Assembly (NCBI GenBank): GCA_020353515.1
Contig: CP070695.1
Span: 2,294,866 to 2,358,865, forward strand
Direction of reading: 5' to 3'
DNA length: 64,000 nt
Source: Candidatus Heimdallarchaeota archaeon
GTDB taxonomy: Archaea > Asgardarchaeota > Heimdallarchaeia > Hodarchaeales > Hodarchaeaceae
Program-made: the position numbers and the translations under genes
Notes under the pieces: generated by a model
Databases searched by the model: none
The model's input: only the letters and a program-made list of their open reading frames with translations
What the model was told of the DNA's origin: nothing
Shown: piece by piece, positions 1-64,000 of the stretch
How the letters are laid out: the number at the start of each line of letters is the position of its first letter
Position numbering within the stretch: position 1 is the first letter of the stretch

Positions 1-198
1 GATACTTCCTACGAAAAAAGTATATGGCCAAGCAATTTAGCGCGGTATTTTCTGAACTTCATATGGATGGAAGAACAACTAACTTTAGAAAAGACGCTTA
101 CCATAATTAAGGAACGATTTTTCTTACAAGAAGTTTTATTTTCTGAAATTGAGGAAATTTCAAAAGATGGTCTGAAATGCAGAGGTTTAACTGGCTAA
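1..198 (+). CDS. 3' end of a hypothetical protein, truncated by the window edge
   Basis: Frame 1 is open from base 1 (DTSYEKSIW...KCRGLTG*) to TAA at 196-198 and overlaps the next start. Confidence 0.55.
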   Translation, partial: DTSYEKSIWPSNLARYFLNFIWMEEQLTLEKTLTIIKERFFLQEVLFSEIEEISKDGLKCRGLTG

Positions 199-461
199 AA
201 GTGGATGATGAGGATACCTTAGTAACAGTCAATGTCAAAACTCTTCGAAATGAAGATCAGTTCATTATCGATTCCGGAAAACTTATTGTAACGGTAAAGG
301 AACCTCCTATAAAGGGAAAAGCAAATAAAAAGCTCCTTAAAATATTTCGGAAAAAATTCCGAACAGAAGTAACACTAGAATCTGGTCAATTAAGCTCTAC
401 AAAAGTTTTTCGGCTCAGAAATACGTCATCAAAACAAATATTGGAGATTCTAGGAGAATAA
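177..461 (+). CDS. DUF167/YggU (UPF0235) family protein
   Basis: VTVKEPPIKGKANKKL and ESGQLSSTK match the family P..GKAN / G..S..K motifs; 94 aa. Confidence 0.8.
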   Translation: MQRFNWLKVDDEDTLVTVNVKTLRNEDQFIIDSGKLIVTVKEPPIKGKANKKLLKIFRKKFRTEVTLESGQLSSTKVFRLRNTSSKQILEILGE

Positions 462-491
462 AAAGAATAAAGAGAGAGAGGGAGATACATT

Positions 492-2525
492 CTAGAATTT
501 GATTTCTCCCATCATTTTCCTGCGTGCAATGAGCTCTTCAACGACTTCTGGGTTTGCTAAAGTCATGACATTACCGATATCTTTCTTTTCTGCAACAGCT
601 TTCAAGACTCGGCGCATAATTTTCCCTGAGCGTGTCTTAGGAACCGCTTCAGCAAACATGATGATCTCGGGATAGACAGCTGGCCCTGCCACTGATCGAA
701 CGTGCTTTTGAATATCCTTTTTCAAGTCATCAGATGGCTCCACATCACTCATCAAGGTGATATATGCGAAGATAGTCGACCCCTTGACTGGATGAGGATA
801 GGGGATAACTGCGCTTTCAGCTACTTTGGGGTGGGAATTAACAGCGGCTTCAACCTCTGCAGAACCAAGACGGTGGCCTGAAACTTTAATAACATCATCC
901 GACCGACCGAGAATAAAGTAGTACCCCTCTTCGTCAATCAGTGCATAATCTCCAGTGAAGTAATGACCTTCAAATTGAGCGAGATAGGTATTTACAAATC
1001 GTTCATGGTCACCCCAGACTGTTCTCATGAGGCCTGGCCAAGATTTATCATACGCGAAAAAGGCTTGGGTGTTTGGTTTTGTTATTTTTTGTCCATCATC
1101 ATCGAATAGAACAGGATTGACCCCAAAGAATGGGTAAGTACAACTCCCAGGTTTCATGGGGGTAACAGCACCGAGATTTACCATCATATATGAACCAGTC
1201 TCAGTTTGCCAGTAACTATCAACGATTGGACGACCATTGGGTTTTTCTTCAGTTGTTCCATTCCCTACAACTTCCCAGTACCATCGCCATTCTGGCCAAT
1301 TGCATACTTCTCCAACTGTTCCCAGCATCTTTAATTTAGATAAATCCCATTTAGTTACGTGATCATCTCCAAACTTCATTAATGCTCGAATTGCAGTTGG
1401 AGCAGTATAGAAATGTGTCACACCAAACTTTTCACAGATTTCCCAAAATCTACCTTGATGTGGGTATGTAGGAACACCTTCATACATGATGGAGATAGCT
1501 CCTAACGCTAATGGTGAATAAATTATTTGTGTATGACCAGTTATCCAACCAATGTCAGCAGTGCAATACCAAACATCTCGTGTGGCTGGGGTTGCTCCTT
1601 TTAGATCAAGTAAGCATGAATAGTCCCAGACATAATAATTTGTTGATACTCCAAAAATTAAATAACCAGCTGTTGTGTGAACCACACCTTTTGGTTTTCC
1701 TGTTGTTCCACTTGTGTAAAGTATAAAAAGTGGGTCTTCTGCGTCCATTACTTCATAATCGCATTCTGAGGATTGCTCCTCCATTAGTGCTAAGAAATCT
1801 ACATCCTTCTTGTATTCATAAACATCGCCCCCAGTAAGTTTGATTACTGCGACTTTTTCGATTGAATCACAGGTCTCAATAACACCCCGAAGGTTGTCTT
1901 TCATTGGTCGGTTTTTTCCTGCCCGACGAACTTCGTCCGCCACGACTAAAATCTTACATTCAGAATCGTCAATTCTATCTTTTACTGATTCAGCAGAAAA
2001 TCCACCAAATACAATGGAATGAATAGCACCAATACGGGCACATGCTAACATAACGATAGCGAGAGTATCAGTCATGGGTAGCCAAATACAGACACGATCT
2101 CCTTTTTTGATCCCTAAAGATTTCAATGCATTCGCTGCTTTATTGACTTCTACTAGGAGTGATTTGTAAGTATATTTTTTTACTGTATCATCTTCGCCCA
2201 TCCAGATTAATGCTACCTCATCAGCATATCCCTTCTCAACCCATCGGTCAAGACAATTGTAAGTGGCATTAAGCTTTCCTCCAACAAACCATTTGCCTAC
2301 AAACTCATCCTGCTCTCCTGTAGGGGGAACCCAAACTTTTTCGTAAGGAGTTATCCAATCAATCTTCTTTGCTTCTTCAGCCCAGAACTCTTCCATATGG
2401 TTTACTGAATATTTCCATTTTTCAAAGTATGCATCCATATTAGCGATTCTGGCATCCTTCGCCAGCTCAGGAAGAGGATAATATTTTTTTGATTTTTCTT
2501 TCTCCGTTTCTGTCAGCTCAGACAT
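492..2525 (-). CDS. acs: Acetyl-CoA synthetase (AMP-forming)
   Basis: YTSGTTGKPKG, ADIGWITGH, WQTETG, GRSDDVIKVSGHRLG and PKTRSGKIMRR motifs; start placed at MSELTE after an SD-like AGGCGA (ORF extends to 2549). Confidence 0.95.
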   Translation of the reverse strand: MSELTETEKEKSKKYYPLPELAKDARIANMDAYFEKWKYSVNHMEEFWAEEAKKIDWITPYEKVWVPPTGEQDEFVGKWFVGGKLNATYNCLDRWVEKGYADEVALIWMGEDDTVKKYTYKSLLVEVNKAANALKSLGIKKGDRVCIWLPMTDTLAIVMLACARIGAIHSIVFGGFSAESVKDRIDDSECKILVVADEVRRAGKNRPMKDNLRGVIETCDSIEKVAVIKLTGGDVYEYKKDVDFLALMEEQSSECDYEVMDAEDPLFILYTSGTTGKPKGVVHTTAGYLIFGVSTNYYVWDYSCLLDLKGATPATRDVWYCTADIGWITGHTQIIYSPLALGAISIMYEGVPTYPHQGRFWEICEKFGVTHFYTAPTAIRALMKFGDDHVTKWDLSKLKMLGTVGEVCNWPEWRWYWEVVGNGTTEEKPNGRPIVDSYWQTETGSYMMVNLGAVTPMKPGSCTYPFFGVNPVLFDDDGQKITKPNTQAFFAYDKSWPGLMRTVWGDHERFVNTYLAQFEGHYFTGDYALIDEEGYYFILGRSDDVIKVSGHRLGSAEVEAAVNSHPKVAESAVIPYPHPVKGSTIFAYITLMSDVEPSDDLKKDIQKHVRSVAGPAVYPEIIMFAEAVPKTRSGKIMRRVLKAVAEKKDIGNVMTLANPEVVEELIARRKMMGEIKF

Positions 2526-2761
2526 ATTATCGCCTAAAATTTCGTTCATTAAACATTATATAAAACTAGATTTGATTACAAAGTCAATACTGACTTAATA
2601 ATCTAATTCTAAGGCTTTTATTAAAAAAATAAGAAGTTTATTTCTCTTAATGTAATTGATTTTTAACTTATCCCTTGACTCTGGTTTTAATTAACCAAGC
2701 TTTTGAGATGAAAGATCACTAAGAAAAAAAAAAGGAGAAAAATACGTCTTCAAAGACGCAA

Positions 2762-4042
2762 TCATGTTACTCCTGCATTTCTTCGTGCTAGATATTCTGT
2801 GATCACTGCAAGACCCGCAGCCAGAAAAGCTAGAATTCCAAGAATGGGAAATGCAACCTCATATACAAGCACACCAGCGATGAAAGGACCCAAAGCTCCT
2901 GCGACACCATAAGCAGTAAAGACTAGTCCGTAATTCCTTCCTAGATTCTTTGTACCAAAGTAGTCATCTGTTGCAGAGGGAAATAATGCAAAATTTCCGC
3001 CAAAACAGAAACCTATGATACAAGCACCAATAATCAATAAGAAAAATTCTGTCTGTATTCCAAAGAAGAACATAGCTACTCCTAGAGTACCAAACATTAC
3101 GATCATTGTAATGATTCTACCTAGTTTATCTGAAACAGCGCCCCATACAATCCTTCCTGCAGAGTTAAATATGGATAGAAACGATCCTGTTGTCACTGCT
3201 AGGATGCTAGCTTCTTCTGCTGAGATTCCTCCTGAAATTAATTGATCCTTTGTGAATGTTGTCACATTTCCAATAGTCATTAATCCTGCTGCTGCTGCCA
3301 AAATAAACATACCCCAAAGAAGCCAGAATTGGGGAGTTTGTACCATCTCTGTTGGTTCAAAATCTCTCTTCTCTCCTATAGCTGTAATTTGGCTAGGTTT
3401 AGGAGTGTATCCCGGTGGGATCCAGCCCTTAGGAGGATTTTGAAGTATTTGAGCAGAACCTACTACGAGAACAAGGAAAAGAATTCCAAGGATCCAAAAA
3501 GCTAAACCAATGTGGCCATTTCCAACATCTTCAATCAAGAATTCTTCAATAAAAAGAAGGAAAAAAGCCCCAAGACCAAACCCTGCGACAGCAATGCCAG
3601 TAATCAGCCCTTTTAGGTCAGGGAACCATTTAACTAATGCAGCAATCGGACATACATAAGCAAAACCTATACCTGCACCACCTATTAAACCATAAGTTAG
3701 TGCCACCCAAAGAAATCCGAGTAATTCATTTCCACCCCCAAAAAGATCGACAAAACCTGCAAGGAACCACCCAATCCCTAGAAGGATACCACCAATTGTA
3801 GCTACTTTTTTTGGTCCGGCCCGATCTTGCCATCTTCCAGCAAAAATCATGAAACCTGCAAAAGAAGCCAAACCAACGGTAAAGGGAAGTTGAGTTAGAA
3901 GTTTATCCCATCCGTATACTCCAGTTTCACTGACAAGAGCAGTTTGGAATTTAGACCACGCATAAATCGAACCTAAACATAGTTGGATTATTACAGCTGG
4001 TATGATTAAGATATTGCGGTTAATTACATTTTCTTCACTCAA
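2762..4042 (-). CDS. MFS transporter, oxalate/formate antiporter (OFA) / monocarboxylate family
   Basis: ~12 hydrophobic segments; GSIYAWS, KWFPDLKGLITG, FNSAGRI and FGTKNLGRNYG motifs; TTG start. Confidence 0.88.
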   Translation of the reverse strand: MSEENVINRNILIIPAVIIQLCLGSIYAWSKFQTALVSETGVYGWDKLLTQLPFTVGLASFAGFMIFAGRWQDRAGPKKVATIGGILLGIGWFLAGFVDLFGGGNELLGFLWVALTYGLIGGAGIGFAYVCPIAALVKWFPDLKGLITGIAVAGFGLGAFFLLFIEEFLIEDVGNGHIGLAFWILGILFLVLVVGSAQILQNPPKGWIPPGYTPKPSQITAIGEKRDFEPTEMVQTPQFWLLWGMFILAAAAGLMTIGNVTTFTKDQLISGGISAEEASILAVTTGSFLSIFNSAGRIVWGAVSDKLGRIITMIVMFGTLGVAMFFFGIQTEFFLLIIGACIIGFCFGGNFALFPSATDDYFGTKNLGRNYGLVFTAYGVAGALGPFIAGVLVYEVAFPILGILAFLAAGLAVITEYLARRNAGVT

Positions 4043-4222
4043 ACTAAAGTCACCTATATTTTCTGAGCCAAGTTTGGAAAAAAACCAAAGCTTATAATTT
4101 CTAAGATTTGATGGAAGAAAAAACCGAGAGCTATAAAAATTTAAAGGTTAGACTTCTTATAAAGTGGCTATAAGATGGTGTTTTAAGACTCTAAGTTTGA
4201 AACAAAACTTGGGATAATCATG

Positions 4223-4756
4223 CTAGACTAATCCCAATTTCTGAAAGTCGGAGATTAACTTCCTCCGTTCTTCCCATGCATCCCTGATGGCAGATAAATC
4301 ATCTAAGATCTCATTTGTTAATCGGCTGCTGTCCGAAAGCATGCCACTTTCGATAGCATCGTCAAAACGTGTGATTTTATCATCCAAACGACTTATGATG
4401 TTGATAATAGTCTTCTCTAACGTATAGAGATAACTTAAATCAAATTCTTTGATCACATTGGAGTCAAAGAAGGTACTAATACCATATTCCGTAAGCCGAA
4501 TCAGATGTCTGATATCAGAAAAGCTAGAAACTAAACGATCCAGGTCAGACCAAGTTGTAATCATTTGACTCATTAAAGCAGCTTCTTGAATCTTTTTAAT
4601 ATCATCTGAACAACTTGAGAGGCGTGATTCTAGATAGTTCCGTATTGCAGTTTCAGTTGATTGCCTATCTGACTGTTTTTCATAACGGTTATAACCAGGT
4701 ATCTTTTTAGATATCGTCTTTCTTGCTTCGCTGCTTTCAGGATCCAATTTTGACAT
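4223..4756 (-). CDS. Conserved all-helical hypothetical protein, last gene of the MoxR cluster
   Basis: 177-aa ORF, 24 bp downstream of the preceding gene; KIPGY..Y and YG.S.FFD motifs. Confidence 0.7.
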   Translation of the reverse strand: MSKLDPESSEARKTISKKIPGYNRYEKQSDRQSTETAIRNYLESRLSSCSDDIKKIQEAALMSQMITTWSDLDRLVSSFSDIRHLIRLTEYGISTFFDSNVIKEFDLSYLYTLEKTIINIISRLDDKITRFDDAIESGMLSDSSRLTNEILDDLSAIRDAWEERRKLISDFQKLGLV

Positions 4757-4780
4757 TAAAAAGTCCCTCGAATAATAGAA

Positions 4781-6163
4781 TCAGGAAATCTCTTCTTCCT
4801 CATCTGCAGGGGGTTCTTCTTCTTCCTCTTCTTCAGGTGTTTCGCCTGCAGCTGCCGCAACAGGTGTTGAACTCCTATCAAAATCTACTAAAGTATCAAT
4901 TTGTTGAACAACTCTTTCGAAGATTTTGCCAGTTCTTCCACCAGAGAAGAAGTGGAGAATTACACTGATAAGAATAAAAAGTAATACAACATTTAGAATT
5001 GCAATTGTTTGAAATTCAGGCTGAGTTAATTCGAGACTTTGAAGAAGCGCTGGAAAAGAAGCTCCAACTAAAGGTGTAAGAAGAATTTCAGGCGATATGA
5101 TAATATAAGCCAGAATCGTAACTGCAATAATTCGAAAAATCATTGCTGGGATGAAATGTCTAAGTAATGCAGAAACATCAGGTTGAGCAGTTTTTGCAGC
5201 TAGTTTCAGATCAGTTTCAGGATCACTTTGATTTAAACTTGCTAGATATGACTGTAATCTCATCGTCGATTTGGCGTCCCGCATCACTTCTCCTTTCTTA
5301 AAGACACGTCTTTCTACCATCTCCCGTAAGTAACTCGCAGCAAGCAAACCAAACTTTTTTGATTGAACACTCTGAATAGATTGTTCTTTTCCTTTTTCTT
5401 CTTCAGACAAAGGCACAAAAGATCGAATTCTTTTCAAATGTCCTTGAATTCGTTTTTCTCGTTCTGTCATTGGTTCAATAATGTTTAAGGTATACGAAGT
5501 TTGGAATGCAATCTCTAGGAGCAGATATAACAAAAATCCAAGAGCAAAAATAGGACTAAATAGCATAGTTATGATAGTTGACGAATCAATTCTTGTATTA
5601 ACAATGATTTTTTCAGTAAATATCGCGATAATTATGATAAGTTGAAACCCAAGGAATGAATATATGGCTAATTTTGTATCCCCCTCACGAAGAAACCCAA
5701 CACCAGAGAGGAGAGCTACAGGGAGAAGAATTAAAATTGTTGTTGCTCCAAAGAAATTGCCAAAATCCTCTAGAAAAGTGGCGATATCTGTTACATTAGA
5801 ATGAGGCAAAAAACCATTTTCAGGATTGACAATGGCAGCGAGTATTGATTGCATTTCCCCAATTGCGACTCCATCAAAATTAGTATCCCCGAGAAAAGGG
5901 ATATCTTTCTTGCTTGAAGCGATTGTAGCCACTAAGGTTAAAGCAACGCCTGCAAAAGCTCTAACAAGTTCTTGTACAAGTAACATTACATACTCTACAA
6001 TATTGAAGACTTGTGCGAAATCAAACATCGTAGGGTCAATACTTGTGGCTAAAATGGGGTTGTCAATGGGAATAGGAATACCAATTATTAAGAGACACGA
6101 GAAAACAAATACAATGATGTAAAGAATTCGAAAAAAATGAGCTGTTGCTTGTCCTGCGGGCAT
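4781..6163 (-). CDS. Polytopic membrane protein with an acidic C-terminal tail
   Basis: About 7 hydrophobic segments, a central cytoplasmic domain and an EEEEEEPPADEEEEIS tail. Confidence 0.8.
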   Translation of the reverse strand: MPAGQATAHFFRILYIIVFVFSCLLIIGIPIPIDNPILATSIDPTMFDFAQVFNIVEYVMLLVQELVRAFAGVALTLVATIASSKKDIPFLGDTNFDGVAIGEMQSILAAIVNPENGFLPHSNVTDIATFLEDFGNFFGATTILILLPVALLSGVGFLREGDTKLAIYSFLGFQLIIIIAIFTEKIIVNTRIDSSTIITMLFSPIFALGFLLYLLLEIAFQTSYTLNIIEPMTEREKRIQGHLKRIRSFVPLSEEEKGKEQSIQSVQSKKFGLLAASYLREMVERRVFKKGEVMRDAKSTMRLQSYLASLNQSDPETDLKLAAKTAQPDVSALLRHFIPAMIFRIIAVTILAYIIISPEILLTPLVGASFPALLQSLELTQPEFQTIAILNVVLLFILISVILHFFSGGRTGKIFERVVQQIDTLVDFDRSSTPVAAAAGETPEEEEEEEPPADEEEEIS

Positions 6164-6166
6164 TTT

Positions 6167-7642
6167 TCACACAGATCCTTTTCCTGCCTGTTTTCCTTCC
6201 ATATAGGTTTTAATTACATTGGGGAGCATATCATCAGGGCCAACATTAATAATTTCAACTCCTAATCCCCTTAATCTGTCCTCTACTTGTTTTCTATATC
6301 CAAGGTATTCCTCAAAAATAGCCTCTGCTATAGCTCGTTCTGTAGCTGTCAGATCACTGAGTTTTGTTTCAAAAAGTGGTCCAAAGGGTGAAATGACAGT
6401 GATGTTGTTCTTTGTGGATCGTGCTCGTTTTGCAGCTTCAGTGAAAATTTCCGAATCAGAAGATTCAAGATCTGTCAGGAAAACATAAAATGAGGCTCTA
6501 GGTACCCTTTGCATCACAAAATCTACCGCAGCTAAAGGATCTGATCGTCCTTGAGGTTCTACAAGAGCTAAAATTTCTAATAATTGGAAAAACATTGCTT
6601 TTCCTCCTCCTGGTGGAAGAAATGAGGTTGGTCGGTCTGCAAATGTTACCAGTCCAAAGAGGTCTTGGCGTTCTTCAGCCATTTTCATGACCAACATAAC
6701 AGAGCGGATAGCAAAATCTAACTTTGTATTAAATGGAATTCCAGCTCCCATGCTACCACTGTGGTCTAGAAAGACGATCATACGAATATTTTTCTCTGAT
6801 TCAAACTCTCTAACCATGAGTTCTCCTGTACGACTGAATGCTTTCCAGTCCAGAGATTTGAAGGGAGCACCTGGATAATACCGTGCTAAAGCATGAAAAT
6901 CATCTCCCATTCCTTTCTGCTTTGTTTTATGAGCCCCAAACATCTTTCCTTGTTGTCGACGTTTACTGAGCGCCTCCATTCGTCTGATATCTTCATAAGA
7001 GGGATAACAAAGAATTTCTGTATAGAAGTGCCTAATATCCTCTTCAAAATAGAATCCCAGTCTATCATGAATGATAACCTTGACAGGACCAATTCGATAG
7101 ACCCCACGTGTACTCACTTGAACGATATATGAGAATTCCTTGGTCTCTCTCCCTCCAAGCTGAGTAATAATGAAGTTTTCACCTAAAGCAATTTCAAACA
7201 TGTCAGGGATTGCGTCATATACCTCTAAAAAGTCCATCCTGCGTCGTCCTGTGTTTTCGACTTTAACAGTTACATGAACATATTCTCCAGCAAAAGCTTT
7301 CTCTCGATCCACAGTACGCGTGACTCGTATGAGAGAGGCGTTAGCTGATACACGGAAAAATGGGAGGCCAATAACGCTTGCCAATAGCAATAATGTGCCT
7401 AGAAACATCCCGTAATCTACAATCGGAGAACTATTCAAAATCTCAAACGGTCTAAATATATCAGTAATTGATAGAGTTTGATTTCCATTAGACGGAGTTG
7501 ATTCAGAGTCAGCTTCCCATCCTTGTTCACCAGAGAGAATGGGGAGCATTGTAGCGATGGTACCGACTCCTTTTGCGCTTAATCCTATAGAAATTAACAA
7601 TATGCCTCCAATTGCAATGAAGGCTCCTCTAGATGAAAGCAT
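6167..7642 (-). CDS. DUF58 / vWA-domain protein, membrane anchored (MoxR partner)
   Basis: Two N-terminal TMs, RGVYRIGP, LDWKAFSRTGELMVREFE and MIDAS-like DHSGSM. Confidence 0.9.
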   Translation of the reverse strand: MLSSRGAFIAIGGILLISIGLSAKGVGTIATMLPILSGEQGWEADSESTPSNGNQTLSITDIFRPFEILNSSPIVDYGMFLGTLLLLASVIGLPFFRVSANASLIRVTRTVDREKAFAGEYVHVTVKVENTGRRRMDFLEVYDAIPDMFEIALGENFIITQLGGRETKEFSYIVQVSTRGVYRIGPVKVIIHDRLGFYFEEDIRHFYTEILCYPSYEDIRRMEALSKRRQQGKMFGAHKTKQKGMGDDFHALARYYPGAPFKSLDWKAFSRTGELMVREFESEKNIRMIVFLDHSGSMGAGIPFNTKLDFAIRSVMLVMKMAEERQDLFGLVTFADRPTSFLPPGGGKAMFFQLLEILALVEPQGRSDPLAAVDFVMQRVPRASFYVFLTDLESSDSEIFTEAAKRARSTKNNITVISPFGPLFETKLSDLTATERAIAEAIFEEYLGYRKQVEDRLRGLGVEIINVGPDDMLPNVIKTYMEGKQAGKGSV

Positions 7643-7670
7643 TCAAATTTACACCTAATAAATGCTCTTC

Positions 7671-8738
7671 CTACTCTTCGTATACTTCTTCTTCGTAATA
7701 CTCTTCGTAGACAGCTTCTTCTTCTATCGGGTCTACTGGGAGGACTAAATTATCACGAACATCTTCTGCGATACGAATCTGTGTAATACCTTCTAATTCA
7801 GCTTCAGGCTTTAGTATAAGACGATGGTGGACAATATGAGGTATCATTAGAAGAATGTCATCTGGAATAACGAAATCACGGGCATGTATAGCAGCTCTGG
7901 CTTTTCCTGATAGTAGAAGACTTTCACTTCCACGAGGAGAACATCCCAAGACTAAGCGGGGATCAGTTCGAGTTGAAACAGTGATATCCCGAATCATTTC
8001 CAGGATTTCGGGACAAACATACACTCTTTTAACAACATCCATCATGGCTATAATGGTTTGAGGAGAAACAACCTGATTAAGTGTTGCTGGAATTGGTTCA
8101 TTCTTAAATTTAATAATACGTAATTCATCCTCAGGAGAAGAGTGGTGAACAATAACTTTGATCATAAAACGATCCAATTGAGCTTCAGGTAGGGGATACG
8201 TTCCTTCTTGTTCAACAGGGTTTGCAGTTGCCATTACAACAAATGGTTGATCGAGTTTGTGAGTCTCACCTTCGATTGACACCTGTTGTTCAGCCATAGC
8301 CTCGAGCATTGCAGATTGGGTTTTTGGGGGAGCTCGATTAATTTCGTCTGCGAGAATAACATTGCCGAAAATTGGGCCTTTCTTGAGACGAAAGGTTCCT
8401 GTTTTAGGATTGAAAATATTGGTCCCTACAATATCCGAGGGAAGCATGTCAGGAGTGAATTGAATGCGTCTATATTCAGTCCCAAGAACTTTAGAAAAGG
8501 TTTCTGCCATATATGTTTTCCCTATACCTGGGACACCCTCGAGATAGACATGCTTACCAGTTAACATAGCAATCCAAAGCATTTCGAAAATTTCCGTCCT
8601 TCCGATGTATACTTTTCTGATTTGTCCCATTATTTGCTGATATGCTCGGGCTACATCATTAACTTCCAGCATCTCATAAGTTAATTCATCACTAGTGAAA
8701 TCTTTCCCTTTCAAGTCGGTTTTACTCATTTCTTTCAC
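7671..8738 (-). CDS. moxR: MoxR family AAA+ ATPase
   Basis: GVPGIGKT, RIQFTPDMLPSD, ADEINRAPPKTQSAMLEAM and EGTYPLPEAQLDRF. Confidence 0.95.
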   Translation of the reverse strand: MKEMSKTDLKGKDFTSDELTYEMLEVNDVARAYQQIMGQIRKVYIGRTEIFEMLWIAMLTGKHVYLEGVPGIGKTYMAETFSKVLGTEYRRIQFTPDMLPSDIVGTNIFNPKTGTFRLKKGPIFGNVILADEINRAPPKTQSAMLEAMAEQQVSIEGETHKLDQPFVVMATANPVEQEGTYPLPEAQLDRFMIKVIVHHSSPEDELRIIKFKNEPIPATLNQVVSPQTIIAMMDVVKRVYVCPEILEMIRDITVSTRTDPRLVLGCSPRGSESLLLSGKARAAIHARDFVIPDDILLMIPHIVHHRLILKPEAELEGITQIRIAEDVRDNLVLPVDPIEEEAVYEEYYEEEVYEE

Positions 8739-8779
8739 TTCTAATTTAATTTATCAGACCAGTTAAGGTTTTAATAGAA

Positions 8780-10552
8780 TTAAGTTATCTCCACCCCAAT
8801 GTTTTTCAAGAATAGATATTGATCTAAGAATTCTTGTTCAGAAATTGCAGCGCGACTATCAATAATCCGTTCAATTGCAGTTAACCCTTCAGTAATACCT
8901 TTATGGGTGAATCGTTCCGGAAATTCATTTGCTAAATAGGTAGCAGCGACTTCAGGAGTAAGTTCAACTTCTGGATTGTATCGCTTAATCAAATTGCGTC
9001 TCAATCGTCGATAAATAAGTTCTAAACCACGTGAATACTGTTGATATTCAAGGAACCAGCGCATTTTAACTGCAAAGAAGCTCCGGCCATAATACCGTTC
9101 AACACGAGTTAATAAGAGGGGTTTAGCTTGCGTTCTTTTGGGCATAAAACGTCTTGATAATAAAATTGCTCCAATTGGTAAGGCCCACGCAAAAAGGGGA
9201 AACATTGTGATCATATCTAGGAATTTTAGATACAAACTTAATGGAAGGGTTGGTGATAAAGGATGATTTGCGAGGTGGCCTTCATCAAATATGATTAGTT
9301 GACTTCGTCGGTCTCTCATCATTTTTTCGACTACATTCAGAGCAAATTGACGATTATCATAGGTAGGATCATAATCATTTCTATCTGTATCAATATACTT
9401 ATTAATAAAAATAGATGGATCAGAACAAATAATAATATCTCCTCCCAGAGGAAATGGGAAATAGACGAATACTGGGAAACCAACATTTGGATTTGCCCAT
9501 TCATAAGGATTAGTAGCATTCGGTCCTATTTTATTTACATCTCTCTTAGCAAGTTCAATATCTGATTCTAGCCATGCATGGGAACTACTGTATAAAACGG
9601 CTATTTGCAGACTAAAATCCATATCAGGCATATCAATACCCCATTCACTTTCAAACTCAGAGAAAGCATTCTTTGCTGAGGCGGGGAACTCCCCCATTGG
9701 TACCCATTTTGTAACATATTCGGGATTATACTTATCATATTCATTAGATCTATTCTCGGCAATAAATTCACTTTTGGGTTTAGGATATCGTACTTTCATT
9801 GAGATGATTGAAGCAAAATTACCAATGACACCATTACCTGACAAACCAGTTGTGAAATCGGTAACCCAAGGAGCTGGCATACGATAACTGGTTCCATTTT
9901 GAGTACCTGATATAGGAGAGCTGAATATGGGGGTGAGAGGAGTATCATTATAGCTACCTTGGTCTGCAAGGAGACTCCCATTAATTGCAATTCCCGCAAT
10001 TGGAAAATTAGCAGCAGCGGTTTCATTAGCCTGAGAACTAGTATTATTAGTAGTTGTATTCATCCCAAAGGGATTATAGTCCTCTGTATCACTACCAAAC
10101 CCTAAGCCCGCCATATTTAGATCCAATTGGGACATAAATCCTAAAAAGATAGAGAAAACACTCAGTATGTCATTAGCTGTTCCAAAATCGTCGGCTATAA
10201 GAACTCGGCCGCCGTTGATAGCATAGAAGAAAATAGCTAGGGCTTCAGAAAAATCATAATGGACAGCAGGGCCAAGAATGACAAGAGATCCGTTCTCAGT
10301 AGTAGTATTCAGACGATTGAGAATATTACTACTACCAACTATTGTTGAGACACTACCTCCATTCTCGTGTTCTTCAAACATTTGTTTGAACTCACTTGCC
10401 CCATTCCACCCCTCATTATAGATTGAAAAGTTAGTAGTGCTTTGAGTAAGAGAGCGTGGTAATAGTCCTAACACAAAAGCAGAAACGAGGGGATAACTAA
10501 TGAAGATTGCTAGGAGGATCAATGCAGATGTCGTTCGGTTTATCTCTACCAT
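8780..10552 (-). CDS. DUF4350-like membrane-anchored extracellular protein
   Basis: N-terminal TM; SIYNEGWNGAS, GGRVLIADDFG, SDPSIFIN and FDEGH motifs; second TM near the C-terminus. Confidence 0.8.
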   Translation of the reverse strand: MVEINRTTSALILLAIFISYPLVSAFVLGLLPRSLTQSTTNFSIYNEGWNGASEFKQMFEEHENGGSVSTIVGSSNILNRLNTTTENGSLVILGPAVHYDFSEALAIFFYAINGGRVLIADDFGTANDILSVFSIFLGFMSQLDLNMAGLGFGSDTEDYNPFGMNTTTNNTSSQANETAAANFPIAGIAINGSLLADQGSYNDTPLTPIFSSPISGTQNGTSYRMPAPWVTDFTTGLSGNGVIGNFASIISMKVRYPKPKSEFIAENRSNEYDKYNPEYVTKWVPMGEFPASAKNAFSEFESEWGIDMPDMDFSLQIAVLYSSSHAWLESDIELAKRDVNKIGPNATNPYEWANPNVGFPVFVYFPFPLGGDIIICSDPSIFINKYIDTDRNDYDPTYDNRQFALNVVEKMMRDRRSQLIIFDEGHLANHPLSPTLPLSLYLKFLDMITMFPLFAWALPIGAILLSRRFMPKRTQAKPLLLTRVERYYGRSFFAVKMRWFLEYQQYSRGLELIYRRLRRNLIKRYNPEVELTPEVAATYLANEFPERFTHKGITEGLTAIERIIDSRAAISEQEFLDQYLFLKNIGVEIT

Positions 10553-10600
10553 GAGATCTCACTTAGGAATTAGTCTTTGATTGTATTTCTTTAATTTTGA

Positions 10601-11101
10601 TTAATATTCAGCAGTTTCAGGAATTCCTGCAGATGTTGCTGTTTGGAGGAATTGATGAAGTCCTGATAATCCATCTTTGAATTCTTGTGTTGTGAGAGGG
10701 GCTTGACCATATCGTGCTTTTTCAAAGGCCATTACAATCGCGTTGATAGCACTGGGATCTATATCACCACGATTCATAAGTTTCACACCTAATTGTCGTG
10801 CTGATTCGTTAGGTGCTCGGCCAACCCCAAGGAATCCCTCAGAGGCAAGTGTCATGGTTTGCCACATAAGGACTGATGCTTCTCGGAACATCTGTTGTCG
10901 TGCGAGTTGCCGAATTTGAACAAGCCGTTGTTCGATCTCTTGTTCAAGAATCGTCTTTTTTACGCCACCTACTCCTATTGCTTCTACAATTTGTTTTCGG
11001 AAATAGAATAGTAGAAAGCCAACAACGATTAAAACGCCTAAACCAAATATAAAGATAAGTTCTAATTGAGCAAAGAAACCAATTCTGTTCATTCTTATCA
11101 C
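10601..11101 (-). CDS. DUF4129-like single-TM protein
   Basis: N-terminal TM; R.PNESARQ and FEKARYG motifs. Confidence 0.75.
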   Translation of the reverse strand: MIRMNRIGFFAQLELIFIFGLGVLIVVGFLLFYFRKQIVEAIGVGGVKKTILEQEIEQRLVQIRQLARQQMFREASVLMWQTMTLASEGFLGVGRAPNESARQLGVKLMNRGDIDPSAINAIVMAFEKARYGQAPLTTQEFKDGLSGLHQFLQTATSAGIPETAEY

Positions 11102-11267
11102 AAATCTCTTTCTGTTTATATTAGATAGTAATTTTCCTGATCTATCTAGATTTCTAGAGTTATCATTTATTTTTTAACCTTTATCTCCTTTCTCATATAT
11201 ATTATTTCTTTAATGGATCTAATTATTATCTCGACATTATTTAATTCTTTGTAACCAAATTAAAGTT

Positions 11268-14200
11268 TTATCCACCTCGCATAGCTCTAATTCGTTCGTA
11301 CAGCGCGGCTAATCCCACTCCACCACCAAAAGCAAGTACTGGAGACGCAAGAAGCAACACAATGTTGGTAAATGGATTTGGAGGGCTAGGATGAATAATA
11401 GTAAAGGAATCCGAAATAACCTCTTGGTTATTTCCTGTTTTATCACGAATTAGAATTCTAATAGAATATACACCTTCAGGTAGCTCTGAAGTATCAAAGA
11501 CGAGGGTTGCTTGAGAATTCGTTGCTGAAATGTTACTACCAGTATCTCCGTATCGAACAGTGACTAAAACGTTATCAGTTGCATTACGAAGCTCAAACGT
11601 CAGTGTATCCAAATAAATACCTGTTTCAATATCATCGTATGAAACCGTAATCATAACTTCCTCATCTACCTCTAGAAGTAGGTCATCAGTGATTTCCATG
11701 TTTGGTGCAGTATGATCAAGGTTTACATCTAAAGAGACATTCCCTTCATTCCCCGCTAAATCGCTGAAGGTTACTAGAATCGTCCAGTCCTCATATCCAC
11801 TGAAAGAATCATTGCGATGAAGAAGATCAAGGTCATCAGGATTAAGGATGATACCCCAATCATATGAAAAACTATTGTCAGTGACAGTAATGCTCTTATT
11901 CATTTCAATACTGTCCCTCTGGGAATTTACAATGAAAAGACGAGCAGAAGCATCATTAAATCCAAAATTCAAACCTGTATTAGAATTATTAGCTTCAACG
12001 GTGCCTGAAATTATGACAAGTCCATCTGAATCAACATCTAGATATCCATTTTCGTTTTCTGTGACATATATCGTCCCTGTTGGTGCAACTACATCAAAAA
12101 CAACATCAATCCCGTATATATTCCAATTATGTGCTTCATCAGAGGCAAATATAAGAATAGTATAGGTAATATCTGAGACTGAGGCTTTCGGGGTGGCCCA
12201 ATTGTAATAAAATGTGTATTGTCCCATAATTTGATTCATTGTATTATTGACGCCATTAATTTGAACTTTAACAGATCCATTGATTAAGCCATCTGAAACA
12301 TCTTGGAGACTGGGATCTATAACAGTCACTCTAATTTCTGTTACATCATTGGGAAGGAGGAGAGCAACACCAGGTGAAGTTTCTGTCGGACTAATCATTG
12401 TAATTTGAGGTGGAGTGATATCAAACACAATCCAATTAAGGTTAATGTAGTAATATTTTGATAATTCCGTACCATTGTCTAACAGATGACAAAATTTCCA
12501 AATCCATGTGTCATTCTCCAATCCTGTAAACGAATAATCAAGAGTAAAGGAACCAGCATTAGGATCGTCAAGTACAGGTTGAGGTAGAGGAGAAATGGTA
12601 TCGTTCCATGTGGTGTTTATCCATTTTCCTCCCAGTCCTCGGTCTGAGGAATCTGTAAGATTTCCCCTGATAGTAATATCACGGTTTTGTACCCCTGAAA
12701 CAATGATGATCGTGTTACTCGTCAACGCTATTGTGGTGTCATTGAAGGGGAAATAAATTTCTAATTCTATTTCGTAATCCCAGTAAATGTATATTGGGGT
12801 CTGATTATAATTTACGCGATAATGAAGGAGGCCAGGATTAGTAATATTCAACCTTATGGATAATGTGTCTTTATTGTAATTATAAGGAATTTGATAAGAT
12901 ATATTATAAGTTCCATCAGCATTTGGGCTTGCAATAGCAGCTATCCCTATCTCATGAGTTCCATTCCAACCAATAACACGCAAATTGTTCGTCAGTTCAG
13001 TAAACGTGGATGAAAACGGATTGATAAGAGGTTCCGAATCAATGGGTAAGCCTTGATCATCAATTAGCGTTCCTGAAATAGTCACAGATCCACCTACAAA
13101 AACAAAACGAGAGGTTCCATTAAAGTTACTAAGAGTAAAATTACTAAGATCGATGGTGGTAACAACTCGAGTTTCATTAACCCCCTCGCGTCCTTCTCGT
13201 GGAGTAGGTGGGGTTGGGTCAAAGCCAAAAATCGTAACATTATCCCCCAGAGGTGTAGTAGCAGGTAAAGTAATAACTGCTGAAAATTCGCCTTGAGTAT
13301 CAGTCATTACATTATTATCTAGGAGGACCCAATCTTGATTGGTGTGGTTCATATAAAGATATATTAGTTCATTTTGGACAGGATCTTGAGTATTGTCCTT
13401 ATAGGTGCCTTCAATGGTAATTTGGGAGGTTCCTCGGTAGACTTCAAAAAGTCCAGATGTGATGTTAAATCCTGCATCTGGATGAGAAGGATCTGTCACG
13501 CCTCCACTCGGAATCCATACTCTAATTAAATCAATATTCTTAACTTCAAATACTGTTGACACATAAGAATAGTTTCCAGTAACATCAGTACCATTCACCC
13601 AAACACCAGCTAATTTTCCTGATGGAACAGTAGAAGGATATGGTGAGGTGAAATTATAAATTCGATCCTTTAGACTTCCAAAATCTGCTGTTACGGAAAG
13701 AGTATACATAGCTTCGGGCGTCATCCCAGTTGCATTCATCTCGATATAAAAAATAACACTACTATCGACTGAATCTTGATACCATATGGGTGAAACGTCC
13801 ATTTCCCAATCTGCGGGATCTGTATTGTTGATCTGGATAGAAATGTTAAGACCATCAATGTCGGGGAATACATCCCCCCCTGGATAATTTAGTTTAAGTC
13901 TGAATTCTGTCATAAGGACTTCATTATGTTGAACCAGGGTCGCATTTGGAGGATTAGTGGTAGGAATGTAGACGTATCCAGTGAAATACTGGGGTCGGAC
14001 TGTGATTCTTCTTGTGATTTCAGAATAGGAGCTATTTGAGCGGAAATCTGGTCGTACACCTTTGGAACCGACATACCATTTATCATAGGAATCATTTTCA
14101 AAATCAGCAGTTACTTTGAAATTAATATTAAGGTTCTTTGGAGTTGTGCCATAGGTAGTAGTGAAAGTTACAGCTATCCTTCCAGAACCATCAGTATAAT

Positions 14201-16490
14201 AATATCCTGATCTTAATGGATCTACCGCTCCAGCAGTATGAATAGCAAGAGTAACCCCCTGATTCTTCATCGAAGTATAATCAAGGAAAGAGATATTTAC
14301 ATAAACATTACTTAGAGGAGTTGCTACTTCATCGTTAACCTGGAATGTCGTAATTATTGCATCACCAGGACGAATATAGGTATCTTGTGATTCATTCGTA
14401 AATGCAAATAAGACTGTACAGTTATTAAAGGCAGGATCAATGGTGATATCAGTCTTCTGGGTGTCACGCCAAGTTTTATTGAAATTCTGAAGAGTGTCCG
14501 CCCATCCCCAATCATTAATTGCATTTGAGTTTCCTATCCATCGTAAATTCGAATCATTTTCAAAATCAACAGTTATATCCAAGGGTACGCTTTGAATGTA
14601 TTCGGTTGTTTCAAGATAAGTTGAGGTGATCTTCACAAAGATAAACCCATTCACATCTGTAAAACGATAATTACCCCAAGCAATAGTGTTATTTGAATTC
14701 AAATAGACACCAGGAATAGATGTAGCTAACTCAATTTTAACTGGTACATCGGCAAAGGTGTCAGAAGTTTGGGTCGAGAAGACTTCATATCGGACTAACG
14801 CACTTTGGCCAGGACGTATATTAGTGGTATTTGACCAGTTATATTGGATATTACCCACCCAAAAGTCTGGATTAATACTAACATCGTCATCAGTTGAAAT
14901 GGATAGAGTGTCTCCAGTACCCCGCAAGAAACGATGAGGTAGACGATAAGTATCAGCGATGTAGGGATAGCTTGGTTTGTCAATACTCGTCAGATTCGCA
15001 GTAATATTGATATTTGAAACAATGTCTGAATATAAAATGGGATACTCAGCTGTAATATTAAATCCTATATATCCAGTGGAATTTGTGAGGTAATAGCCTG
15101 GGGTTCCACTGAATGCAAAACCCGATGCTATAGTCAATGTCACGCCTGCAGGATAACTATCTAATGTAGCGTTTACAGGAATGTCTCTAAGGTAATAATA
15201 AGGCTGGGTATCATAAGCATATTGTGCACGAACACGAACAGCTACAATAGCAGTTTCAACATTTGGAGGATCTATCTCCCAAGTGGGAGGTACCGCTTGA
15301 AGTTCAATGAAGTCTACATAATCCCATTCATTTAGGACTGTGAAATTGGCAGTTGTACTGGTAGTAGTTTCAAAGTTTTCAGTTAAAAATTGTGTCCTTG
15401 AAAAATCTGCTGTGACATTGAAGTAGTACTGCTCCTCTGGAGTAGAATCCGAAGTATTGACAACTAATTTTAGTTGACCATCGACATTTGTAGTGTCATT
15501 TGGAGTTCCATATACAGCGTCTCTAAGCTCAAACTGAATACCAAGTGAAGCAGGATCCGTTATTTTACTGTTGTTACCCTTGAAGTGTAATCCACTAACC
15601 GTAACAGTGACATTTGTTATACCGGTACCACCTGAGTCTGCTGTGAGCATGGTTGTTGCATTTTCTCCTTGACGAAAAGTTTCATCATTACTAGCATCAT
15701 TAGTAAAATCATCAGAGGTGAATGTTGCAACCGAACTTACTTGGAACCTGTCAGTTTTATAAATATAATAATCACTTCCGATACTTGATTCAGATACATT
15801 TAAAGCAGGGTAATATTGAAATATTGTGACATTGTCATCAGATAGAATCCCCATGGAATTTAGAGTAGCTATATCAGGAATTGTAAAGGTTGTATTGATC
15901 CATCCTACTGTTGGATCATTAGAAAAAGCAGTCGCCCCTGTTGTTCCATTTGTTGTTGCTTTGTGATCAGCATAATATATACAATTTGCTGTATTATTAC
16001 CGATAAAGTTTCCCTCTCCATCAGTTTTATTGATTTCAGTGAGTATTTGTTGAATGGTCCAACTAGTTTCTTCAAACAGAAAAAAGTAAACATCTTGGTC
16101 AACTACACATAGGGAAGGATATTGTCTGAGATTGAACCAATTGCTGATCCAGATTGTACTTCCAGGAAAATATTGTGGTAGAGGATTTATAATATCGTTT
16201 ATGCTGCCTCGTGGAGGGTGAGTATTTCTTAAGGGTGGAATGATACCCGTTTGAGGGGTATCAATTGATGAAAGAATATTTTCTTGTAATGGTGTAAGAT
16301 CGTCAGTATATAAGGAAAATTGTGAGTTAAAAGTAAGGAATTGAAAAAAGTGTTGGGATACTAGTCCAGAAAAGGCAAAAACCATAACAATTATTAGAAA
16401 GAGTGTTGTACCATTCCGAATTTCTTTCACTTTTAATCCACCAAAAGGACTTATCTTTGTTATCTTGAAAACGGTCAAATTTCCATTCAT
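11268..16490 (-). CDS. Giant cell-surface glycoprotein with tandem Ig-like repeats and a C-terminal TM anchor
   Basis: Signal-like hydrophobic N-terminus (true start probably GTG at ~16430); repeated T(D/N)xxG and (V/I)TADF motifs; three D..xP / SDxAGN-type modules; many NxS/T sequons; C-terminal TM. Confidence 0.85.
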   Translation of the reverse strand: MNGNLTVFKITKISPFGGLKVKEIRNGTTLFLIIVMVFAFSGLVSQHFFQFLTFNSQFSLYTDDLTPLQENILSSIDTPQTGIIPPLRNTHPPRGSINDIINPLPQYFPGSTIWISNWFNLRQYPSLCVVDQDVYFFLFEETSWTIQQILTEINKTDGEGNFIGNNTANCIYYADHKATTNGTTGATAFSNDPTVGWINTTFTIPDIATLNSMGILSDDNVTIFQYYPALNVSESSIGSDYYIYKTDRFQVSSVATFTSDDFTNDASNDETFRQGENATTMLTADSGGTGITNVTVTVSGLHFKGNNSKITDPASLGIQFELRDAVYGTPNDTTNVDGQLKLVVNTSDSTPEEQYYFNVTADFSRTQFLTENFETTTSTTANFTVLNEWDYVDFIELQAVPPTWEIDPPNVETAIVAVRVRAQYAYDTQPYYYLRDIPVNATLDSYPAGVTLTIASGFAFSGTPGYYLTNSTGYIGFNITAEYPILYSDIVSNINITANLTSIDKPSYPYIADTYRLPHRFLRGTGDTLSISTDDDVSINPDFWVGNIQYNWSNTTNIRPGQSALVRYEVFSTQTSDTFADVPVKIELATSIPGVYLNSNNTIAWGNYRFTDVNGFIFVKITSTYLETTEYIQSVPLDITVDFENDSNLRWIGNSNAINDWGWADTLQNFNKTWRDTQKTDITIDPAFNNCTVLFAFTNESQDTYIRPGDAIITTFQVNDEVATPLSNVYVNISFLDYTSMKNQGVTLAIHTAGAVDPLRSGYYYTDGSGRIAVTFTTTYGTTPKNLNINFKVTADFENDSYDKWYVGSKGVRPDFRSNSSYSEITRRITVRPQYFTGYVYIPTTNPPNATLVQHNEVLMTEFRLKLNYPGGDVFPDIDGLNISIQINNTDPADWEMDVSPIWYQDSVDSSVIFYIEMNATGMTPEAMYTLSVTADFGSLKDRIYNFTSPYPSTVPSGKLAGVWVNGTDVTGNYSYVSTVFEVKNIDLIRVWIPSGGVTDPSHPDAGFNITSGLFEVYRGTSQITIEGTYKDNTQDPVQNELIYLYMNHTNQDWVLLDNNVMTDTQGEFSAVITLPATTPLGDNVTIFGFDPTPPTPREGREGVNETRVVTTIDLSNFTLSNFNGTSRFVFVGGSVTISGTLIDDQGLPIDSEPLINPFSSTFTELTNNLRVIGWNGTHEIGIAAIASPNADGTYNISYQIPYNYNKDTLSIRLNITNPGLLHYRVNYNQTPIYIYWDYEIELEIYFPFNDTTIALTSNTIIIVSGVQNRDITIRGNLTDSSDRGLGGKWINTTWNDTISPLPQPVLDDPNAGSFTLDYSFTGLENDTWIWKFCHLLDNGTELSKYYYINLNWIVFDITPPQITMISPTETSPGVALLLPNDVTEIRVTVIDPSLQDVSDGLINGSVKVQINGVNNTMNQIMGQYTFYYNWATPKASVSDITYTILIFASDEAHNWNIYGIDVVFDVVAPTGTIYVTENENGYLDVDSDGLVIISGTVEANNSNTGLNFGFNDASARLFIVNSQRDSIEMNKSITVTDNSFSYDWGIILNPDDLDLLHRNDSFSGYEDWTILVTFSDLAGNEGNVSLDVNLDHTAPNMEITDDLLLEVDEEVMITVSYDDIETGIYLDTLTFELRNATDNVLVTVRYGDTGSNISATNSQATLVFDTSELPEGVYSIRILIRDKTGNNQEVISDSFTIIHPSPPNPFTNIVLLLASPVLAFGGGVGLAALYERIRAMRGG

Positions 16491-16946
16491 TGCGAAATTT
16501 GAAAGGCTTTAAGGTAAAGTATTAAGTAGGTTCTTTAATGTTTAACCTTCTTTATTTATGTATCCGTATAGAATCTCTAGGACGAAATAGTATTTTTTTG
16601 GTCCTGATATTTCTCTCAAGTTAATTGGGCACTTTGATTTGGTATTCTAGCATTATCAGATTATTACGGGCATTAATTCTATGTAGTTGGGTAATTTTTA
16701 GAAACAGTTTGAATTAAAGCGTTTTCCCATCAAAATTGCCTATCCAAGAGACATACAGCCTTTAACAAAACTTAGATAACTGAAAAATATGATTTAGAGG
16801 AGTTCTAAAGAATAAAGTAAATTCCTCCAGGTCTTCGGTTTTAGAAAGAATTTTTGACAAAAAACAATCATAGAAAGGTTGAAATAAAAAGGTATTTAAC
16901 AAAACTTAGATGCTTATTAAATATAGAATCAGATCATTTTTCCATA

Positions 16947-17711
16947 ATGGAGTTGGCCTTCATACCATTATTCAAAGGAAGTAAAACCAAGAAAGCGCAA
17001 GAAGAATTCGATCAAGGAATGGTTTTTTATGAGACCCAGCGATATAATGAGGCCCTAGAGAGTTTTAAAAAGGCCACGAAATTATTTACTGGTGGAGATC
17101 AGAAGAAATTAAGTCAAAGAGCTGAAGCGTACCAATTTTGCGCCAAGGGTTACATTAATATGCTAGATATGAATCTTCTAGATGCAATCAGATGTTTTGG
17201 TAAAGCAAATGTGAAGTTCTCAACAGAAGGATTTTCTGATGAAGCAAAACAAGCCAGAACTATCCAAGCTCAAACTCAAGGAGAATTTGCTAAAGTAAAA
17301 GCTAAAGAAGGGGAATTTATCGAATCCGCGCGGCTTTATGAGTCAGCAGCTGCACTCTATGAGACCACAGGACTAGAAATGGAGGCAGCTCGAGCTCGAG
17401 CCCGTTCGTTTGTTCAAAGAGCGGCAGCGATGGATTCGAACTTTGATAAGGCATATTATTTAGAGAAAGCAGTAGACGAGTTTAAGAAAGGAAGGGAAGA
17501 TCCAACACGGTATGAAGCTCACGCATTATATCAACGAGCAAGAGCATTAATTAGTGCGCGAGAAAATGTTAAGGAGGTAATTGACCTCCTCGCCAAAGCT
17601 CATGAGAAATACCATAAAGTGGGAAATACAACACAAACAGAAAAAGTAAGACGATTGTTACAAGATCTAACAGAACAGGTTAAGACTCGGCCCTCTGAGT
17701 TTGGTATTTAA
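16947..17711 (+). CDS. TPR / SNAP-like alpha-helical repeat protein
   Basis: Repeated A...F.KA / A..Y..AA..Y helical units; start uncertain (ATG 16947 or ATA 16962). Confidence 0.75.
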   Translation: MELAFIPLFKGSKTKKAQEEFDQGMVFYETQRYNEALESFKKATKLFTGGDQKKLSQRAEAYQFCAKGYINMLDMNLLDAIRCFGKANVKFSTEGFSDEAKQARTIQAQTQGEFAKVKAKEGEFIESARLYESAAALYETTGLEMEAARARARSFVQRAAAMDSNFDKAYYLEKAVDEFKKGREDPTRYEAHALYQRARALISARENVKEVIDLLAKAHEKYHKVGNTTQTEKVRRLLQDLTEQVKTRPSEFGI

Positions 17712-17763
17712 TTAGTAAGCTACAAATTTATATTAACATGAGATTTAATTAATCTTCAGTCCA

Positions 17764-17825
17764 GCCGATGATGACAGCTTAGGGAACAGAAGGCAATTAA
17801 TGATGAACGATGAGCGGTCTGAGGC
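17764..17825 (+). ncRNA. Box C/D 2'-O-methylation guide sRNA
   Basis: gcc-g-ATGATGA(C)-12 nt-CAGA(D')-spacer-ATGATGA(C')-12 nt-CTGA(D)-ggc; TATA-like TTTATATT ~30-40 nt upstream. Confidence 0.85.
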
Positions 17826-17855
17826 ATTTAAGCTTTTTTTAGGATTTTAAAGCCC

Positions 17856-18599
17856 ATGACAGTAACAATTTTTCCTCTTCAAGATTTTCCTCTTATTAAT
17901 CCTGGAGATGACCTCGCAGATATTTTGGTAGCCGAATTACGAAAAATATCATTAGAAAATGGCGATATCATTGTCATTGCTCATACTATTGTTTCTAAAG
18001 CGGAAGATAAAGTATACAACCTCGATGAAGTGAATCCGAGCGCTTTCGCTCTGCAAATCGGTGAACTCCAAGAAAAGGATCCTAGAAAGATAGAGGTTAT
18101 TCTTCAAGAGAGCAGCGAGATTATTCGGATGAATGAGCATGTCTTAATAACTGCTACAAAACATGGTTTTATCTGTGCTAATAGTGGCGTAGATAAATCT
18201 AATACTCCTGGTGAGACTGTAGTTGGGCTCCCTGATGATCCTGATTTGTCAGCAAGACGAATAAAGGAGCGAATCCTCCAAGATTTAGGAAAAAATGTAG
18301 CGATCATTATTTCTGATACCTTTGGTCGTCCTCTCAGAGTGGGTACAGTCAATGTTGCCATTGGAGTTGTGGGAATAAATCCTGTTGACGATTTAAGAGG
18401 TCATAAAGACCTTTTTGGATACGAACTAGTTTCAACTGTTGTTGCTAAAGCGGATGAAGTGGCAGCAGCAGCAGGTTTGGTAATGGGACAAGCAGACGAG
18501 GGAACACCAGTCATCATCGTACGTGGGGTAGAATATGCGCAAGTTGATACTTCTGCCAAAATTTTGATCAGGGATCGTCACACAGATGTGTTTCGTTAA
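17856..18599 (+). CDS. cofE: Coenzyme F420-0:L-glutamate ligase
   Basis: PLINPGDDL, IVSKAE, CANSGVDKSN, ISDTFGRPLRVG and MGQADEGTPV. Confidence 0.93.
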   Translation: MTVTIFPLQDFPLINPGDDLADILVAELRKISLENGDIIVIAHTIVSKAEDKVYNLDEVNPSAFALQIGELQEKDPRKIEVILQESSEIIRMNEHVLITATKHGFICANSGVDKSNTPGETVVGLPDDPDLSARRIKERILQDLGKNVAIIISDTFGRPLRVGTVNVAIGVVGINPVDDLRGHKDLFGYELVSTVVAKADEVAAAAGLVMGQADEGTPVIIVRGVEYAQVDTSAKILIRDRHTDVFR

Positions 18600-18681
18600 C
18601 TGATTCTTCTGTCTTTTTTCGCTGTTACATGGAATTCAATTTAAATTCACCACAAAAACTGTTCAAATATAGTAATATTGA

Positions 18682-18783
18682 GCGCCGATAGTCTAGTTTG
18701 GCAGGACTCCAGCCTCCCAAGCTGGTGACCCGGGTTCAAATTCAATCCTCTATTGAGAATTCCTGAAAATCCCGGTCGGCGCA
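18682..18783 (+). tRNA. tRNA-Gly(CCC) with a 29-nt intron at 59/60 (18741-18769)
   Basis: GCGCCGA/TCGGCGC acceptor; ccagc-CTCCCAA-gctgg anticodon arm; T loop interrupted by a bulge-helix motif (TTCA/TGAA helix with AAT bulges). Confidence 0.93.
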
Positions 18784-18811
18784 TCCTCCAAGTCAAGAAA
18801 CTGATGTTGCT

Positions 18812-19102
18812 ATGATAGTTCATCTCCAATTTTTAGGATCTCTACAATATGATTTAAAACAACAATCCTTACCCTTTCAGATTTCTTCAGAGAGATCCTT
18901 GCGAGAAATTGTCTCAGAAATTATACAGGATCCGCAATTCAAGGAACTAAAGAGTTTTTTTTCTGAGTCACTTGAAACTAAACGTTCTCTCTTAGTTTTC
19001 ATTAATCAGCAAGAGATATCAGTATTAAACGGGATGAATACAAAGGTGAAAGGTGAGGATATCATTACTTTCATACCAGTCATTCATGGAGGAGCTTTTT
19101 GA
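18812..19102 (+). CDS. Ubiquitin-like Urm1/SAMP/MoaD family protein ending in GG-AF
   Basis: LVFINQQEI...D.ITFIPVIHGG beta-grasp signature. Confidence 0.88.
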   Translation: MIVHLQFLGSLQYDLKQQSLPFQISSERSLREIVSEIIQDPQFKELKSFFSESLETKRSLLVFINQQEISVLNGMNTKVKGEDIITFIPVIHGGAF

Positions 19103-19129
19103 CAAGATAAATGGTATTTATTGAAGTGA

Positions 19130-20062
19130 TTGAATATGACGATAAATATGAAAGGACGGTCCTTGTTAACACTTAAAGATCTTACTACCGATGAATTTCG
19201 GTTTTTACTTGATGAGACGTTGAAATTCAAAGGAAATAGGGCTCAACATGTGAAGGATCAACCACTAAGAGGAAAAACATTAGGAATGATTTTTCAAAAA
19301 CGATCTACCAGGACTCGTGTATCAACAGAAACAGCAATGGTCGAGTTAGGGGGGCATGCACTGTTTTTAGGAAAAGATGACATTCAATTAGGGGTTAATG
19401 AATCACTATTTGACACAGCGAAAGTTCTAGGTCGCATGGTATCTGGAATTCTTGCCCGTGTTTTTGATCATTCTGATGTAGAAGTGTTAGCTAAACATTC
19501 AGGAGTTCCCGTAATCAATGCGCTCTCAGATCTGTTTCATCCTCTTCAAGGACTAGCAGATGTAATGACGATCGAAGAACATCTTGGGAAATTAAAGGGG
19601 GTTAATATCGCATGGATTGGAGATGGAAATAATGTATGTCATTCTTTGATGATTTCTTCTATAAAAATGGGGATGAATATTCATATTGCAACACCGGAAG
19701 GATATGAACCAGACTCTACCGTGTTTGATTATTGTAAGAATAATGCATCATCATCAGAACAGGTTAGGTTGACTTATGATCCTATTGTAGCAGCAACAGA
19801 TGCGAATGTGGTAGTAACGGACACTTTCATTTCTATGGGTCAAGAGGCTGAAAAACAAGAGAAATTAAAGAAGTTTAAGGGTTTCCAAGTTAATAACCAG
19901 TTAGTACAGCATGCTGATAAGGATTACATATTTCTACATTGTCTTCCTCGTCATGAAGAAGAGGTTACAGATGATGTAATTTATGGTGAGCATTCAGTCG
20001 TTTTCGATGAGGCTGAGAATCGATTACATACTGTGGCTGCAGTATTGAAGAATGTACTATGA
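19130..20062 (+). CDS. argF: Ornithine carbamoyltransferase
   Basis: STRTR, HPLQGLAD, GDGNNV, SMG, HCLPR and EAENR motifs; true start may be a downstream ATG. Confidence 0.96.
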   Translation: MNMTINMKGRSLLTLKDLTTDEFRFLLDETLKFKGNRAQHVKDQPLRGKTLGMIFQKRSTRTRVSTETAMVELGGHALFLGKDDIQLGVNESLFDTAKVLGRMVSGILARVFDHSDVEVLAKHSGVPVINALSDLFHPLQGLADVMTIEEHLGKLKGVNIAWIGDGNNVCHSLMISSIKMGMNIHIATPEGYEPDSTVFDYCKNNASSSEQVRLTYDPIVAATDANVVVTDTFISMGQEAEKQEKLKKFKGFQVNNQLVQHADKDYIFLHCLPRHEEEVTDDVIYGEHSVVFDEAENRLHTVAAVLKNVL

Positions 20063-20163
20063 GCTCCATAATACAAATCTACTTGTCTTAGGAGAAATTA
20101 TTTAAATAATTGAAGTTTCTTTAAAGTCTGAAAAAAAAAGGAAGAATTGACGAGGCTATATAC

Positions 20164-20670
20164 GTGGTTATAACCCCTATTTGTAACTTTTGCGCAAAAA
20201 CTGGAGTATTATGCAAAAAATGCAAACAAAAACTTCGAAAAAAGAAAATCACACAATTAGATGTCGATGTTTCAATTGCTTTCGCAAAAGCTGAACAACG
20301 ATTTCCGAAACAACTTCAAAATGTAATCTTGGATTGTGCACAGAAAGTAAATGGTTCTGTTGTGTTATTAACGCGAAATGGTAATAATATCTTGGAAAAT
20401 GAAGAAATTAAACATTTCATCGAAGACGAAATCAGAAAGCCGATTGAGATTGTTGAAAGAAAGTCTGATACTAGAAAGACTTTTGCAGATTTCTTTGCAC
20501 CACTGGATATTCTCGAAATTGATCAGATTTTTGCTCCTCCTGAAGGTGATATTGAGTTAAAGATCACCTTACGCGGGGATCCAGAGATGCTGAGATATCC
20601 TTTGGATCAGCTTAAACAGATCGCTGAGATGATATCAAAGAATCCTGTACGCTTAGAAATTCAAAACTAG
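20164..20670 (+). CDS. Archaeal NusA-like Zn-finger/KH protein
   Basis: PICNFCAKTGVLCKKC...ITQLDV N-terminus is typical of this archaeal family. Confidence 0.7.
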   Translation: MVITPICNFCAKTGVLCKKCKQKLRKKKITQLDVDVSIAFAKAEQRFPKQLQNVILDCAQKVNGSVVLLTRNGNNILENEEIKHFIEDEIRKPIEIVERKSDTRKTFADFFAPLDILEIDQIFAPPEGDIELKITLRGDPEMLRYPLDQLKQIAEMISKNPVRLEIQN

Positions 20671-20683
20671 AAAAAATTATGTC

Positions 20684-21310
20684 TTATCCTCCAAGCAAAA
20701 ATGTTATTATTCCCCCTATCGACACTCCAAAAAATAGCAGAATACCCTGGATAATACAGAGAACTCCAACAGCTATTGATATAATGGGGGATGAGAGGAC
20801 TTCTGCAATGAGAAGGTACAGGTCTTCAATTAACTTTATTGATAGATAGAGTGCAATAAAAATTACGACAAATACAATGGCAAGTAATTGAATTGATTCA
20901 GCTCCCAGTAGAACTAATAGTCCTGCTCCTAGAAGACCAATTGCTAGGGAAATGAAAGCACCGATTCTGAAATCTTTTATTGGCCGAAGAATTAAGACTA
21001 GACTAAGGATTCCTAAACACGCAATTGTAACTAGGTCAAACGCAGGGTATTCATCAATAAATTCAGGCCCAGGATCCCCCATCGTTGACCATAAGAGCAA
21101 TCCTGCTCCTATTGAAAATAATGCAAGAATTCCTACTGGAAATCCAACTAAAGATAATTTATCAACAATACTAGACATATCATCCGAGCTTACACCTGCT
21201 AAGCGCACCAATAGCCACGATGCTGCCAGGAGGCCGCCTAGAATCAGAATAAGGAAACTCCAAAAGATGAGGTTATGTAACAAGTTATCTACAATATCGA
21301 CAGCTGCCAT
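20684..21310 (-). CDS. Hypothetical membrane protein (~6 TM)
   Basis: Almost entirely hydrophobic segments. Confidence 0.75.
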   Translation of the reverse strand: MAAVDIVDNLLHNLIFWSFLILILGGLLAASWLLVRLAGVSSDDMSSIVDKLSLVGFPVGILALFSIGAGLLLWSTMGDPGPEFIDEYPAFDLVTIACLGILSLVLILRPIKDFRIGAFISLAIGLLGAGLLVLLGAESIQLLAIVFVVIFIALYLSIKLIEDLYLLIAEVLSSPIISIAVGVLCIIQGILLFFGVSIGGIITFLLGG

Positions 21311-21486
21311 TTGAATCGATTCCTAAGTAATCAGTCATTTTTTTTCTATAAAAATAACCCAGCTCAAATAGATTAATTAATCCTTTCCTTTATTATACAT
21401 TGTGTATTGGCATTTAAAATCTAAGAATATGGCTAAATATCATATACCAGCTTATTTAATTCTTGATAATAATAAATTACGGAATT

Positions 21487-22680
21487 CTAGAGTTTTGGCC
21501 AACCCATGAAATATAGTGAAAGGAGTATATTTATTCCCATTACTCCTAATGAAAAGTATCGAATCCATGGCAAGTATTCGCTGAATTTAGGTCCTAAAAA
21601 GGCAGTTAATAACTTATCTCCATCTAAGAATGGGATTGGTAATAAATTTATCATAGCAAACATGAGATTCAACATGAAGACATATAAGATAGTATTAAGC
21701 GTCCAGTAAGGGATTAAATTTACTAGGGGAGATGGTGTAAAAAAACGAGATTTCAGGTATTCCCAGGTACGAATTCCAACAAATCCTTTGCTTGGATTAT
21801 CTTCACGGGGAACAGTTTCAAGCGGGATAGGCTTTCCTCCTTTCGCAAAGTAGAAAGTGAGAGTCTGATTTGGTAAAATCGAGGAATTAGCATATTGCTG
21901 AAAATCTGCCGCTGATGAAATTGATTTTAATCCATTGGATGAATTTATTGCAATAATGGCAAATCCTGCTTTAATACCTGCTAGAGCTGCTGGATTTTCA
22001 GGAATTGTTTCTATTATTAAAGCTCCACTTGACTCTGTATGATAAAGAGGGGAAATTAATAGAGGAAATCCAAAAGGTAGAATCAGGATCAAGATGAAAA
22101 TGACTGCAACAGCCATATTTGCTAATGCACCAGCTGCCATGATTCGTACTTTAGATCGTCGAGATTTTTGATTGAAGACTTTTTCATCAGGCTCAACAAA
22201 AGCTCCGAAGAGTACTAGAAATATAAAGATCCCTGTACTTTTCAAATCAACCCCCTCAACACGAGCTGCGATCCCATGGGCGAATTCATGAACCACGGCT
22301 CCAATCATTATAGCTACTAAGAAATATGGGAGACTTTGAAATGATATAGTTATTCCTGGAATAACAGGAGTTACAGCGATTGCAGAGCTTGTTCCATCAC
22401 CAGTTGGTAGGAAAAACAGAGGAATATTGATAGTAAAGAAAGCCAAAGCGACTATAAGAATTCCTAATCCAGAAATCACTCCAATGTCCCAGAAAAATTT
22501 CCAAATAATTTGTCCTCTTCCAGCAAGTCGATCAATTAAATTATTCAACTTTTTTGTACGGTAGAATGCATACCCTAGACCGATTTCGGGATTTTTAACT
22601 TCAAACCAGTGAGTTCGAGCAATAGCATTTAAAGAAATCCAGCTAAATCCAACGATTATTAAAAAAATAAGTGGATCCAT
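21487..22680 (-). CDS. Site-2 protease (M50 family) with PDZ domain
   Basis: HEFAH zinc motif, GAFVEPD, AGALAN, NLLPIPFLDG; PDZ-like PAALAGIKAG. Confidence 0.92.
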   Translation of the reverse strand: MDPLIFLIIVGFSWISLNAIARTHWFEVKNPEIGLGYAFYRTKKLNNLIDRLAGRGQIIWKFFWDIGVISGLGILIVALAFFTINIPLFFLPTGDGTSSAIAVTPVIPGITISFQSLPYFLVAIMIGAVVHEFAHGIAARVEGVDLKSTGIFIFLVLFGAFVEPDEKVFNQKSRRSKVRIMAAGALANMAVAVIFILILILPFGFPLLISPLYHTESSGALIIETIPENPAALAGIKAGFAIIAINSSNGLKSISSAADFQQYANSSILPNQTLTFYFAKGGKPIPLETVPREDNPSKGFVGIRTWEYLKSRFFTPSPLVNLIPYWTLNTILYVFMLNLMFAMINLLPIPFLDGDKLLTAFLGPKFSEYLPWIRYFSLGVMGINILLSLYFMGWPKL

Positions 22681-22906
22681 CTTTTTTTTTCCGTTTTACT
22701 TGGTTATGATTAAAATGAAGCACTCTGTATCCAGTCGATTCAAGCTTATGGTGCGTTTCTCAGCTTAAGGTCATATTTTTCGAATGGGGCTTAATTTTGT
22801 TTGTATAATACTTGCTAAAGGATTTTTTGTCTAAAGAAAAGATTGGTGTTTTCCATGTAACAAACCACCGATAAGCTTATAATTATCTATCGCTAAATTA
22901 ATCGTT

Positions 22907-23006
22907 GGAAGGATCCAATGATGGCTCTAGCCCTCCCGATAAGGCCCAAAAATAGTTTTATTTAAGTCTTAAATGATGAAGATCTTGAGTTCCGAGGTTT
23001 CCTTCC
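22907..23006 (+). ncRNA. Box C/D guide sRNA (long form)
   Basis: GGAAGGA/TCCTTCC terminal stem; ATGATGG(C), CCGA(D'), internal stem, ATGATGA(C'), CCGA(D); TATA-like TTATAA ~25-30 nt upstream. Confidence 0.75.
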
Positions 23007-23014
23007 TTCAATAA

Positions 23015-23482
23015 TCAGCTTCGACTTTTTTCGTGTTCCTCCTTCCTTAATCTGGTACTACTTTCCAATGAACCATCAGTACGAACTACACGGGGTACAA
23101 TGATTATTGTGAGCTTTGACTTTCCTTTTGAGGTACGTAAGCGATTAATGGTATTTGCTCCAGAACAGGTTTCTTGGGACACAATTAGAGCACCTAACTT
23201 TGCATCACTGGCTAAATTTCTATCCATTCCAGGATTTTCTATACGAGTTATTTGACATTGCGTTTTCCTTTTCGAGAAGAAAGTTTCAACTGCAATCCGA
23301 CGGACTTGGAAACTTTGGATAATCTCGCTGTAATTTTTGTGGATTTTATCTAAGTAACTTGGACTAATCAATCCAACATGGACATTTTGTCCGTAGTGTG
23401 CAGCAATATCGAGAAAAAGCTTGTGTCCCATATGTAAGCGATCGAATGTTCCACCTAGTCCAACATTTTCAAATTGTCTCAA
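23015..23482 (-). CDS. coaD: Phosphopantetheine adenylyltransferase (archaeal/eukaryotic type)
   Basis: GGTFDRLHMGH, IVSQET, INRLR and SSTRLR. Confidence 0.9.
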   Translation of the reverse strand: MRQFENVGLGGTFDRLHMGHKLFLDIAAHYGQNVHVGLISPSYLDKIHKNYSEIIQSFQVRRIAVETFFSKRKTQCQITRIENPGMDRNLASDAKLGALIVSQETCSGANTINRLRTSKGKSKLTIIIVPRVVRTDGSLESSTRLRKEEHEKSRS

Positions 23483-23569
23483 ATTTTAATCTCCATGAAT
23501 AAGTTCATGGCTTCCTGACTTTTATGAAAGGAAAAATTTATGAATTAAATTAACATTGTTATACCAGCC

Positions 23570-23847
23570 ATGAAGGAAAAAATTCTGCTTTTCGAGGACC
23601 AGAGGATGTATATGAATCTTGGTGCAAATAAGCAGAGAAATCCAGAGCTATTTAATCCGATAAGATTAGAAGACGGGCTCTCGCACGAGACTGGGTGTGT
23701 CACCCAACAATGAGCGTTAGGGTTAACCCTTCTAACCGACAGGATTACTGGATCGTTAAAGCCCTTCACAAGAGAACTCGGTTGAATAAGGCCTAATGGC
23801 TGAATATGTAGCTGAGAGTTAGTGTCTAGGGCTACAGATCCTTTCAT
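23570..23847 (+). ncRNA. Large structured ncRNA with H/ACA pseudouridylation-guide hairpins
   Basis: Hairpin 23583-23637 with bipartite pocket TTCGAGG/GCAAAT and an ANA 14 nt downstream; 3' hairpin AGCCCT/AGGGCT followed by ACA; BRE/TATA-like GAAAAATTTATG ~30 nt upstream. Confidence 0.72.
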
Positions 23848-23929
23848 TTAGAATTTTTAATCATTCAGAGAGAACTCATAACAAAGAGAAATAGAATAAT
23901 AATCGGAGTTTTAATTCTAATTAAAAAGA

Positions 23930-23964
23930 TGTGCAGGTGTCCTGCCGATCCTGCACAAAAAAAA
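23930..23964 (-). terminator. Hairpin flanked by T/A tracts downstream of dnaG
   Basis: TGTGCAGG...CCTGCACA 8-bp inverted repeat followed by TCTTTTT on the minus strand. Confidence 0.45.
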
Positions 23965-23971
23965 TTGAAAC

Positions 23972-25216
23972 TTATTCAGAAAAAGTATAGACATCTATAT
24001 CTAAGGGTTTCTTTGTAACATCGTGTTGTTTAGCACCAACAATAGTTTTTATTCCTCTTTCTGATGCAACATCGAGAAGTCTTTGGGTGATTATCCCATT
24101 GAAAATTATTGCTGTTACATCTTCTGTCTCGAGAATGATGTCACGAAGTTCACTGATAGCTATGTGTTCTTTTAAAATTTCAGATTTCGATCCAAGTAAA
24201 ATGGCTTCTTGTTCTGAGAGATTTTCAAGAAATTGGGCAAAATTACGTGGAATTTTTGACATCATGGAAGAACTCGGTTGAGACCTAACGATGATTGGGA
24301 TTTCTTTTGGTTCTGTTTCTGACCGAGACTTGTTTGAAGATTCATCTGATTCAATGTCTTCTGGGGAGATATTCATTTCTTTCATAATTTGTTCAATTGG
24401 GATTTTAGTACGTAAGGATTTTAGAAGCTCTTTGCTAGATAGTTCTTCAACTTCTCGATTCGGGGGAGCCCTGGCAACATAATCTAAGTCAGTAAGATGA
24501 ATGAGCTCTCGGAGAATAAGATCACCACCATGGTCACCATCTAAAAAGGCGGTGGTTACTTTTTTTCGAGAGAGTTCAATAACATCAGGAGGCACATTAG
24601 TTCCTTGTACAGCAATCACATTTCGAAAACCATGTTTTAAAAGATTGACAACATCAGCTCGTCCTTCAACGATAATTAAATTGTCACTATCTTGAATACC
24701 TGGACCAGCTGGTAAATCCTCTTTCCCATATTTTTGAATAATACTAATACGAGCCTCTTTTAGAACTTCATCTAAAACAGAGATGGAATCAGGAGCTACT
24801 TCATGATCCCAAGTTTTTAGAATCTGAGATGCACGAGTAATAATCTGCCTACGTTTACTTTCACGAACATCTTCTACTTTTAATAAAGAGATCTTTCCAA
24901 CACAAGGTCCAACACGATCTACAGTTTCCAAAGCAGCCGCAAGCAAAGCTGTTTCGACTCGATCGAGTGATGATGGGACGATAATGGTTCCTGTAGTTTT
25001 CCGTTGTTTTTTTTGGTATTGTAATTTTACAGCAATTCTTCCTATTCTTGATGTTTTTTGCAGTTCTCGTAAATCTAATCCCTCACCAATTAATCCCTCG
25101 GTTTGACCGAACAATGCTCCAATAATATCTGAGCGCTCTGCCACACCGTTAATACTAAATTTTTCATGGATAAGATACTTTACAGTTGAAGTATCGATAT
25201 CCTCTTCGTTTACCAT
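23972..25216 (-). CDS. dnaG: Archaeal DnaG-type primase / exosome-associated DnaG
   Basis: GALFGQTEGL, TOPRIM VEGRADV and DGDHGG; start at MVNEED after SD GAGGTGA. Confidence 0.95.
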   Translation of the reverse strand: MVNEEDIDTSTVKYLIHEKFSINGVAERSDIIGALFGQTEGLIGEGLDLRELQKTSRIGRIAVKLQYQKKQRKTTGTIIVPSSLDRVETALLAAALETVDRVGPCVGKISLLKVEDVRESKRRQIITRASQILKTWDHEVAPDSISVLDEVLKEARISIIQKYGKEDLPAGPGIQDSDNLIIVEGRADVVNLLKHGFRNVIAVQGTNVPPDVIELSRKKVTTAFLDGDHGGDLILRELIHLTDLDYVARAPPNREVEELSSKELLKSLRTKIPIEQIMKEMNISPEDIESDESSNKSRSETEPKEIPIIVRSQPSSSMMSKIPRNFAQFLENLSEQEAILLGSKSEILKEHIAISELRDIILETEDVTAIIFNGIITQRLLDVASERGIKTIVGAKQHDVTKKPLDIDVYTFSE

Positions 25217-25636
25217 GGTTGTTTCACCTCCAATAGTCGCTAGGTGAAACTGCATATATCATTATGATTGGTAAATTTTCTTTCATGGTGTACTACTATT
25301 TCTTAAGTGAATTAAATGTATAAGTATAATAATAATAATGGTGATATGCGGTTCCACTTGCGCAATTGTCTTTAATTTGTGTTTTAATGATTTTTAATCA
25401 GTGTCAAGTTGATTGAAATTGCCTCATGGATCAACATCACCTTTAAGTGGTGATTTTTTTTGGAATGAAATTTGATTCTATTCCTTCTACTACAAGTCCA
25501 TAGAGGCTCTTTTAAATATGAATTTTTTTGTGAATAAACCTGCAGGACAAGGATTTATTCATTTTGCTTGCTATAGTAACACAAGAATTCCGAGAATTTT
25601 AAATTATGGGTACAAGGAAAAAATAAGCAGAAATTT

Positions 25637-25855
25637 TTATTTCTCAACCTTAACCTTTTTTAGGGCTAATTCGATATCTTTTTTTTCCAACGTTTTTTTT
25701 CCAGCATATTTAGCGAATTCCCAGGCCAATTTGGCTATTGAAACACCGTACTCTTCCAATTCCTTTTGTAGAGCTCTTATTGCTGATTTTGAAACCCTCC
25801 CCTCTCCTCCTCTTCGAATAATTCGATCAACAGATGAAACTGGGATCTCTACCAT
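25637..25855 (-). CDS. Archaeal histone (HMf-like variant)
   Basis: EIPVSSVDRIIR, RVSKSA, AGKKTL...DI histone-fold motifs; SD GAGGT. Confidence 0.92.
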   Translation of the reverse strand: MVEIPVSSVDRIIRRGGEGRVSKSAIRALQKELEEYGVSIAKLAWEFAKYAGKKTLEKKDIELALKKVKVEK

Positions 25856-26119
25856 CTGAAATACCTCTAAAAAATTATATATCTGAAAATCTTTTTTTGA
25901 ATTCGGTTCCTAAAGTTTAATAACCTTTAGAAATTCTTATTTTTAATTTGGTTGTATTGTGATCTTATTTACTTATCTTAGGTTTGTGCAAGAATCAGCT
26001 GCATAAGTTTATAATGCTGATTAGGATGGAGCTTGAATCAGTTAAATTCAGACTCTTTCATCGAATACTTCTTTATATTCAGTTGAAAGACCGAGAAAGG
26101 ATAATGGAGTTGAAATTAC

Positions 26120-26638
26120 ATGGGAAAACGACCTGCATACTGCTATTCTCGTGTCGATAGACCACCATATACCCGTAAAAAATACATTAAAGGTGGCCCT
26201 GAACCCAAAATTCGTGCTTTTGATTTCGGATCACCAGGAAAAGAATTCCCGCTCGAAGTATCTTTGATCACTGATGAAAGGTGTCAAATTTCGCATAATG
26301 CTCTTGAAGCTGCTCGTATACATGTGAATCGTTTTTTGACACGGAAAATTGGACGAGATAACTATCATTATCGTGTTTGCGTTTATCCCCACCATAGAAT
26401 CCGTGAAAATAAAATGATGACTGGTGCTGGAGCAGATCGTTTACAAGATGGCATGCGAAAAGCTTTTGGCAAAATTATCAGTGTTGCAGCTAGAGTTTTT
26501 GAGGGAGATCGGATTCTATTCGTACGTACTCACCCTGAGTATTTAGCTTTAGCTAAGGATGCATTAAGACGTGGAAAAGCTAAATTTCCTGCCCCCTGTC
26601 GGATCAAGATCACGAAAGGCCAAGAATTAGTAATGTAA
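26120..26638 (+). CDS. rpl10e: 50S ribosomal protein L10e (uL16)
   Basis: ALEAARI and RENKMMTGAGADRLQDGMRKAFGK. Confidence 0.97.
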   Translation: MGKRPAYCYSRVDRPPYTRKKYIKGGPEPKIRAFDFGSPGKEFPLEVSLITDERCQISHNALEAARIHVNRFLTRKIGRDNYHYRVCVYPHHRIRENKMMTGAGADRLQDGMRKAFGKIISVAARVFEGDRILFVRTHPEYLALAKDALRRGKAKFPAPCRIKITKGQELVM

Positions 26639-26871
26639 TAATCATTTTTTCAATCAAATTTCCACTTTTTATGTATTTGAGAGAGTTTGTGACTATTTTT
26701 GCTATTTTTGCCTCCAACAACCAAACCCTCTTGTCAAGTCACGAAAAGAAAGTTAAATCAATTGAAGTGTAATCCCTCAAGTAAAGATTATAATTCCATA
26801 ATTCTAACATCGATATCACAGAAAATCATTACTAGGTTTATTAACTTAAATTTCACTGGGAAATTTTAAGA

Positions 26872-26960
26872 CAAAATGATGAAACTGACCTAAACTGAGA
26901 CGAATTCATGATCGGACACCAATTGAATTCGTTAATGATGTTCATGTACCTCACTGATTT
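26872..26960 (+). ncRNA. Box C/D guide sRNA (long form)
   Basis: ATGATGA(26876)-12 nt-CTGA, 10-bp stem GACGAATTCA/TGAATTCGTT, then ATGATGT-12 nt-CTGA(26954); TATA-like TTTATTAA upstream. Confidence 0.85.
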
Positions 26961-26986
26961 ATCCATCAATATTCAAAGATAGGCAA

Positions 26987-27355
26987 ATGTGGTTTCCATT
27001 GCTTGAATTAAAGCAAGTAATTATTCTACGAAAGGATTTGAATATGTCTAAGGGCAAGGCTGCAGCCCAAGCTTCACATGCAGCAGTCGCTGCCGCCATT
27101 AGATCTAAACGAGAGAAACCAAATCAATTTTTACAGTGGTGGAGCACAGGACAGAAGAAAGTTGTGTTAGCTGTAGATTCTGAAGAAAAATTACTTGCAC
27201 TTGAAAATAGATTGAAGTCTACCGGAGTCATTCTGGTAAAAATCGATGATGCTGGCAGAACTCAACTCCCTCCAGGGACAACAACAGCATTAGGAATTGG
27301 TCCCCATGCTCAAAAAGAAGTTGAAGAAATAACTTCAAACTTGAAGTTATTTTAA
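26987..27355 (+). CDS. pth2: Peptidyl-tRNA hydrolase 2
   Basis: RKDLNMSKGKAAAQASHA, GQKKVVL and DAGRTQ. Confidence 0.96.
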   Translation: MWFPLLELKQVIILRKDLNMSKGKAAAQASHAAVAAAIRSKREKPNQFLQWWSTGQKKVVLAVDSEEKLLALENRLKSTGVILVKIDDAGRTQLPPGTTTALGIGPHAQKEVEEITSNLKLF

Positions 27356-27395
27356 CGCTTTTTCACCCGTATATATTCTAAGAGCCGACAAGTGA

Positions 27396-28502
27396 GTGTT
27401 AATGCGTGTTTTAAAGAAAGACATGAAGAACAATCGGGTAGTTTTAAGACCTGAAAGCGCCACAGATCTTTATATTCTTTCAAATGTTATAAGTATTGGT
27501 GATCGCGTCATCACTAAGACTAATCGAAGGGTTAGACGATCTGGAAGTGAGGGGAGGTCTGGTGATGATAGTCAACGGATCACCATGGTTATTGGGATTG
27601 AAGCAGAAGATTACGCGTTTCAAGACAGCTCTGTAAGTAATCGGTTACGAGTTAAAGGCAAAATATTCCAAGGCCCTGAACAATACGTGTCTATAGGCTC
27701 TTATCATACACTAAATCTAGAATTAACAAGCGTAATAACCATAATCAAGGCAGAATGGTCGAAATATTTTCTTGAACTGCTGAAAAAAGCTGAAGAAGCA
27801 AGTAAGAAACCAAAAATATGTCTAATCGCAGCTGATAAAGCTGAAATTTGTATTGGAATTCTTGATAATTTCAACCTCAACGTGTTAGCTCATGAAAAAT
27901 CTCATATTTCTCGGAAATTATCGAAAGAAAAAGTTCGTTCAAAGCAAACCCAATCATTTTTTGACCGAATTGCGATGATCATCAGTAGACAAGTTTTATC
28001 TGAAACAAAAAAATTTGTAATAGGTGGCCCTGGTTTTATTAAGGAGCAATTAACAACTTTTTTGAAAAACAAATTTACGAAAGAAGGTATTACTATCATT
28101 GTAGCTGGATCTTTAAGTGGTGGGAATAGAGTTGGTTTATCTGAACTCCTACAGATGGAAGCAGTGGATAAACTTGCAGCAGATTTCCAAATTTTCGAAG
28201 AAAATAGTTTATTTGATGAATTTTTTAAAAGACTTAATCAAGGAAGCACTAATGTAACTTATGGATTTGTCGAAATTAAAAAAATTGTAAGTACTGGAGC
28301 AATAGAGACATTAATTTTACTGGATTCTCTACTAAAAGGGGGTTCTGGGATCAATCCAGATGAAGTCCAACACTTGCTTCGTGAGGTTGAGAAAACTCGT
28401 GGAAAAATCGTTATAATTTCATCGCATAGCGAAAATGCCAACCAAATCAAAACTTTTGGAGGGATCATTGGTCTTTTAAGATATGCCTTACATTGGGACT
28501 GA
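27396..28502 (+). CDS. pelA: Pelota / Dom34 ribosome rescue factor
   Basis: RLRVKG, GSYHTL, GPGFIK, GAIETL and FGGIIGLLRY. Confidence 0.93.
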   Translation: MLMRVLKKDMKNNRVVLRPESATDLYILSNVISIGDRVITKTNRRVRRSGSEGRSGDDSQRITMVIGIEAEDYAFQDSSVSNRLRVKGKIFQGPEQYVSIGSYHTLNLELTSVITIIKAEWSKYFLELLKKAEEASKKPKICLIAADKAEICIGILDNFNLNVLAHEKSHISRKLSKEKVRSKQTQSFFDRIAMIISRQVLSETKKFVIGGPGFIKEQLTTFLKNKFTKEGITIIVAGSLSGGNRVGLSELLQMEAVDKLAADFQIFEENSLFDEFFKRLNQGSTNVTYGFVEIKKIVSTGAIETLILLDSLLKGGSGINPDEVQHLLREVEKTRGKIVIISSHSENANQIKTFGGIIGLLRYALHWD

Positions 28503-28531
28503 TATTACTCTTTAATTACTCCCCAAAAAAA

Positions 28532-29575
28532 TTATAACTCCCAAAAGTCGTTAAGGATCTTTTTTGATCGTTCTATAGTAAGAATCGTTTGATTGTTAGG
28601 TTCCAAGTATTCAGATGGGTTGTTATAATCTTGATCGGGATGAATGAGGGGAGAGATGTAAGATGAAAGCAATTCTGGGAGCATTTGAATGTTATACCCT
28701 CCCTCAAGGAAATTAGCAAAAGGAATTTTGAGTTCTGATGCAATATGATGAATTAACATTCCGATTGTTGAAAATCCTTCAGATGTTACACCTAATACTC
28801 CAATTGGATCTCTTTCATAACCATCAAACCCAGCTGATATTGCGAGGAAATCCGGTTTAAATTGGAAAATAATTGGATAGATTAACTGTTCAAAAACAAT
28901 CTTAAGATCGGCTTCATTCGATCTATAATCCAGAGGTATTGGGATATTGTAACCCCTGCCGTCTCCCCGACCCACCTCTTCTGTGAAGCCACATCCTGGA
29001 TAACCAAGCCCAGGAGCAGCATGAGTGCTGATATAGAGGATTTCTGGGGTTTCTTCAAGGATATAAGCTGTACCATTTCCAAAATGCTGGTCAAAATCTA
29101 TTATCGCAATTCGTTGATACTTTTTTTGTTGGAGTGCTAATTCTGAAGCTATCGCGATGTTATTAAAGATACAGAATCCACCTGGAGATGTTCGCGTGGC
29201 ATGATGACCAGGGGGTCTAACTAAAGCAAAGATCGACATATTTCTATCACTCTCCCAAACTGCTTTCTTGCCAACTGCAACTGCTTGGCGAGCTGCTTCA
29301 AAGGTATAATTATTAGCTGCAGTATCTGCATCGAAATAAAAATGTCCCATTTGGTTCTGAGATCTCTCAATTAGTTCATAATGGTCAGTTGTGTGAGTAA
29401 CAAGAATGTCCTCCTTAGATGCCGATTCATCTAAGATCTCATAGCTAATATTCTCACTAGAGGGTGAGAGGATCCATTCTTCCATAACCTCTATCCGATG
29501 TGCTGATTCTGGATGAAACATCCCGCAAGAGTGTTTTTTTGCTAGTGAGTTGGATATAAACTTCAGTTCTACCAC
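28532..29575 (-). CDS. Zn-dependent histone deacetylase family (HDAC/AcuC/APAH-like)
   Basis: HPE, RPPGHHA, GFCIFNN, DFDQHFGNG, SAGFD and EGGY. Confidence 0.93.
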   Translation of the reverse strand: MVELKFISNSLAKKHSCGMFHPESAHRIEVMEEWILSPSSENISYEILDESASKEDILVTHTTDHYELIERSQNQMGHFYFDADTAANNYTFEAARQAVAVGKKAVWESDRNMSIFALVRPPGHHATRTSPGGFCIFNNIAIASELALQQKKYQRIAIIDFDQHFGNGTAYILEETPEILYISTHAAPGLGYPGCGFTEEVGRGDGRGYNIPIPLDYRSNEADLKIVFEQLIYPIIFQFKPDFLAISAGFDGYERDPIGVLGVTSEGFSTIGMLIHHIASELKIPFANFLEGGYNIQMLPELLSSYISPLIHPDQDYNNPSEYLEPNNQTILTIERSKKILNDFWEL

Positions 29576-29897
29576 GTTATTTCTTCCTGACTTAGTATCA
29601 ACTTGTCTATCGTCCTATATCGAATGATGAAATATTGATTAAAAGGAGATCTTTTTTATTATCATACTATTCATTATTAACAACTTGAAAATGTATTATT
29701 CGGAAGATGAGATTTTTATTTCATCCTGAAATCATCCCATAAGAGTGAATCTTAAAAGCTGATTTAAAGTATAACAGGTTACTCACCCTGCACTGATGCT
29801 ATTATCTTTTCAGGGCAGCATCATATATTCCTATGGTACTTACAAAGCATATTTTTCAAAATATTGATAAATAATTGGTCTTAATGAGGAAAACCTT

Positions 29898-30383
29898 GTG
29901 TCACCAAAGAGAATTATTGTCCAACAAATATTATGTGTGAGAATCACTGATGACACTAGTAAAGCTCCTGGTTTTCAAATATCTGGTTTAAAAGATTTCG
30001 GCCAAGATGAAACAACAGCTAAAGTTGGCTTTATAATTTCAGGGATTCGTGTTGTAGCCTTCCAACAAGTTATTGGTATGGGAATTCGGACAAGAGTCAA
30101 GTGGATACCAACTGGTTTTGAGATTCGAGAAGAAATCCATCCCCTAGATGGAGTAGTTGTTGACCTTCAACGACGTAATAATGTCATTTTTGTTGATGGA
30201 AAAGATAATTCTGCTGTTGTTATGCAGGGAGAGCCAACAATCCAAGAAAATGGTTTTATTGGTCAAATCCTTCAGGTCAAATGGCAAGATAACGAGATCC
30301 ATATTACTCCCCTCCAGAAACAATCGAGTTTTCATTGTGTTTTAAATCCAAAGAACAATAGAATTGACTGTTTAGTCAAATAA
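29898..30383 (+). CDS. Hypothetical beta-rich protein
   Basis: 161-aa ORF, GTG start after GAGG; no family recognised. Confidence 0.7.
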   Translation: MSPKRIIVQQILCVRITDDTSKAPGFQISGLKDFGQDETTAKVGFIISGIRVVAFQQVIGMGIRTRVKWIPTGFEIREEIHPLDGVVVDLQRRNNVIFVDGKDNSAVVMQGEPTIQENGFIGQILQVKWQDNEIHITPLQKQSSFHCVLNPKNNRIDCLVK

Positions 30384-30437
30384 ATATTCTAAAGACGAAC
30401 GTTCCCTTTCTTCTAGCGATATGCACTAAACACAAAG

Positions 30438-30806
30438 TTAAACAATTATAGAATCAATTATTGTCTCGGTTCCAGAAATAATCCTCGTGGAATAACTTTT
30501 GCAGTTTGGACATTGAAAAAATGGAGCGAGTTCATTGTGTTCTTGAGAGAAGTCTTCAATTTTACCTTCAAAAGTACAACTTTCGCACTCTAGTTCTCCA
30601 GGCGTCCAAATTATTTCTAGTTCAGATTTAGCTGTCAAATCAGAATCAGCTTTAATTAAATCAAAACAAAAACGGAATTGATCTTCTTGTACTAAGGCAA
30701 ATATTCCAAATTTTAAAATAACCTTTCTTATTCTCTCTACACTCCTTTCTTGTGCAATGCTCATTGTAGTCTCAAGTACTGATTGCGCGAGAGAGAATTC
30801 ATGCAT
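30438..30806 (-). CDS. hypA: Hydrogenase nickel metallochaperone HypA
   Basis: MHE N-terminus and two CxxC motifs. Confidence 0.95.
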   Translation of the reverse strand: MHEFSLAQSVLETTMSIAQERSVERIRKVILKFGIFALVQEDQFRFCFDLIKADSDLTAKSELEIIWTPGELECESCTFEGKIEDFSQEHNELAPFFQCPNCKSYSTRIISGTETIIDSIIV

Positions 30807-30877
30807 TTTTATTCAGGAAAGGGTCCTTGGAAGAGATTAAAAAAAATTTTTGTGATGGCTTATATGAGGTACATATT

Positions 30878-31534
30878 ATGCCAGATGTTCGAAAAATCAC
30901 GATTGACCAAAAGATTCAAGAAGCAAATGACCTAATAGCTGATAGAATACGGGAAAAACGACGAGAGTACAATATTCCGATGGTTGACATTATGGGGAGT
31001 GTTGGATCAGGAAAAACCTCAATCCTTGAGTTTTTTGCTCAAAAATACCGTTCTTCTCATAAAATATTGGTAATAAATGGTGATTTAGCAACAGATATTG
31101 ATGCTCAACGTATTGGTCGACATGGAAGCACATGTCTTCAGATCAATACAGGAAGGGGATGTCACCTCTTAGCTTTCCAAATTGAGAGCGCCTTTGAAGA
31201 GATTGACTTGACGAATTATGATTTTATTTTTGTAGAAAATGTTGGGAACTTAATCTGTCCTTCTGCAACAGATGTGGGAGCAGATAAAAAAATTGCTGTA
31301 ACAAGTATAACAGAAGGGCCATATGTTTTTCAGAAACATCCTATAACCTTTAAAATAAGTCAATTGGCTGTATTAAATAAGATTGATCTTGCTCCTGCAA
31401 TGGAACTTGATGTTGATTCAATCATTTCTCAAGCTAATGACCTATACCCTCTACTAGAAACAATTCCAACAAGTACTAAAACTGGAACAGGAATGGATGT
31501 ACTGGCTAAAAGAGTCGGTTTAGAACCGAAATGA
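30878..31534 (+). CDS. hypB: Hydrogenase nickel incorporation GTPase HypB
   Basis: GSGKT, TGRGCHL, ENVGNLICP and NKIDL; start at MPDVRK after GAGGT. Confidence 0.95.
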   Translation: MPDVRKITIDQKIQEANDLIADRIREKRREYNIPMVDIMGSVGSGKTSILEFFAQKYRSSHKILVINGDLATDIDAQRIGRHGSTCLQINTGRGCHLLAFQIESAFEEIDLTNYDFIFVENVGNLICPSATDVGADKKIAVTSITEGPYVFQKHPITFKISQLAVLNKIDLAPAMELDVDSIISQANDLYPLLETIPTSTKTGTGMDVLAKRVGLEPK

Positions 31535-31590
31535 ATCGTTTTGATTGAATGTAGAAAAGAGAATGAAGGAAAGAAGAGAGCTAAAAAGTA

Positions 31591-32859
31591 TTAGAAAAGA
31601 CCTAAGAACTTCTTTCTACTCTTTTTTGGTTCAACTGGAAGGTTATTTTCATCTTCAATTGTAAATCGTGCTGAAGGAAATCCTCTTTTCGCTTCTTCCC
31701 TTTTTTGAGGCGAGATCACGGAGAAAGGAGAATCGAGATCAGATAATAACGACTCTAAATCACTTTTAGAATAATATAATCCATCGCTCTCTGTTAAAGG
31801 AGAGTGAACATCACTTAAAACGACAATAACACGTATTTTACTTCCCAAATCGGGGTTTATGGTTGCACCCCAGATTATTTCTGCCGAATTGTCAATTTCT
31901 GATGCAATTTTCATTACTGCCTCTTCGGCATCTTTCAAAGCCAGACCCTCTCCTCCTGAAACACAAATTAATCCTTTTTTCGCACTGCTAATATCTAAGT
32001 CATCTAATAATGGATTTTTAAGAGATTCAAAAACTGCCTCATCAACTTTCATCTGTTGATGGTCAGATTCTCCAAGACCTATCATCGCCATCCCTCCTTC
32101 AGTCAAAATTTTTCGAACATCAGCAAAATCAAGATTAATTAATTGGGGTTTGGTGATTAACTCTGTAATAGCTTTAACTGCTCGAAGCAGTACTTCATCT
32201 GCAATTCTAAATGCAGCCATCATGGTTATATCATCAGATATTTGGAGAAGTTTCTCGTTAGGAACAACGATGACAGTATCTGATGCTTCATATAATTTCT
32301 TTAATCCCGTCCTAGCATTTTCATATCTTTTGACGCCTTCCATTTGAAAAGGTAATGTACAAATAGATACGGTAAGAGCTCCCTTTTCTTTTGCTTGTTT
32401 CGCAATAACATGTGCTGCGCCTGTTCCTGTCCCACCTCCTAGACCACAAGTGACAAAAACCATATTTGCATGATTTATCGTGGCTTTAATATCATCCAGT
32501 GATTCACGAGCAGCAGTCTCCCCAATTTCTGGATTATTTCCCGCTCCAAATCCACGGGAAGTGTCTTTACCTATTAATAGCTTTTTATGAGCACGAGTTG
32601 ATAATAAATGCTGAGCATCAGTGTTTACTGCAACACATTCAGCATCTACACCTGCATTCATTAAACGGTACACAGCGTTGTTACCTGCTCCACCTACTCC
32701 AACAACTTGAACTCGAGGTAACCTTTCTGTGAGTATATCAGCTATTTCATTTTCTACTTTTGGAGGAGCAGAGTAAAGAGATACAGGTTCATTTTTCGGC
32801 TCGCCTAAGTTCTTAAATGATCCTGATCCGTTTAAAGCATCTTTTAAAATCGATTCCAT
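31591..32859 (-). CDS. ftsZ: Cell division protein FtsZ with a long C-terminal tail
   Basis: [24 protein letters not shown] and T7 loop INLDFAD; start placed at MESILK. Confidence 0.96.
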
Positions 32860-33049
32860 ATAATGGTCCTTCCTTCTATAGCTCAATAATTTATCCGACA
32901 AAAAAGATAAAGGAGATGATGTCATTCTCATAATATGGGATGAGAGATCTTGTTTTCTATTAAAATCATAGAAATAATGATTAATTTTATTCATAGAGGG
33001 AAGACTGCTAATGATTATTCACTCTATCATACAAGTAAAAAAACTAAAA

Positions 33050-33123
33050 TGGGTTCGGAGGGATTTGAACCCCCGATCTTGCGCGCCCCAGGCGCAGATC
33101 CTACCAAACTAGACCACGAACCC
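33050..33123 (-). tRNA. tRNA-Pro(GGG), no intron
   Basis: GGGTTCG/CGAACCC acceptor; tgcgc-CTGGGGC-gcgca anticodon arm; GTTCAAATC T loop. Confidence 0.95.
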
Positions 33124-33386
33124 ATTTTTTGCCTGTTGTTAGACCTTTATATCATTAAATCTCTAAAATGATGATATTCAGGCATTATTGGATGAGAAAA
33201 CCCTTTTCATAATCTAGTTGTTCATTTATAGGTTATTTTTGGGCAGAAAACACCATAAAATCTAGAAATAAAAAGTTGTTCCACCACTAAGAGTGAATAA
33301 TGTGGACTTTCTAGTTTGAAAAAGGATTTGAAAGGAATCATTGTCGCAACGAATAAACCATAAAAAATTGGAGATGATCAAATCCA

Positions 33387-34496
33387 TTGGAATATCAATC
33401 CAAAATATTGCCAAAAAGGGATAAATCACTTAAAAGCGCTCAAAAAATGAAATCTTTGACATTATTACCTGTAGGTTATCCTTTACGCGCCAAGAGCGAA
33501 GATATCTCACCATTTTTAACCACTGATGATCCAACTTTGTTTCAACACTATGCTCGTAGTCAGTGGACTGGATTGATCGTTAAAGAGGGGGATTTTTTAT
33601 TTGACTCTTTATTATTCCCTGATTATGCTTTCCGTGCCATTATTGTAAAGCCTAATGAGTCACAAATATCTAAAAATACCGAAATTGTCCTTTTTTCAGA
33701 AGAAACACCTGATCCTCCCATTACACAGTCACAAGAACTAGTACAGCTTTCAGATATTATTGGTCAAGAACAAGCAAAAGAAAAATGTCAAGTTATTGCA
33801 AAATTCTTAAAAAATCCAGATTTAGTTCAGTCCGTCTGGGCTCCTCGTAATATTCTTTTCTGGGGACCTCCTGGGAATGGAAAAACAATGATGGCAAGAG
33901 CTTTATCTCAAACTACAAGCTATACGATGTTTTTAATTAAAGCTAGTGACCTCTTAGGAGTTTATGCAGGCGATGGTGCTCGAAAAATCAAGAATTTATA
34001 TGTTGAGGCTAGAAAAAAGGCCCCAGCAATAGTATTTATTGACGAACTCGATTCTATCGCTCTCAAACGGAGTTACCAAAGCATTAGAGGAGATGTTATT
34101 GAGCTTGTCAATGCTTTATTAGGTGAGATGGACGGTGTTGAAAAAAATCAGGGGGTTGTAACGATTGGCTCCACAAATCAACCTAAAATTCTTGATTCTG
34201 CTATTTTAAGTCGCTTCGAGGAGTTAATTGAGTTTAAGTTACCAAACGCTGAAGAACGTAAAAAAATCCTTGAAAAGTATGCCTCCACATCTCCTATTCA
34301 ATTTAATGCAGTTCAATGGAATTTTATTGTTCAGGAAACTCAGAAATGGTCAGCAAGAGACTTGAAAGAGAAAATCATAAAGAACGCGATTCACAATGCG
34401 ATTCTACAAGAAAATTCACAAATATCTCTAGCAGACATAAAAATTATCATGCGAAAAACCACAACATTAAAAGAATCATTACCTCATTACTCTTGA
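33387..34496 (+). CDS. Archaeal AAA+ ATPase (COG1223-type)
   Basis: LFQHYARSQW N-domain, WAPRNILFWGPPGNGKT, FIDELD and Q.IRGDV.E.VNALL. Confidence 0.9.
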   Translation: MEYQSKILPKRDKSLKSAQKMKSLTLLPVGYPLRAKSEDISPFLTTDDPTLFQHYARSQWTGLIVKEGDFLFDSLLFPDYAFRAIIVKPNESQISKNTEIVLFSEETPDPPITQSQELVQLSDIIGQEQAKEKCQVIAKFLKNPDLVQSVWAPRNILFWGPPGNGKTMMARALSQTTSYTMFLIKASDLLGVYAGDGARKIKNLYVEARKKAPAIVFIDELDSIALKRSYQSIRGDVIELVNALLGEMDGVEKNQGVVTIGSTNQPKILDSAILSRFEELIEFKLPNAEERKKILEKYASTSPIQFNAVQWNFIVQETQKWSARDLKEKIIKNAIHNAILQENSQISLADIKIIMRKTTTLKESLPHYS

Positions 34497-34510
34497 GCTA
34501 TGGCCTAACA

Positions 34511-35632
34511 ATGAAAGATCCTGACAAAGAAGACAAATTTTTCTTCCTTCTTTCGGGAGAGAATCCTGAACTGGCCGTTTTTGAGTTTAAAAGTATTATC
34601 TCAACCTTGGATATTCCATTAAATTTGAAAGTTAGCTCCGATAATAGAGTGATGAACTTACATATCCTACCTAAAAACGGTGTAAAAAATACTTCAGAAG
34701 TTCTATCCTATCTTATGGAACGACTCACACTGGTTCATTTTTGTTGTTCTCATTTTTTTCAAGTTGAATTCAAACAAACCCCTCCTGAATCGTTTAATGA
34801 GTTAATCTCTAACCATAAAATCACTGTAGTTCAGGATTTAACACCAAGCAAATCTTTTTCTGTTATTACAAAGAGGATTGGAGAACCTCTTGAGAGATAT
34901 AAACCGCGAGCGATGTCCCTCAAACTCTCTAGATATTTAGGCGCTCAGATCATCAAACAAAATCCCACTAAACAGGTAAATCTTGATGATCCTCAAGAAA
35001 AATTCATCGCTATCTTAAGTAAACATGGCCTTTGGTTTGGTAAACTGATTTCTTATTCTCTTAGAAAAGATGTTCAACAAAGAGCAGCTCATAAGCGTCC
35101 TTTTTTCCATCCAAGTTCAATGAATCCTCTATTACAACGTACAATGGTAAATTTAGCAGCTATTAAACCTAATGAGTGGATGTTAGATCCTTTTTGCGGA
35201 ACAGGTGGAGCTCTGATTGAGGCATCAAGACTTGAAATTCGCAGTGTTGGTATTGAAATAAACCCTAAAATCTTATGGGGAGCTTACCAGAACCTTAAAG
35301 TTGATAGGATTACCAAGGATTTAGCAGATTTAATATTCGGAGATGCTATTCAACTACCTTTTAGAATGAATTCCATTTCTGCTATCGTTACAGATCCTCC
35401 TTATGGCACTGCTTCTTCAACACGTGGTTTCGATCTTCAAGATTTGTTGTTGGACTTTTTTCGGGCAATTCGTTACATTTTAACTTCAAACGCACGGGTT
35501 GTTATCGCTGTACCCTCTTACTTAAAAATTGAGGACAATCTTGCTCAAATCTTAGATGCTTCCTATGTGAAATTTCTTCATTATGTCCATAGGTCTCTTA
35601 CACGGAAAATTTTAGTCTTTTCCCTCCCATAA
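34511..35632 (+). CDS. tRNA m2G10 methyltransferase (Trm11/TrmG10; THUMP + SAM domain)
   Basis: LLSGE, RPFFHPSSM, DPFCGTGG, TDPPYG and VHRSLTR; start at MKDPD. Confidence 0.9.
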   Translation: MKDPDKEDKFFFLLSGENPELAVFEFKSIISTLDIPLNLKVSSDNRVMNLHILPKNGVKNTSEVLSYLMERLTLVHFCCSHFFQVEFKQTPPESFNELISNHKITVVQDLTPSKSFSVITKRIGEPLERYKPRAMSLKLSRYLGAQIIKQNPTKQVNLDDPQEKFIAILSKHGLWFGKLISYSLRKDVQQRAAHKRPFFHPSSMNPLLQRTMVNLAAIKPNEWMLDPFCGTGGALIEASRLEIRSVGIEINPKILWGAYQNLKVDRITKDLADLIFGDAIQLPFRMNSISAIVTDPPYGTASSTRGFDLQDLLLDFFRAIRYILTSNARVVIAVPSYLKIEDNLAQILDASYVKFLHYVHRSLTRKILVFSLP

Positions 35633-35906
35633 TAAAGTGAAATTGATATGTTTGAAGGGATGATAAGATTAGAAACCTCAATGAAGGTAATTCAATCGAT
35701 GGGCTAGCTTAAATAAGAGGATTTATACATGAAACATAGTCATTTAAAAGTCTGAATAAACCCAAGTTACATAGAACTTAGATCGAAAGTGAGTGACGTT
35801 TGTTACTTTTTTCGAACAACAAGGAATAAAGGTAATAAATGTCTATGAGTTGGCCTAATCATCTACTACCGTTCAGCTCATCGTCAAGAAATGCCGGAAT
35901 GTACAA

Positions 35907-37823
35907 ATGGAAAAAAATAAGAATGAATTAATTGACGTGGATATGGATTTCGAAACAACTCAAGAAATTCCGATTCCCTCAAGATTGGTTGACCAAGTAA
36001 TTGGACAAGATCAACCAGTAGAGATAATCAAAAAAGCTGCGATCCAACGACGAAATGTTCTTTTAATAGGGGATCCAGGTACAGGAAAATCTATGCTAGG
36101 GCAAGCCTTGGCTGAACTCCTACCACGAGAGGAATTAGAAGATATTTTATGTCTCCCAAATCAAAATGATTCCCATACTCCCCGTATAATGACAGTTCCA
36201 GCAATGGAAGGACGAAAAATTGTTGATCATTATAAGCAGTTGGCTCGAAAAGCGGATCAACAACGAAGTATGTTATTACTAGGAATCCCAGCAATAATAA
36301 TAATTCTAGCCATTCTTATGAGTGGGGGTGATATTAATGCAATACTTATGGGTATTTTTGTTGCATTAGTAGCTTTTTTTGTCATTGGTCAATTTAGAAG
36401 TAGAAGGGAAAATCTAGTACCAAAACTTTTAGTGGATAATTCAGAAAGCGTAAGTGCACCATTTAGTGATGCCACAGGAGCTCATGCAGGAGCTCTGTTA
36501 GGAGACGTTCGACATGATCCTTTCCAATCAGGCGGTTTAGGTACTCCTGCACACGATCGTGTTGAGGCTGGTTTAATTCACAAGTCACACAAGGGTGTTC
36601 TTTACATAGATGAAGTAGCCACACTTAACCAAAAGACCCAACAACAACTTTTAACGGCAATGCAAGAAAGACACTTAGCCATCACAGGACAATCTGAGCT
36701 TTCAAGTGGAGCTATGGTTCGGACTGAATCCGTTCCTTGTGATTTTGTTTTAGTAGCATCTGGAAATATTGATACTGTTAAGAGAATGCATCCAGCTTTA
36801 AGGTCACGTATCCGTGGGTATGGTTATGAAATCGCTGTTAACCATTCAATGCCTGATACAATGGAAAATCGACGTAAATTAGTACGGTTTACAGGACAAG
36901 AAGTTGCTAAAGATGGAAAAATACCTCACTTCACACGAAGTGCGGTATTAGCCATAATTTTAGAGGCTAAAAAACGCGCAGATCGTAAAAACAGGTTATC
37001 ACTCCGATTAAGAGATCTTGGTGGATTGATAAGAGCGGCTGGCGATATTGCACGCGAAGAAGGGGTTCCATTTACAGAGGTTCGTCATGTTTTAAGCGCC
37101 AGAGGCCTTGCTCGCTCTCTTGAGAATCAGATAGCTGACCGTCAAATCGAACATAAAAAAGAATATCAGGTTATTCAAACTACAGGTGGTTTAGTTGGTC
37201 GTGTTAACGGTCTTGCAGTAATCGCTGACCAAACAGGGGGAGCTCGTGGAGGCCATATAACACCAATCGAAGCACAGGTTGTTCCTGCTCAAGGAGTAGG
37301 TGGAAAAACAATAGCTACAGGGAGTCTTCGTGTAATAGCAAGAGAATCAGTTCAAAATGTCTCTGCTCTCATCAAAAAATATACAGGAAAAGATATTTCA
37401 AAGATGGATGTTCATATCCAATTCTTAGGAGTTCATGGGATTGATGGTGATAGCGCAAGCGTCACTATTGCAACTGCGATTATGAGTGATCTACTAAATC
37501 TTCCAGTTCGGCAAGATCTGGCAATGACAGGTTCCCTTTCAGTTCGTGGTGAGGTACTTCCAGTAGGGGGAACATCTGCAAAAATTGAAGGAGCCGCTTC
37601 GGTTGGAATTAACCAGATAATAATACCTGCTGCAAACTTTGATGACGTTGTACTGGACGAAAAAATTCGAGAATCAGTTCAAGTGACTCCAGTTAAAACT
37701 ATCGACGAGGTTTTAGCCATCGCGTTAATTGGTTGGGACAAAAAGAAGCACGTTTCTGCTATTACTACTTCTCAACCTAAAAGAGTTCCTTCCCCAACAA
37801 AAACTGTTGGATCACCAAGTTGA
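35907..37823 (+). CDS. lonB: Membrane-anchored ATP-dependent protease LonB
   Basis: GDPGTGKS, two TMs, DPFQSGGLGTP, catalytic DGDSAS and downstream Lys (VGGTSAK). Confidence 0.96.
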   Translation: MEKNKNELIDVDMDFETTQEIPIPSRLVDQVIGQDQPVEIIKKAAIQRRNVLLIGDPGTGKSMLGQALAELLPREELEDILCLPNQNDSHTPRIMTVPAMEGRKIVDHYKQLARKADQQRSMLLLGIPAIIIILAILMSGGDINAILMGIFVALVAFFVIGQFRSRRENLVPKLLVDNSESVSAPFSDATGAHAGALLGDVRHDPFQSGGLGTPAHDRVEAGLIHKSHKGVLYIDEVATLNQKTQQQLLTAMQERHLAITGQSELSSGAMVRTESVPCDFVLVASGNIDTVKRMHPALRSRIRGYGYEIAVNHSMPDTMENRRKLVRFTGQEVAKDGKIPHFTRSAVLAIILEAKKRADRKNRLSLRLRDLGGLIRAAGDIAREEGVPFTEVRHVLSARGLARSLENQIADRQIEHKKEYQVIQTTGGLVGRVNGLAVIADQTGGARGGHITPIEAQVVPAQGVGGKTIATGSLRVIARESVQNVSALIKKYTGKDISKMDVHIQFLGVHGIDGDSASVTIATAIMSDLLNLPVRQDLAMTGSLSVRGEVLPVGGTSAKIEGAASVGINQIIIPAANFDDVVLDEKIRESVQVTPVKTIDEVLAIALIGWDKKKHVSAITTSQPKRVPSPTKTVGSPS

Positions 37824-37965
37824 TATACTCTTTTTTTGATCAGGAAGCTTTCTTTCTTGTTCAAAAAAGGTACCAATTAAGATTTTTTCCTTTTTATATT
37901 GATATTACTCAGTCTACGAAAAGCTAACTCCCAGATTCTCTTAAAAAATACTATATGAATTAATA

Positions 37966-38094
37966 CGGGCCCTGTGAGATTTGAACTCACGACCTCTAAG
38001 GAGGAAAATCGGAAAACCGACATCTTGCTCCGGAGGCAAGCGCTCGATCTAGGAACTCACTCTAAGAGCTCTATCCAGGCTAAGCTAAGGGCCC
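37966..38094 (-). tRNA. tRNA-Arg(CCG) with two introns (about 20a/21 at 38047-38072; about 41/42 at 37998-38025)
   Basis: GGGCCCT/AGGGCCC acceptor; cttgc-CTCCGGA-gcaag anticodon arm; 129 nt = 75 + 26 + 28. Confidence 0.9.
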
Positions 38095-38110
38095 ACAAAT
38101 GCGTTATTAG

Positions 38111-38214
38111 CGGACTCGGGGGGATTTGAACCCCCGACCCTCTGCTGGCTCTTCAAAATCAAATTAAGATTAGAATAGGAGGCAGATGCTCTATCCAAGC
38201 TAAGCCACGAGTCC
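38111..38214 (-). tRNA. tRNA-Arg(CCT) with a 29-nt canonical 37/38 intron (38147-38175)
   Basis: GGACTCG/CGAGTCC acceptor; tctgc-CTCCTA|A-gcaga anticodon arm. Confidence 0.93.
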
Positions 38215-38233
38215 ACTTATGATTAGGCGAGTA

Positions 38234-38341
38234 TGGCGGATCCGAGGGGATTTGAACCCCCGACCTGCGACTTAGAAGGCCGCCGCTCTTTCAAGGAGAT
38301 ATATTTTCTCATAAACTCTATCCAGGCTAAGCCACGGATCC
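38234..38341 (-). tRNA. tRNA-Arg(TCT) with a 30-nt D-loop intron (38290-38319); 3' CCA is encoded
   Basis: GGATCCG/CGGATCC acceptor followed by GCCA; gcggc-CTTCTAA-gtcgc anticodon arm. Confidence 0.92.
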
Positions 38342-38651
38342 AATAAAACCTTTAAATAAAGTCTTAGTACACCAACACTGAATTAAACAATCCTAATGCC
38401 AGAAGGATTGGTATTTACAAGCAAAATTGAAAAATTATTGCTTTTTTAAGAATTCTCTTTTTCTCTTAAAAATCCCATTTTTCATAAGATTGCTATTGTT
38501 TGCAATAATAAAAACCATTAAAATTCTTTAAAGAGAATTGAGTTACTTTGAGACGAATTGATCCAAAAATAAAACGATTACGTAAGAAAAATCAAAATTA
38601 AGAACCATGGTATGGGCTTAATCTAAATTAACGTATATTTTTGGGCATATT

Positions 38652-38885
38652 TTACTTTTTAGAACCTAAATACCAATCCAAATATTCTCTATTTCTTTTC
38701 CGTTTTTTATCCTGCTCTCCAAGGCCTTCCTCGTATTGTGCTTCCAATAACGCGTCTTTTTGTTGTTGTACCATGCGTTCATATTCCTGACGACGGAGAG
38801 CTAGTCCGCAAACACTGCACACATAGAATGGCGGGTTCCATTTCGATATGCCACCACATTCTGGACATGATGCCAGTGCATTCAC
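38652..38885 (-). CDS. Small Zn-ribbon protein
   Basis: CPECGG...CSVCG, basic C-terminus, SD GAGGTG. Confidence 0.8.
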   Translation of the reverse strand: MNALASCPECGGISKWNPPFYVCSVCGLALRRQEYERMVQQQKDALLEAQYEEGLGEQDKKRKRNREYLDWYLGSKK

Positions 38886-39181
38886 CTCAATACTAACACT
38901 TATGTCACTAACTTCTATTAAAAGGTAATTACTTAAGTGTTGAAGATTGTTTCTCTTCTCGAAATATATCTGTTAGCTCACCTTTTCTCTAACATAAGGA
39001 TTGAAATTTCTTTCCATAAGTTAATGATAGTTAATACTTTTAGAGGAATTGATTAAAAATCAAGTAATATCATCTATTATCGGGAACCATTCAGTTAGAA
39101 GGATCCATCAATTAGGTGGTAAAAATACTTGGTGGTCGAAAAAATAATATAGACCTCCAAATAGAAACCAAGTGAAATGTA

Positions 39182-40312
39182 ATGTTTAGGTTTCTTCGTG
39201 TTAATACAGATGCAATATGGGAGAATCCTGTAGTAGTTCGTCGGTTCCAGCATTATTTAGGAGTATTCCAGGGAAAGAAATCTGCAAGATACTTGATTGT
39301 TAAAAAAACTCCTGTAAATCTCTCTGATCTAATGGATCTTTCTCTTTCAGAGATGTGGGAACATCATAAACAAACTCGAGAAAGATTCAACAAGATTGAA
39401 TCGAAGATCGAAAAAGGACAAAGTACTATTCAGGAATTAGACAATCCAGAAATTTCATTTTTAGACCTAAAGGTCAGGATTGCGAAGGAAATCATCCAGA
39501 ACTGTCATTTTTGTGAACGTCGATGCCACGTTGACCGAACTAAAAAGGAATTAGGCTTTTGTCGTCTTGCAGATAAAAGTATTGTAACATCTGCTTTTCT
39601 TCATGTTGGTGAAGAACCCCCATTAATTCCCTCTGGTACAATTTTTTTTATTGGATGCACATTTCGTTGCGCCTTCTGTCAGAATTGGTCCATTTCTCAA
39701 AAGTGGGGAAACATTGATAACTTGAACGAGGGATATTTTGTGACCCCTGTTTCATTAAGCAAAATTATGGAAAAACTTGCTAAAGAGGGAGCCAAGAATA
39801 TCAACTGGGTTGGTGGGGATCCAACACCTAATATTCATACGATTCTTGAAGCTTTAACTCATTTTCAAGTAAATATTATTCAATTATGGAATTCAAATAT
39901 GTTTGTTTCCTTAGAGGGGATGGAACTCTTGCTTGATGTGATGGATTTCTGGTTACCTGACCTGAAATTCTTTGAAAATGGATTTGCCTATGAGATGACC
40001 AAAGCGAAGAGCTACAAGGAAGTTGCAACAAGAAATATCAAAAAAGCATACAACAATGGTTTTCATGAGATGATAATTCGTCATCTTATAATGCCAGGGC
40101 GAGTAGAGGCAGATACATTACCTATTCTAGATTGGTGTGCTGGAAATGTAGAACGAGCTTTTGTTAATATTATGGCCCAATGGAGACCAGAACATAAAAT
40201 CCATGGCAATCCACGATATAATACACTTGATAGACGGGTATCAAGTCAAGAAATGGATCGTGCGCGGAAATATGCGGATCAATTGGGGATCCGTTGGCGA
40301 GAGGTGCATTGA
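39182..40312 (+). CDS. Radical SAM protein, PflX family
   Basis: CHFCERRC, HVGEEPPL, CTFRCAFCQN, GGDPTP and IIRHL. Confidence 0.9.
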   Translation: MFRFLRVNTDAIWENPVVVRRFQHYLGVFQGKKSARYLIVKKTPVNLSDLMDLSLSEMWEHHKQTRERFNKIESKIEKGQSTIQELDNPEISFLDLKVRIAKEIIQNCHFCERRCHVDRTKKELGFCRLADKSIVTSAFLHVGEEPPLIPSGTIFFIGCTFRCAFCQNWSISQKWGNIDNLNEGYFVTPVSLSKIMEKLAKEGAKNINWVGGDPTPNIHTILEALTHFQVNIIQLWNSNMFVSLEGMELLLDVMDFWLPDLKFFENGFAYEMTKAKSYKEVATRNIKKAYNNGFHEMIIRHLIMPGRVEADTLPILDWCAGNVERAFVNIMAQWRPEHKIHGNPRYNTLDRRVSSQEMDRARKYADQLGIRWREVH

Positions 40313-40313
40313 T
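40240..40313 (+). repeat. Direct repeat copy 1 (3' end of the PflX-like gene)
   Basis: Core 40279-40313 matches 41916-41950 at 32/35 nt. Confidence 0.85.
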
Positions 40314-40513
40314 TGGAATTTTGAAATAGTATTCTTATTATTTCGATTAAAGAGGATCAAGCTAATGAGTCTCTTCATTTTGATTGTTTGGACGAATAAA
40401 CTGAATAAACTTGGATATTTTGATGAAGTCATATCGAGAATAAAAGTAATTGCTTAATCGGCCTGATTCAAATTATTCTTCCAAAGGAAAAACATTAGGG
40501 GAATGATGTGGAT

Positions 40514-41656
40514 TCACGTCTTCTTCCGCTTCCGAAAGATCACTACAAAGGTACCCATAAATATAATAAGTGGAAAGAAGCTTGGAAATGTACCCGCTTG
40601 TGGGGGCATCGTGGATGTAGTTTCAACAGTATTTGATGTTGCAAGAGTAGTTGTTGTCGATGTTTGTTCCGTCGCTTCGACAGTGATTGCTAATTCCATT
40701 GTGTCTAGAACAGAGGAGTCATTATGTAACTCTAAGGTGACATTATAATCACCAGGAGATACAGATGTTGATACTTCTATGGTTGCATTTACCTTCTCGG
40801 AATATCCTCTTTTTTTACCCTTTAGGTCAATAATATTCTCTGGCTCAAGAGACACGGTAATACCAGTAGGTGTTTCCCCAATGGTAAGGGTTGCACATCC
40901 AGCAGCTTCACCATGATTATACACCCAAAAGGGAATTAAATTACTACTACCTTGTTCACAAGAGACTAAAACCGAATCTTTTTTGAATTCGAGATTACAG
41001 GGTTTTGGAAAAACAATAATTTCATCATTTACAGTAATATTATCCAAAGCATGGCCACCTTGGGCCACAAAGCCAAAGTAATTTGATGATGTGATAGTTG
41101 TATCGATTGGATCTGAATATAATATTCCATCGACAAAAATGCAGAATTGTCCGTTTGTATCACGTGTCACGTCAATATGTTGCCAACCAGAAACACCAGG
41201 AGGAATCCATTCATCGACATTAGTCATTTTTTCACCTTCCCGTCTCCACAATCTATAAGAGGGGGGATCAATATATATCATGATGTCGTAACCATAAGTT
41301 TCACAGTCCGCAACTGACTCTCCAATTTCTAAATTATCAGCCAGAAGAAAGATGATCAAATGGTCACCAAACAGCCTATCGGTGGTGTTAACATACACAT
41401 CAATACTCCATGTTCCGTAAATAACAGAACTAGGATGATATGCTAAGTGCCAAACTTTTTCTTCAATAGTTCGCAAACATTTGTCATCAGCAGAAAAAGT
41501 TCCATTTGACACAATCCAGCCATCATAATTCCCCCTATCAAAATTATCTGACCATATAAGTGTAGCAGAACATGGATATGGTTTAAAATTTGGTATAGAG
41601 AGGAATATAAGAAAAACAAGGAAAAACCATGGTGTTAAAGTTTTTTTTGGTTTCAT
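40514..41656 (-). CDS. Secreted/surface protein: lectin-like beta-sandwich, Ig-like domain, Thr-rich linker and C-terminal TM anchor
   Basis: Signal peptide, WSDNFD...GWQHIDVTRD, SPGDYNVTL, poly-T linker, FPSF-TM-RKRKK. Confidence 0.8.
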   Translation of the reverse strand: MKPKKTLTPWFFLVFLIFLSIPNFKPYPCSATLIWSDNFDRGNYDGWIVSNGTFSADDKCLRTIEEKVWHLAYHPSSVIYGTWSIDVYVNTTDRLFGDHLIIFLLADNLEIGESVADCETYGYDIMIYIDPPSYRLWRREGEKMTNVDEWIPPGVSGWQHIDVTRDTNGQFCIFVDGILYSDPIDTTITSSNYFGFVAQGGHALDNITVNDEIIVFPKPCNLEFKKDSVLVSCEQGSSNLIPFWVYNHGEAAGCATLTIGETPTGITVSLEPENIIDLKGKKRGYSEKVNATIEVSTSVSPGDYNVTLELHNDSSVLDTMELAITVEATEQTSTTTTLATSNTVETTSTMPPQAGTFPSFFPLIIFMGTFVVIFRKRKKT

Positions 41657-41880
41657 AAATTCATTCTCCTTATGAAAAAAAATATTTCAAAAAAAAACAA
41701 TTACAAATTGGTAGTGTATTTGCATATAAATATATTGTTGGGATTTTAAAAAAAGGATCTCCCTCTGAATATTCGAAATCGTTAGGCAATTGGTTTCTCT
41801 GATTTTGAGATAAACGAGTAAGTTGTCTTATGTTGGATACTCTTATTAAGGTTGCTTATGATAACAGTTTTTATGATTTG

Positions 41881-41950
41881 ATCAAGCCAAGAAATGGTTC
41901 AGGCGCCTATATGTTTCAATTGGGGATTTGTTGGCGTGAGGTGCATTGAT
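41881..41950 (+). repeat. Direct repeat copy 2 (degraded 3' end of the PflX-like gene)
   Basis: ATCAAGCCAAGAAATGG...TCAATTGGGGATTTGTTGGCGTGAGGTGCATTGAT. Confidence 0.85.
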
Positions 41951-41969
41951 CCGTAACTAAAGTAAGCTA

Positions 41970-43094
41970 TCAATCCAGAGGGATAAAAGTAGTTTGCAGG
42001 TTGTCATAAGTCGGATATTCTTCAGCAATTCCTAGTATTACATCTGGAAATAGTACCCTGATTTCATCTTTCAATTCGTCCAGTATAGCCGCGTTTGTAA
42101 GAAGACGGTTCTTTGAATGGTCAATATGAATTATTTCTTCTTGGATTTCCAATTCATCAATTAATGTCCTGTGAAGTTCATCTAAATCCGTTGATGGCGA
42201 TTGAATAACACCCCGCAGCAATAATCCCTTATCTGAGCCATCAGGGATTATCACATCAGAGGGAAGCTTAGTTTTCTTAGCTATTCGATATATACGATTT
42301 GGTAATTGTATTCTATCCTTGGTAGCTAATGAACAGAAATGTACTGGGAGAGACACATGATTTGAGGCCCAATTAACTATTTTTTCACCTAGTTCATAAC
42401 TTCCTTCGACAGCTGATGGATTTTTTTCATTAGATTTGAGTCCCCGAGCTATTAAATTCCGATAATTAGTTTCACTAATTTCTAGTTCATTTAGATTGAT
42501 GAAATAGAATTGGTCTTTTGCTGGGAGAATATCCTCAAAGTAGGTAATAAGGTCACGATAGTAATTAAATCCTTTCGTTGGGATCACTGGAACTTCTATT
42601 CCAATGTCCAGATCGAATTGAGTAGCTAATTGAACTTGAACGAGATCCTTTTGAATATTTACAACATGAAATCTGATTTCATCAATAAAAGGACTCATAA
42701 GAGAAAGCTTTTCGAATGTAAGCTCTTTTCCTCTTGTGTATAGGTGAATGTGGAAGGACTCTGAGTATAACTGTTTTAAAATTCTACAAAATTCTAACGT
42801 TTGTGAAAAAGAATGTTGCTCTAGTGGATCTCCTCCAGTCATGCTGGCTCCTCTAGCCTCCATATTTGAGGCTTCGAGTGTTAAGTCCTCGACATTTTTT
42901 ATCGGTCTCTCATTAGCAAACGGATCTCGAGAAGCCATTCGTTCTAAACTTAAAGGGCAGTAAAAACATTTACTGGAACAATCCGTTGCAACTAAAACAA
43001 CAAGTTTTTCCCCTCCAATACATTGTTGGCATCCTCGCGAGAGAGATGATGTATAAAAGCTTCCCCAAGGCGTTTTTTTCAATTTATCAGTCAT
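41970..43094 (-). CDS. Archaeal radical SAM protein (COG2108-like)
   Basis: GCQQCIGGEKLV, CSSKCFYCP, TGGDP, HIHLYT, DEIRFH and NLNELEISETN. Confidence 0.88.
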   Translation of the reverse strand: MTDKLKKTPWGSFYTSSLSRGCQQCIGGEKLVVLVATDCSSKCFYCPLSLERMASRDPFANERPIKNVEDLTLEASNMEARGASMTGGDPLEQHSFSQTLEFCRILKQLYSESFHIHLYTRGKELTFEKLSLMSPFIDEIRFHVVNIQKDLVQVQLATQFDLDIGIEVPVIPTKGFNYYRDLITYFEDILPAKDQFYFINLNELEISETNYRNLIARGLKSNEKNPSAVEGSYELGEKIVNWASNHVSLPVHFCSLATKDRIQLPNRIYRIAKKTKLPSDVIIPDGSDKGLLLRGVIQSPSTDLDELHRTLIDELEIQEEIIHIDHSKNRLLTNAAILDELKDEIRVLFPDVILGIAEEYPTYDNLQTTFIPLD

Positions 43095-43143
43095 ATAAAT
43101 CCCTTCTCAGTGACTAGGAAAAACAGTTTTCCCCTGTAATGAT

Positions 43144-43443
43144 TCACTCAGAAAATTCCCAAAATAACACTTCAAAGTGATCTCCATGAGAAATAACTTT
43201 AAAGTACCCTGGGAGATCAGCTTGGCCTAAAATTTTCTTTGTATAGAATTTAATTTTTCGAGAGGGTAATCCTTCAATTTTTAAAGTCTTCCCTTCTTTT
43301 GTAGCCTTAATATTTTCTTTTTCTTGAATTAAAGCTATAATATCATCAATTAATTCGGATTTTGGAATCTTTGAGAGATCGACTTTTACCATAAGGATTT
43401 CTCCATTTTCTGGAATTTTTTGAGTAGACACCTTTAACGTCAT
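43144..43443 (-). CDS. rpl22e: Ribosomal protein eL22-like
   Basis: SRKIKFYTKKILGQADLPGYFKVIS...FEVLFW resembles eL22 SKRYLKYLTKKYL...LRDWLRVVA...YELRYF (recalled). Confidence 0.7.
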   Translation of the reverse strand: MTLKVSTQKIPENGEILMVKVDLSKIPKSELIDDIIALIQEKENIKATKEGKTLKIEGLPSRKIKFYTKKILGQADLPGYFKVISHGDHFEVLFWEFSE

Positions 43444-43493
43444 CGTATCAAGCCCTTCTGCTCACATCTACGTGACAACGGCAGTCTATCTCG

Positions 43494-43907
43494 TTATGTG
43501 CAAAGATGTTCATCCAACTGATAGTGTTGGTAGTCTTGCACTATTAAATTTGCGATCACCAATAAATGGTTTCGTAGTGATGTGTGTCCGTGTTCTAACG
43601 ATTCATTCAAACAATTTAATTCTTTATTTAAATAAATGTAGCAATACAATTTCCAAATGTTGGTACTGACCTCCTTTATTTCAATTGCTAGTTGTTTGAA
43701 GTCAATATTTTCTGTTGAATACCAATTATATCTATTATTTCTTGGTGAGCGTATTTTACGTGTTATTCCTGCAGCTATTCGGTCGTATTTTTGAAAGGTT
43801 TGGATTAGTGGACAGTTTATTTCCTCATGATGTTATCTTAACAATTTCATCAATTCCAAATCCTCTAATTCTGTTTCAACATAGATCGTCAAAGATTATG
43901 ATCTCAT
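43494..43907 (-). pseudogene. Probable pseudogene of an unknown protein
   Basis: ATG overlaps the upstream stop (TAATG); in-frame TAA at 43896-98 and 43833-35, then 112 open codons to TAA at 43494. Confidence 0.5.
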
Positions 43908-44839
43908 TAAAATTCAGGAATCAAAGGAACCGATCGTGCATAATTTGAAGCTTGATAATAGAAGGTTACTTTTTCAATCGCGTCTACAGAGAGATTAGTT
44001 TCTTGAAATATTTCTTGAATCGAGAAACCTGATTCTAATCTTATTAAAATGCGATCGACATCTTCAGAATTCAATCCAAAAAAGAAGTTATAGGCTGGAG
44101 GTTTTTTGAATTCCTTTGTAGTTAAATATTCTCGAAACCCAAGATGTTCAGCTAGTTGAATGACTTGAGTTCGGTAAATATTGGCCAATGGTAAAAAATC
44201 ACAAGCATGATAAGTACCAAACTTTGTAAAAAATCCTAAAAGCCATTCACTTTTGTTCGTAGAGCCAATGACGGATTTATTTTCTGTCTCTCCTAGTAAG
44301 AATGCTAATAACACACTTAAGCGAATTTGACTTTTATGATAGGCAATGGTGTTCTGAATGAAGTTCTCTCGTGGTGATGATGGTTTTTTCATGGGAGGAA
44401 AATAAGTTTTCTCTTGAATTTCTGGAGCAGCCATACTTCTCAAAAGAAAATAACTCAAATTATAATTAAGAAGAGGACTAGTGTCATAAAACATTGGCCT
44501 TCTTTCATAAAAAATTTTCCTAATCTCTTTGAGGGCTCCTTCCATGTTAATAAACACAATATTCTCCTTAGGAAGGTTAATAAATCGATTTATTTCTGCT
44601 AAAGACATTCTTTCCTTTGGTGCCTTGTAAATAAATCGTCCTCTAGTCACTATAAGTTTAATATTCTCATTTCCTACTATTTCTTTAGCAATGTGAACAT
44701 TGATTAATGATTCGATACAATCACTAAATATTACGACAAGTCCATTGATATCTCTTTGCTCTAGCTTGACACGAATAAAATCAATGATTTTTGCTTTAAT
44801 ATCAACTGGATCAATTCTAAGATTGTTATCAATTGTCAT
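43907..44839 (-). CDS. NAD+ synthetase (NadE)-like protein with a degenerate ATP pyrophosphatase motif
   Basis: GSTNKSEWLLGFFTKFG and DFLPLANIYRTQV..LA conserved; SGGxDS replaced by FSDCIES. Confidence 0.8.
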   Translation of the reverse strand: MTIDNNLRIDPVDIKAKIIDFIRVKLEQRDINGLVVIFSDCIESLINVHIAKEIVGNENIKLIVTRGRFIYKAPKERMSLAEINRFINLPKENIVFINMEGALKEIRKIFYERRPMFYDTSPLLNYNLSYFLLRSMAAPEIQEKTYFPPMKKPSSPRENFIQNTIAYHKSQIRLSVLLAFLLGETENKSVIGSTNKSEWLLGFFTKFGTYHACDFLPLANIYRTQVIQLAEHLGFREYLTTKEFKKPPAYNFFFGLNSEDVDRILIRLESGFSIQEIFQETNLSVDAIEKVTFYYQASNYARSVPLIPEF

Positions 44840-45004
44840 CCTTATTCTCCTTTATTAAATAATGTGAATTTTCCCCCTTATATTTATTTCAATCCCTGTC
44901 ACATTCAAATTATATTCATCATTCTTTCAATATGAAGAGTAATAAGGAGGCGAATAATTTTTAGAAAAAAAATAAAAGTGATGTGCTCACTATGATAAGT
45001 AACA

Positions 45005-46426
45005 ATGATTTCATCGAGGTTGTCAACAAATCGGATAAAACAGATACTACTAATTTTCTTTTTTATTGTAATATTAAGTTTTTTAATAATTTTTTATTTA
45101 CTAAATCCACGTATTGGAAAAATGGTTATTTTTTCGCTTGTTTTTATTGTCGCTTTCCTCCTTGTTGCGAAATATCATCATGAACAACTTACTATCATCT
45201 TAGTTTCTTGCTTAATCGTGTTAACTTTAGCAATTTTTTTGTTAGAAGACTTTACTTGGAATAATGTGGTTGATCACTATATAGAATGGGAAGTTCTAGC
45301 TGTAGTTTTTGGTATGTCACTCCTAGTCGAAACAATATCCGATACAGGATTGTTTGACTGGTTAATCATAAGAATCTTGAAGATTTCTAAAGGAGAGGTT
45401 TTCCCCCTGTTCGTTCTGACCTTTATATTAACGATTTTATTATCATCTGTGCTAGCCAACGTTACAGCAATGATTCTCGTTGGTTCAATGATTATAACGA
45501 CTTGTAAAGGTCTTGACTATGATCCTACTCCCTTTATACTTGGTGCTGTTCTTGCTACTGACCTTGCTGGTATGTCAACAGTAGTATCTTCTTTACCTGC
45601 AATTTTAGTAGGAGCAAAGGCGGAAATAGGTTTTATTGAATTTCTTGTAGTTTCATTACCATTTGTGGTTTTGTCTATTCCATTATGTATTTTTTACTTG
45701 AAAAAATTCTTTCCCCCAGAGAAAATTCCACTAAAGGAAAAATCAAGTATTGACACTCAAATGATTTTATCTTTAGATCCATGGGTAGTAGTAGATGATA
45801 TTACGAAATTCAGGTTAGCATTCGTCTCATTAGCAATAACAATTATCGGATTTGCTCTTGCTCAACCCATGAATATACCTATTGGGGTTGTAGCTATCTC
45901 TGGTGGAATAATTGCAATTGTACTTACAAGGCCAAATGAACATGAACTAATTGGAAAACTAAATTGGAGTGCTCTACTTCTGTTTGCAGGACTCTTTATT
46001 TTAGTTGGCACATTAGAAGAGACTGAAGTGTTAATTGACATTGCTCACTGGCTTAAAGAGATAAGTGGAGGCGATCTTTTTCTTTCTGGTATTCTTATTC
46101 TTATAATTACAGGATTTTTCAGCGGCCTCCTAGACAACATTCCTGTCACAGCAGCACTTATTCCAGTAGTAGAAGATATGAATACAGCATATATTGATTC
46201 TAATCCTCGGTATCTCTGGTTTATCTTAGTTTTTTCTGGGGCGCTGGGAGGAGGTTGGACACCTTTTGGTTCCGCAGCAGGAATTTTGGCTGTCTCTTTT
46301 CTTGCTAAAAAACGACGTCCATTGGAGTTTAAAACGTTCGTCCTTTGTCTTCTACCCATATCTGTTGTCCTATTAATCCTTAGTGGGATCTATCTTTCAA
46401 TCCTAGCCTTAGCAGGTTTCATTTAA
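45005..46426 (+). CDS. ArsB/NhaD/P-protein (ion transporter superfamily) permease
   Basis: ~12 TMs; TGLFDWL, LANVTAM, LFAGLFILVG.LEET, SGLLDNIP and GGGWTPFGSAA. Confidence 0.88.
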   Translation: MISSRLSTNRIKQILLIFFFIVILSFLIIFYLLNPRIGKMVIFSLVFIVAFLLVAKYHHEQLTIILVSCLIVLTLAIFLLEDFTWNNVVDHYIEWEVLAVVFGMSLLVETISDTGLFDWLIIRILKISKGEVFPLFVLTFILTILLSSVLANVTAMILVGSMIITTCKGLDYDPTPFILGAVLATDLAGMSTVVSSLPAILVGAKAEIGFIEFLVVSLPFVVLSIPLCIFYLKKFFPPEKIPLKEKSSIDTQMILSLDPWVVVDDITKFRLAFVSLAITIIGFALAQPMNIPIGVVAISGGIIAIVLTRPNEHELIGKLNWSALLLFAGLFILVGTLEETEVLIDIAHWLKEISGGDLFLSGILILIITGFFSGLLDNIPVTAALIPVVEDMNTAYIDSNPRYLWFILVFSGALGGGWTPFGSAAGILAVSFLAKKRRPLEFKTFVLCLLPISVVLLILSGIYLSILALAGFI

Positions 46427-46632
46427 AATCAATAAAGAAAGTGTTGATGTTTAACTCATAATAAATAATAACACAATTTTAGAGTTGTTGCAAGATTATT
46501 GTGAATCCACTACTATCATTTGTGAAAATTTCTGGAACACTTTGAATCTAATTTTCTCTTTTTAATTAATCAACCAGAAGAATATAAGAAACTTAACTTC
46601 GTTTTCTATATCAAATTTTTTTTGGTAAAATT

Positions 46633-47447
46633 CTATTCTAATGGAGGGAAAATTAGAACGTTCGATGTTTGATTGCACAACGAGAGTATGATTCTTTGAG
46701 CATCATTTTCAATTATTTTCAATGCTTGAAACAAAATTAGAGCATCAGCTTCCTCTGACATTAAATTGCAGAATTCCTTTAAAGCAAATTGACCATCCAT
46801 AAATTTAATTCTGATATCTTCAGTGAAACTCTTTAATTTTTCTTCAATAATTTCCATATAAGTTTTCACTCACTCAATTTTCTTTTCAGATAGTTCTGAA
46901 TAGTATAAACTGACTTCTGCATCTCTTGACATGAGCGCAAATAACCATCTAAAAAAATCTTTTCTAAATATAGATTTTCTTATAAGCACCTTAATGTTAC
47001 CAAAATTTTTTGAGTGTGTCGAACAAGATATATTGGGATAGAATTCTCCATTAAGCATTTATTTATCATATTATCTATTGTTGTGCCTAAACAAGTATTA
47101 GATTGTTTTTCCTCTGGAGCAAATAAAGTAAAAGGAACTGGAATAATAATAAAATCAATTTTACGTTGATTTAGAATCTCTTCAATGCGAAAGAATGGAG
47201 CTTTTTCTTCATCAGTTAAAAATGCAACGTCAAAAAGTTCATCTTCACCATGAAATTCCCGTTTCACTTTTTCGATTAGTATAGGAAGAGTTTCAAGTTT
47301 AATTCTAGCTTCTTTTACTTCCCCATCTTTCATGAAACTGTTTTATCAAGTGAAAAATGAATTCTTCACGGTTGAATCAACAAATCTTAGAGAATTCCTA
47401 GATTTAAAAGCAAGCTCTAAATATATGTTTGAGATTCTCTTGATCAT
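46633..47447 (-). pseudogene. Fragmented universal-stress-protein (USP)-like gene
   Basis: Collinear fragments separated by stops just upstream of 47333, a frameshift near 47010 and an in-frame TGA at 46870; USP-like DFIIIP...LGTTID...IPIYLVR. Confidence 0.6.
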
Positions 47448-47565
47448 GCTTACCCAGTTTTCCCATCTTTTTCAACTTCAACAAGTGTATTAGTAATCGC
47501 TAAGTAACGTATGTTATACTAAAAATACTAAGATTAAGCAAGCTACCCCATAAAATCGAATCAAG

Positions 47566-48102
47566 TCAATTGAGGTCAGAAAAGGAAGAATCAGTGAGAG
47601 TATTATCGAGATAACTGAGGAGAAGTTCAAGATTGTAATTGTTTCTTTCTCCAATCAAATTTGATTCAAATGCAATGAATTTTGAGCATTCATGATTTTG
47701 TTTTGATGGTGATAACCGATTATACGAGCATGCACGGCTAATATCTAGAACTACTGATTCAAATGGTTTAGATAATAAATCTTGGCGCACTTGAGATTCA
47801 GAGAAAAGACCATTGGCTAATCCTGAAGAAATGATGGGCTCAGCTTTCATTATATAACCTAATAAGCAATCAACATGAGTGATATATCCTTCCTCGTTCC
47901 CAACTACAATTTTTTGTTCAAAAAGCTCCTCAATCGTAATTCTTCTCCCACAATGAGAACATATCAACCCACCTCCGTTGATAATGAGGTCATAAACCAC
48001 AAATAGATCAATTTCACTTTCGTCGATGTCCAATTGCCTCATTACTCCAGTTATCAACCTGTTGGGGCTTTTTAGATTCAGGACGAACGGATAAACACTC
48101 AT
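47566..48102 (-). CDS. Hypothetical protein with a C2HC zinc finger
   Basis: CSHCG...(24 aa)...HVDC. Confidence 0.7.
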   Translation of the reverse strand: MSVYPFVLNLKSPNRLITGVMRQLDIDESEIDLFVVYDLIINGGGLICSHCGRRITIEELFEQKIVVGNEEGYITHVDCLLGYIMKAEPIISSGLANGLFSESQVRQDLLSKPFESVVLDISRACSYNRLSPSKQNHECSKFIAFESNLIGERNNYNLELLLSYLDNTLTDSSFSDLN

Positions 48103-48496
48103 TATTTATAGTATTTTCTATCAATTTCAAAACTGAATTAATATGCCTCTTACCTTTTCATTATTTAAATTGAACTGAATAAGTTATTGGACTATTATAA
48201 GGATCTCTTGGTTAGGGTAATTGAACATTAAGTTTTCTTTAACTAGATGCATTCGCTTTCAAGTAAAAAAGTATATTTGAACTAACCACTCCAATAAATT
48301 ACTTGTTCTTTTTCGAAAATGGAGATAAAATCGATCTGTTTTATGTAAAGAAAAGTTTTTCTAAAATTTATCATTTTAGTTCAATTGCCTAATAGGTTGG
48401 ATTTAGATAGCTCCTCGTTTATATCCAGCAAGATTATTGGATTAAAACGATAATTTCATCAGTATAATAGAATTTAACAGGTAGGTATGATTAAAA

Positions 48497-48772
48497 ATGG
48501 AGGATAAGATTGAGAATTCTAAGATGTTGTTGCAACAAATCTCTTCTGATCATAGTGTTCCAAAGAACATTCGAAGAGCTGCAAAAGAAGCTTTTGTAGC
48601 TATCACTGGTAAGAATACTCGAGATGATGACCCTCCAGAAGTACGTGCAAATTTAGCCATTTCAATTTTAGACGAAATCAGTCAAGATCCTAATTGTCCG
48701 CTTTTCGCCAGAACCACTATTTGGAATGTCCTTTCCCTCCTCGAAACTATTACCTCCGAAAATCTTGACTAG
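48497..48772 (+). CDS. UPF0147 family protein
   Basis: D.SVPKNIRRAA, AISILDEISQDPN.P and RT.IW. Confidence 0.92.
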   Translation: MEDKIENSKMLLQQISSDHSVPKNIRRAAKEAFVAITGKNTRDDDPPEVRANLAISILDEISQDPNCPLFARTTIWNVLSLLETITSENLD

Positions 48773-48781
48773 TTTTTATTT

Positions 48782-48997
48782 TTATACTTCTTCAACAGGG
48801 ATATTCAGGTTCTGCACAATCTCATTCGCTTCTTTTGGGTTTGTTTTATATGTATATAGACGTTTTTTTGTTCTAAGCTTCAGTTTAACTATCTCAGAGT
48901 TTTTTAGTCGTTTAACATAGCAGATCGAAGCCAATCCTAGTGTTGTCATAAATTCTTCCTTAGATTTTAGTTCTTCCGGCAATTTTATCTTCCTCAT
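48782..48997 (-). CDS. rpl38e: Ribosomal protein eL38
   Basis: KLKLRTKKRLYT motif. Confidence 0.85.
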   Translation of the reverse strand: MRKIKLPEELKSKEEFMTTLGLASICYVKRLKNSEIVKLKLRTKKRLYTYKTNPKEANEIVQNLNIPVEEV

Positions 48998-49060
48998 GAA
49001 GAAATATCTTCATCAGTTCGATTTTTTATTGATTTTTTATTGTTATTCTATTAATTTTGA

Positions 49061-49573
49061 TTATAATTTTGTTGTTTCAATTGATACTCGCTTCACAATT
49101 CCCCCACAGATTGGACATATTTCTACCGCATCTTTAATTTTTTTACCACAACTTTTACATTTCAGTTGCCATTTACGAAGATATGTAATTTTCTTTCCAC
49201 TGACAACTTTTATTGGGATGTTTAAGTAGAGAGCAGCATTTTGTAAATTCAGATCATTAGAGACTAAAGCTCCTTCTAATTGGAGTGCTAAAGCTAAAAC
49301 TTCAATATCTACATGCGATAGCGTAGTTTGTGGATCTATCGTTTGGATTCGTTTCTTCAGTTCTTCAATCAACTTTTTTTGAGGAGAACTTGTTCTTAAA
49401 CGGTCTGAATACTTCAGAATGTCTAAATTCATCCGTGATCGGGAGTCCTTCAGCTCAGAGACGACACTATGAGTAGTAAAGAACGAAACGTTTGTGAGAG
49501 ATTGAAGTTGAGGAAAATCCAATCTGATGAAAGCTGTTGCATCCAATACAAGAGTATTTGGTTCTGAGGCCAT
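49061..49573 (-). CDS. nob1: Nob1 rRNA maturation endonuclease (PIN + Zn ribbon)
   Basis: VLDAT, SELKD, LSHVD, SNDLNLQN and CKSCG...CPICG. Confidence 0.92.
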   Translation of the reverse strand: MASEPNTLVLDATAFIRLDFPQLQSLTNVSFFTTHSVVSELKDSRSRMNLDILKYSDRLRTSSPQKKLIEELKKRIQTIDPQTTLSHVDIEVLALALQLEGALVSNDLNLQNAALYLNIPIKVVSGKKITYLRKWQLKCKSCGKKIKDAVEICPICGGIVKRVSIETTKL

Positions 49574-49578
49574 TGTTT

Positions 49579-50433
49579 TTATTCCCGAATCTCTGGGTTG
49601 AAGTGTTGACGCAACCGTGCCATAAAAGAGCGTGAACGAAAGAATTTAACTGTTTCTTTAGAAGAACGAAAACTAATTTCTATAGGAGGATCATATTCAA
49701 GACTTATTTGACCATCGATTACTATTTTGATGGGATTTATTCGTGTTGCACACCGAATTTTGATATCACGCGATGATCCCAGTATAATTGGTCTGACTGC
49801 AAGATTGATTGGATTGATCCAAGAGATCTCAAAAGTATCAAGAAGTGGATCCAGTACACATCCCCCACTGGAGAGACAATGTCCTGTAGAACCTATTGCC
49901 GTGGCAACAATGATTCCATCAGCTAGAGAGCTAGATATGAATTCACTGTCAACGAGGACACGAAAATCAATAGGTTTTAACAAATCCACGGAAGTAATAA
50001 GTATTTCATTGATCGCTGAACCTAAGCTATGACCATTAATTACGGCCTCAATCCGTTTATGCTCTTCAATATTGAATTTTCCAGATAAGAAATTACTAAA
50101 ACTGGTGGTAACATCCTTAGGTTCGATTTCTGTCATGAATCCTTTTCTTCCTTTGTTAATAGATAAAATAGGTATATCAGGCCTAGTTCGAGCAATTCTA
50201 AGGATAGTACCATCCCCTCCTATTGAAACAATGCAATCTACATTCATATTCTCTAATGATTCCTTTTGAAATGAATGTAAGGGCTTTATTTTTGCCAAAA
50301 AATCGTATAATTCTGGATTCAAGAAAAATGATACTGAAGAACTTTCCTCAACAGAAAGAATTTTTTGAATTATATCAGTAGTTTCCTGAAAGAGTACCTG
50401 TGAGACAATACCAATTCGTGATACTCTCACCAA
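49579..50433 (-). CDS. nadK: NAD kinase
   Basis: GGDGT, NE, ADGIIVAT..GST.H..S.GG and DGQ. Confidence 0.93.
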   Translation of the reverse strand: MVRVSRIGIVSQVLFQETTDIIQKILSVEESSSVSFFLNPELYDFLAKIKPLHSFQKESLENMNVDCIVSIGGDGTILRIARTRPDIPILSINKGRKGFMTEIEPKDVTTSFSNFLSGKFNIEEHKRIEAVINGHSLGSAINEILITSVDLLKPIDFRVLVDSEFISSSLADGIIVATAIGSTGHCLSSGGCVLDPLLDTFEISWINPINLAVRPIILGSSRDIKIRCATRINPIKIVIDGQISLEYDPPIEISFRSSKETVKFFRSRSFMARLRQHFNPEIRE

Positions 50434-50462
50434 AGGCTATACAACTCGTTGAATGTTTTTTT

Positions 50463-50900
50463 TTAAAGAGACATTTCTCGGACTTGCATGATCTTACTCC
50501 GATCCATCACAATCCAATATTCTATTTCAACTGTTTTTCCAGCTGAGAATAATGAATTGAGTTTATTGTTTAATTCCTCATCGGGGGGAGGATCTGCAAC
50601 AAATGTATCATATGTCTCGTTATCCATAGCATGGACAAAGCCAGTATTGGTTTCAACATTTGTAACTTGAGCAACACGTTTTTCAATTATTGGAACATTG
50701 ATTCTTTTATCGACTGGTGAAATAAATTGCCTTTTTTGATTGTCAAACAGTCCGATTAGCATCATCCTCGCTTTGGCTGCCCCATGTTTTCCAGGTTTAC
50801 TTTTATCAATAGAGATAACTCTGCAAGGTTCGTTTGAATCGGGATCAATGATGTAACGACCTATTTTTATACTACCAACTTTTTTAGGTTCATACGACAT
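50463..50900 (-). CDS. eif5a: Translation factor aIF5A
   Basis: Hypusine loop SKPGKHGAAK. Confidence 0.96.
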   Translation of the reverse strand: MSYEPKKVGSIKIGRYIIDPDSNEPCRVISIDKSKPGKHGAAKARMMLIGLFDNQKRQFISPVDKRINVPIIEKRVAQVTNVETNTGFVHAMDNETYDTFVADPPPDEELNNKLNSLFSAGKTVEIEYWIVMDRSKIMQVREMSL

Positions 50901-51363
50901 AATCTAAGCACCATCTCTGGTTTTGTACAGCGTTTAAGATAGGGCAAAACCCTATTTTAAAAATCCTTTGAACTTGGATACAAATTATTATATATCGGTA
51001 CTATTAAGATGTAGAACATCACACCAAATAAATGTTTATCTTTTCTCGGTAGAAAACTTGTCTCTATTCAAGCTGAACTATTCGAATTGCCCAACTAGTA
51101 TGAATTCAGGAGTGGTAATAAAATTGCTAATTATAAACAAATTTCTAAAGAAAATGATATTATGTCTCATAGTTTCTTTTTTTCAACTGATTACTGCCCC
51201 ATTACTGTTTTTTGGTGAATGGTGATTATCTATAATTCTCTCTACTATCAAATTTGATATCATCTTTTACTACTGAGATACATACACTTAGTTGATAAGT
51301 TAAAATTTAATTCGAAGGAAATGAAAGAGATAAAGGAATAGAGTTATTATTTGGTGATTTTTA

Positions 51364-52095
51364 TTGTTTGCGCCAAAGGGTTTAGGTTATGATAGAGGGA
51401 GTACTATTTTTAGTCCTGATGGACGTCTGTTTCAAGTTGAGTACGCTATCGAAGCTGTTAAACGCGGAACAACAGCCATTGGGGTTAAAACTGAAGAGGG
51501 GTGTTGTTTAGCAGTTCAGAAACGGTTGCACACATCTCTTGTTGAGAAAGAGATGGTAAAGAAAATCTTTGCTATCGATGATCACATTGCTGCAGCCATT
51601 GCAGGATTAACCGCTGATGCTCATGTTCTCGTGAATCAAGCACGAATTCAAGCACAGATTCACAGGATTACATATAGCGAAGCTATAACTGTAGAGGCAC
51701 TAACTCGTCGGTTAGCGAATTTAAAGCAGATGTACACTCAACACGCAGGAGTACGGCCATTTGGGGTTTCATTGTTAATAGCTGGATGTGATGAAATGAT
51801 AGGCCCTCAATTATATATGACTGAACCAAGTGGTAGTTATTGGGGCTATCGAGCAACTGCGATAGGCTCAAGTGCCCCCGCAATCATAGAATTTCTTGAG
51901 GGAGAATATCAAAAAATTGCTAAGACATTAGAAGACGGGAGTATAACTGCTTTAAAAGCCCTTAAGCAAGTATCTGAAGGGGATTTAGACCCCGAGATGA
52001 TTGAAATCGCGGTGATCTCCAAGAAAACTCGAATTATTGAATATTTGCGCAAACAAGACATTATTACGCTTATCAAGCGTTTACAGGAGAGTTAA
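51364..52095 (+). CDS. psmA: Proteasome alpha subunit
   Basis: GYDR..TIFSPDGRLFQVEYA and RPFGVSLL. Confidence 0.97.
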   Translation: MFAPKGLGYDRGSTIFSPDGRLFQVEYAIEAVKRGTTAIGVKTEEGCCLAVQKRLHTSLVEKEMVKKIFAIDDHIAAAIAGLTADAHVLVNQARIQAQIHRITYSEAITVEALTRRLANLKQMYTQHAGVRPFGVSLLIAGCDEMIGPQLYMTEPSGSYWGYRATAIGSSAPAIIEFLEGEYQKIAKTLEDGSITALKALKQVSEGDLDPEMIEIAVISKKTRIIEYLRKQDIITLIKRLQES

Positions 52096-52097
52096 AG

Positions 52098-52832
52098 ATG
52101 TTACGAGACGCGCGTAGGGTTGATTTAACAGGGAAATCAATTGTTCGCGCAAAATTTGAAGGGAATAGATTTGAAATCATCGTTAATCCTGAATTGGCTT
52201 TAAAATATAAAATGGGATTACTTGATGATACAACCAATGTTTCTGAAATTCTCGAAATGGATGAGATTTTTCATAATGCGAGTAAAGGGGAAAAGGTGAC
52301 TGAGGAGATTCTCTTACATTGCTTTGAGACCACAAATATCATCAAAATCGCTGAGAAAGTGCTAATCAAGGGTGAGCTTAATCTAACAGCAGAACAAAGA
52401 CAGGAATTCTTCGAAAAAAAACGTCGACAAATTGTAACCCTTCTATCCAAAACGTGTATTAATCCCAAGACACGAACACCTCATCCTCCCCTGCGTATTG
52501 AGAATGCAATGAAAGAAGCAAAAATAATGATCGACCCAACATCTCCAGCAGAAAGTCAGCTTAAGGACATAATCAAAGAGCTACGTCGAGTTTTACCAAT
52601 TAGCATGGAAACGGTGAAACTTGCAGTTAAAATTCCACCAGAGTTCACAGGGAAGGCTTATGGCGAAATAAAACGTGATGCTCAAATTGAGAAAGATGAA
52701 TGGCAGAATGATGGACATTGGATTGCAGTAGTAACTGTGGCAGCTGGAATACAGGGAGAATTTATGGAAAGGGTTCAAAACATGACAAAGGGTCGTGCTG
52801 AGATTAAGATTATAGAAAGAATTCGGTTATAA
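52098..52832 (+). CDS. sdo1: Ribosome maturation factor SBDS/Sdo1
   Basis: RFEI, LTAEQR and NPKT.TPHPP.RIENAM. Confidence 0.95.
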   Translation: MLRDARRVDLTGKSIVRAKFEGNRFEIIVNPELALKYKMGLLDDTTNVSEILEMDEIFHNASKGEKVTEEILLHCFETTNIIKIAEKVLIKGELNLTAEQRQEFFEKKRRQIVTLLSKTCINPKTRTPHPPLRIENAMKEAKIMIDPTSPAESQLKDIIKELRRVLPISMETVKLAVKIPPEFTGKAYGEIKRDAQIEKDEWQNDGHWIAVVTVAAGIQGEFMERVQNMTKGRAEIKIIERIRL

Positions 52833-52875
52833 TCTACTAATTTTTATGATAATATCAATTAATTTTGTATAAGAA

Positions 52876-53616
52876 GTGAACAAAATGACCATTTTAGTAA
52901 CCAGAAATCAACTTGTTATTCCTGGTGATATATTAGCTCGTGGTTCTGGATTTAAAGTTGGTGGGGGAGTATACCGTAAAAATGTCAACAATGAGACCGA
53001 GATTTATGCGTCTATGATAGGTTTGGCACAAATTAGAAAAAATAGAGTGGGAGTTGTTCCATTAGAAGGTTGTTACATTCCATTAGAAGGAGATATTGTT
53101 ATCGGAATGGTTACCAAGGTAGGTATCACTTCTTGGAATGTTGACATACGAGGTCCCTATGTTGGGACACTTAGAGTAAGTAATGTCATTGATCGAGATT
53201 TTGATGCTCTCAGAGAAAGCCTTGATCGTATTTTAAAGACTGGAGACATTGTAAAAGCTCAAATTGCCTTTTTTGACCGAATGCGAGATCCTGTTCTCAC
53301 TTTACAAGGACGAGGTTTACGTAAAATTAACAAAGGACGGTTGATTGAAGTTGATCCTGTAAAAATTCCTAGGATTATTGGCAAAAAAGGAAGTATGATT
53401 CAACTATTAAAAAATATGACTAATGCTCAAATTCTTGTTGGACAAAATGGCCGAATAGTCATTATTGCATTCAATCTAGAGACTGAAAATCTGGTTGAAC
53501 GTGCAATCCGAAAGATCGAAGCAGAGGCCCATACTAGTGGATTGACTGACAGAATTCGCGAGTTTTTGGAAAAAGAAAAAGGAAAATTATCTGAAAGAAG
53601 TGAAGAAGATGAATGA
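52876..53616 (+). CDS. rrp4: Exosome RNA-binding subunit Rrp4
   Basis: V.PGD, YIP..GD.VIG and KH motif PRIIGKKGSM. Confidence 0.95.
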   Translation: MNKMTILVTRNQLVIPGDILARGSGFKVGGGVYRKNVNNETEIYASMIGLAQIRKNRVGVVPLEGCYIPLEGDIVIGMVTKVGITSWNVDIRGPYVGTLRVSNVIDRDFDALRESLDRILKTGDIVKAQIAFFDRMRDPVLTLQGRGLRKINKGRLIEVDPVKIPRIIGKKGSMIQLLKNMTNAQILVGQNGRIVIIAFNLETENLVERAIRKIEAEAHTSGLTDRIREFLEKEKGKLSERSEEDE

Positions 53617-54364
53617 AGAAAAATCCCCTCTTTTACTTGAAGATGGACGACGTTTAGATGGCCGTGGGTTTCAGGACCTAAGACCAATAGAAATGCAGAC
53701 TGGTATTCTTGGCCGAGCTGATGGAAGTTGTTATCTCAAATGGGGAAATAATAAAATAATTTGTGCAATTTATGGACCGCGAGAACTACACCCCAAACAT
53801 CTTGCCCAACCAGACAGAGCAATTGTACGTGTTGAATATCGACTCGCAACCTTTTCAGTTGGTGAAAGAAAAAGTCCAGCTCCCCGTCGTAGAGAGTATG
53901 AACTTAGCAAAATATTGTCTGAATCGATTAATTCAGCTCTATTTTTGGAAAAATTTCCCACTGGTACAATAGATGTGTTCATCACCGTTTTAGATGCGGA
54001 TGGCGGGACTCGATGTGCTGCATTGACAGCTGCTTCTCTAGGATTAGCAGATGCAGGTATTCCAATGAGAGGTATAATAACTGGATGTGCTGTTGGGAAA
54101 GTTGGCGGAGAAATTGCGGTTGATTTATCTGACGTTGAAGATAAAGATGGAGAAGGTGATATGCCAGTCGCAATGATATATAATACTGGAGAGATTACAT
54201 TACTCCAGTGTGATGGGGTATTTACACCAGAAGAGGTCAAGGAAGGGCTTAAAGCTGCAAAAACAGCTATTGGCCAAATATATCAATTCCAACGAAGTGC
54301 TCTATTGAGTAAATATTCCCAAATTGAAGAACCTCTCGACGAACTAAGCGACGAAGAAGAATAG
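53612..54364 (+). CDS. rrp41: Exosome subunit Rrp41
   Basis: RLDGR, YGPRE and ADGGTRCA. Confidence 0.96.
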   Translation, partial: NEEKSPLLLEDGRRLDGRGFQDLRPIEMQTGILGRADGSCYLKWGNNKIICAIYGPRELHPKHLAQPDRAIVRVEYRLATFSVGERKSPAPRRREYELSKILSESINSALFLEKFPTGTIDVFITVLDADGGTRCAALTAASLGLADAGIPMRGIITGCAVGKVGGEIAVDLSDVEDKDGEGDMPVAMIYNTGEITLLQCDGVFTPEEVKEGLKAAKTAIGQIYQFQRSALLSKYSQIEEPLDELSDEEE

Positions 54365-54375
54365 GTGAGAAGATT

Positions 54376-55230
54376 ATGCGTTCAGATGACATAATAGCTA
54401 GCTTAGAAAAAAAATATTTAACTGACTTACTTTCAAAAGGGCAACGGATGGATAATCGAGGTTTTTGGGAGAGCCGTCCAATTCAGATCGTACCTAATGT
54501 TATAAAAAAGGCTGAAGGTTCAGCAATGGTGAAATGGGGTGATACAGTGGTGTTAGCTGGCGTGAAAGCTCAATTGGGATCCCCATTCCCTGATACACCA
54601 AATGATGGAGTGATTACAGTGAACCTTGAACTTTCTCCGATATCTTCTCCTTCATACGAAAGTGGTCCACCTGGGCCACTAGCCATTGAAATGGCTCGCG
54701 TTGTGGATCGCGGAATCCGTGAAAGTAAGGTAATTCCAATGAATGACCCAAAATTATGTGTGATTCCTGGAAAAACTGTATGGATATTATTTGTTGACAT
54801 TTATATTCTTGATGACGGAGGTAATTTAATAGATGTATCAGCGCTTGCAGCAATGGCAGCTCTCGCGAATACACGATTAAATAAGGTTTTAATTGACGAA
54901 GAAACAGAAGAAGCCACTTTATTGGAGGAAACTGAGCCCTTACCACGAAACGGTTCTGTAGCCAGTCTGACTTATGTAAAAATCGATGATTTAATCCTAT
55001 ATGACCCAAATTTAATAGAAGATCGGGGGAAAATCGCCCGATTTTCTGTAGCGATCACTAATGAAGGATTTATATGTTCCATGCAGAAAGGTGAAACAGG
55101 AGTCTTTTTGGAAGAGGAAATCATAACTATTTTGGAAAAAGCTTCAGATCAAGTAAAGCCATTAATCGAAATTATTGAGAAAAACTCACAAATAACAGAA
55201 CATAGAGAAATGTTTCGATTTGATTTTTAA
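54376..55230 (+). CDS. rrp42: Exosome subunit Rrp42
   Basis: KAEGSA, PFPDTP, ARVVDRGIRES and DGGNLID. Confidence 0.96.
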   Translation: MRSDDIIASLEKKYLTDLLSKGQRMDNRGFWESRPIQIVPNVIKKAEGSAMVKWGDTVVLAGVKAQLGSPFPDTPNDGVITVNLELSPISSPSYESGPPGPLAIEMARVVDRGIRESKVIPMNDPKLCVIPGKTVWILFVDIYILDDGGNLIDVSALAAMAALANTRLNKVLIDEETEEATLLEETEPLPRNGSVASLTYVKIDDLILYDPNLIEDRGKIARFSVAITNEGFICSMQKGETGVFLEEEIITILEKASDQVKPLIEIIEKNSQITEHREMFRFDF

Positions 55231-55405
55231 TCAAATTCAGTTGATGAAATATCATACTCTAAATGATGACGATATCAATAAATATGAACCTTAAGGAGCT
55301 CTCTTATAGGATATTAATGAATCTTGAATCTGGAAATCTCCTCTATATCCTATAGAGATGATATCCGTCTGTAAATAACACATTAAATGGAGTAACAGAG
55401 TTAAA

Positions 55406-55681
55406 ATGGGACGAACTAAAAAAGTAGGATCCACGGGACGCTTCGGTACTAGGTACGGTGCTACCATTCGGAAAAGAATTAAAAAAATTGAAAGCGTTTC
55501 GAAAATTAAACACCAGTGTCCTTCCTGCAATTTAAATAAGGTTAACCGAGTTTCAATTGGTATTTGGGAGTGCAGTTTTTGTGGTTTTCGATTTACTGGC
55601 GGATCGTGGTCTCCAGAGACACCAGGGGGAAAAATTGCTCTTCGTACAGCAAAACGATTAGCTAGTGAACCCGAAACGTAG
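55406..55681 (+). CDS. rpl37ae: Ribosomal protein L37Ae (eL43)
   Basis: GRFGTRYG, CPSC...GIWEC..C. Confidence 0.97.
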   Translation: MGRTKKVGSTGRFGTRYGATIRKRIKKIESVSKIKHQCPSCNLNKVNRVSIGIWECSFCGFRFTGGSWSPETPGGKIALRTAKRLASEPET

Positions 55682-55719
55682 TTCTTCATTTTCTATCCAT
55701 TTTCTTAAGAGAAAGAACG

Positions 55720-56262
55720 ATGTTGATAACAACATCCCGAAATCCTACTCATTATTTACGTCGAATAAGTAAAATTATTGCTTTTTCCCTCCCTAACTCT
55801 CAGAGATTGACCCGAGGGTCATTGAGTCTTGATAAAGTTTTCAGATATTGTTGGAACCAGCAGATTTCTCGACTCCTTATCCTTCAAAAAAATTCAGAGA
55901 AGGATTCAATTCTAGTAAAAGCCTATTTAATAGAGGAAAAACCTAAACCAATAAAAACGGGGATTGAATTAACAAAAATAATATCTTTACAGAAACATGA
56001 TAAAACACAGCGTATCATGATTGAAAATGTCGAGCTAGAGTTCTCTGATGAGGTGAATAGAGAAATAAAGGAAAAAGTAAATACCTTCTTTGCCCCAACT
56101 ATTCAAGCTTCAGGATCCAGTCGTGTGCCGAAGCTTTTAACAATAAGCTTCAAAAAAAACACATCTAATTCCCTTATTGGACAAGCTGTTCAACAAAATT
56201 CGTCAAATTCGCTACCACTTTATACAATTCATATCTCTTTAGAATGTTTTAACAATGAGTAA
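55720..56262 (+). CDS. Brix/Imp4-like ribosome biogenesis protein
   Basis: MLITTSR.P...RG..SL N-terminus; canonical position in the superoperon. Confidence 0.8.
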   Translation: MLITTSRNPTHYLRRISKIIAFSLPNSQRLTRGSLSLDKVFRYCWNQQISRLLILQKNSEKDSILVKAYLIEEKPKPIKTGIELTKIISLQKHDKTQRIMIENVELEFSDEVNREIKEKVNTFFAPTIQASGSSRVPKLLTISFKKNTSNSLIGQAVQQNSSNSLPLYTIHISLECFNNE

Positions 56263-56521
56263 CAAATTTGAATTTCAATTTTATATTCGATATGATTCTG
56301 AGGAAGAGGCCAGAATCATCTTCACATCTCTGATGCCTGAGATTCAGGAGCAACGTTTCGAGCGATCAAAAGCCACAGTCGAATTAAAGGCACAAAAAAT
56401 TGAGATTAACATCGTTGCTCAAGATATTAATGCAGCTAAAGCCACAATTAATTCTATTTTGAGATGGATTTCCAGTACTACAAAAGCCCTCTTGATATTA
56501 TCAAAACAAACTTTTAACTAA
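56255..56521 (+). CDS. pcc1: KEOPS subunit Pcc1
   Basis: SL.PE, RS, I.A.D..A.KA.INS.LRW. Confidence 0.88.
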   Translation: MSNKFEFQFYIRYDSEEEARIIFTSLMPEIQEQRFERSKATVELKAQKIEINIVAQDINAAKATINSILRWISSTTKALLILSKQTFN

Positions 56522-56586
56522 TATTATTCTTCGACACTCCAAGAGGAAATATTCAAATAATTCGCTAGTGACTTGTGGTTGTTAAT

Positions 56587-56949
56587 ATGGCCTTCCGTGA
56601 ACTCTCTCCTGCAAAGCAAGAACAGCTCTTAAGATTCCGACAGTTAGAACAGACTATTCAAAATCTGAGAATACAACTTTCTGAGATTTCTCGTGCTCTT
56701 TCCGAAATTGAGATGACTAAAAAGGAATTAAAGAATTTAGATACTGAAAAAGAAGTTTGGAAAACTATAGGATCAGTTATGTTTCCTAAGAAAGTTGGTG
56801 AGATCCTAACAGAATTAACAGAACGAACAGAATTACTTGAACTGAAACAAAAGAGTTTTTCTTCTCAAGAAGCACAAAATGTTAAACGATTAGAAGAGTT
56901 ACAAGCTCGTTTAAGTGAAGATTTAGGTGATTTGCAGCCATCAAATTGA
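56587..56949 (+). CDS. pfdB: Prefoldin beta subunit
   Basis: Coiled coil with a VWKTIG hairpin; operon position. Confidence 0.9.
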   Translation: MAFRELSPAKQEQLLRFRQLEQTIQNLRIQLSEISRALSEIEMTKKELKNLDTEKEVWKTIGSVMFPKKVGEILTELTERTELLELKQKSFSSQEAQNVKRLEELQARLSEDLGDLQPSN

Positions 56950-56974
56950 TCACATTATCATCTGGTTTAGAAAC

Positions 56975-57280
56975 ATGGATTCTTTGATAACCTACGAATT
57001 TGACGAGATTTTAGACCAATTATACTCAAAAATAAAACAGTTTCTTCATACTAAAGTTGGGGAAGATCTAGATCAAGATCTGATTGATATTAGCCTTGAG
57101 ACGACAGAAAATGGAGAACTCATTGTTAATATCGATTTATATCTAGAATTATCACCTTTTTCAAACTTCAATGTGCAAGAAGTCGCTGAAGAAGCTGTTA
57201 AACATGGTATCAAAGAAGCTGACCAAATTTGTCCCTATGTTATAAAAATTCAGAATAAACAAGCTAACCAAAAGAAGTAA
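56975..57280 (+). CDS. DUF3194-like protein
   Basis: Acidic small protein following pfdB; DISLE...LIVNIDL..AEEAV. Confidence 0.6.
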   Translation: MDSLITYEFDEILDQLYSKIKQFLHTKVGEDLDQDLIDISLETTENGELIVNIDLYLELSPFSNFNVQEVAEEAVKHGIKEADQICPYVIKIQNKQANQKK

Positions 57281-57281
57281 T

Positions 57282-58235
57282 ATGAATATGTCTCAAATCT
57301 CAACGTGTTGTGAAAATTCTTCATACACCCAGGATCCTCAATCTAAGAAGCTTTATTGCAAGAATCATTTCATCGAACTCATAGATAACAAAGTAAGAAA
57401 AGCCATAAATCGTTTTAATATGTTGGATAGAAATGACCATATAGGTCTAGGGTATTCGGGGGGAAAAGACAGCTCTGTCCTGCTTAATATCCTTGTTAAG
57501 CTCCAAAATCGATATCCTAGTTGTAATTTAACTGTATTGACAATTGATGAAGGAATCAAAGGATATAGAGATGAATGTTTGGAGCTTACACGAAAAATTG
57601 CAGAGAAATATCAAGTATATCATGTTATAAAATCCTTCAAGAACATTTTCGGGGCAACCTTAGACCAAATGGTTGAAACAAGTCTTGAAAAGAAATCTTC
57701 ATTGTCTGCTTGCGCAATTTGTGGCATGCTCCGTCGTCGAGCTTTGAATATTGCAGCTAAACAGGTCAATGTAACCAAAATTGCCACAGCACATAATTTG
57801 GACGACGAAGCTCAATCTATTCTATTGAATTTATTACGAGGGGATTCTAATAGATTTATTCGTTTATCTCGCGCACCAATTTTAAAATTCAAGACTTTAA
57901 TCCCCCGTATACGGCCTTTCGTATATGTTACTGAACCTGAAATTGTTCTCTATGCATATGCTAAGAATTTAGAATATCATTCATATCCGTGTCCTTATGC
58001 TTCTTCTGCAATGAGGAATAATGTCAGGACATTTTTGTCTAAAATGGAAGGAAAACGACCAAGTACTTTACGAAATATTGTGAATCTTCATGATACAATT
58101 GGTCAATACTTTCCTAAAGAGGAAAGCCTAAAGCCTCCTTTTTTATGCCAAATCTGTGGAGAAATTTCGTCCTACGAGATTTGTCCTATATGTCAGCTCC
58201 TAGATGATCTTGGAATTGAAAAGTCATTGAAATGA
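57282..58235 (+). CDS. tRNA 2-thiolation enzyme (NcsA/TtuA/Ctu1 family)
   Basis: SGGKDS, IDEGI.GYR, C..CG..RR, ATAHNLDDEAQ, CPY and C-terminal Zn finger. Confidence 0.92.
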   Translation: MNMSQISTCCENSSYTQDPQSKKLYCKNHFIELIDNKVRKAINRFNMLDRNDHIGLGYSGGKDSSVLLNILVKLQNRYPSCNLTVLTIDEGIKGYRDECLELTRKIAEKYQVYHVIKSFKNIFGATLDQMVETSLEKKSSLSACAICGMLRRRALNIAAKQVNVTKIATAHNLDDEAQSILLNLLRGDSNRFIRLSRAPILKFKTLIPRIRPFVYVTEPEIVLYAYAKNLEYHSYPCPYASSAMRNNVRTFLSKMEGKRPSTLRNIVNLHDTIGQYFPKEESLKPPFLCQICGEISSYEICPICQLLDDLGIEKSLK

Positions 58236-58237
58236 TA

Positions 58238-58510
58238 TCAATCTTCACCCACAGCTAGAAATTTCTGATTGTCTTCAATCCTTTTAATCATTCTTTGATT
58301 CTTTTTAATGGATTGGATGTGAATTAATCCTTTTATTTCTAATTTCATTAAAGCTCGGTTCAATTCCCTTTCTGAAAACTCTCCAACGTCATTTTCTAAT
58401 AACCGAATCAAATCATCTTCTAATAAGACCCCTTCCCGACGTTCAACAATATTCATGATCGAAAAAGTTAAGGGAAAAGGTCTCCAATATGGATCTTTAT
58501 TTACTACCAT
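58238..58510 (-). CDS. Small winged-helix protein
   Basis: SERELNRALMKLEIKGLI wHTH pattern. Confidence 0.75.
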   Translation of the reverse strand: MVVNKDPYWRPFPLTFSIMNIVERREGVLLEDDLIRLLENDVGEFSERELNRALMKLEIKGLIHIQSIKKNQRMIKRIEDNQKFLAVGED

Positions 58511-58714
58511 CTTTGTTACCTTGGGATTTGTCTTATAAGAGAGATATAATTTAAAGTAAGAGATTTGTTACATCAATGGTCAAATGATATAGATTTATTG
58601 TGTTTATTCTGTTAACTTGAGTAGTTAAGATTTCTGGAGTTTTACGATTCTTCTTCTATTTTTTTTGGTGAGAGGCTCACAATGTCTCTTTTTCGGAAAT
58701 ACTTCTTAGCATCT

Positions 58715-60910
58715 TTATCCAAACAATGGAACCGTGGGTTGAGCATCAACTGCAATTCTTCGTCTAAATTGAGACTCTTGGTTTTCATACCATTTTATCA
58801 TTTCTGGCGTGCAAGATGAATGAACTCTTGAAAGAGAAGCTTCAAAATGACGCCATTCCACTAAATTAGTATCTAATCCTTCCCGAAGAGCGATCATACC
58901 TGCTTCACGACAAATAGCATCAAGATCTGCGCCTACATAGTATTCTGTCTCTTTTGCTAATCGTTTTATATCAATGTCTTCTGCTAATGGCATATTTTTC
59001 GTGTGAATTTCTAAAATTTTTCTACGACTTTCTTCGTCTGGAGGGGGAATATACACAACCCGATCAAATCTTCCTGGTCTTAAGAGTGCTGGATCAATCA
59101 TATCTGGACGATTAGTTGCTGCTAGAACCACCACATCTCTTAGGGGTTCTATCCCTGCTAACTCAGTTAAAAGTTGGCTGATGACTCGTTCATTAACGCC
59201 AGAGGAATCGCCAGCTCCTCTCCGAGTAGCAACAGCATCAATTTCATCAAAGAAGATTAAAGCTGGGGAGGCTGTACGGGCTTTTCGAAAGACTTCCCTA
59301 ATGGCTTTCTCACTCTCTCCAACCCATTTTGAAAGTAGTTCAGGACCTTTAACACTAATGAAGTTGACTTGACTCTCTGTTGCTAAAGCTTTAGCTAATA
59401 AGGTTTTTCCAGTCCCTGGTGCTCCAAATAGAAGAACAGCTCTAGGAGGATTAATTCCTAAGCGTTGAAAACTATCCTTTTGTCTTAATGGCCATTCAAC
59501 AATCTCAATAAGTTCTTGTTTAATAGAATCCATCCCACCAATATTCTCCCATTTGACATTTGGTACCTCTATAAAAACCTCTCTAATTGCAGAAGGATGG
59601 ATTTCTTTCAAAGCATCCTCAAAATGTCGATCCTCTACTTTTAAATTGTCAAGAACTGCTGGTGGGATCGTGTCTTCACTCAAATTAATTTCAGGGAGGA
59701 TCTCACGAAGCTTCTTCATTGCAGCTTCACGCCCTAGAGCTGCAAGATCAGCACCCACAAATCCATGGGTTATTACTGAGAGTTTTTCTGTATCTACGTC
59801 CTCAATTCCTGGCATTCTTCTGGTGTGAATTTGAAGAATCTCTAAGCGTTCATTTTTATCTGGTACACCAATTTCAATTTCACGGTCAAAGCGGCCAGGA
59901 CGACGTAAAGCAGGGTCGACAGCATTGGGTCGATTGGTTGCTCCAATAACAATTGTTTCCCCCCGACTTTCTAATCCATCCATTAAAGCTAGAATTTGAG
60001 CAACAACACGCCGTTCAACTTCACCAGTTACGTCTTCTCGTTTTGGAGCAATGGCGTCAATTTCATCAATGAATATAATACTTGGAGCGTTATCTTCTGC
60101 TTCTTTGAATATCTCTCGCAATCTAGCTTCACTTTCCCCATAAAATTTGCTCATAATCTCTGGCCCTTGGATTGGAATGAAATGGGCCTCGGATTCATTA
60201 GCAACGGCCTTTGCGATGAGAGTTTTACCTGTCCCAGGTGGTCCGTGTAACAACACTCCTTTAGGTGGATCAATTCCTAATTTCTTAAAGAGCTCTGGAT
60301 GTTTCAAAGGGAGCTCAACCATTTCACGGATGCGTTGAATCGCGTCTGATAAACCACCTATGTCCTCGTAGCTAACTCCTGGCATTCCTGTCTCAACTTC
60401 GGAAACTGGTTTTTCAGATACATTAAGCTTCGTTGTATCAGTGATTAGTACTATATCTGTAGGAGTGGTTGAATTGACAACGAACGGTATTGATCTCCCT
60501 AAAATGGGGATGAGAACAGTATCATTTTTAGAAACTGGGTAACCTAATAATTTTCGTTTGACAAAGGCTTCAAATCCATAATCAAGGGAAATTTGACGGG
60601 TAGGAGCGATGTTAACAGTTTTTGCAACTTTTATTTGGGCTTTTCGGATACGAACGTTTTCTTCTAATGATACTTTGGCGTTTCTCCTGATTATTCCATC
60701 CATCCGTACTATTCCTGCCCCCTGATCCTCAATATAAGCAGGCCATGCAATAGCTCCCGTTTTCTGACGTCCTCGGATCTCAACAACATCGCCAGTCGTA
60801 ATTCCGATCTCACGCATGTTGATATCGTCCATTCGGATTTTCCCACGACCAACATCACGCTGCCTGGCCTCAGCTACTTTCAATACAACTTCTTTCGCCA
60901 AAGTTCTCAA
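58715..60910 (-). CDS. cdc48: Cdc48/VCP (VAT) AAA+ ATPase
   Basis: Double-psi N-domain and two AAA modules (GPPGTGKT; GAPGTGKT; RPGRFDR twice). Confidence 0.97.
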
Positions 60911-61065
60911 CTTGTTATTCCTTTCAGTATTCTAGTGTAGTTATCTTACTTCGTGTTTAAAATTAATTCTAATCAAATCCTAATAATATTTTCCTTAAGG
61001 AAGTTCGAAAATCCTTCTCTGAAATCATCACAAAAAGAGCTTTATCCGCAGAATGTAGTGTTATA

Positions 61066-61353
61066 CTAATAATCAATTATTGTTTGAAGTTCAATTTCGC
61101 AATTGTCTACTTCCTCCAAAGCTAAAAGACGATCCTCGTATTTTTGAAGGGTTTCTGTTCCTTCATCGGAGTCAGCTGTCTTCACAAAGAGTTTGATGGC
61201 ATATAATCCAAAGAAAAGGGGTTCTTCTTCCCTTTTTAAAACATCTAAATCCAAACCTTCTCTCAATTCGGTTTGGGCGCGGGAAACAATCTCTTCACGA
61301 CTAACCTCTGGAGATGTTGGGATGATTCTCAGAATTGATAAAACATTAGACAT
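61066..61353 (-). CDS. ef1b: Elongation factor 1-beta
   Basis: P.SPEV and EEPL.FGL; follows a Zn-ribbon gene as in other archaea. Confidence 0.88.
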   Translation of the reverse strand: MSNVLSILRIIPTSPEVSREEIVSRAQTELREGLDLDVLKREEEPLFFGLYAIKLFVKTADSDEGTETLQKYEDRLLALEEVDNCEIELQTIIDY

Positions 61354-61422
61354 GATTGTACCTCTATAAGTTTGTTAATGATAGAAATTCAGATTTTTTC
61401 TATTAAAATAGGTAAAATGACT

Positions 61423-61605
61423 TTAAGGTCCCGTGAATCCACAATTAGGACATGTATATCTGTTCCCTAATTTTCGACACCGCTCACAACGAATAATCGG
61501 AATCATTCCGCAGGATGGACAAGGAAAACGAGTTGTTCCATGTTGACTAGGCATGACCGCTATTTGACAAGGATTACATCTTTGCATCCGAATGTTTTCA
61601 CTCAT
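61423..61605 (-). CDS. Zn-ribbon protein (DUF1610 / HVO_2753-like)
   Basis: F.CP.CG...I.RC..CRK....Y.CP.CGF.GP. Confidence 0.92.
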   Translation of the reverse strand: MSENIRMQRCNPCQIAVMPSQHGTTRFPCPSCGMIPIIRCERCRKLGNRYTCPNCGFTGP

Positions 61606-61757
61606 TTAGAGAACCTCTGCGTCTATTTGCCTCGCCTAGATAAAATATAATAAACTCTTCTCTTTGGTTGAGCCCCCTTCCTAGTTTTTCTCGAGGTCTT
61701 TGATATTTTGGAGCTTAAAAATCTCTGAGAACATGAACTTTGTGAAAGCATATTAGA

Positions 61758-62186
61758 GTGAAAAGAATGGCAACATATGGTCATATCACTGTAGACAAAG
61801 ATGGTGAACCTTCGTCAACAGAAAAGATACAGAAGATTTTAGATGGTCTCGGCGCTGTTCAAGGGGTAGAAAAAGCTCTTCTGGTGAGTGAAGAAGGTTT
61901 TCCAATAATGTGTGCACAAACAACACCGATTTCCGAGGAAATTGAGACATTAGTATCCGCAATGGTTGCTGGAATCGTTAGCACTTTTGCTGGGGCTTGT
62001 GTTCAACTCAATTTAGGAAATAGCATAGATTACATTCATGTCCAGACCCCACTCGGTTTGGGTCTAATTTCAAGTGTAGGAAGTACTATTCTCGTACTGA
62101 TTACTAAACCTAAAGTCAAACTAGGATTAATGCACTATCTGATTACCTCAACGAGGACTAAAATGCTGAAAGTGCGAGATTTTTGA
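61758..62186 (+). CDS. Roadblock/LC7 (LAMTOR/MglB-like) domain protein
   Basis: GV..ALLVS.EGFPI, SAM.A and KLGL motifs. Confidence 0.9.
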   Translation: MKRMATYGHITVDKDGEPSSTEKIQKILDGLGAVQGVEKALLVSEEGFPIMCAQTTPISEEIETLVSAMVAGIVSTFAGACVQLNLGNSIDYIHVQTPLGLGLISSVGSTILVLITKPKVKLGLMHYLITSTRTKMLKVRDF

Positions 62187-62290
62187 GTAATAGCAGTTTT
62201 TTGCAAGATAATTTTCTGAAAGAGGGGCAATACTAACGTAAATTGGTTTTTAAGAAAAACTAATTTAATTTATATTCGCTATTATATCCG

Positions 62291-62788
62291 ATGATTCACG
62301 ATAGAAGTGAATTTGGTGAGTCTCAATTGCCCCTTAAGGAGTCTGATTTAGTACTACGTCCTTTAGATTGTAAGGTTGGAGGAATGGAACCAATATGCAT
62401 ACTTGATCCAGATCATCCATGCTGTGAGGATGTTCCTCGCAAAGAAATCATGTTTGAAGGTGGTCAAGTAATTAAACAGGGCAACTCTGCTATTGTGTCC
62501 CTTAAACTTCACTTCAATGATCCAGTTGAAGAATTTATTTTTGACAGAATTCGAAATGAATTATGGCGGGACGCAGGGTCTCGATTAAAAGTAATCCGAG
62601 AACCTGAGGAGGGATATCAAATTTCTTTCTTTCTTAATACCGAAATGGTAGCAACTGTTGAGCAACGAGAGGCTTTAATTGAGTATTGGGAGAAATTTAG
62701 TACAAATATGCGTAGAATCTTAACAGATGGGAAAATGGTCATTAATAAATATGTCCGGAGTAAAGCGGAAGCTTCTCGTCTGAGTTAA
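62291..62788 (+). CDS. ARPC4-like protein (Arp2/3 complex p20 subunit homologue)
   Basis: NS..VS....D..E...R.P.EGY.ISF...K..IN...R..AE is collinear with eukaryotic ARPC4 (recalled); similar length. Confidence 0.78.
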   Translation: MIHDRSEFGESQLPLKESDLVLRPLDCKVGGMEPICILDPDHPCCEDVPRKEIMFEGGQVIKQGNSAIVSLKLHFNDPVEEFIFDRIRNELWRDAGSRLKVIREPEEGYQISFFLNTEMVATVEQREALIEYWEKFSTNMRRILTDGKMVINKYVRSKAEASRLS

Positions 62789-62946
62789 AAGGGGAAACCA
62801 GGAAACGATTTCAGGATTTTATAGTAAACTCAGTCTTGGCTTCTTATGAAATATGTGGATGAGATTACACATGCCTTCTACTTGAATTTCTTAATTGGAT
62901 TAATACATTCTTATAAGAAAAAAAGAAAAAAAAGTAAGGTACTATA

Positions 62947-63366
62947 TTATATAGTCAAATCTAATGTTATTGTCTGATCTGTTGTTTCTCCGACGTCAAA
63001 TGTGACAGTGATTGTATAGTCTCCTGCTGCTAGACCCGTGTCAAAGGTATAATCTTTGACTTTCCCTTGACCTTTGTTAATTGAGAATGCTACAAAATCA
63101 AACACGGCTGGATTAGGTCCTATTATTGTAATATTTGTCACTGATACATCTGTCGTACCCTCATTTTTTAGTGCAATTTTTGCGGTTTCGTTGGTTAAAT
63201 TTGTTGTTGTTTCATCAAATACTAGCGTTCCGCCTGGATCTGAAATTAAAGGCAAAACTACAATGAATAAAACCGCACCTGCAGCTACAGCAAGTCCAAT
63301 CAGTAGAATTGCAGCCAGTATAGGGCTAACTGCACGTTTTTTTCGCAGTAATTTGTGGATTTTCAT
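62947..63366 (-). CDS. Archaeal type IV pilin-like protein
   Basis: Class III signal peptide KKRA|VSPILAAILLIGLAVAAG. Confidence 0.9.
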   Translation of the reverse strand: MKIHKLLRKKRAVSPILAAILLIGLAVAAGAVLFIVVLPLISDPGGTLVFDETTTNLTNETAKIALKNEGTTDVSVTNITIIGPNPAVFDFVAFSINKGQGKVKDYTFDTGLAAGDYTITVTFDVGETTDQTITLDLTI

Positions 63367-63586
63367 GATAGTTTTATCTCCATCTTTTTTATCATTTTTT
63401 AAGTCGTCTGTTATTGACTTGTAAGAACATGAATAACATATTACTTAAACTTTTCATAATATTAACATGTTATTAATTTCGTAGCATAAGTAATGTGTTT
63501 TTAATTAAACCTACCCTCCGTATCATGTAATAATTGATATTCACTAGTTTTATTTTCCATATTCATTTACTTGGGATAGATATTCT

Positions 63587-64000
63587 CTATTCTGACTGTA
63601 ATATAATAACATGTGGCCTTAATTTGTTCAGTGTTTGTTCAAGTGTCTCAACCAACACTCTGGTTTCTAATATCTCCATGAAATTCAGATCTCCTGGGTA
63701 ACGTGGAACAATGTGCCAGTGTATGTGATCGATGCTGCCTCCAGCAATGTTTCCAATATTCAAACCAATATTAAAAGCTACTGGTTGGTGTGTGTGCTTT
63801 AAAAGTTTAATCCCTCTTTGTAACAACACAGTAAGATGAAGAAGAAGATCTGGTGGTATCTCCTCAAATGCGTTGTAGTGCTCAATTGGAGCAATTAAAA
63901 GGTGACCAGGATTATAAGGAAAACGATTGAGCAATACCATAATTTGTTCATCACGAAAAACTTCCCAAGCTTCAATACCTGTCGTTTTTTGAGCAATGGC
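63587..64000 (-). CDS. HIT family hydrolase (5' end outside the window)
   Basis: LNRFPYNPGHLLI, FNIGLN and HIHWHIVPR. Confidence 0.92.
   Translation of the reverse strand, partial: AIAQKTTGIEAWEVFRDEQIMVLLNRFPYNPGHLLIAPIEHYNAFEEIPPDLLLHLTVLLQRGIKLLKHTHQPVAFNIGLNIGNIAGGSIDHIHWHIVPRYPGDLNFMEILETRVLVETLEQTLNKLRPHVIILQSE

What the first reader, a model, noticed from the sequence alone, without database searches (positions are those of the whole stretch)
19130..20062. Ornithine carbamoyltransferase of the fungal/animal type in an archaeon
Seen: KRSTRTRVSTE, LGKDDIQLGVNESLFDT, TDTFISMG...KLKKFKGFQV and HCLPRHEEEVTDDVIYGEHSVVFDEAENR. From memory, yeast Arg3 reads KRSTRTRISTE, LGKEDIQLGVNES and [29 protein letters not shown], whereas typical archaeal/bacterial ArgF reads KPSTRTRVSFE, QLGRGE and HCLPAHRGEEV. 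The gene has no introns, sits among archaeal genes and shows no obvious compositional break. Inference: the opisthokont urea-cycle/arginine OTC may descend from the Asgard host lineage, or this is a transfer between eukaryotes and archaea.
Basis: partly seen in the sequence, partly recalled or inferred. Interest (0 to 1): 0.8.

Follow-up and report, generated by a model that had tools for sequence, protein, structure and literature searches.

The report
Eukaryote-like ornithine carbamoyltransferase of Hodarchaeales
This is an intact, ordinary ornithine carbamoyltransferase gene of an Asgard (Hodarchaeales) archaeon. It belongs to an Asgard-specific branch of the enzyme family, and the mitochondrial enzyme of animals, fungi and stramenopiles arose from within that branch, a link already proposed at phylum level in a 2026 preprint.

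Summary
The ORF at 19130-20062 (+), probably starting at the ATG at 19136, encodes a complete ornithine carbamoyltransferase (OTC), and every quoted motif is present. The motifs are not chance. KRSTRTR, S-[T/S/A]-E, HCLP-R and a one-residue deletion after HCLP occur in about 80-98% of Asgard-type and eukaryotic "clade 1" OTCs. They occur in about 2-4% of 188 other OTCs.

ML trees (LG+C20) place these sequences in one clade with support 100/98-99. The clade holds four Heimdallarchaeia families, a Helarchaeota-labelled family, and animal, fungal, chytrid, stramenopile and Cercozoa OTCs. No confirmed bacterium was found in it.

Eukaryotes do not sit next to this genome's enzyme. They group with Kariarchaeaceae/LC_2 OTCs (97/93). 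A clade of Hodarchaeales plus eukaryotes alone is rejected (AU 0.027). A clade of all Asgard-type prokaryotes without eukaryotes is also rejected (AU 0.006). This favours an Asgard-to-eukaryote origin. Whether that was host inheritance or a later transfer stays open.

The gene is old in its family: cofE-Urm1-OTC-168aa synteny holds at every family locus with enough flank. Santana-Molina, Spang and Snel (bioRxiv, May 2026) already list OTC as an Asgard contribution. First readers of this scan noted the same motifs in other Asgard genomes.

Physiology is unclear, because argG and carbamoyl-phosphate synthetase are absent.

The parts
19136..20062 (+). Ornithine carbamoyltransferase (argF/OTC) coding sequence. 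The ORF opens at a TTG at 19130; the probable start is the ATG at 19136 (308 aa).
19298..19330 (+). KRSTRTRVSTE: the carbamoyl-phosphate-binding S-T-R-T-R motif with the clade signatures R58 and T66 (classic type: KPSTRTRVSFE).
19379..19417 (+). DIQLGVNESLFDT: the LGVNES signature shared with animal and fungal OTC (classic type: QLGRGE).
19535..19549 (+). FHPLQ: the H-P-x-Q motif with L, where the classic type has C.
19817..19843 (+). TDTFISMGQ: the D-x-x-x-S-M-G ornithine-binding loop motif.
19937..19966 (+). HCLPRHEEEV: the H-C-L-P motif followed by the signature R and a one-residue deletion relative to HCLPAHRGEEV.
17856..18599 (+). CofE-like gene (F420-0:gamma-glutamyl ligase family), part of the conserved gene context.
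18812..19102 (+). Urm1/ThiS-like small protein directly upstream (33 nt before the ATG). It is found at every Hodarchaeales-family locus with enough flank.
20164..20670 (+). 168-aa Cys-rich protein with no Pfam hit, conserved directly downstream of the OTC across the family.

Best explanation
The gene encodes a canonical OTC. The enzyme transfers the carbamoyl group of carbamoyl phosphate to the delta-amino group of L-ornithine, giving citrulline and phosphate, and the reaction is reversible.

The gene has been inherited vertically within its Hodarchaeales family. It belongs to an Asgard-type OTC lineage found in Heimdallarchaeaceae, Kariarchaeaceae/LC_2, Hodarchaeales family f1, a Helarchaeota-labelled family and a few others. 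This lineage diverged from the classic archaeal/bacterial ArgF type. It is marked by KRSTRTR, S-T-E, LGVNES-like, HPLQ and HCLP-R motifs and by a one-residue deletion.

The eukaryotic clade-1 OTC (animals, fungi, stramenopiles; mitochondrial in animals and fungi) arose from inside this lineage, nearest to the Kariarchaeaceae enzymes. The query is therefore a cousin, not the sister, of the eukaryotic enzyme.

Shown here: family membership, the signatures, the clade and the nesting. Inferred: the direction of descent (Asgard to eukaryote). I put host inheritance at about 0.5, an early or later archaeon-to-eukaryote transfer at about 0.3, and other scenarios at the remainder.

Also inferred: in this organism the enzyme probably does not serve classical arginine synthesis, because argG and CPS are missing. 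It may run towards carbamoyl phosphate, using citrulline from an ADI-like enzyme and feeding carbamate kinase and/or PyrB. Alternatively it may make citrulline from carbamate-kinase-derived carbamoyl phosphate.
For: - **Family:** 423 bits against TIGR00658 (cut-off 281), both Pfam domains and all catalytic motifs. Best PDB hits are P. furiosus OTC (4e-100) and sheep/human OTC (about 1e-99).
- **Nearest 50%-identity cluster representatives:** a tunicate mitochondrial OTC (54% identity, 8.5e-94), then fungi and chytrids.
- **Signatures:**

| feature | Asgard-type | eukaryotes | others |
|---|---|---|---|
| R58 | 40/45 | 19/21 | 4/187 |
| S-[TSA]-E | 44/45 | 20/21 | 6/187 |
| HCLP-R | 36/45 | 21/22 | 7/185 |

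  The deletion column is a gap in 65/68 Asgard-type plus eukaryotic sequences; 155/188 others have G there. This column was trimmed out of the 70-row tree alignment.
- **Trees:** the Asgard-type plus eukaryote clade has support 100/99, 100/98 and 98 under LG+G4. Eukaryotes plus Kariarchaeaceae have 92/67, 97/93 and 65 in the same three analyses. Hodarchaeales f1 plus f15 have 100/99.
- **AU tests:** f1 plus eukaryotes as an exclusive clade, p=0.027. Asgard-type prokaryotes as a clade without eukaryotes, p=0.006. Eukaryote monophyly is not rejected, p=0.47.
- **Reciprocal search:** a Kariarchaeaceae OTC finds vertebrate mitochondrial OTCs at 55-59% identity as its best named non-Heimdall hits.
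- **Distribution:** 21/21 genomes of the same genus carry the gene at 74-88% identity. cofE-Urm1-OTC-168aa synteny is conserved.
- **Pathway:** argG is above cut-off in 0/22 genomes. There is no CPS large subunit. Carbamate kinase is present in 20/22. An ADI-like gene is present in 16/22. PyrB is present.
Against: - Overall identity of the query to eukaryotic OTCs (47-55%) is no higher than to some classic prokaryotic OTCs (50-52%). The link rests on phylogeny and signatures, not on raw similarity.
- Support for eukaryotes plus Kariarchaeaceae depends on model and sampling (65 to 97). With the first data set, Asgard-type monophyly was not rejected (p=0.34).
- The groups for the AU tests were named after the trees had been seen.
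- OTC history within Asgard is patchy. Family f2, of the same order, and Heimdall family f7 carry other OTC types. Hodarchaeales f1 groups with a Helarchaeota-labelled family. Transfers among archaea therefore occurred, and strict vertical descent is not shown.
- Eukaryotic clade 1 is known only from opisthokonts, stramenopiles and a few others (PMC5052871), so presence in LECA is not established.
- The carbamate kinase lies beside other transcarbamylase paralogues, not beside this OTC.
Confidence: 0.75

Rival explanations
1. The Asgard-type OTC was acquired from (stem) eukaryotes by horizontal transfer, so the resemblance runs from eukaryote to archaeon.
For: In the best tree Kariarchaeaceae families f5 and f6 interleave with eukaryotic groups, and fungi branch first. 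Taken literally, that could mean a eukaryote-to-Kariarchaeaceae transfer. With the smaller data set, Asgard-type monophyly was not rejected (p=0.34).
Against: - Successive outgroups of the eukaryote plus Kariarchaeaceae clade are all archaeal: the P0107 group on an archaeal contig, Hodarchaeales plus f15, Heimdallarchaeaceae, and f32.
- Asgard-type monophyly is rejected with better sampling (p=0.006).
- Eukaryote monophyly is not rejected (p=0.47), so the interleaving is unresolved rather than supported.
- The archaeal genes carry no presequence, sit in conserved archaeal synteny and lie on contigs up to 633 kb.
Confidence: 0.1
2. This is an ordinary prokaryotic ArgF. The eukaryote-like motifs are convergent or widespread and carry no special evolutionary signal.
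For: Whole-length identity to classic OTCs (50-52%) equals that to eukaryotes. The best PDB hit is P. furiosus OTC, by a hair.
Against: The signatures are near-exclusive to one clade, at 2-4% elsewhere. A shared one-residue deletion that is not a column of the 70-row tree alignment agrees with the tree. The clade has support 100/98-99 in two data sets and 98 under a second model. The nearest 50%-identity cluster representatives are eukaryotic.
Confidence: 0.05
3. Eukaryotic DNA contaminates the assembly, or this genome received the gene recently from a fungus or an animal.
For: None beyond the motif resemblance.
Against: The genome is a single 4.94-Mb contig and GC is typical. The flanking genes are archaeal and synteny is conserved at every family locus with enough flank. 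All 21 genus relatives carry orthologues at 74-88% identity. The query does not nest in fungi or animals.
Confidence: 0.01

Closest known systems
Mitochondrial OTC of animals (human PDB 1C9Y/1OTH, sheep 1FB5) and the eukaryotic 'clade 1' OTCs of Novak et al. 2016 (Metazoa, Fungi, Oomycota, diatoms and other stramenopiles)
   Same: Same fold family and the same catalytic motifs. Shared signatures are KRSTRTR-x-STE, (D)I-x-LGVNES, HP[L/I]Q, HCLPR and the same loop length after HCLP, with no gap in the alignment. Both fall in the same strongly supported clade.
   Different: The query has no N-terminal mitochondrial presequence; the tunicate OTC aligns from its residue 44. The query lies outside the eukaryote plus Kariarchaeaceae subclade. 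Identity is only 47-55%.
OTCs of Kariarchaeaceae / Heimdallarchaeota LC_2
   Same: Asgard-type OTC with the same signatures. Their motif HCLPRKP.EV is the animal form.
   Different: They, not the query, are the nearest archaeal relatives of eukaryotic OTC. They are 55-59% identical to vertebrate OTC and about 54-58% identical to the query.
Pyrococcus furiosus OTC (PDB 1PVV/1A1S), the classic archaeal/bacterial ArgF type
   Same: Best-scoring solved structure (4e-100). Same length, domains and catalytic residues.
   Different: The classic type reads KPSTRTRVSFE, QLRRGE, HPCQ and HCLPAHRGEEV, with one extra residue. It falls in the outgroup part of the tree together with most other Asgard families.
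The OTC tree in Santana-Molina, Spang and Snel, 'Origins of eukaryotic metabolism', bioRxiv 10.64898/2026.05.08.723234 (Fig. 4A)
   Same: It reports OTC, with arcA and argE, as a putative Asgardarchaeota/archaeal contribution to eukaryotic arginine metabolism. That is the same conclusion at phylum level.
   Different: The searchable text names no Heimdallarchaeia or Hodarchaeales lineage (0 occurrences), and no motif or indel signatures turned up in the passages read. The figure itself could not be read here.

Membership tests
Ornithine carbamoyltransferase (EC 2.1.3.3; NCBIfam TIGR00658, Pfam PF02729 + PF00185) | Score above the curated equivalog cut-off, and the two-domain architecture | tested here: met
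   423.2 bits against a cut-off of 280.85. OTCace_N covers residues 10-150 and OTCace covers 156-307.
Ornithine carbamoyltransferase (EC 2.1.3.3; NCBIfam TIGR00658, Pfam PF02729 + PF00185) | Catalytic and substrate motifs S-T-R-T-R, H-P-x-Q, D-x-x-x-S-M-G, H-C-L-P and the AENR arginine | tested here: met
   All are present in the translation and align with human and P. furiosus OTC.
Ornithine carbamoyltransferase (EC 2.1.3.3; NCBIfam TIGR00658, Pfam PF02729 + PF00185) | Not a sister specificity (putrescine, N-acetylornithine, aspartate, YgeW) | tested here: met
   All of those models score below their cut-offs: PTC 291 against 500, AOTC 139 against 288, ATC 131 against 237.
Ornithine carbamoyltransferase (EC 2.1.3.3; NCBIfam TIGR00658, Pfam PF02729 + PF00185) | Measured OTC activity | not testable with these tools
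   No biochemical data are available, and no RNA run was listed.
   UFBoot/SH-aLRT 100/99 and 100/98; SH-aLRT 98 under LG+G4.
   The query carries all of them. The clade frequencies are in the signature counts.
Eukaryotic clade-1 (animal/fungal/stramenopile) OTC | Branches inside, or as exclusive sister of, the eukaryotic clade | tested here: not met
   The query groups with f15 (100/99). An exclusive Hodarchaeales f1 plus eukaryote clade is rejected (p-AU 0.027). Kariarchaeaceae are closer to eukaryotes.
Eukaryotic clade-1 (animal/fungal/stramenopile) OTC | N-terminal organelle-targeting extension | tested here: not met
   The query begins 3-9 residues before the conserved core. Eukaryotic representatives have 350-394 aa and align from about residue 40.
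Anabolic ArgF of a complete arginine pathway | Argininosuccinate synthase (argG) and a carbamoyl-phosphate synthetase in the same genome | tested here: not met
   argG is absent by TIGR00032 and PF00764, with 0/22 genus genomes over the cut-off. No CPS large subunit was found. The argH hit scores higher on the XcbC model.
Catabolic OTC of the arginine deiminase pathway | Arginine deiminase and carbamate kinase partners | tested here: inconclusive
   Carbamate kinase is above its cut-off (369 bits) but lies next to other transcarbamylase paralogues. Only a short 310-aa ADI-superfamily protein was found, far below the arcA cut-off (152 against 489 bits). It is present in 16/22 genomes.

The most novel reading that the evidence does not exclude
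The mitochondrial OTC of animals, fungi and stramenopiles is a host-derived (Heimdallarchaeial) enzyme that was retargeted to the organelle. Its closest surviving archaeal relatives are Kariarchaeaceae rather than Hodarchaeales. This single-gene signal bears on which Heimdallarchaeia lineage is nearest to eukaryotes. It comes with a rare shared one-residue deletion as a marker. Separately, Hodarchaeales keep this OTC although they have no argG and no CPS, so it may work as a carbamoyl-phosphate-yielding (catabolic) enzyme.
Probability: 0.45. Interest if true: 0.6.

Novelty: already known. Interest (0 to 1): 0.4.

Why it matters
OTC is a textbook mitochondrial matrix enzyme of the urea cycle and of arginine synthesis. 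If the gene comes from the archaeal host rather than from the alphaproteobacterial endosymbiont, it is a clear case of host metabolism being relocated into the organelle. It also adds to the growing list of Asgard-derived metabolic genes.

The enzyme itself is ordinary, and the Asgard link has already been proposed in a May 2026 preprint.
- which Asgard families carry the type;
- that Kariarchaeaceae, not this Hodarchaeales lineage, are nearest to eukaryotes;
- a discrete indel and residue signature;
- explicit topology tests;
- the observation that Hodarchaeales keep the enzyme without argG or CPS.

Tried and rejected
- **FastTree, 208 rows:** it put a Saccharibacteria group as sister of the clade. 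The LG+C20 ML trees did not reproduce this.
- **A bacterial member of the clade:** the one candidate was P0113, labelled Candidatus Deferrimicrobium. It was rejected because the sequence is identical to the OTC of Asgard genome G123 and its contig carries aIF-1A and Elp3. It is a mis-binned archaeal contig.
- **Naming of unlabelled relatives:** The listing of cluster members gave no names for most of them (P0123, P0131, P0097, P0104, P0121). P0131 remains unplaced. It has a long branch and sits on a 3.5-kb contig with prokaryote-like gene spacing.
- **First AU test of Asgard-type monophyly (74 rows):** not significant (p=0.34). Only the richer 70-row set rejected it.
- **Expression:** no RNA holder was listed for the locus.
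- **Jobs not run:** no structure prediction or complex prediction, because the family has many solved structures.
- **Sequences not obtained:** Only one plant-type representative was included (P0234, matching PDB 8QEU at 7e-165).
- **Literature:** searches for OTC together with Heimdallarchaeota or with archaeal origin found nothing more specific than the two papers cited.

Full report
**1. Observation**

The window holds one 310-aa ORF at 19130-20062 (+). The ORF opens at a TTG. The identical database protein has 308 aa and relatives align from residue 3. A GAAGTGA string lies 6 nt before the ATG at 19136, so 19136 is the likely start.

The protein is a full-length ornithine carbamoyltransferase (OTC). 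It scores 423 bits against TIGR00658 (cut-off 281). Sister specificities (putrescine, N-acetylornithine, aspartate, YgeW) all fall below their cut-offs, and both Pfam domains are present. The S-T-R-T-R, H-P-x-Q, D-x-x-x-S-M-G, H-C-L-P and AENR motifs align with human, sheep and Pyrococcus furiosus OTC.

GC is 0.389, within the window's range. The genome is a single 4.94-Mb contig, 96% complete.

**2. What kind of OTC it is**

About 95 clusters at 70-90% identity come from MAGs labelled Hodarchaeales, Hodarchaeota or Heimdallarchaeota. A second tier at 58-65% carries Helarchaeota and Heimdallarchaeaceae labels.

Against one representative per 50%-identity cluster of 1.8 billion proteins, the best hit is a tunicate mitochondrial OTC (54% identity, 8.5e-94). 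A basidiomycete, chytrids and a Cercozoa MAG follow.

A search of 400 genomes of the same phylum, followed by motif reading, shows where the eukaryote-like type occurs:
- the query's own family f1 (21/21 genomes, 74-88% identity);
- three further families of the same class: f4, which groups with a Heimdallarchaeaceae-labelled sequence, and f5 and f6; f6 groups with sequences labelled Kariarchaeaceae and LC_2;
- family f15, outside the class, which groups with a Helarchaeota-labelled sequence.

Most other Asgard families carry the classic KPSTRTRVSFE / HCLPAHRG type. Family f2, of the query's own order, has a different OTC at 42% identity. Families f5 and f6 even read HCLPRKP.EV, the animal form.

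**3. Signatures**

In an alignment of 256 sequences:

| feature | Asgard-type | eukaryotes | other OTCs |
|---|---|---|---|
| R58 | 40/45 | 19/21 | 4/187 |
| S-[T/S/A]-E instead of S-F-E | 44/45 | 20/21 | 6/187 |
| HCLP-R | 36/45 | 21/22 | 7/185 |

The residue that is G in 155/188 other OTCs is deleted in 65/68 Asgard-type plus eukaryotic sequences. This indel column was trimmed out of the 70-row tree alignment, so it is independent support. The condition "widespread in bacteria" is therefore not met.

The single bacterial label in the group (Deferrimicrobium) sits on a contig with aIF-1A and Elp3. Its sequence is identical to that of an Asgard genome.

**4. Phylogeny**

I ran IQ-TREE under LG+C20+F+G4 (PMSF).
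- A 142-row quick tree, a 74-row careful tree and a 70-row careful tree with more animals and Kariarchaeaceae all recover one clade of Asgard-type plus eukaryotic clade-1 OTCs. Support is 96 in the quick tree, then 100/99 and 100/98. An LG+G4 control gives 98.
- Inside this clade, the query's family is sister to the f15 group (100/99).
- Eukaryotes (animals, fungi and chytrids, stramenopiles, Cercozoa) group with f5/f6 Kariarchaeaceae. Support is 92/67, then 97/93; the LG+G4 control gives 65.
- The next outgroup is an unnamed archaeal group whose contig carries Pelota, an archaeal histone and an Urm1 gene next to the OTC.

AU tests:
- Hodarchaeales f1 plus eukaryotes as an exclusive clade is rejected (p=0.027).
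- Eukaryote monophyly is not rejected (p=0.47).
- A clade of all Asgard-type prokaryotes without eukaryotes was not rejected with the first set (p=0.34) but is rejected with the richer set (delta lnL 44, p=0.006).
- The groups for these tests were named after the trees had been seen, so the p-values are indicative only.

A reciprocal search with a Kariarchaeaceae OTC from a 633-kb contig returns vertebrate mitochondrial OTCs at 55-59% identity as its best named non-Heimdall hits. The plant-type OTC lies far away in the classic part of the tree.

**5. Interpretation**

The nesting of eukaryotes among successive archaeal outgroups favours an Asgard (Heimdallarchaeia) origin of eukaryotic clade-1 OTC.
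- The reverse direction would need several eukaryote-to-archaeon transfers.
- Contamination or a recent transfer into this genome is excluded. The cofE-Urm1-OTC-168aa synteny is conserved at every family locus with enough flank, and the genome is closed.
- Host inheritance and a later transfer are not resolved. Clade 1 is known mainly from opisthokonts and stramenopiles, while other eukaryotes carry two other OTC clades (Novak et al. 2016, PMC5052871).
- OTC history within Asgard is patchy (f2, f7, and the f1-f15 grouping), which shows that transfers among archaea occurred.

**6. Function in this organism**

- argG is absent from the closed genome and from all 22 genomes of the genus.
- No carbamoyl-phosphate synthetase large subunit was found.
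- The argH hit scores higher on an XcbC model.
- Carbamate kinase is present in 20/22 genomes. It lies beside two divergent transcarbamylase paralogues.
- A short ADI-superfamily protein is present in 16/22 genomes, and PyrB is present.

The OTC therefore probably does not feed classical arginine synthesis. I consider a carbamoyl-phosphate-yielding (citrulline-cleaving) role somewhat more likely (about 0.55) than citrulline synthesis from carbamate-kinase-derived carbamoyl phosphate. Neither role is shown.

**7. Novelty**

The enzyme family is textbook and the orthologues are already annotated as OTC. The evolutionary link is listed in Santana-Molina, Spang and Snel (bioRxiv, May 2026), which names OTC, arcA and argE as putative Asgardarchaeota contributions. 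First readers of this scan noted the same motifs in other Asgard genomes.

New here are the family-level resolution (Kariarchaeaceae nearest; Hodarchaeales not), the indel and residue signature, the topology tests, and the missing argG/CPS context.

Noticed in passing
window 17856-20670: The gene order cofE-like, Urm1/ThiS-like (96 aa), OTC, 168-aa Cys-rich protein (no Pfam hit) is found at every Hodarchaeales-family locus with enough flank. A distant archaeal contig (L183) also has an Urm1-like gene and a 31%-identical homologue of the 168-aa protein next to its OTC.
   Followed up: partly
G000:C1:4828490-4836423 (outside the window): The carbamate kinase (4829553-4830518) is flanked by two divergent carbamoyltransferase paralogues (338-374 aa). 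The one that was scanned (4828490-4829503, 338 aa) falls below every NCBIfam cut-off, with N-acetylornithine carbamoyltransferase best at 221 bits against 288. This may be a separate carbamoyl-phosphate-yielding catabolic module.
   Followed up: partly
G000 whole genome and 21 genomes of the same genus: argG is not detectable in any of the 22 genomes and no CPS large subunit is found in G000. OTC, PyrB, carbamate kinase and an argH-like lyase are present. The argH-like protein scores higher on the XcbC (coenzyme M synthesis) model.
   Followed up: partly
L186/L187 (NCBI DATKTP010000172.1, labelled Candidatus Deferrimicrobium): This contig, labelled bacterial, carries aIF-1A and Elp3. Its OTC is identical to that of an Asgard genome (G123). 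It is probably a mis-binned archaeal contig.
   Followed up: yes
L151/L152 (G079, G078; family f2, same order as the window's genome): The sister family in the same order carries a quite different OTC (42% identity, HCLPRTEHEI). It groups with OTCs of other Asgard families (f22, f24, f25), which indicates OTC replacement within the order.
   Followed up: partly
P0458 (EukProt transcriptome contig): An ORF from a eukaryotic transcriptome, 277 aa and 69% identical to a Kariarchaeaceae OTC, groups with the archaeal f6 clade. It is either archaeal contamination of the transcriptome or a recent transfer.
   Followed up: no
L019/L102 (G065:C1:2080885-2081610; CP070760.1): In one closed Heimdall-labelled chromosome the OTC match starts only at query residue 68-70, yet it lies in a 577-aa open frame. 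This could be a truncation or a fusion.
   Followed up: no
L110, L167, L168 (family f4 genomes G019, G011; also G037, G049): Several Heimdallarchaeaceae OTC matches are reported with one in-frame TAA. I did not check whether it lies at the gene end or inside the gene.
   Followed up: no

Follow-up and report, generated by a model that had tools for sequence, protein, structure and literature searches.

A conserved structured block between the coaD-like and dnaG genes

We analyzed a 64,000-nt stretch (the window) of a Candidatus Heimdallarchaeota metagenome-assembled genome (MAG; 4.94 Mb, 35.8% GC, contigs linked via 100-N runs), in which a cytidylyltransferase-like (coaD-like) open reading frame (ORF; 23015–23482, minus strand) and a Toprim/DnaG ORF (dnaG; 23972–25255, minus strand) flank an intergenic block. 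As the initial annotation had described, this block is GC-rich, with a GC content of 0.44–0.47 across 23600–23800 versus ∼0.30 in the flanks, and its plus strand folds at −86.7 kcal/mol (z = −2.97). The H/ACA sRNA gene that we place here occupies approximately 23567–23850 (∼280 nt) on the plus strand, with putative ends set by the onset of conservation and by T-runs. The RNA element is present in 21 of 21 same-genus genomes at 73–92% identity, and these sequences were used to build alignments A1–A4.

Upstream of the block, on the same strand, lie a BRE-like GAAAGG (23526–31) and a TATA-like TTTATGAAT (23537–45), which together form a putative promoter (23526–23545). In most of the 21 same-genus homologues, GAAAG(G/A) followed by a T-rich/TAAT block precedes the conserved 5′ block by 35–45 nt, so that the promoter-like motif noted earlier keeps its distance in relatives. 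The 5′ leader GC.AUGAAGGAA (23567–23578) is nearly invariant in alignments A1 and A2, and RNAalifold proposes a pairing of GGA (23575–77) with UCC (23642–44), in which all bases are invariant and no covariation signal is possible. At the other end, a T-rich tail (TTT, TTT, TTTTT; 23842–23858, plus strand) is a candidate archaeal oligo-T terminator: T-runs follow ACAGAUCC by ∼5–30 nt in most homologues, while the tail sequence itself varies. The 3′ tail after ACAGAUCC varies freely, and the end-to-end helix suggested previously, ATGAAGGA/TCCTTTCAT, is not conserved.

The block is also spanned in its entirety by an ATG-initiated ORF of 100 codons on the minus strand (23545–23847), which could in principle be a small protein gene whose RNA features are incidental. 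In the window this frame is indeed open over the whole block. A Pfam search gave no family for it, however, and the frame is broken in 20 of the 20 relatives tested, where the longest stop-free stretch is 38–79 codons; for these two reasons we consider it a chance ORF. Substitutions across the block moreover track base-pairing and not codons, leaving the small-protein explanation with practically no chance of being correct.

Assignment to the HgcG/Pab40 lineage

At gathering thresholds, an Rfam scan of the window returned two tRNAs only. As a separate observation, one window tRNA gene (38111–38214, minus strand) carries a 31-nt intron in its anticodon loop and the second (33050–33123) is intron-less. 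A permissive scan of 23400–24000 yielded HgcG (Pab40), RF00064, as the sole significant family, with a match at 23524–23841 on the plus strand that covers the whole 276-position model (24.5 bits, E = 7.6e-5). This score lies below the curated RF00064 gathering threshold of 77 bits, as does the score of a congener, G008 (26.1 bits), whose match again extends along the full model. Homologues from a sister family (hereafter f3) match the full model at 46.9–58.7 bits (E = 1e-10 to 1e-15), which is also under the 77-bit threshold. The size of ∼280 nt and the GC-rich, multi-helix fold resemble those of SRP RNA and RNase P RNA, the identities that the initial annotation had wished to see checked in Rfam. 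Neither matched the region at E values up to 10, and with HgcG as the only significant hit, another structured RNA of this sort is to our minds almost inconceivable.

To connect the window with more distant relatives, we built a covariance model, R1, from the central domain. Searches with R1 found full-length homologues in 13 of 31 f3 genomes, many of them 1–2 kb from dnaG; the window is tied to f3 by this model, by dnaG synteny and by motif 1 antisense strands that are identical in the two. A phylum-wide RF00064 search gave HgcG-like matches in six further Asgard families, with E values down to 1e-12. That search was lossy: G028, an f3 genome that scores 50.5 bits locally, was missed, as were all 14 control genomes, so the negatives of the search are uninformative.

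The stems covary within the genus, whereas the pocket strands, the GA dinucleotides and the ANA/ACA boxes stay constant. The order of motifs in the window, namely a guide for the peptidyl-transferase centre (PTC), an elaborated middle motif and a helix-69 guide, fits the HgcG consensus, and three blocks align with it directly: CGAGG/GCRA, GGGUnAACCCU and GUUA. Taken together, the HgcG match, the box positions and the covariation bear out the earlier idea of an H/ACA guide RNA on the plus strand. We hold with high confidence that the region is a three-motif tandem box H/ACA guide sRNA of ∼280 nt, a divergent Hodarchaeales member of the HgcG/Pab40/Pf7/Afu4 lineage.

The surroundings and copy structure of the element differ between genomes. 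The RNA and dnaG are convergent in the window, lie on separate contigs in G016 and G001, and are found 1–2 kb apart on the same strand at several f3 loci (L098, L100, L104; G024 C43, G042 C3), where a tRNA gene follows the RNA 60–75 nt downstream. In G009 (L012, C251, about 622–713 and 1501–1784) part of the 3′ hairpin occurs a second time (query 211–302, 89% identity), ∼800 nt from the full gene, and in G010 (L027, C13) ∼36 nt are inserted between motif 2 and motif 3 (alignment A1, columns 206–241).

Motif 1 and the peptidyl-transferase centre

The first H/ACA motif (23583–23640, plus strand) aligns to motif 1 of the HgcG consensus. Its lower stem P1 has 8 bp (23583–90/23630–37), its pocket is lined by a 5′ antisense strand UUCGAGG (23591–97) and a 3′ antisense strand GCAAAU (23624–29), and its upper stem P2 (23598–603/23617–23, with U23620 bulged) carries a sequence-perfect K-loop (23604–16; G23605-A23606, G23614-A23615). 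An ANA box (23638–40) follows 14 nt after the pocket top. The 8-bp stem, the pocket strands and the ANA at exactly 14 nt had all been described before, and all are conserved. Across the alignment, 89% of cells in the stems are paired versus at most 52% when the stems are slid, with four compensatory pairs; the pocket strands UCGAGGAC and GCAAA are invariant, as are both A's of the box in 22 homologues, its middle base being A, U or C. The K-loop, a candidate L7Ae site, has an invariant GA...GA flanking a 7-nt loop, 6 bp above the pocket, and in the f3 genome G028 a K-turn with a GAU bulge occupies the same place.

Since neither Rfam LSU/SSU searches nor universal motif searches found rRNA in the host MAG, which leaves the host rRNA absent from the assembly, we used the rRNA of relatives for target pairing. 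One candidate reference, the G001 LSU (L034, G001:C57:307–3242), was excluded as a probable contaminant contig, being only 65–70% identical to other same-genus LSUs; helix 69 and the PTC of this complete LSU also differ from those of the other same-genus LSUs. The G008 SSU (L042, G008:C9:1695–3919) is 2225 nt long with an insertion of ∼750 nt near 732 relative to congeners, which may be an rRNA intron. Positions 2721–2973 of the Rfam LSU model, its 3′ end, match ∼300-nt pieces that form separate contigs; some genomes have two such matches, and one lies within a large contig (G001 C52 and C45; two places each in G008 C8 and G002 C65; G010 C12:515019–515329). These pieces may represent a 3′ LSU fragment that is encoded separately or duplicated, or they may have arisen during assembly.

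The target predicted for motif 1 has the form rc(GCAA)-U-N-rc(UCGAGG). In the LSU of the same-genus genome G005, the sole canonical match is UUGC-UU-CCUCGA (4+6 bp) at the PTC, and G028, for which complete rRNAs were compared with its own guide, likewise has one match, UUGC-UA-CCUCGAU (4+7 bp), also at the PTC. Shuffled guides reached such a match in 83 of 2000 trials (4%) for G005 and in 7 of 2000 (0.35%) for G028. The initial annotation had expected the target string UUUGCUACCUCGA; the relatives' 23S instead reads CUUGCU(U/A)CCUCGA, with which the pocket pairs over 4+6 or 4+7 bp all the same. On its 3′ strand, motif 1 pairs over 4 bp only. The uridine it had named, equivalent to U2496/Ψ2865, has held up as a unique site in the same-genus LSU and the G028 rRNAs.

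The relatives' rRNA therefore supports as the predicted target of motif 1 the PTC uridine in CUUGC-U-N-CCUCGA, which corresponds to E. coli U2496, P. abyssi Ψ2588 and yeast Ψ2865. The E. coli number follows from a yeast–E. coli offset of 369, checked against m5C2870/position 2501, and the equivalence to P. abyssi Ψ2588 was established via aligned antisense strands. Yeast Ψ2865 is made by snR46 (PMC8307265), and P. abyssi Ψ2588 by Pab40 motif 1 (PMC2377435). If this reading is true, UUGCUNCCUCGA would be expected at the PTC of the host 23S. Because the same site is pseudouridylated in yeast and human rRNA, an ancient origin of this PTC modification is supported.

The central domain as motif 2

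Between the outer hairpins lies a domain of ∼120 nt that had been taken for a multibranch insert with no guide function. Judged by its sequence features, this domain is H/ACA motif 2 (23666–23741, plus strand) and stands in the place of motif 2 in HgcG/Pab40. It has a 7-bp lower stem P1 (23666–72/23729–35), two invariant strands, ACGGGCUCU (23673–81) and AGGGUUAACC (23719–28), a modelled upper helix (23682–84/23714–16), a covarying apical hairpin (23693–705) and an invariant ACA (23739–41). The ACA starts 14 nt after the modelled upper helix, counted from A23725, and 3 nt from the stem. A K-turn-like element, G23687-A23688 opposite AAU-GA (23709–13; G23712-A23713), is a putative L7Ae site; its GA/GA loop is closed by an invariant G-C pair and has the same orientation as the loops of motifs 1 and 3, though it is non-standard as a K-turn, with a 2-nt bulge and an ambiguous stem register.

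Compared across two families, 93.7% of cells in the motif 2 model are paired versus at most 48% when slid, and 15 of 26 pairs are compensatory, in an alignment that was fitted to the model. The lower stem, UUAGRAG/CUYCUAA, covaries within the genus and becomes CUACCA/UGGUAG in the other family, with five of its seven pairs compensatory between families. ACGGGCUC and GGGUYAACC are unchanged throughout both families, in contrast to all the other helices, which covary; this is a pattern expected of antisense elements. The HgcG consensus has GGGuAACCCu where motif 2 has the matching GGGU(C/U)AACCCU. As modelled, the pocket measures a small 3+4 nt, and it would be larger if the invariant GGCUCU/AGGGUY strands opened.

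These features bear on a different architecture, that of a eukaryote-style hairpin-insert-hairpin-ACA RNA in which the multibranch domain at the centre has no guide function and acts, for example, in rRNA processing. Such a proposal can draw on the central domain being the most conserved part of the RNA and having no assignable target. Against it stand the covarying lower stem, the invariant ACA at the canonical distance and the GA/GA loop, the position of the domain in the motif 2 place of HgcG/Pab40 with GGGUnAACCCU common to both, and the lack of conservation of the closing and terminal helices that the proposal calls for. Of the closing helix TCCAG/CTGGA only UCC/GGA is invariant, with competing partners available to the invariant bases, and the remainder is not conserved. 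No evidence was found for an rRNA-processing role of the central domain. The layout is the classical three-motif one of HgcG/Pab40/Pf7/Afu4, which overturns the earlier view that the RNA is closer to eukaryotic H/ACA snoRNAs than to archaeal guides, and we regard the eukaryote-style architecture as very improbable. Similarly, where no clear K-turn had been seen, there is a conserved K-loop in hairpin 1 and there are conserved GA-containing internal loops in motif 2 and hairpin 3.

A two-arm scan for a motif 2 target in same-genus rRNA was too noisy to leave an assignable site, and a long-complement scan of the central domain against rRNA was uninformative. Several individual candidates were rejected. 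Position 685 of the G005 LSU pairs over 8 bp with ACGGGCUC, but the site is not conserved in the congener G016, where the guide is invariant. The candidate GGGUU-UAGA-CCGU in the E. coli 2580 region is equalled by shuffled guides in 46–50% of trials. The E. coli 2586-equivalent, the rule-based target of Pf7/Afu4 motif 2, is a C in the G005 23S and therefore cannot be the motif 2 target in this genus. Two structural readings were set aside as well: a tRNA-like central domain was rejected by inspection, and a GGGUUAACCC mini-hairpin would be broken by a G to A change at 23721 in three species that keeps the U23679 pairing.

Motif 3 and helix 69

The third motif, with its outer clamp, spans 23750–23841 on the plus strand and aligns to motif 3 of HgcG. 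The clamp GGAUC/GAUCC (23750–54/23837–41) surrounds a lower stem P1 (23760–65/23828–33, plus CAC/GUG at 23767–69/23822–24), a 5′ antisense strand AAGAGAA (23770–76), an upper stem P2 (23777–82/23811–16), a K-turn-like UGAAU/AUGUA element (23783–87/23806–10) that is a putative L7Ae site, and a 3′ antisense strand AGUUA (23817–21). The ACA (23834–36) is invariant and lies 16–17 nt from G23818/A23817; the hairpin stem AGCCCU/AGGGCU followed by ACA is thus present as first described, and it covaries. Overall, 97% of cells in the motif 3 stems are paired versus at most 43% when slid, with four compensatory pairs, including one that belongs to the outer clamp. The clamp pairs in every sequence, with that one compensatory change and several wobble changes, and encloses the ACA in an internal loop. 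The short helices enclosing the ANA and ACA boxes could be a lineage-specific assembly or processing feature. In the internal loop UGAAU/AUGUR one G·A is kept and U·G replaces A·G in most species, and three congeners have a box C/D-like CUGA/UGAUG K-turn in motif 3.

Motif 3 corresponds to the helix-69 guide (E. coli U1915/1917) and descends from it, with a pairing that is atypical in the window's genus. Pab40 motif 3 acts on U2016 in stem–loop 69 (PMC2377435). Helix 69 in the window's genus reads GAGUAACUAUAACUCUCUUAAGG, and AGUUA of motif 3 still pairs with its UAAC(U). The invariant AAGAGA pairs with UCUCUU (1921–1926), 4 nt further downstream, leaving six bases unpaired. An alternative fit places motif 3 on the second UAAC repeat, with a canonical 4+4 bp at U1921. 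Canonical targets of at least 9 bp for motif 3 were not found in same-genus rRNA, the sole hit lying in the SSU insertion present in G008 only. The f3 genome G062 was paired by eye with helix 69 of G028, the sole f3 LSU used for this guide, and there motif 3 makes a canonical 4+6 bp match, GUUA with UAAC and AGCUCA with UGAGCU around U1915, with the ANA 16 nt from the pocket; Pab40 motif 3 addresses this same target. The third hairpin of G028 itself has no ANA adjoining the stem.

One speculative explanation for this shifted pairing, to which we give rather little credence, is that the third hairpin of Hodarchaeales was re-tuned jointly with the helix-69 3′ strand (CUCUCUU), moving AAGAGA onto 1921–1926 and off 1917–1922. 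The same-genus CUCUCUU strand presumably matches the eukaryotic helix-69 sequence. Were re-tuning true, there would be two possible outcomes: either the helix-69 loop pseudouridines would be made through an unusually large unpaired loop of 6 nt, or GUUA would sit on the second UAAC repeat so that U1921 is specified, which corresponds to yeast Ψ2264, a site known so far, to our knowledge, from eukaryotes.

The target searches for motifs 2 and 3 also raise an alternative for the RNA as a whole, in which motif 1 alone is a working guide in the genus and the other two motifs serve in protein binding or assembly, or as rRNA-folding chaperones. Neither motif has a canonical target of at least 9 bp in same-genus rRNA, shuffled guides do as well as the motif 2 candidate, and the G028 third hairpin is without an ANA next to its stem, all of which would follow if motif 1 were the only guide. 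However, the single-stranded pocket strands of both motifs show no change across 21 genomes, next to stems that covary, which points to a sequence-specific partner; the ACA boxes of motifs 2 and 3 are invariant as well. The by-eye match of G062 motif 3 to G028 helix 69 is canonical (4+6 bp), and H. volcanii sR-h45 modifies helix 69 even though more than two target bases stay unpaired, provided that its ACA is present (PMC7075261). We therefore think it unlikely, though well worth keeping in mind, that motif 1 is the only guide, and retain the three-motif reading.

Proteins and a proposed mechanism

The host genome encodes Nop10 (49.7 bits), a 345-aa frame with a DKCLD (Cbf5) domain and two proteins of the L7Ae family. 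Gar1 (PF04410) was not found in this 96%-complete MAG, using a model that also missed it in a Sulfolobus control and is possibly insensitive. From the sequence and from established H/ACA biology we infer that the RNA would be transcribed, assembled into an RNP and used for pseudouridine formation. In each motif, the lower stem and ANA/ACA box would recruit Cbf5-Nop10(-Gar1), and the K-loop or K-turn would recruit L7Ae. The rRNA would anneal to both sides of the internal loop, and the unpaired U held at the base of the upper stem would be converted to pseudouridine. The steps of this mechanism are carried over from established H/ACA biology; what we observe are conservation, covariation, box positions, family homology, complementarity to relatives' rRNA and the presence of Cbf5, Nop10 and L7Ae genes.

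Significance

The RNA is ordinary but unannotated, and since it scores under the Rfam threshold, pipelines leave its gene unmarked; describing it fills that annotation gap. It reveals no new kind of RNA and no eukaryote-like snoRNA architecture. New is the divergent Hodarchaeales member of a class that is itself well known, and what retains some interest is the shift of the helix-69 antisense element in hairpin 3. In the literature searched we found no description of H/ACA sRNAs in Asgard archaea, although the term 'H/ACA' itself was not directly searchable there. Hodarchaeales are the archaea placed closest to eukaryotes in published phylogenies, and the three-motif PTC/helix-69 guide RNA of Euryarchaeota is retained in them too.

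Comparison with known systems

The closest known system is HgcG/Pab40/Pf7/Pho40/Afu4, a three-motif box H/ACA sRNA (Rfam RF00064; Muller et al. 2008, PMC2377435). Like HgcG/Pab40, the window RNA packs three tandem H/ACA motifs into ∼280 nt. Its motif 1 has the antisense strands CGAGG and GC(G/A)A predicted to address the same PTC uridine (Pab Ψ2588), its motif 2 has extra structure and a GGGUnAACCCU strand ahead of the lower stem, and its motif 3 has the GUUA 3′ strand of the helix-69 guide (Pab U2016). A K-loop or K-turn element sits in each upper stem, and an AT-rich promoter precedes the gene, as is included in the HgcG model. The window RNA differs in scoring 24.5 bits against the 77-bit cut-off, in being an AT-rich mesophile sequence, in having an ANA and not an ACA in motif 1, and in placing the motif 2 ACA 3 nt from the stem. 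The motif 3 AAGAGAA of the window RNA matches helix-69 positions 1921–1926 and no longer 1917–1922, and its motif 1 and motif 3 boxes are enclosed by short outer helices (GGA/UCC and GGAUC/GAUCC).

Atypical pairing of the kind proposed for motif 3 has a precedent in Haloferax volcanii sR-h45, one stem–loop of which guides helix-69 positions 1940/1942 (E. coli 1915/1917) while leaving more than two target bases unpaired, and does so in an ACA-dependent manner (PMC7075261). This RNA has two stem–loops compared to three in the window RNA, its other target is Ψ2605 and not the U2496 equivalent, and it leaves four bases unpaired (UVUN) where motif 3 would leave six.

In yeast, the helix-69 guides snR191, snR3 and snR84 act at Ψ2258/2260, 2264 and 2266, respectively (PMC8307265). 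Together with snR46, these snoRNAs share with the window RNA the predicted targets of its outer motifs: motif 1 would act at the PTC U2496 equivalent and motif 3 on helix 69. Eukaryotic snoRNAs, however, are built as hairpin-hinge(H box)-hairpin-ACA, are bound by Nhp2 and are without K-turns, whereas the window RNA has three motifs, K-loop/K-turn elements and archaeal promoter signals. The resemblance to yeast snoRNAs is thus one of target, not of family.
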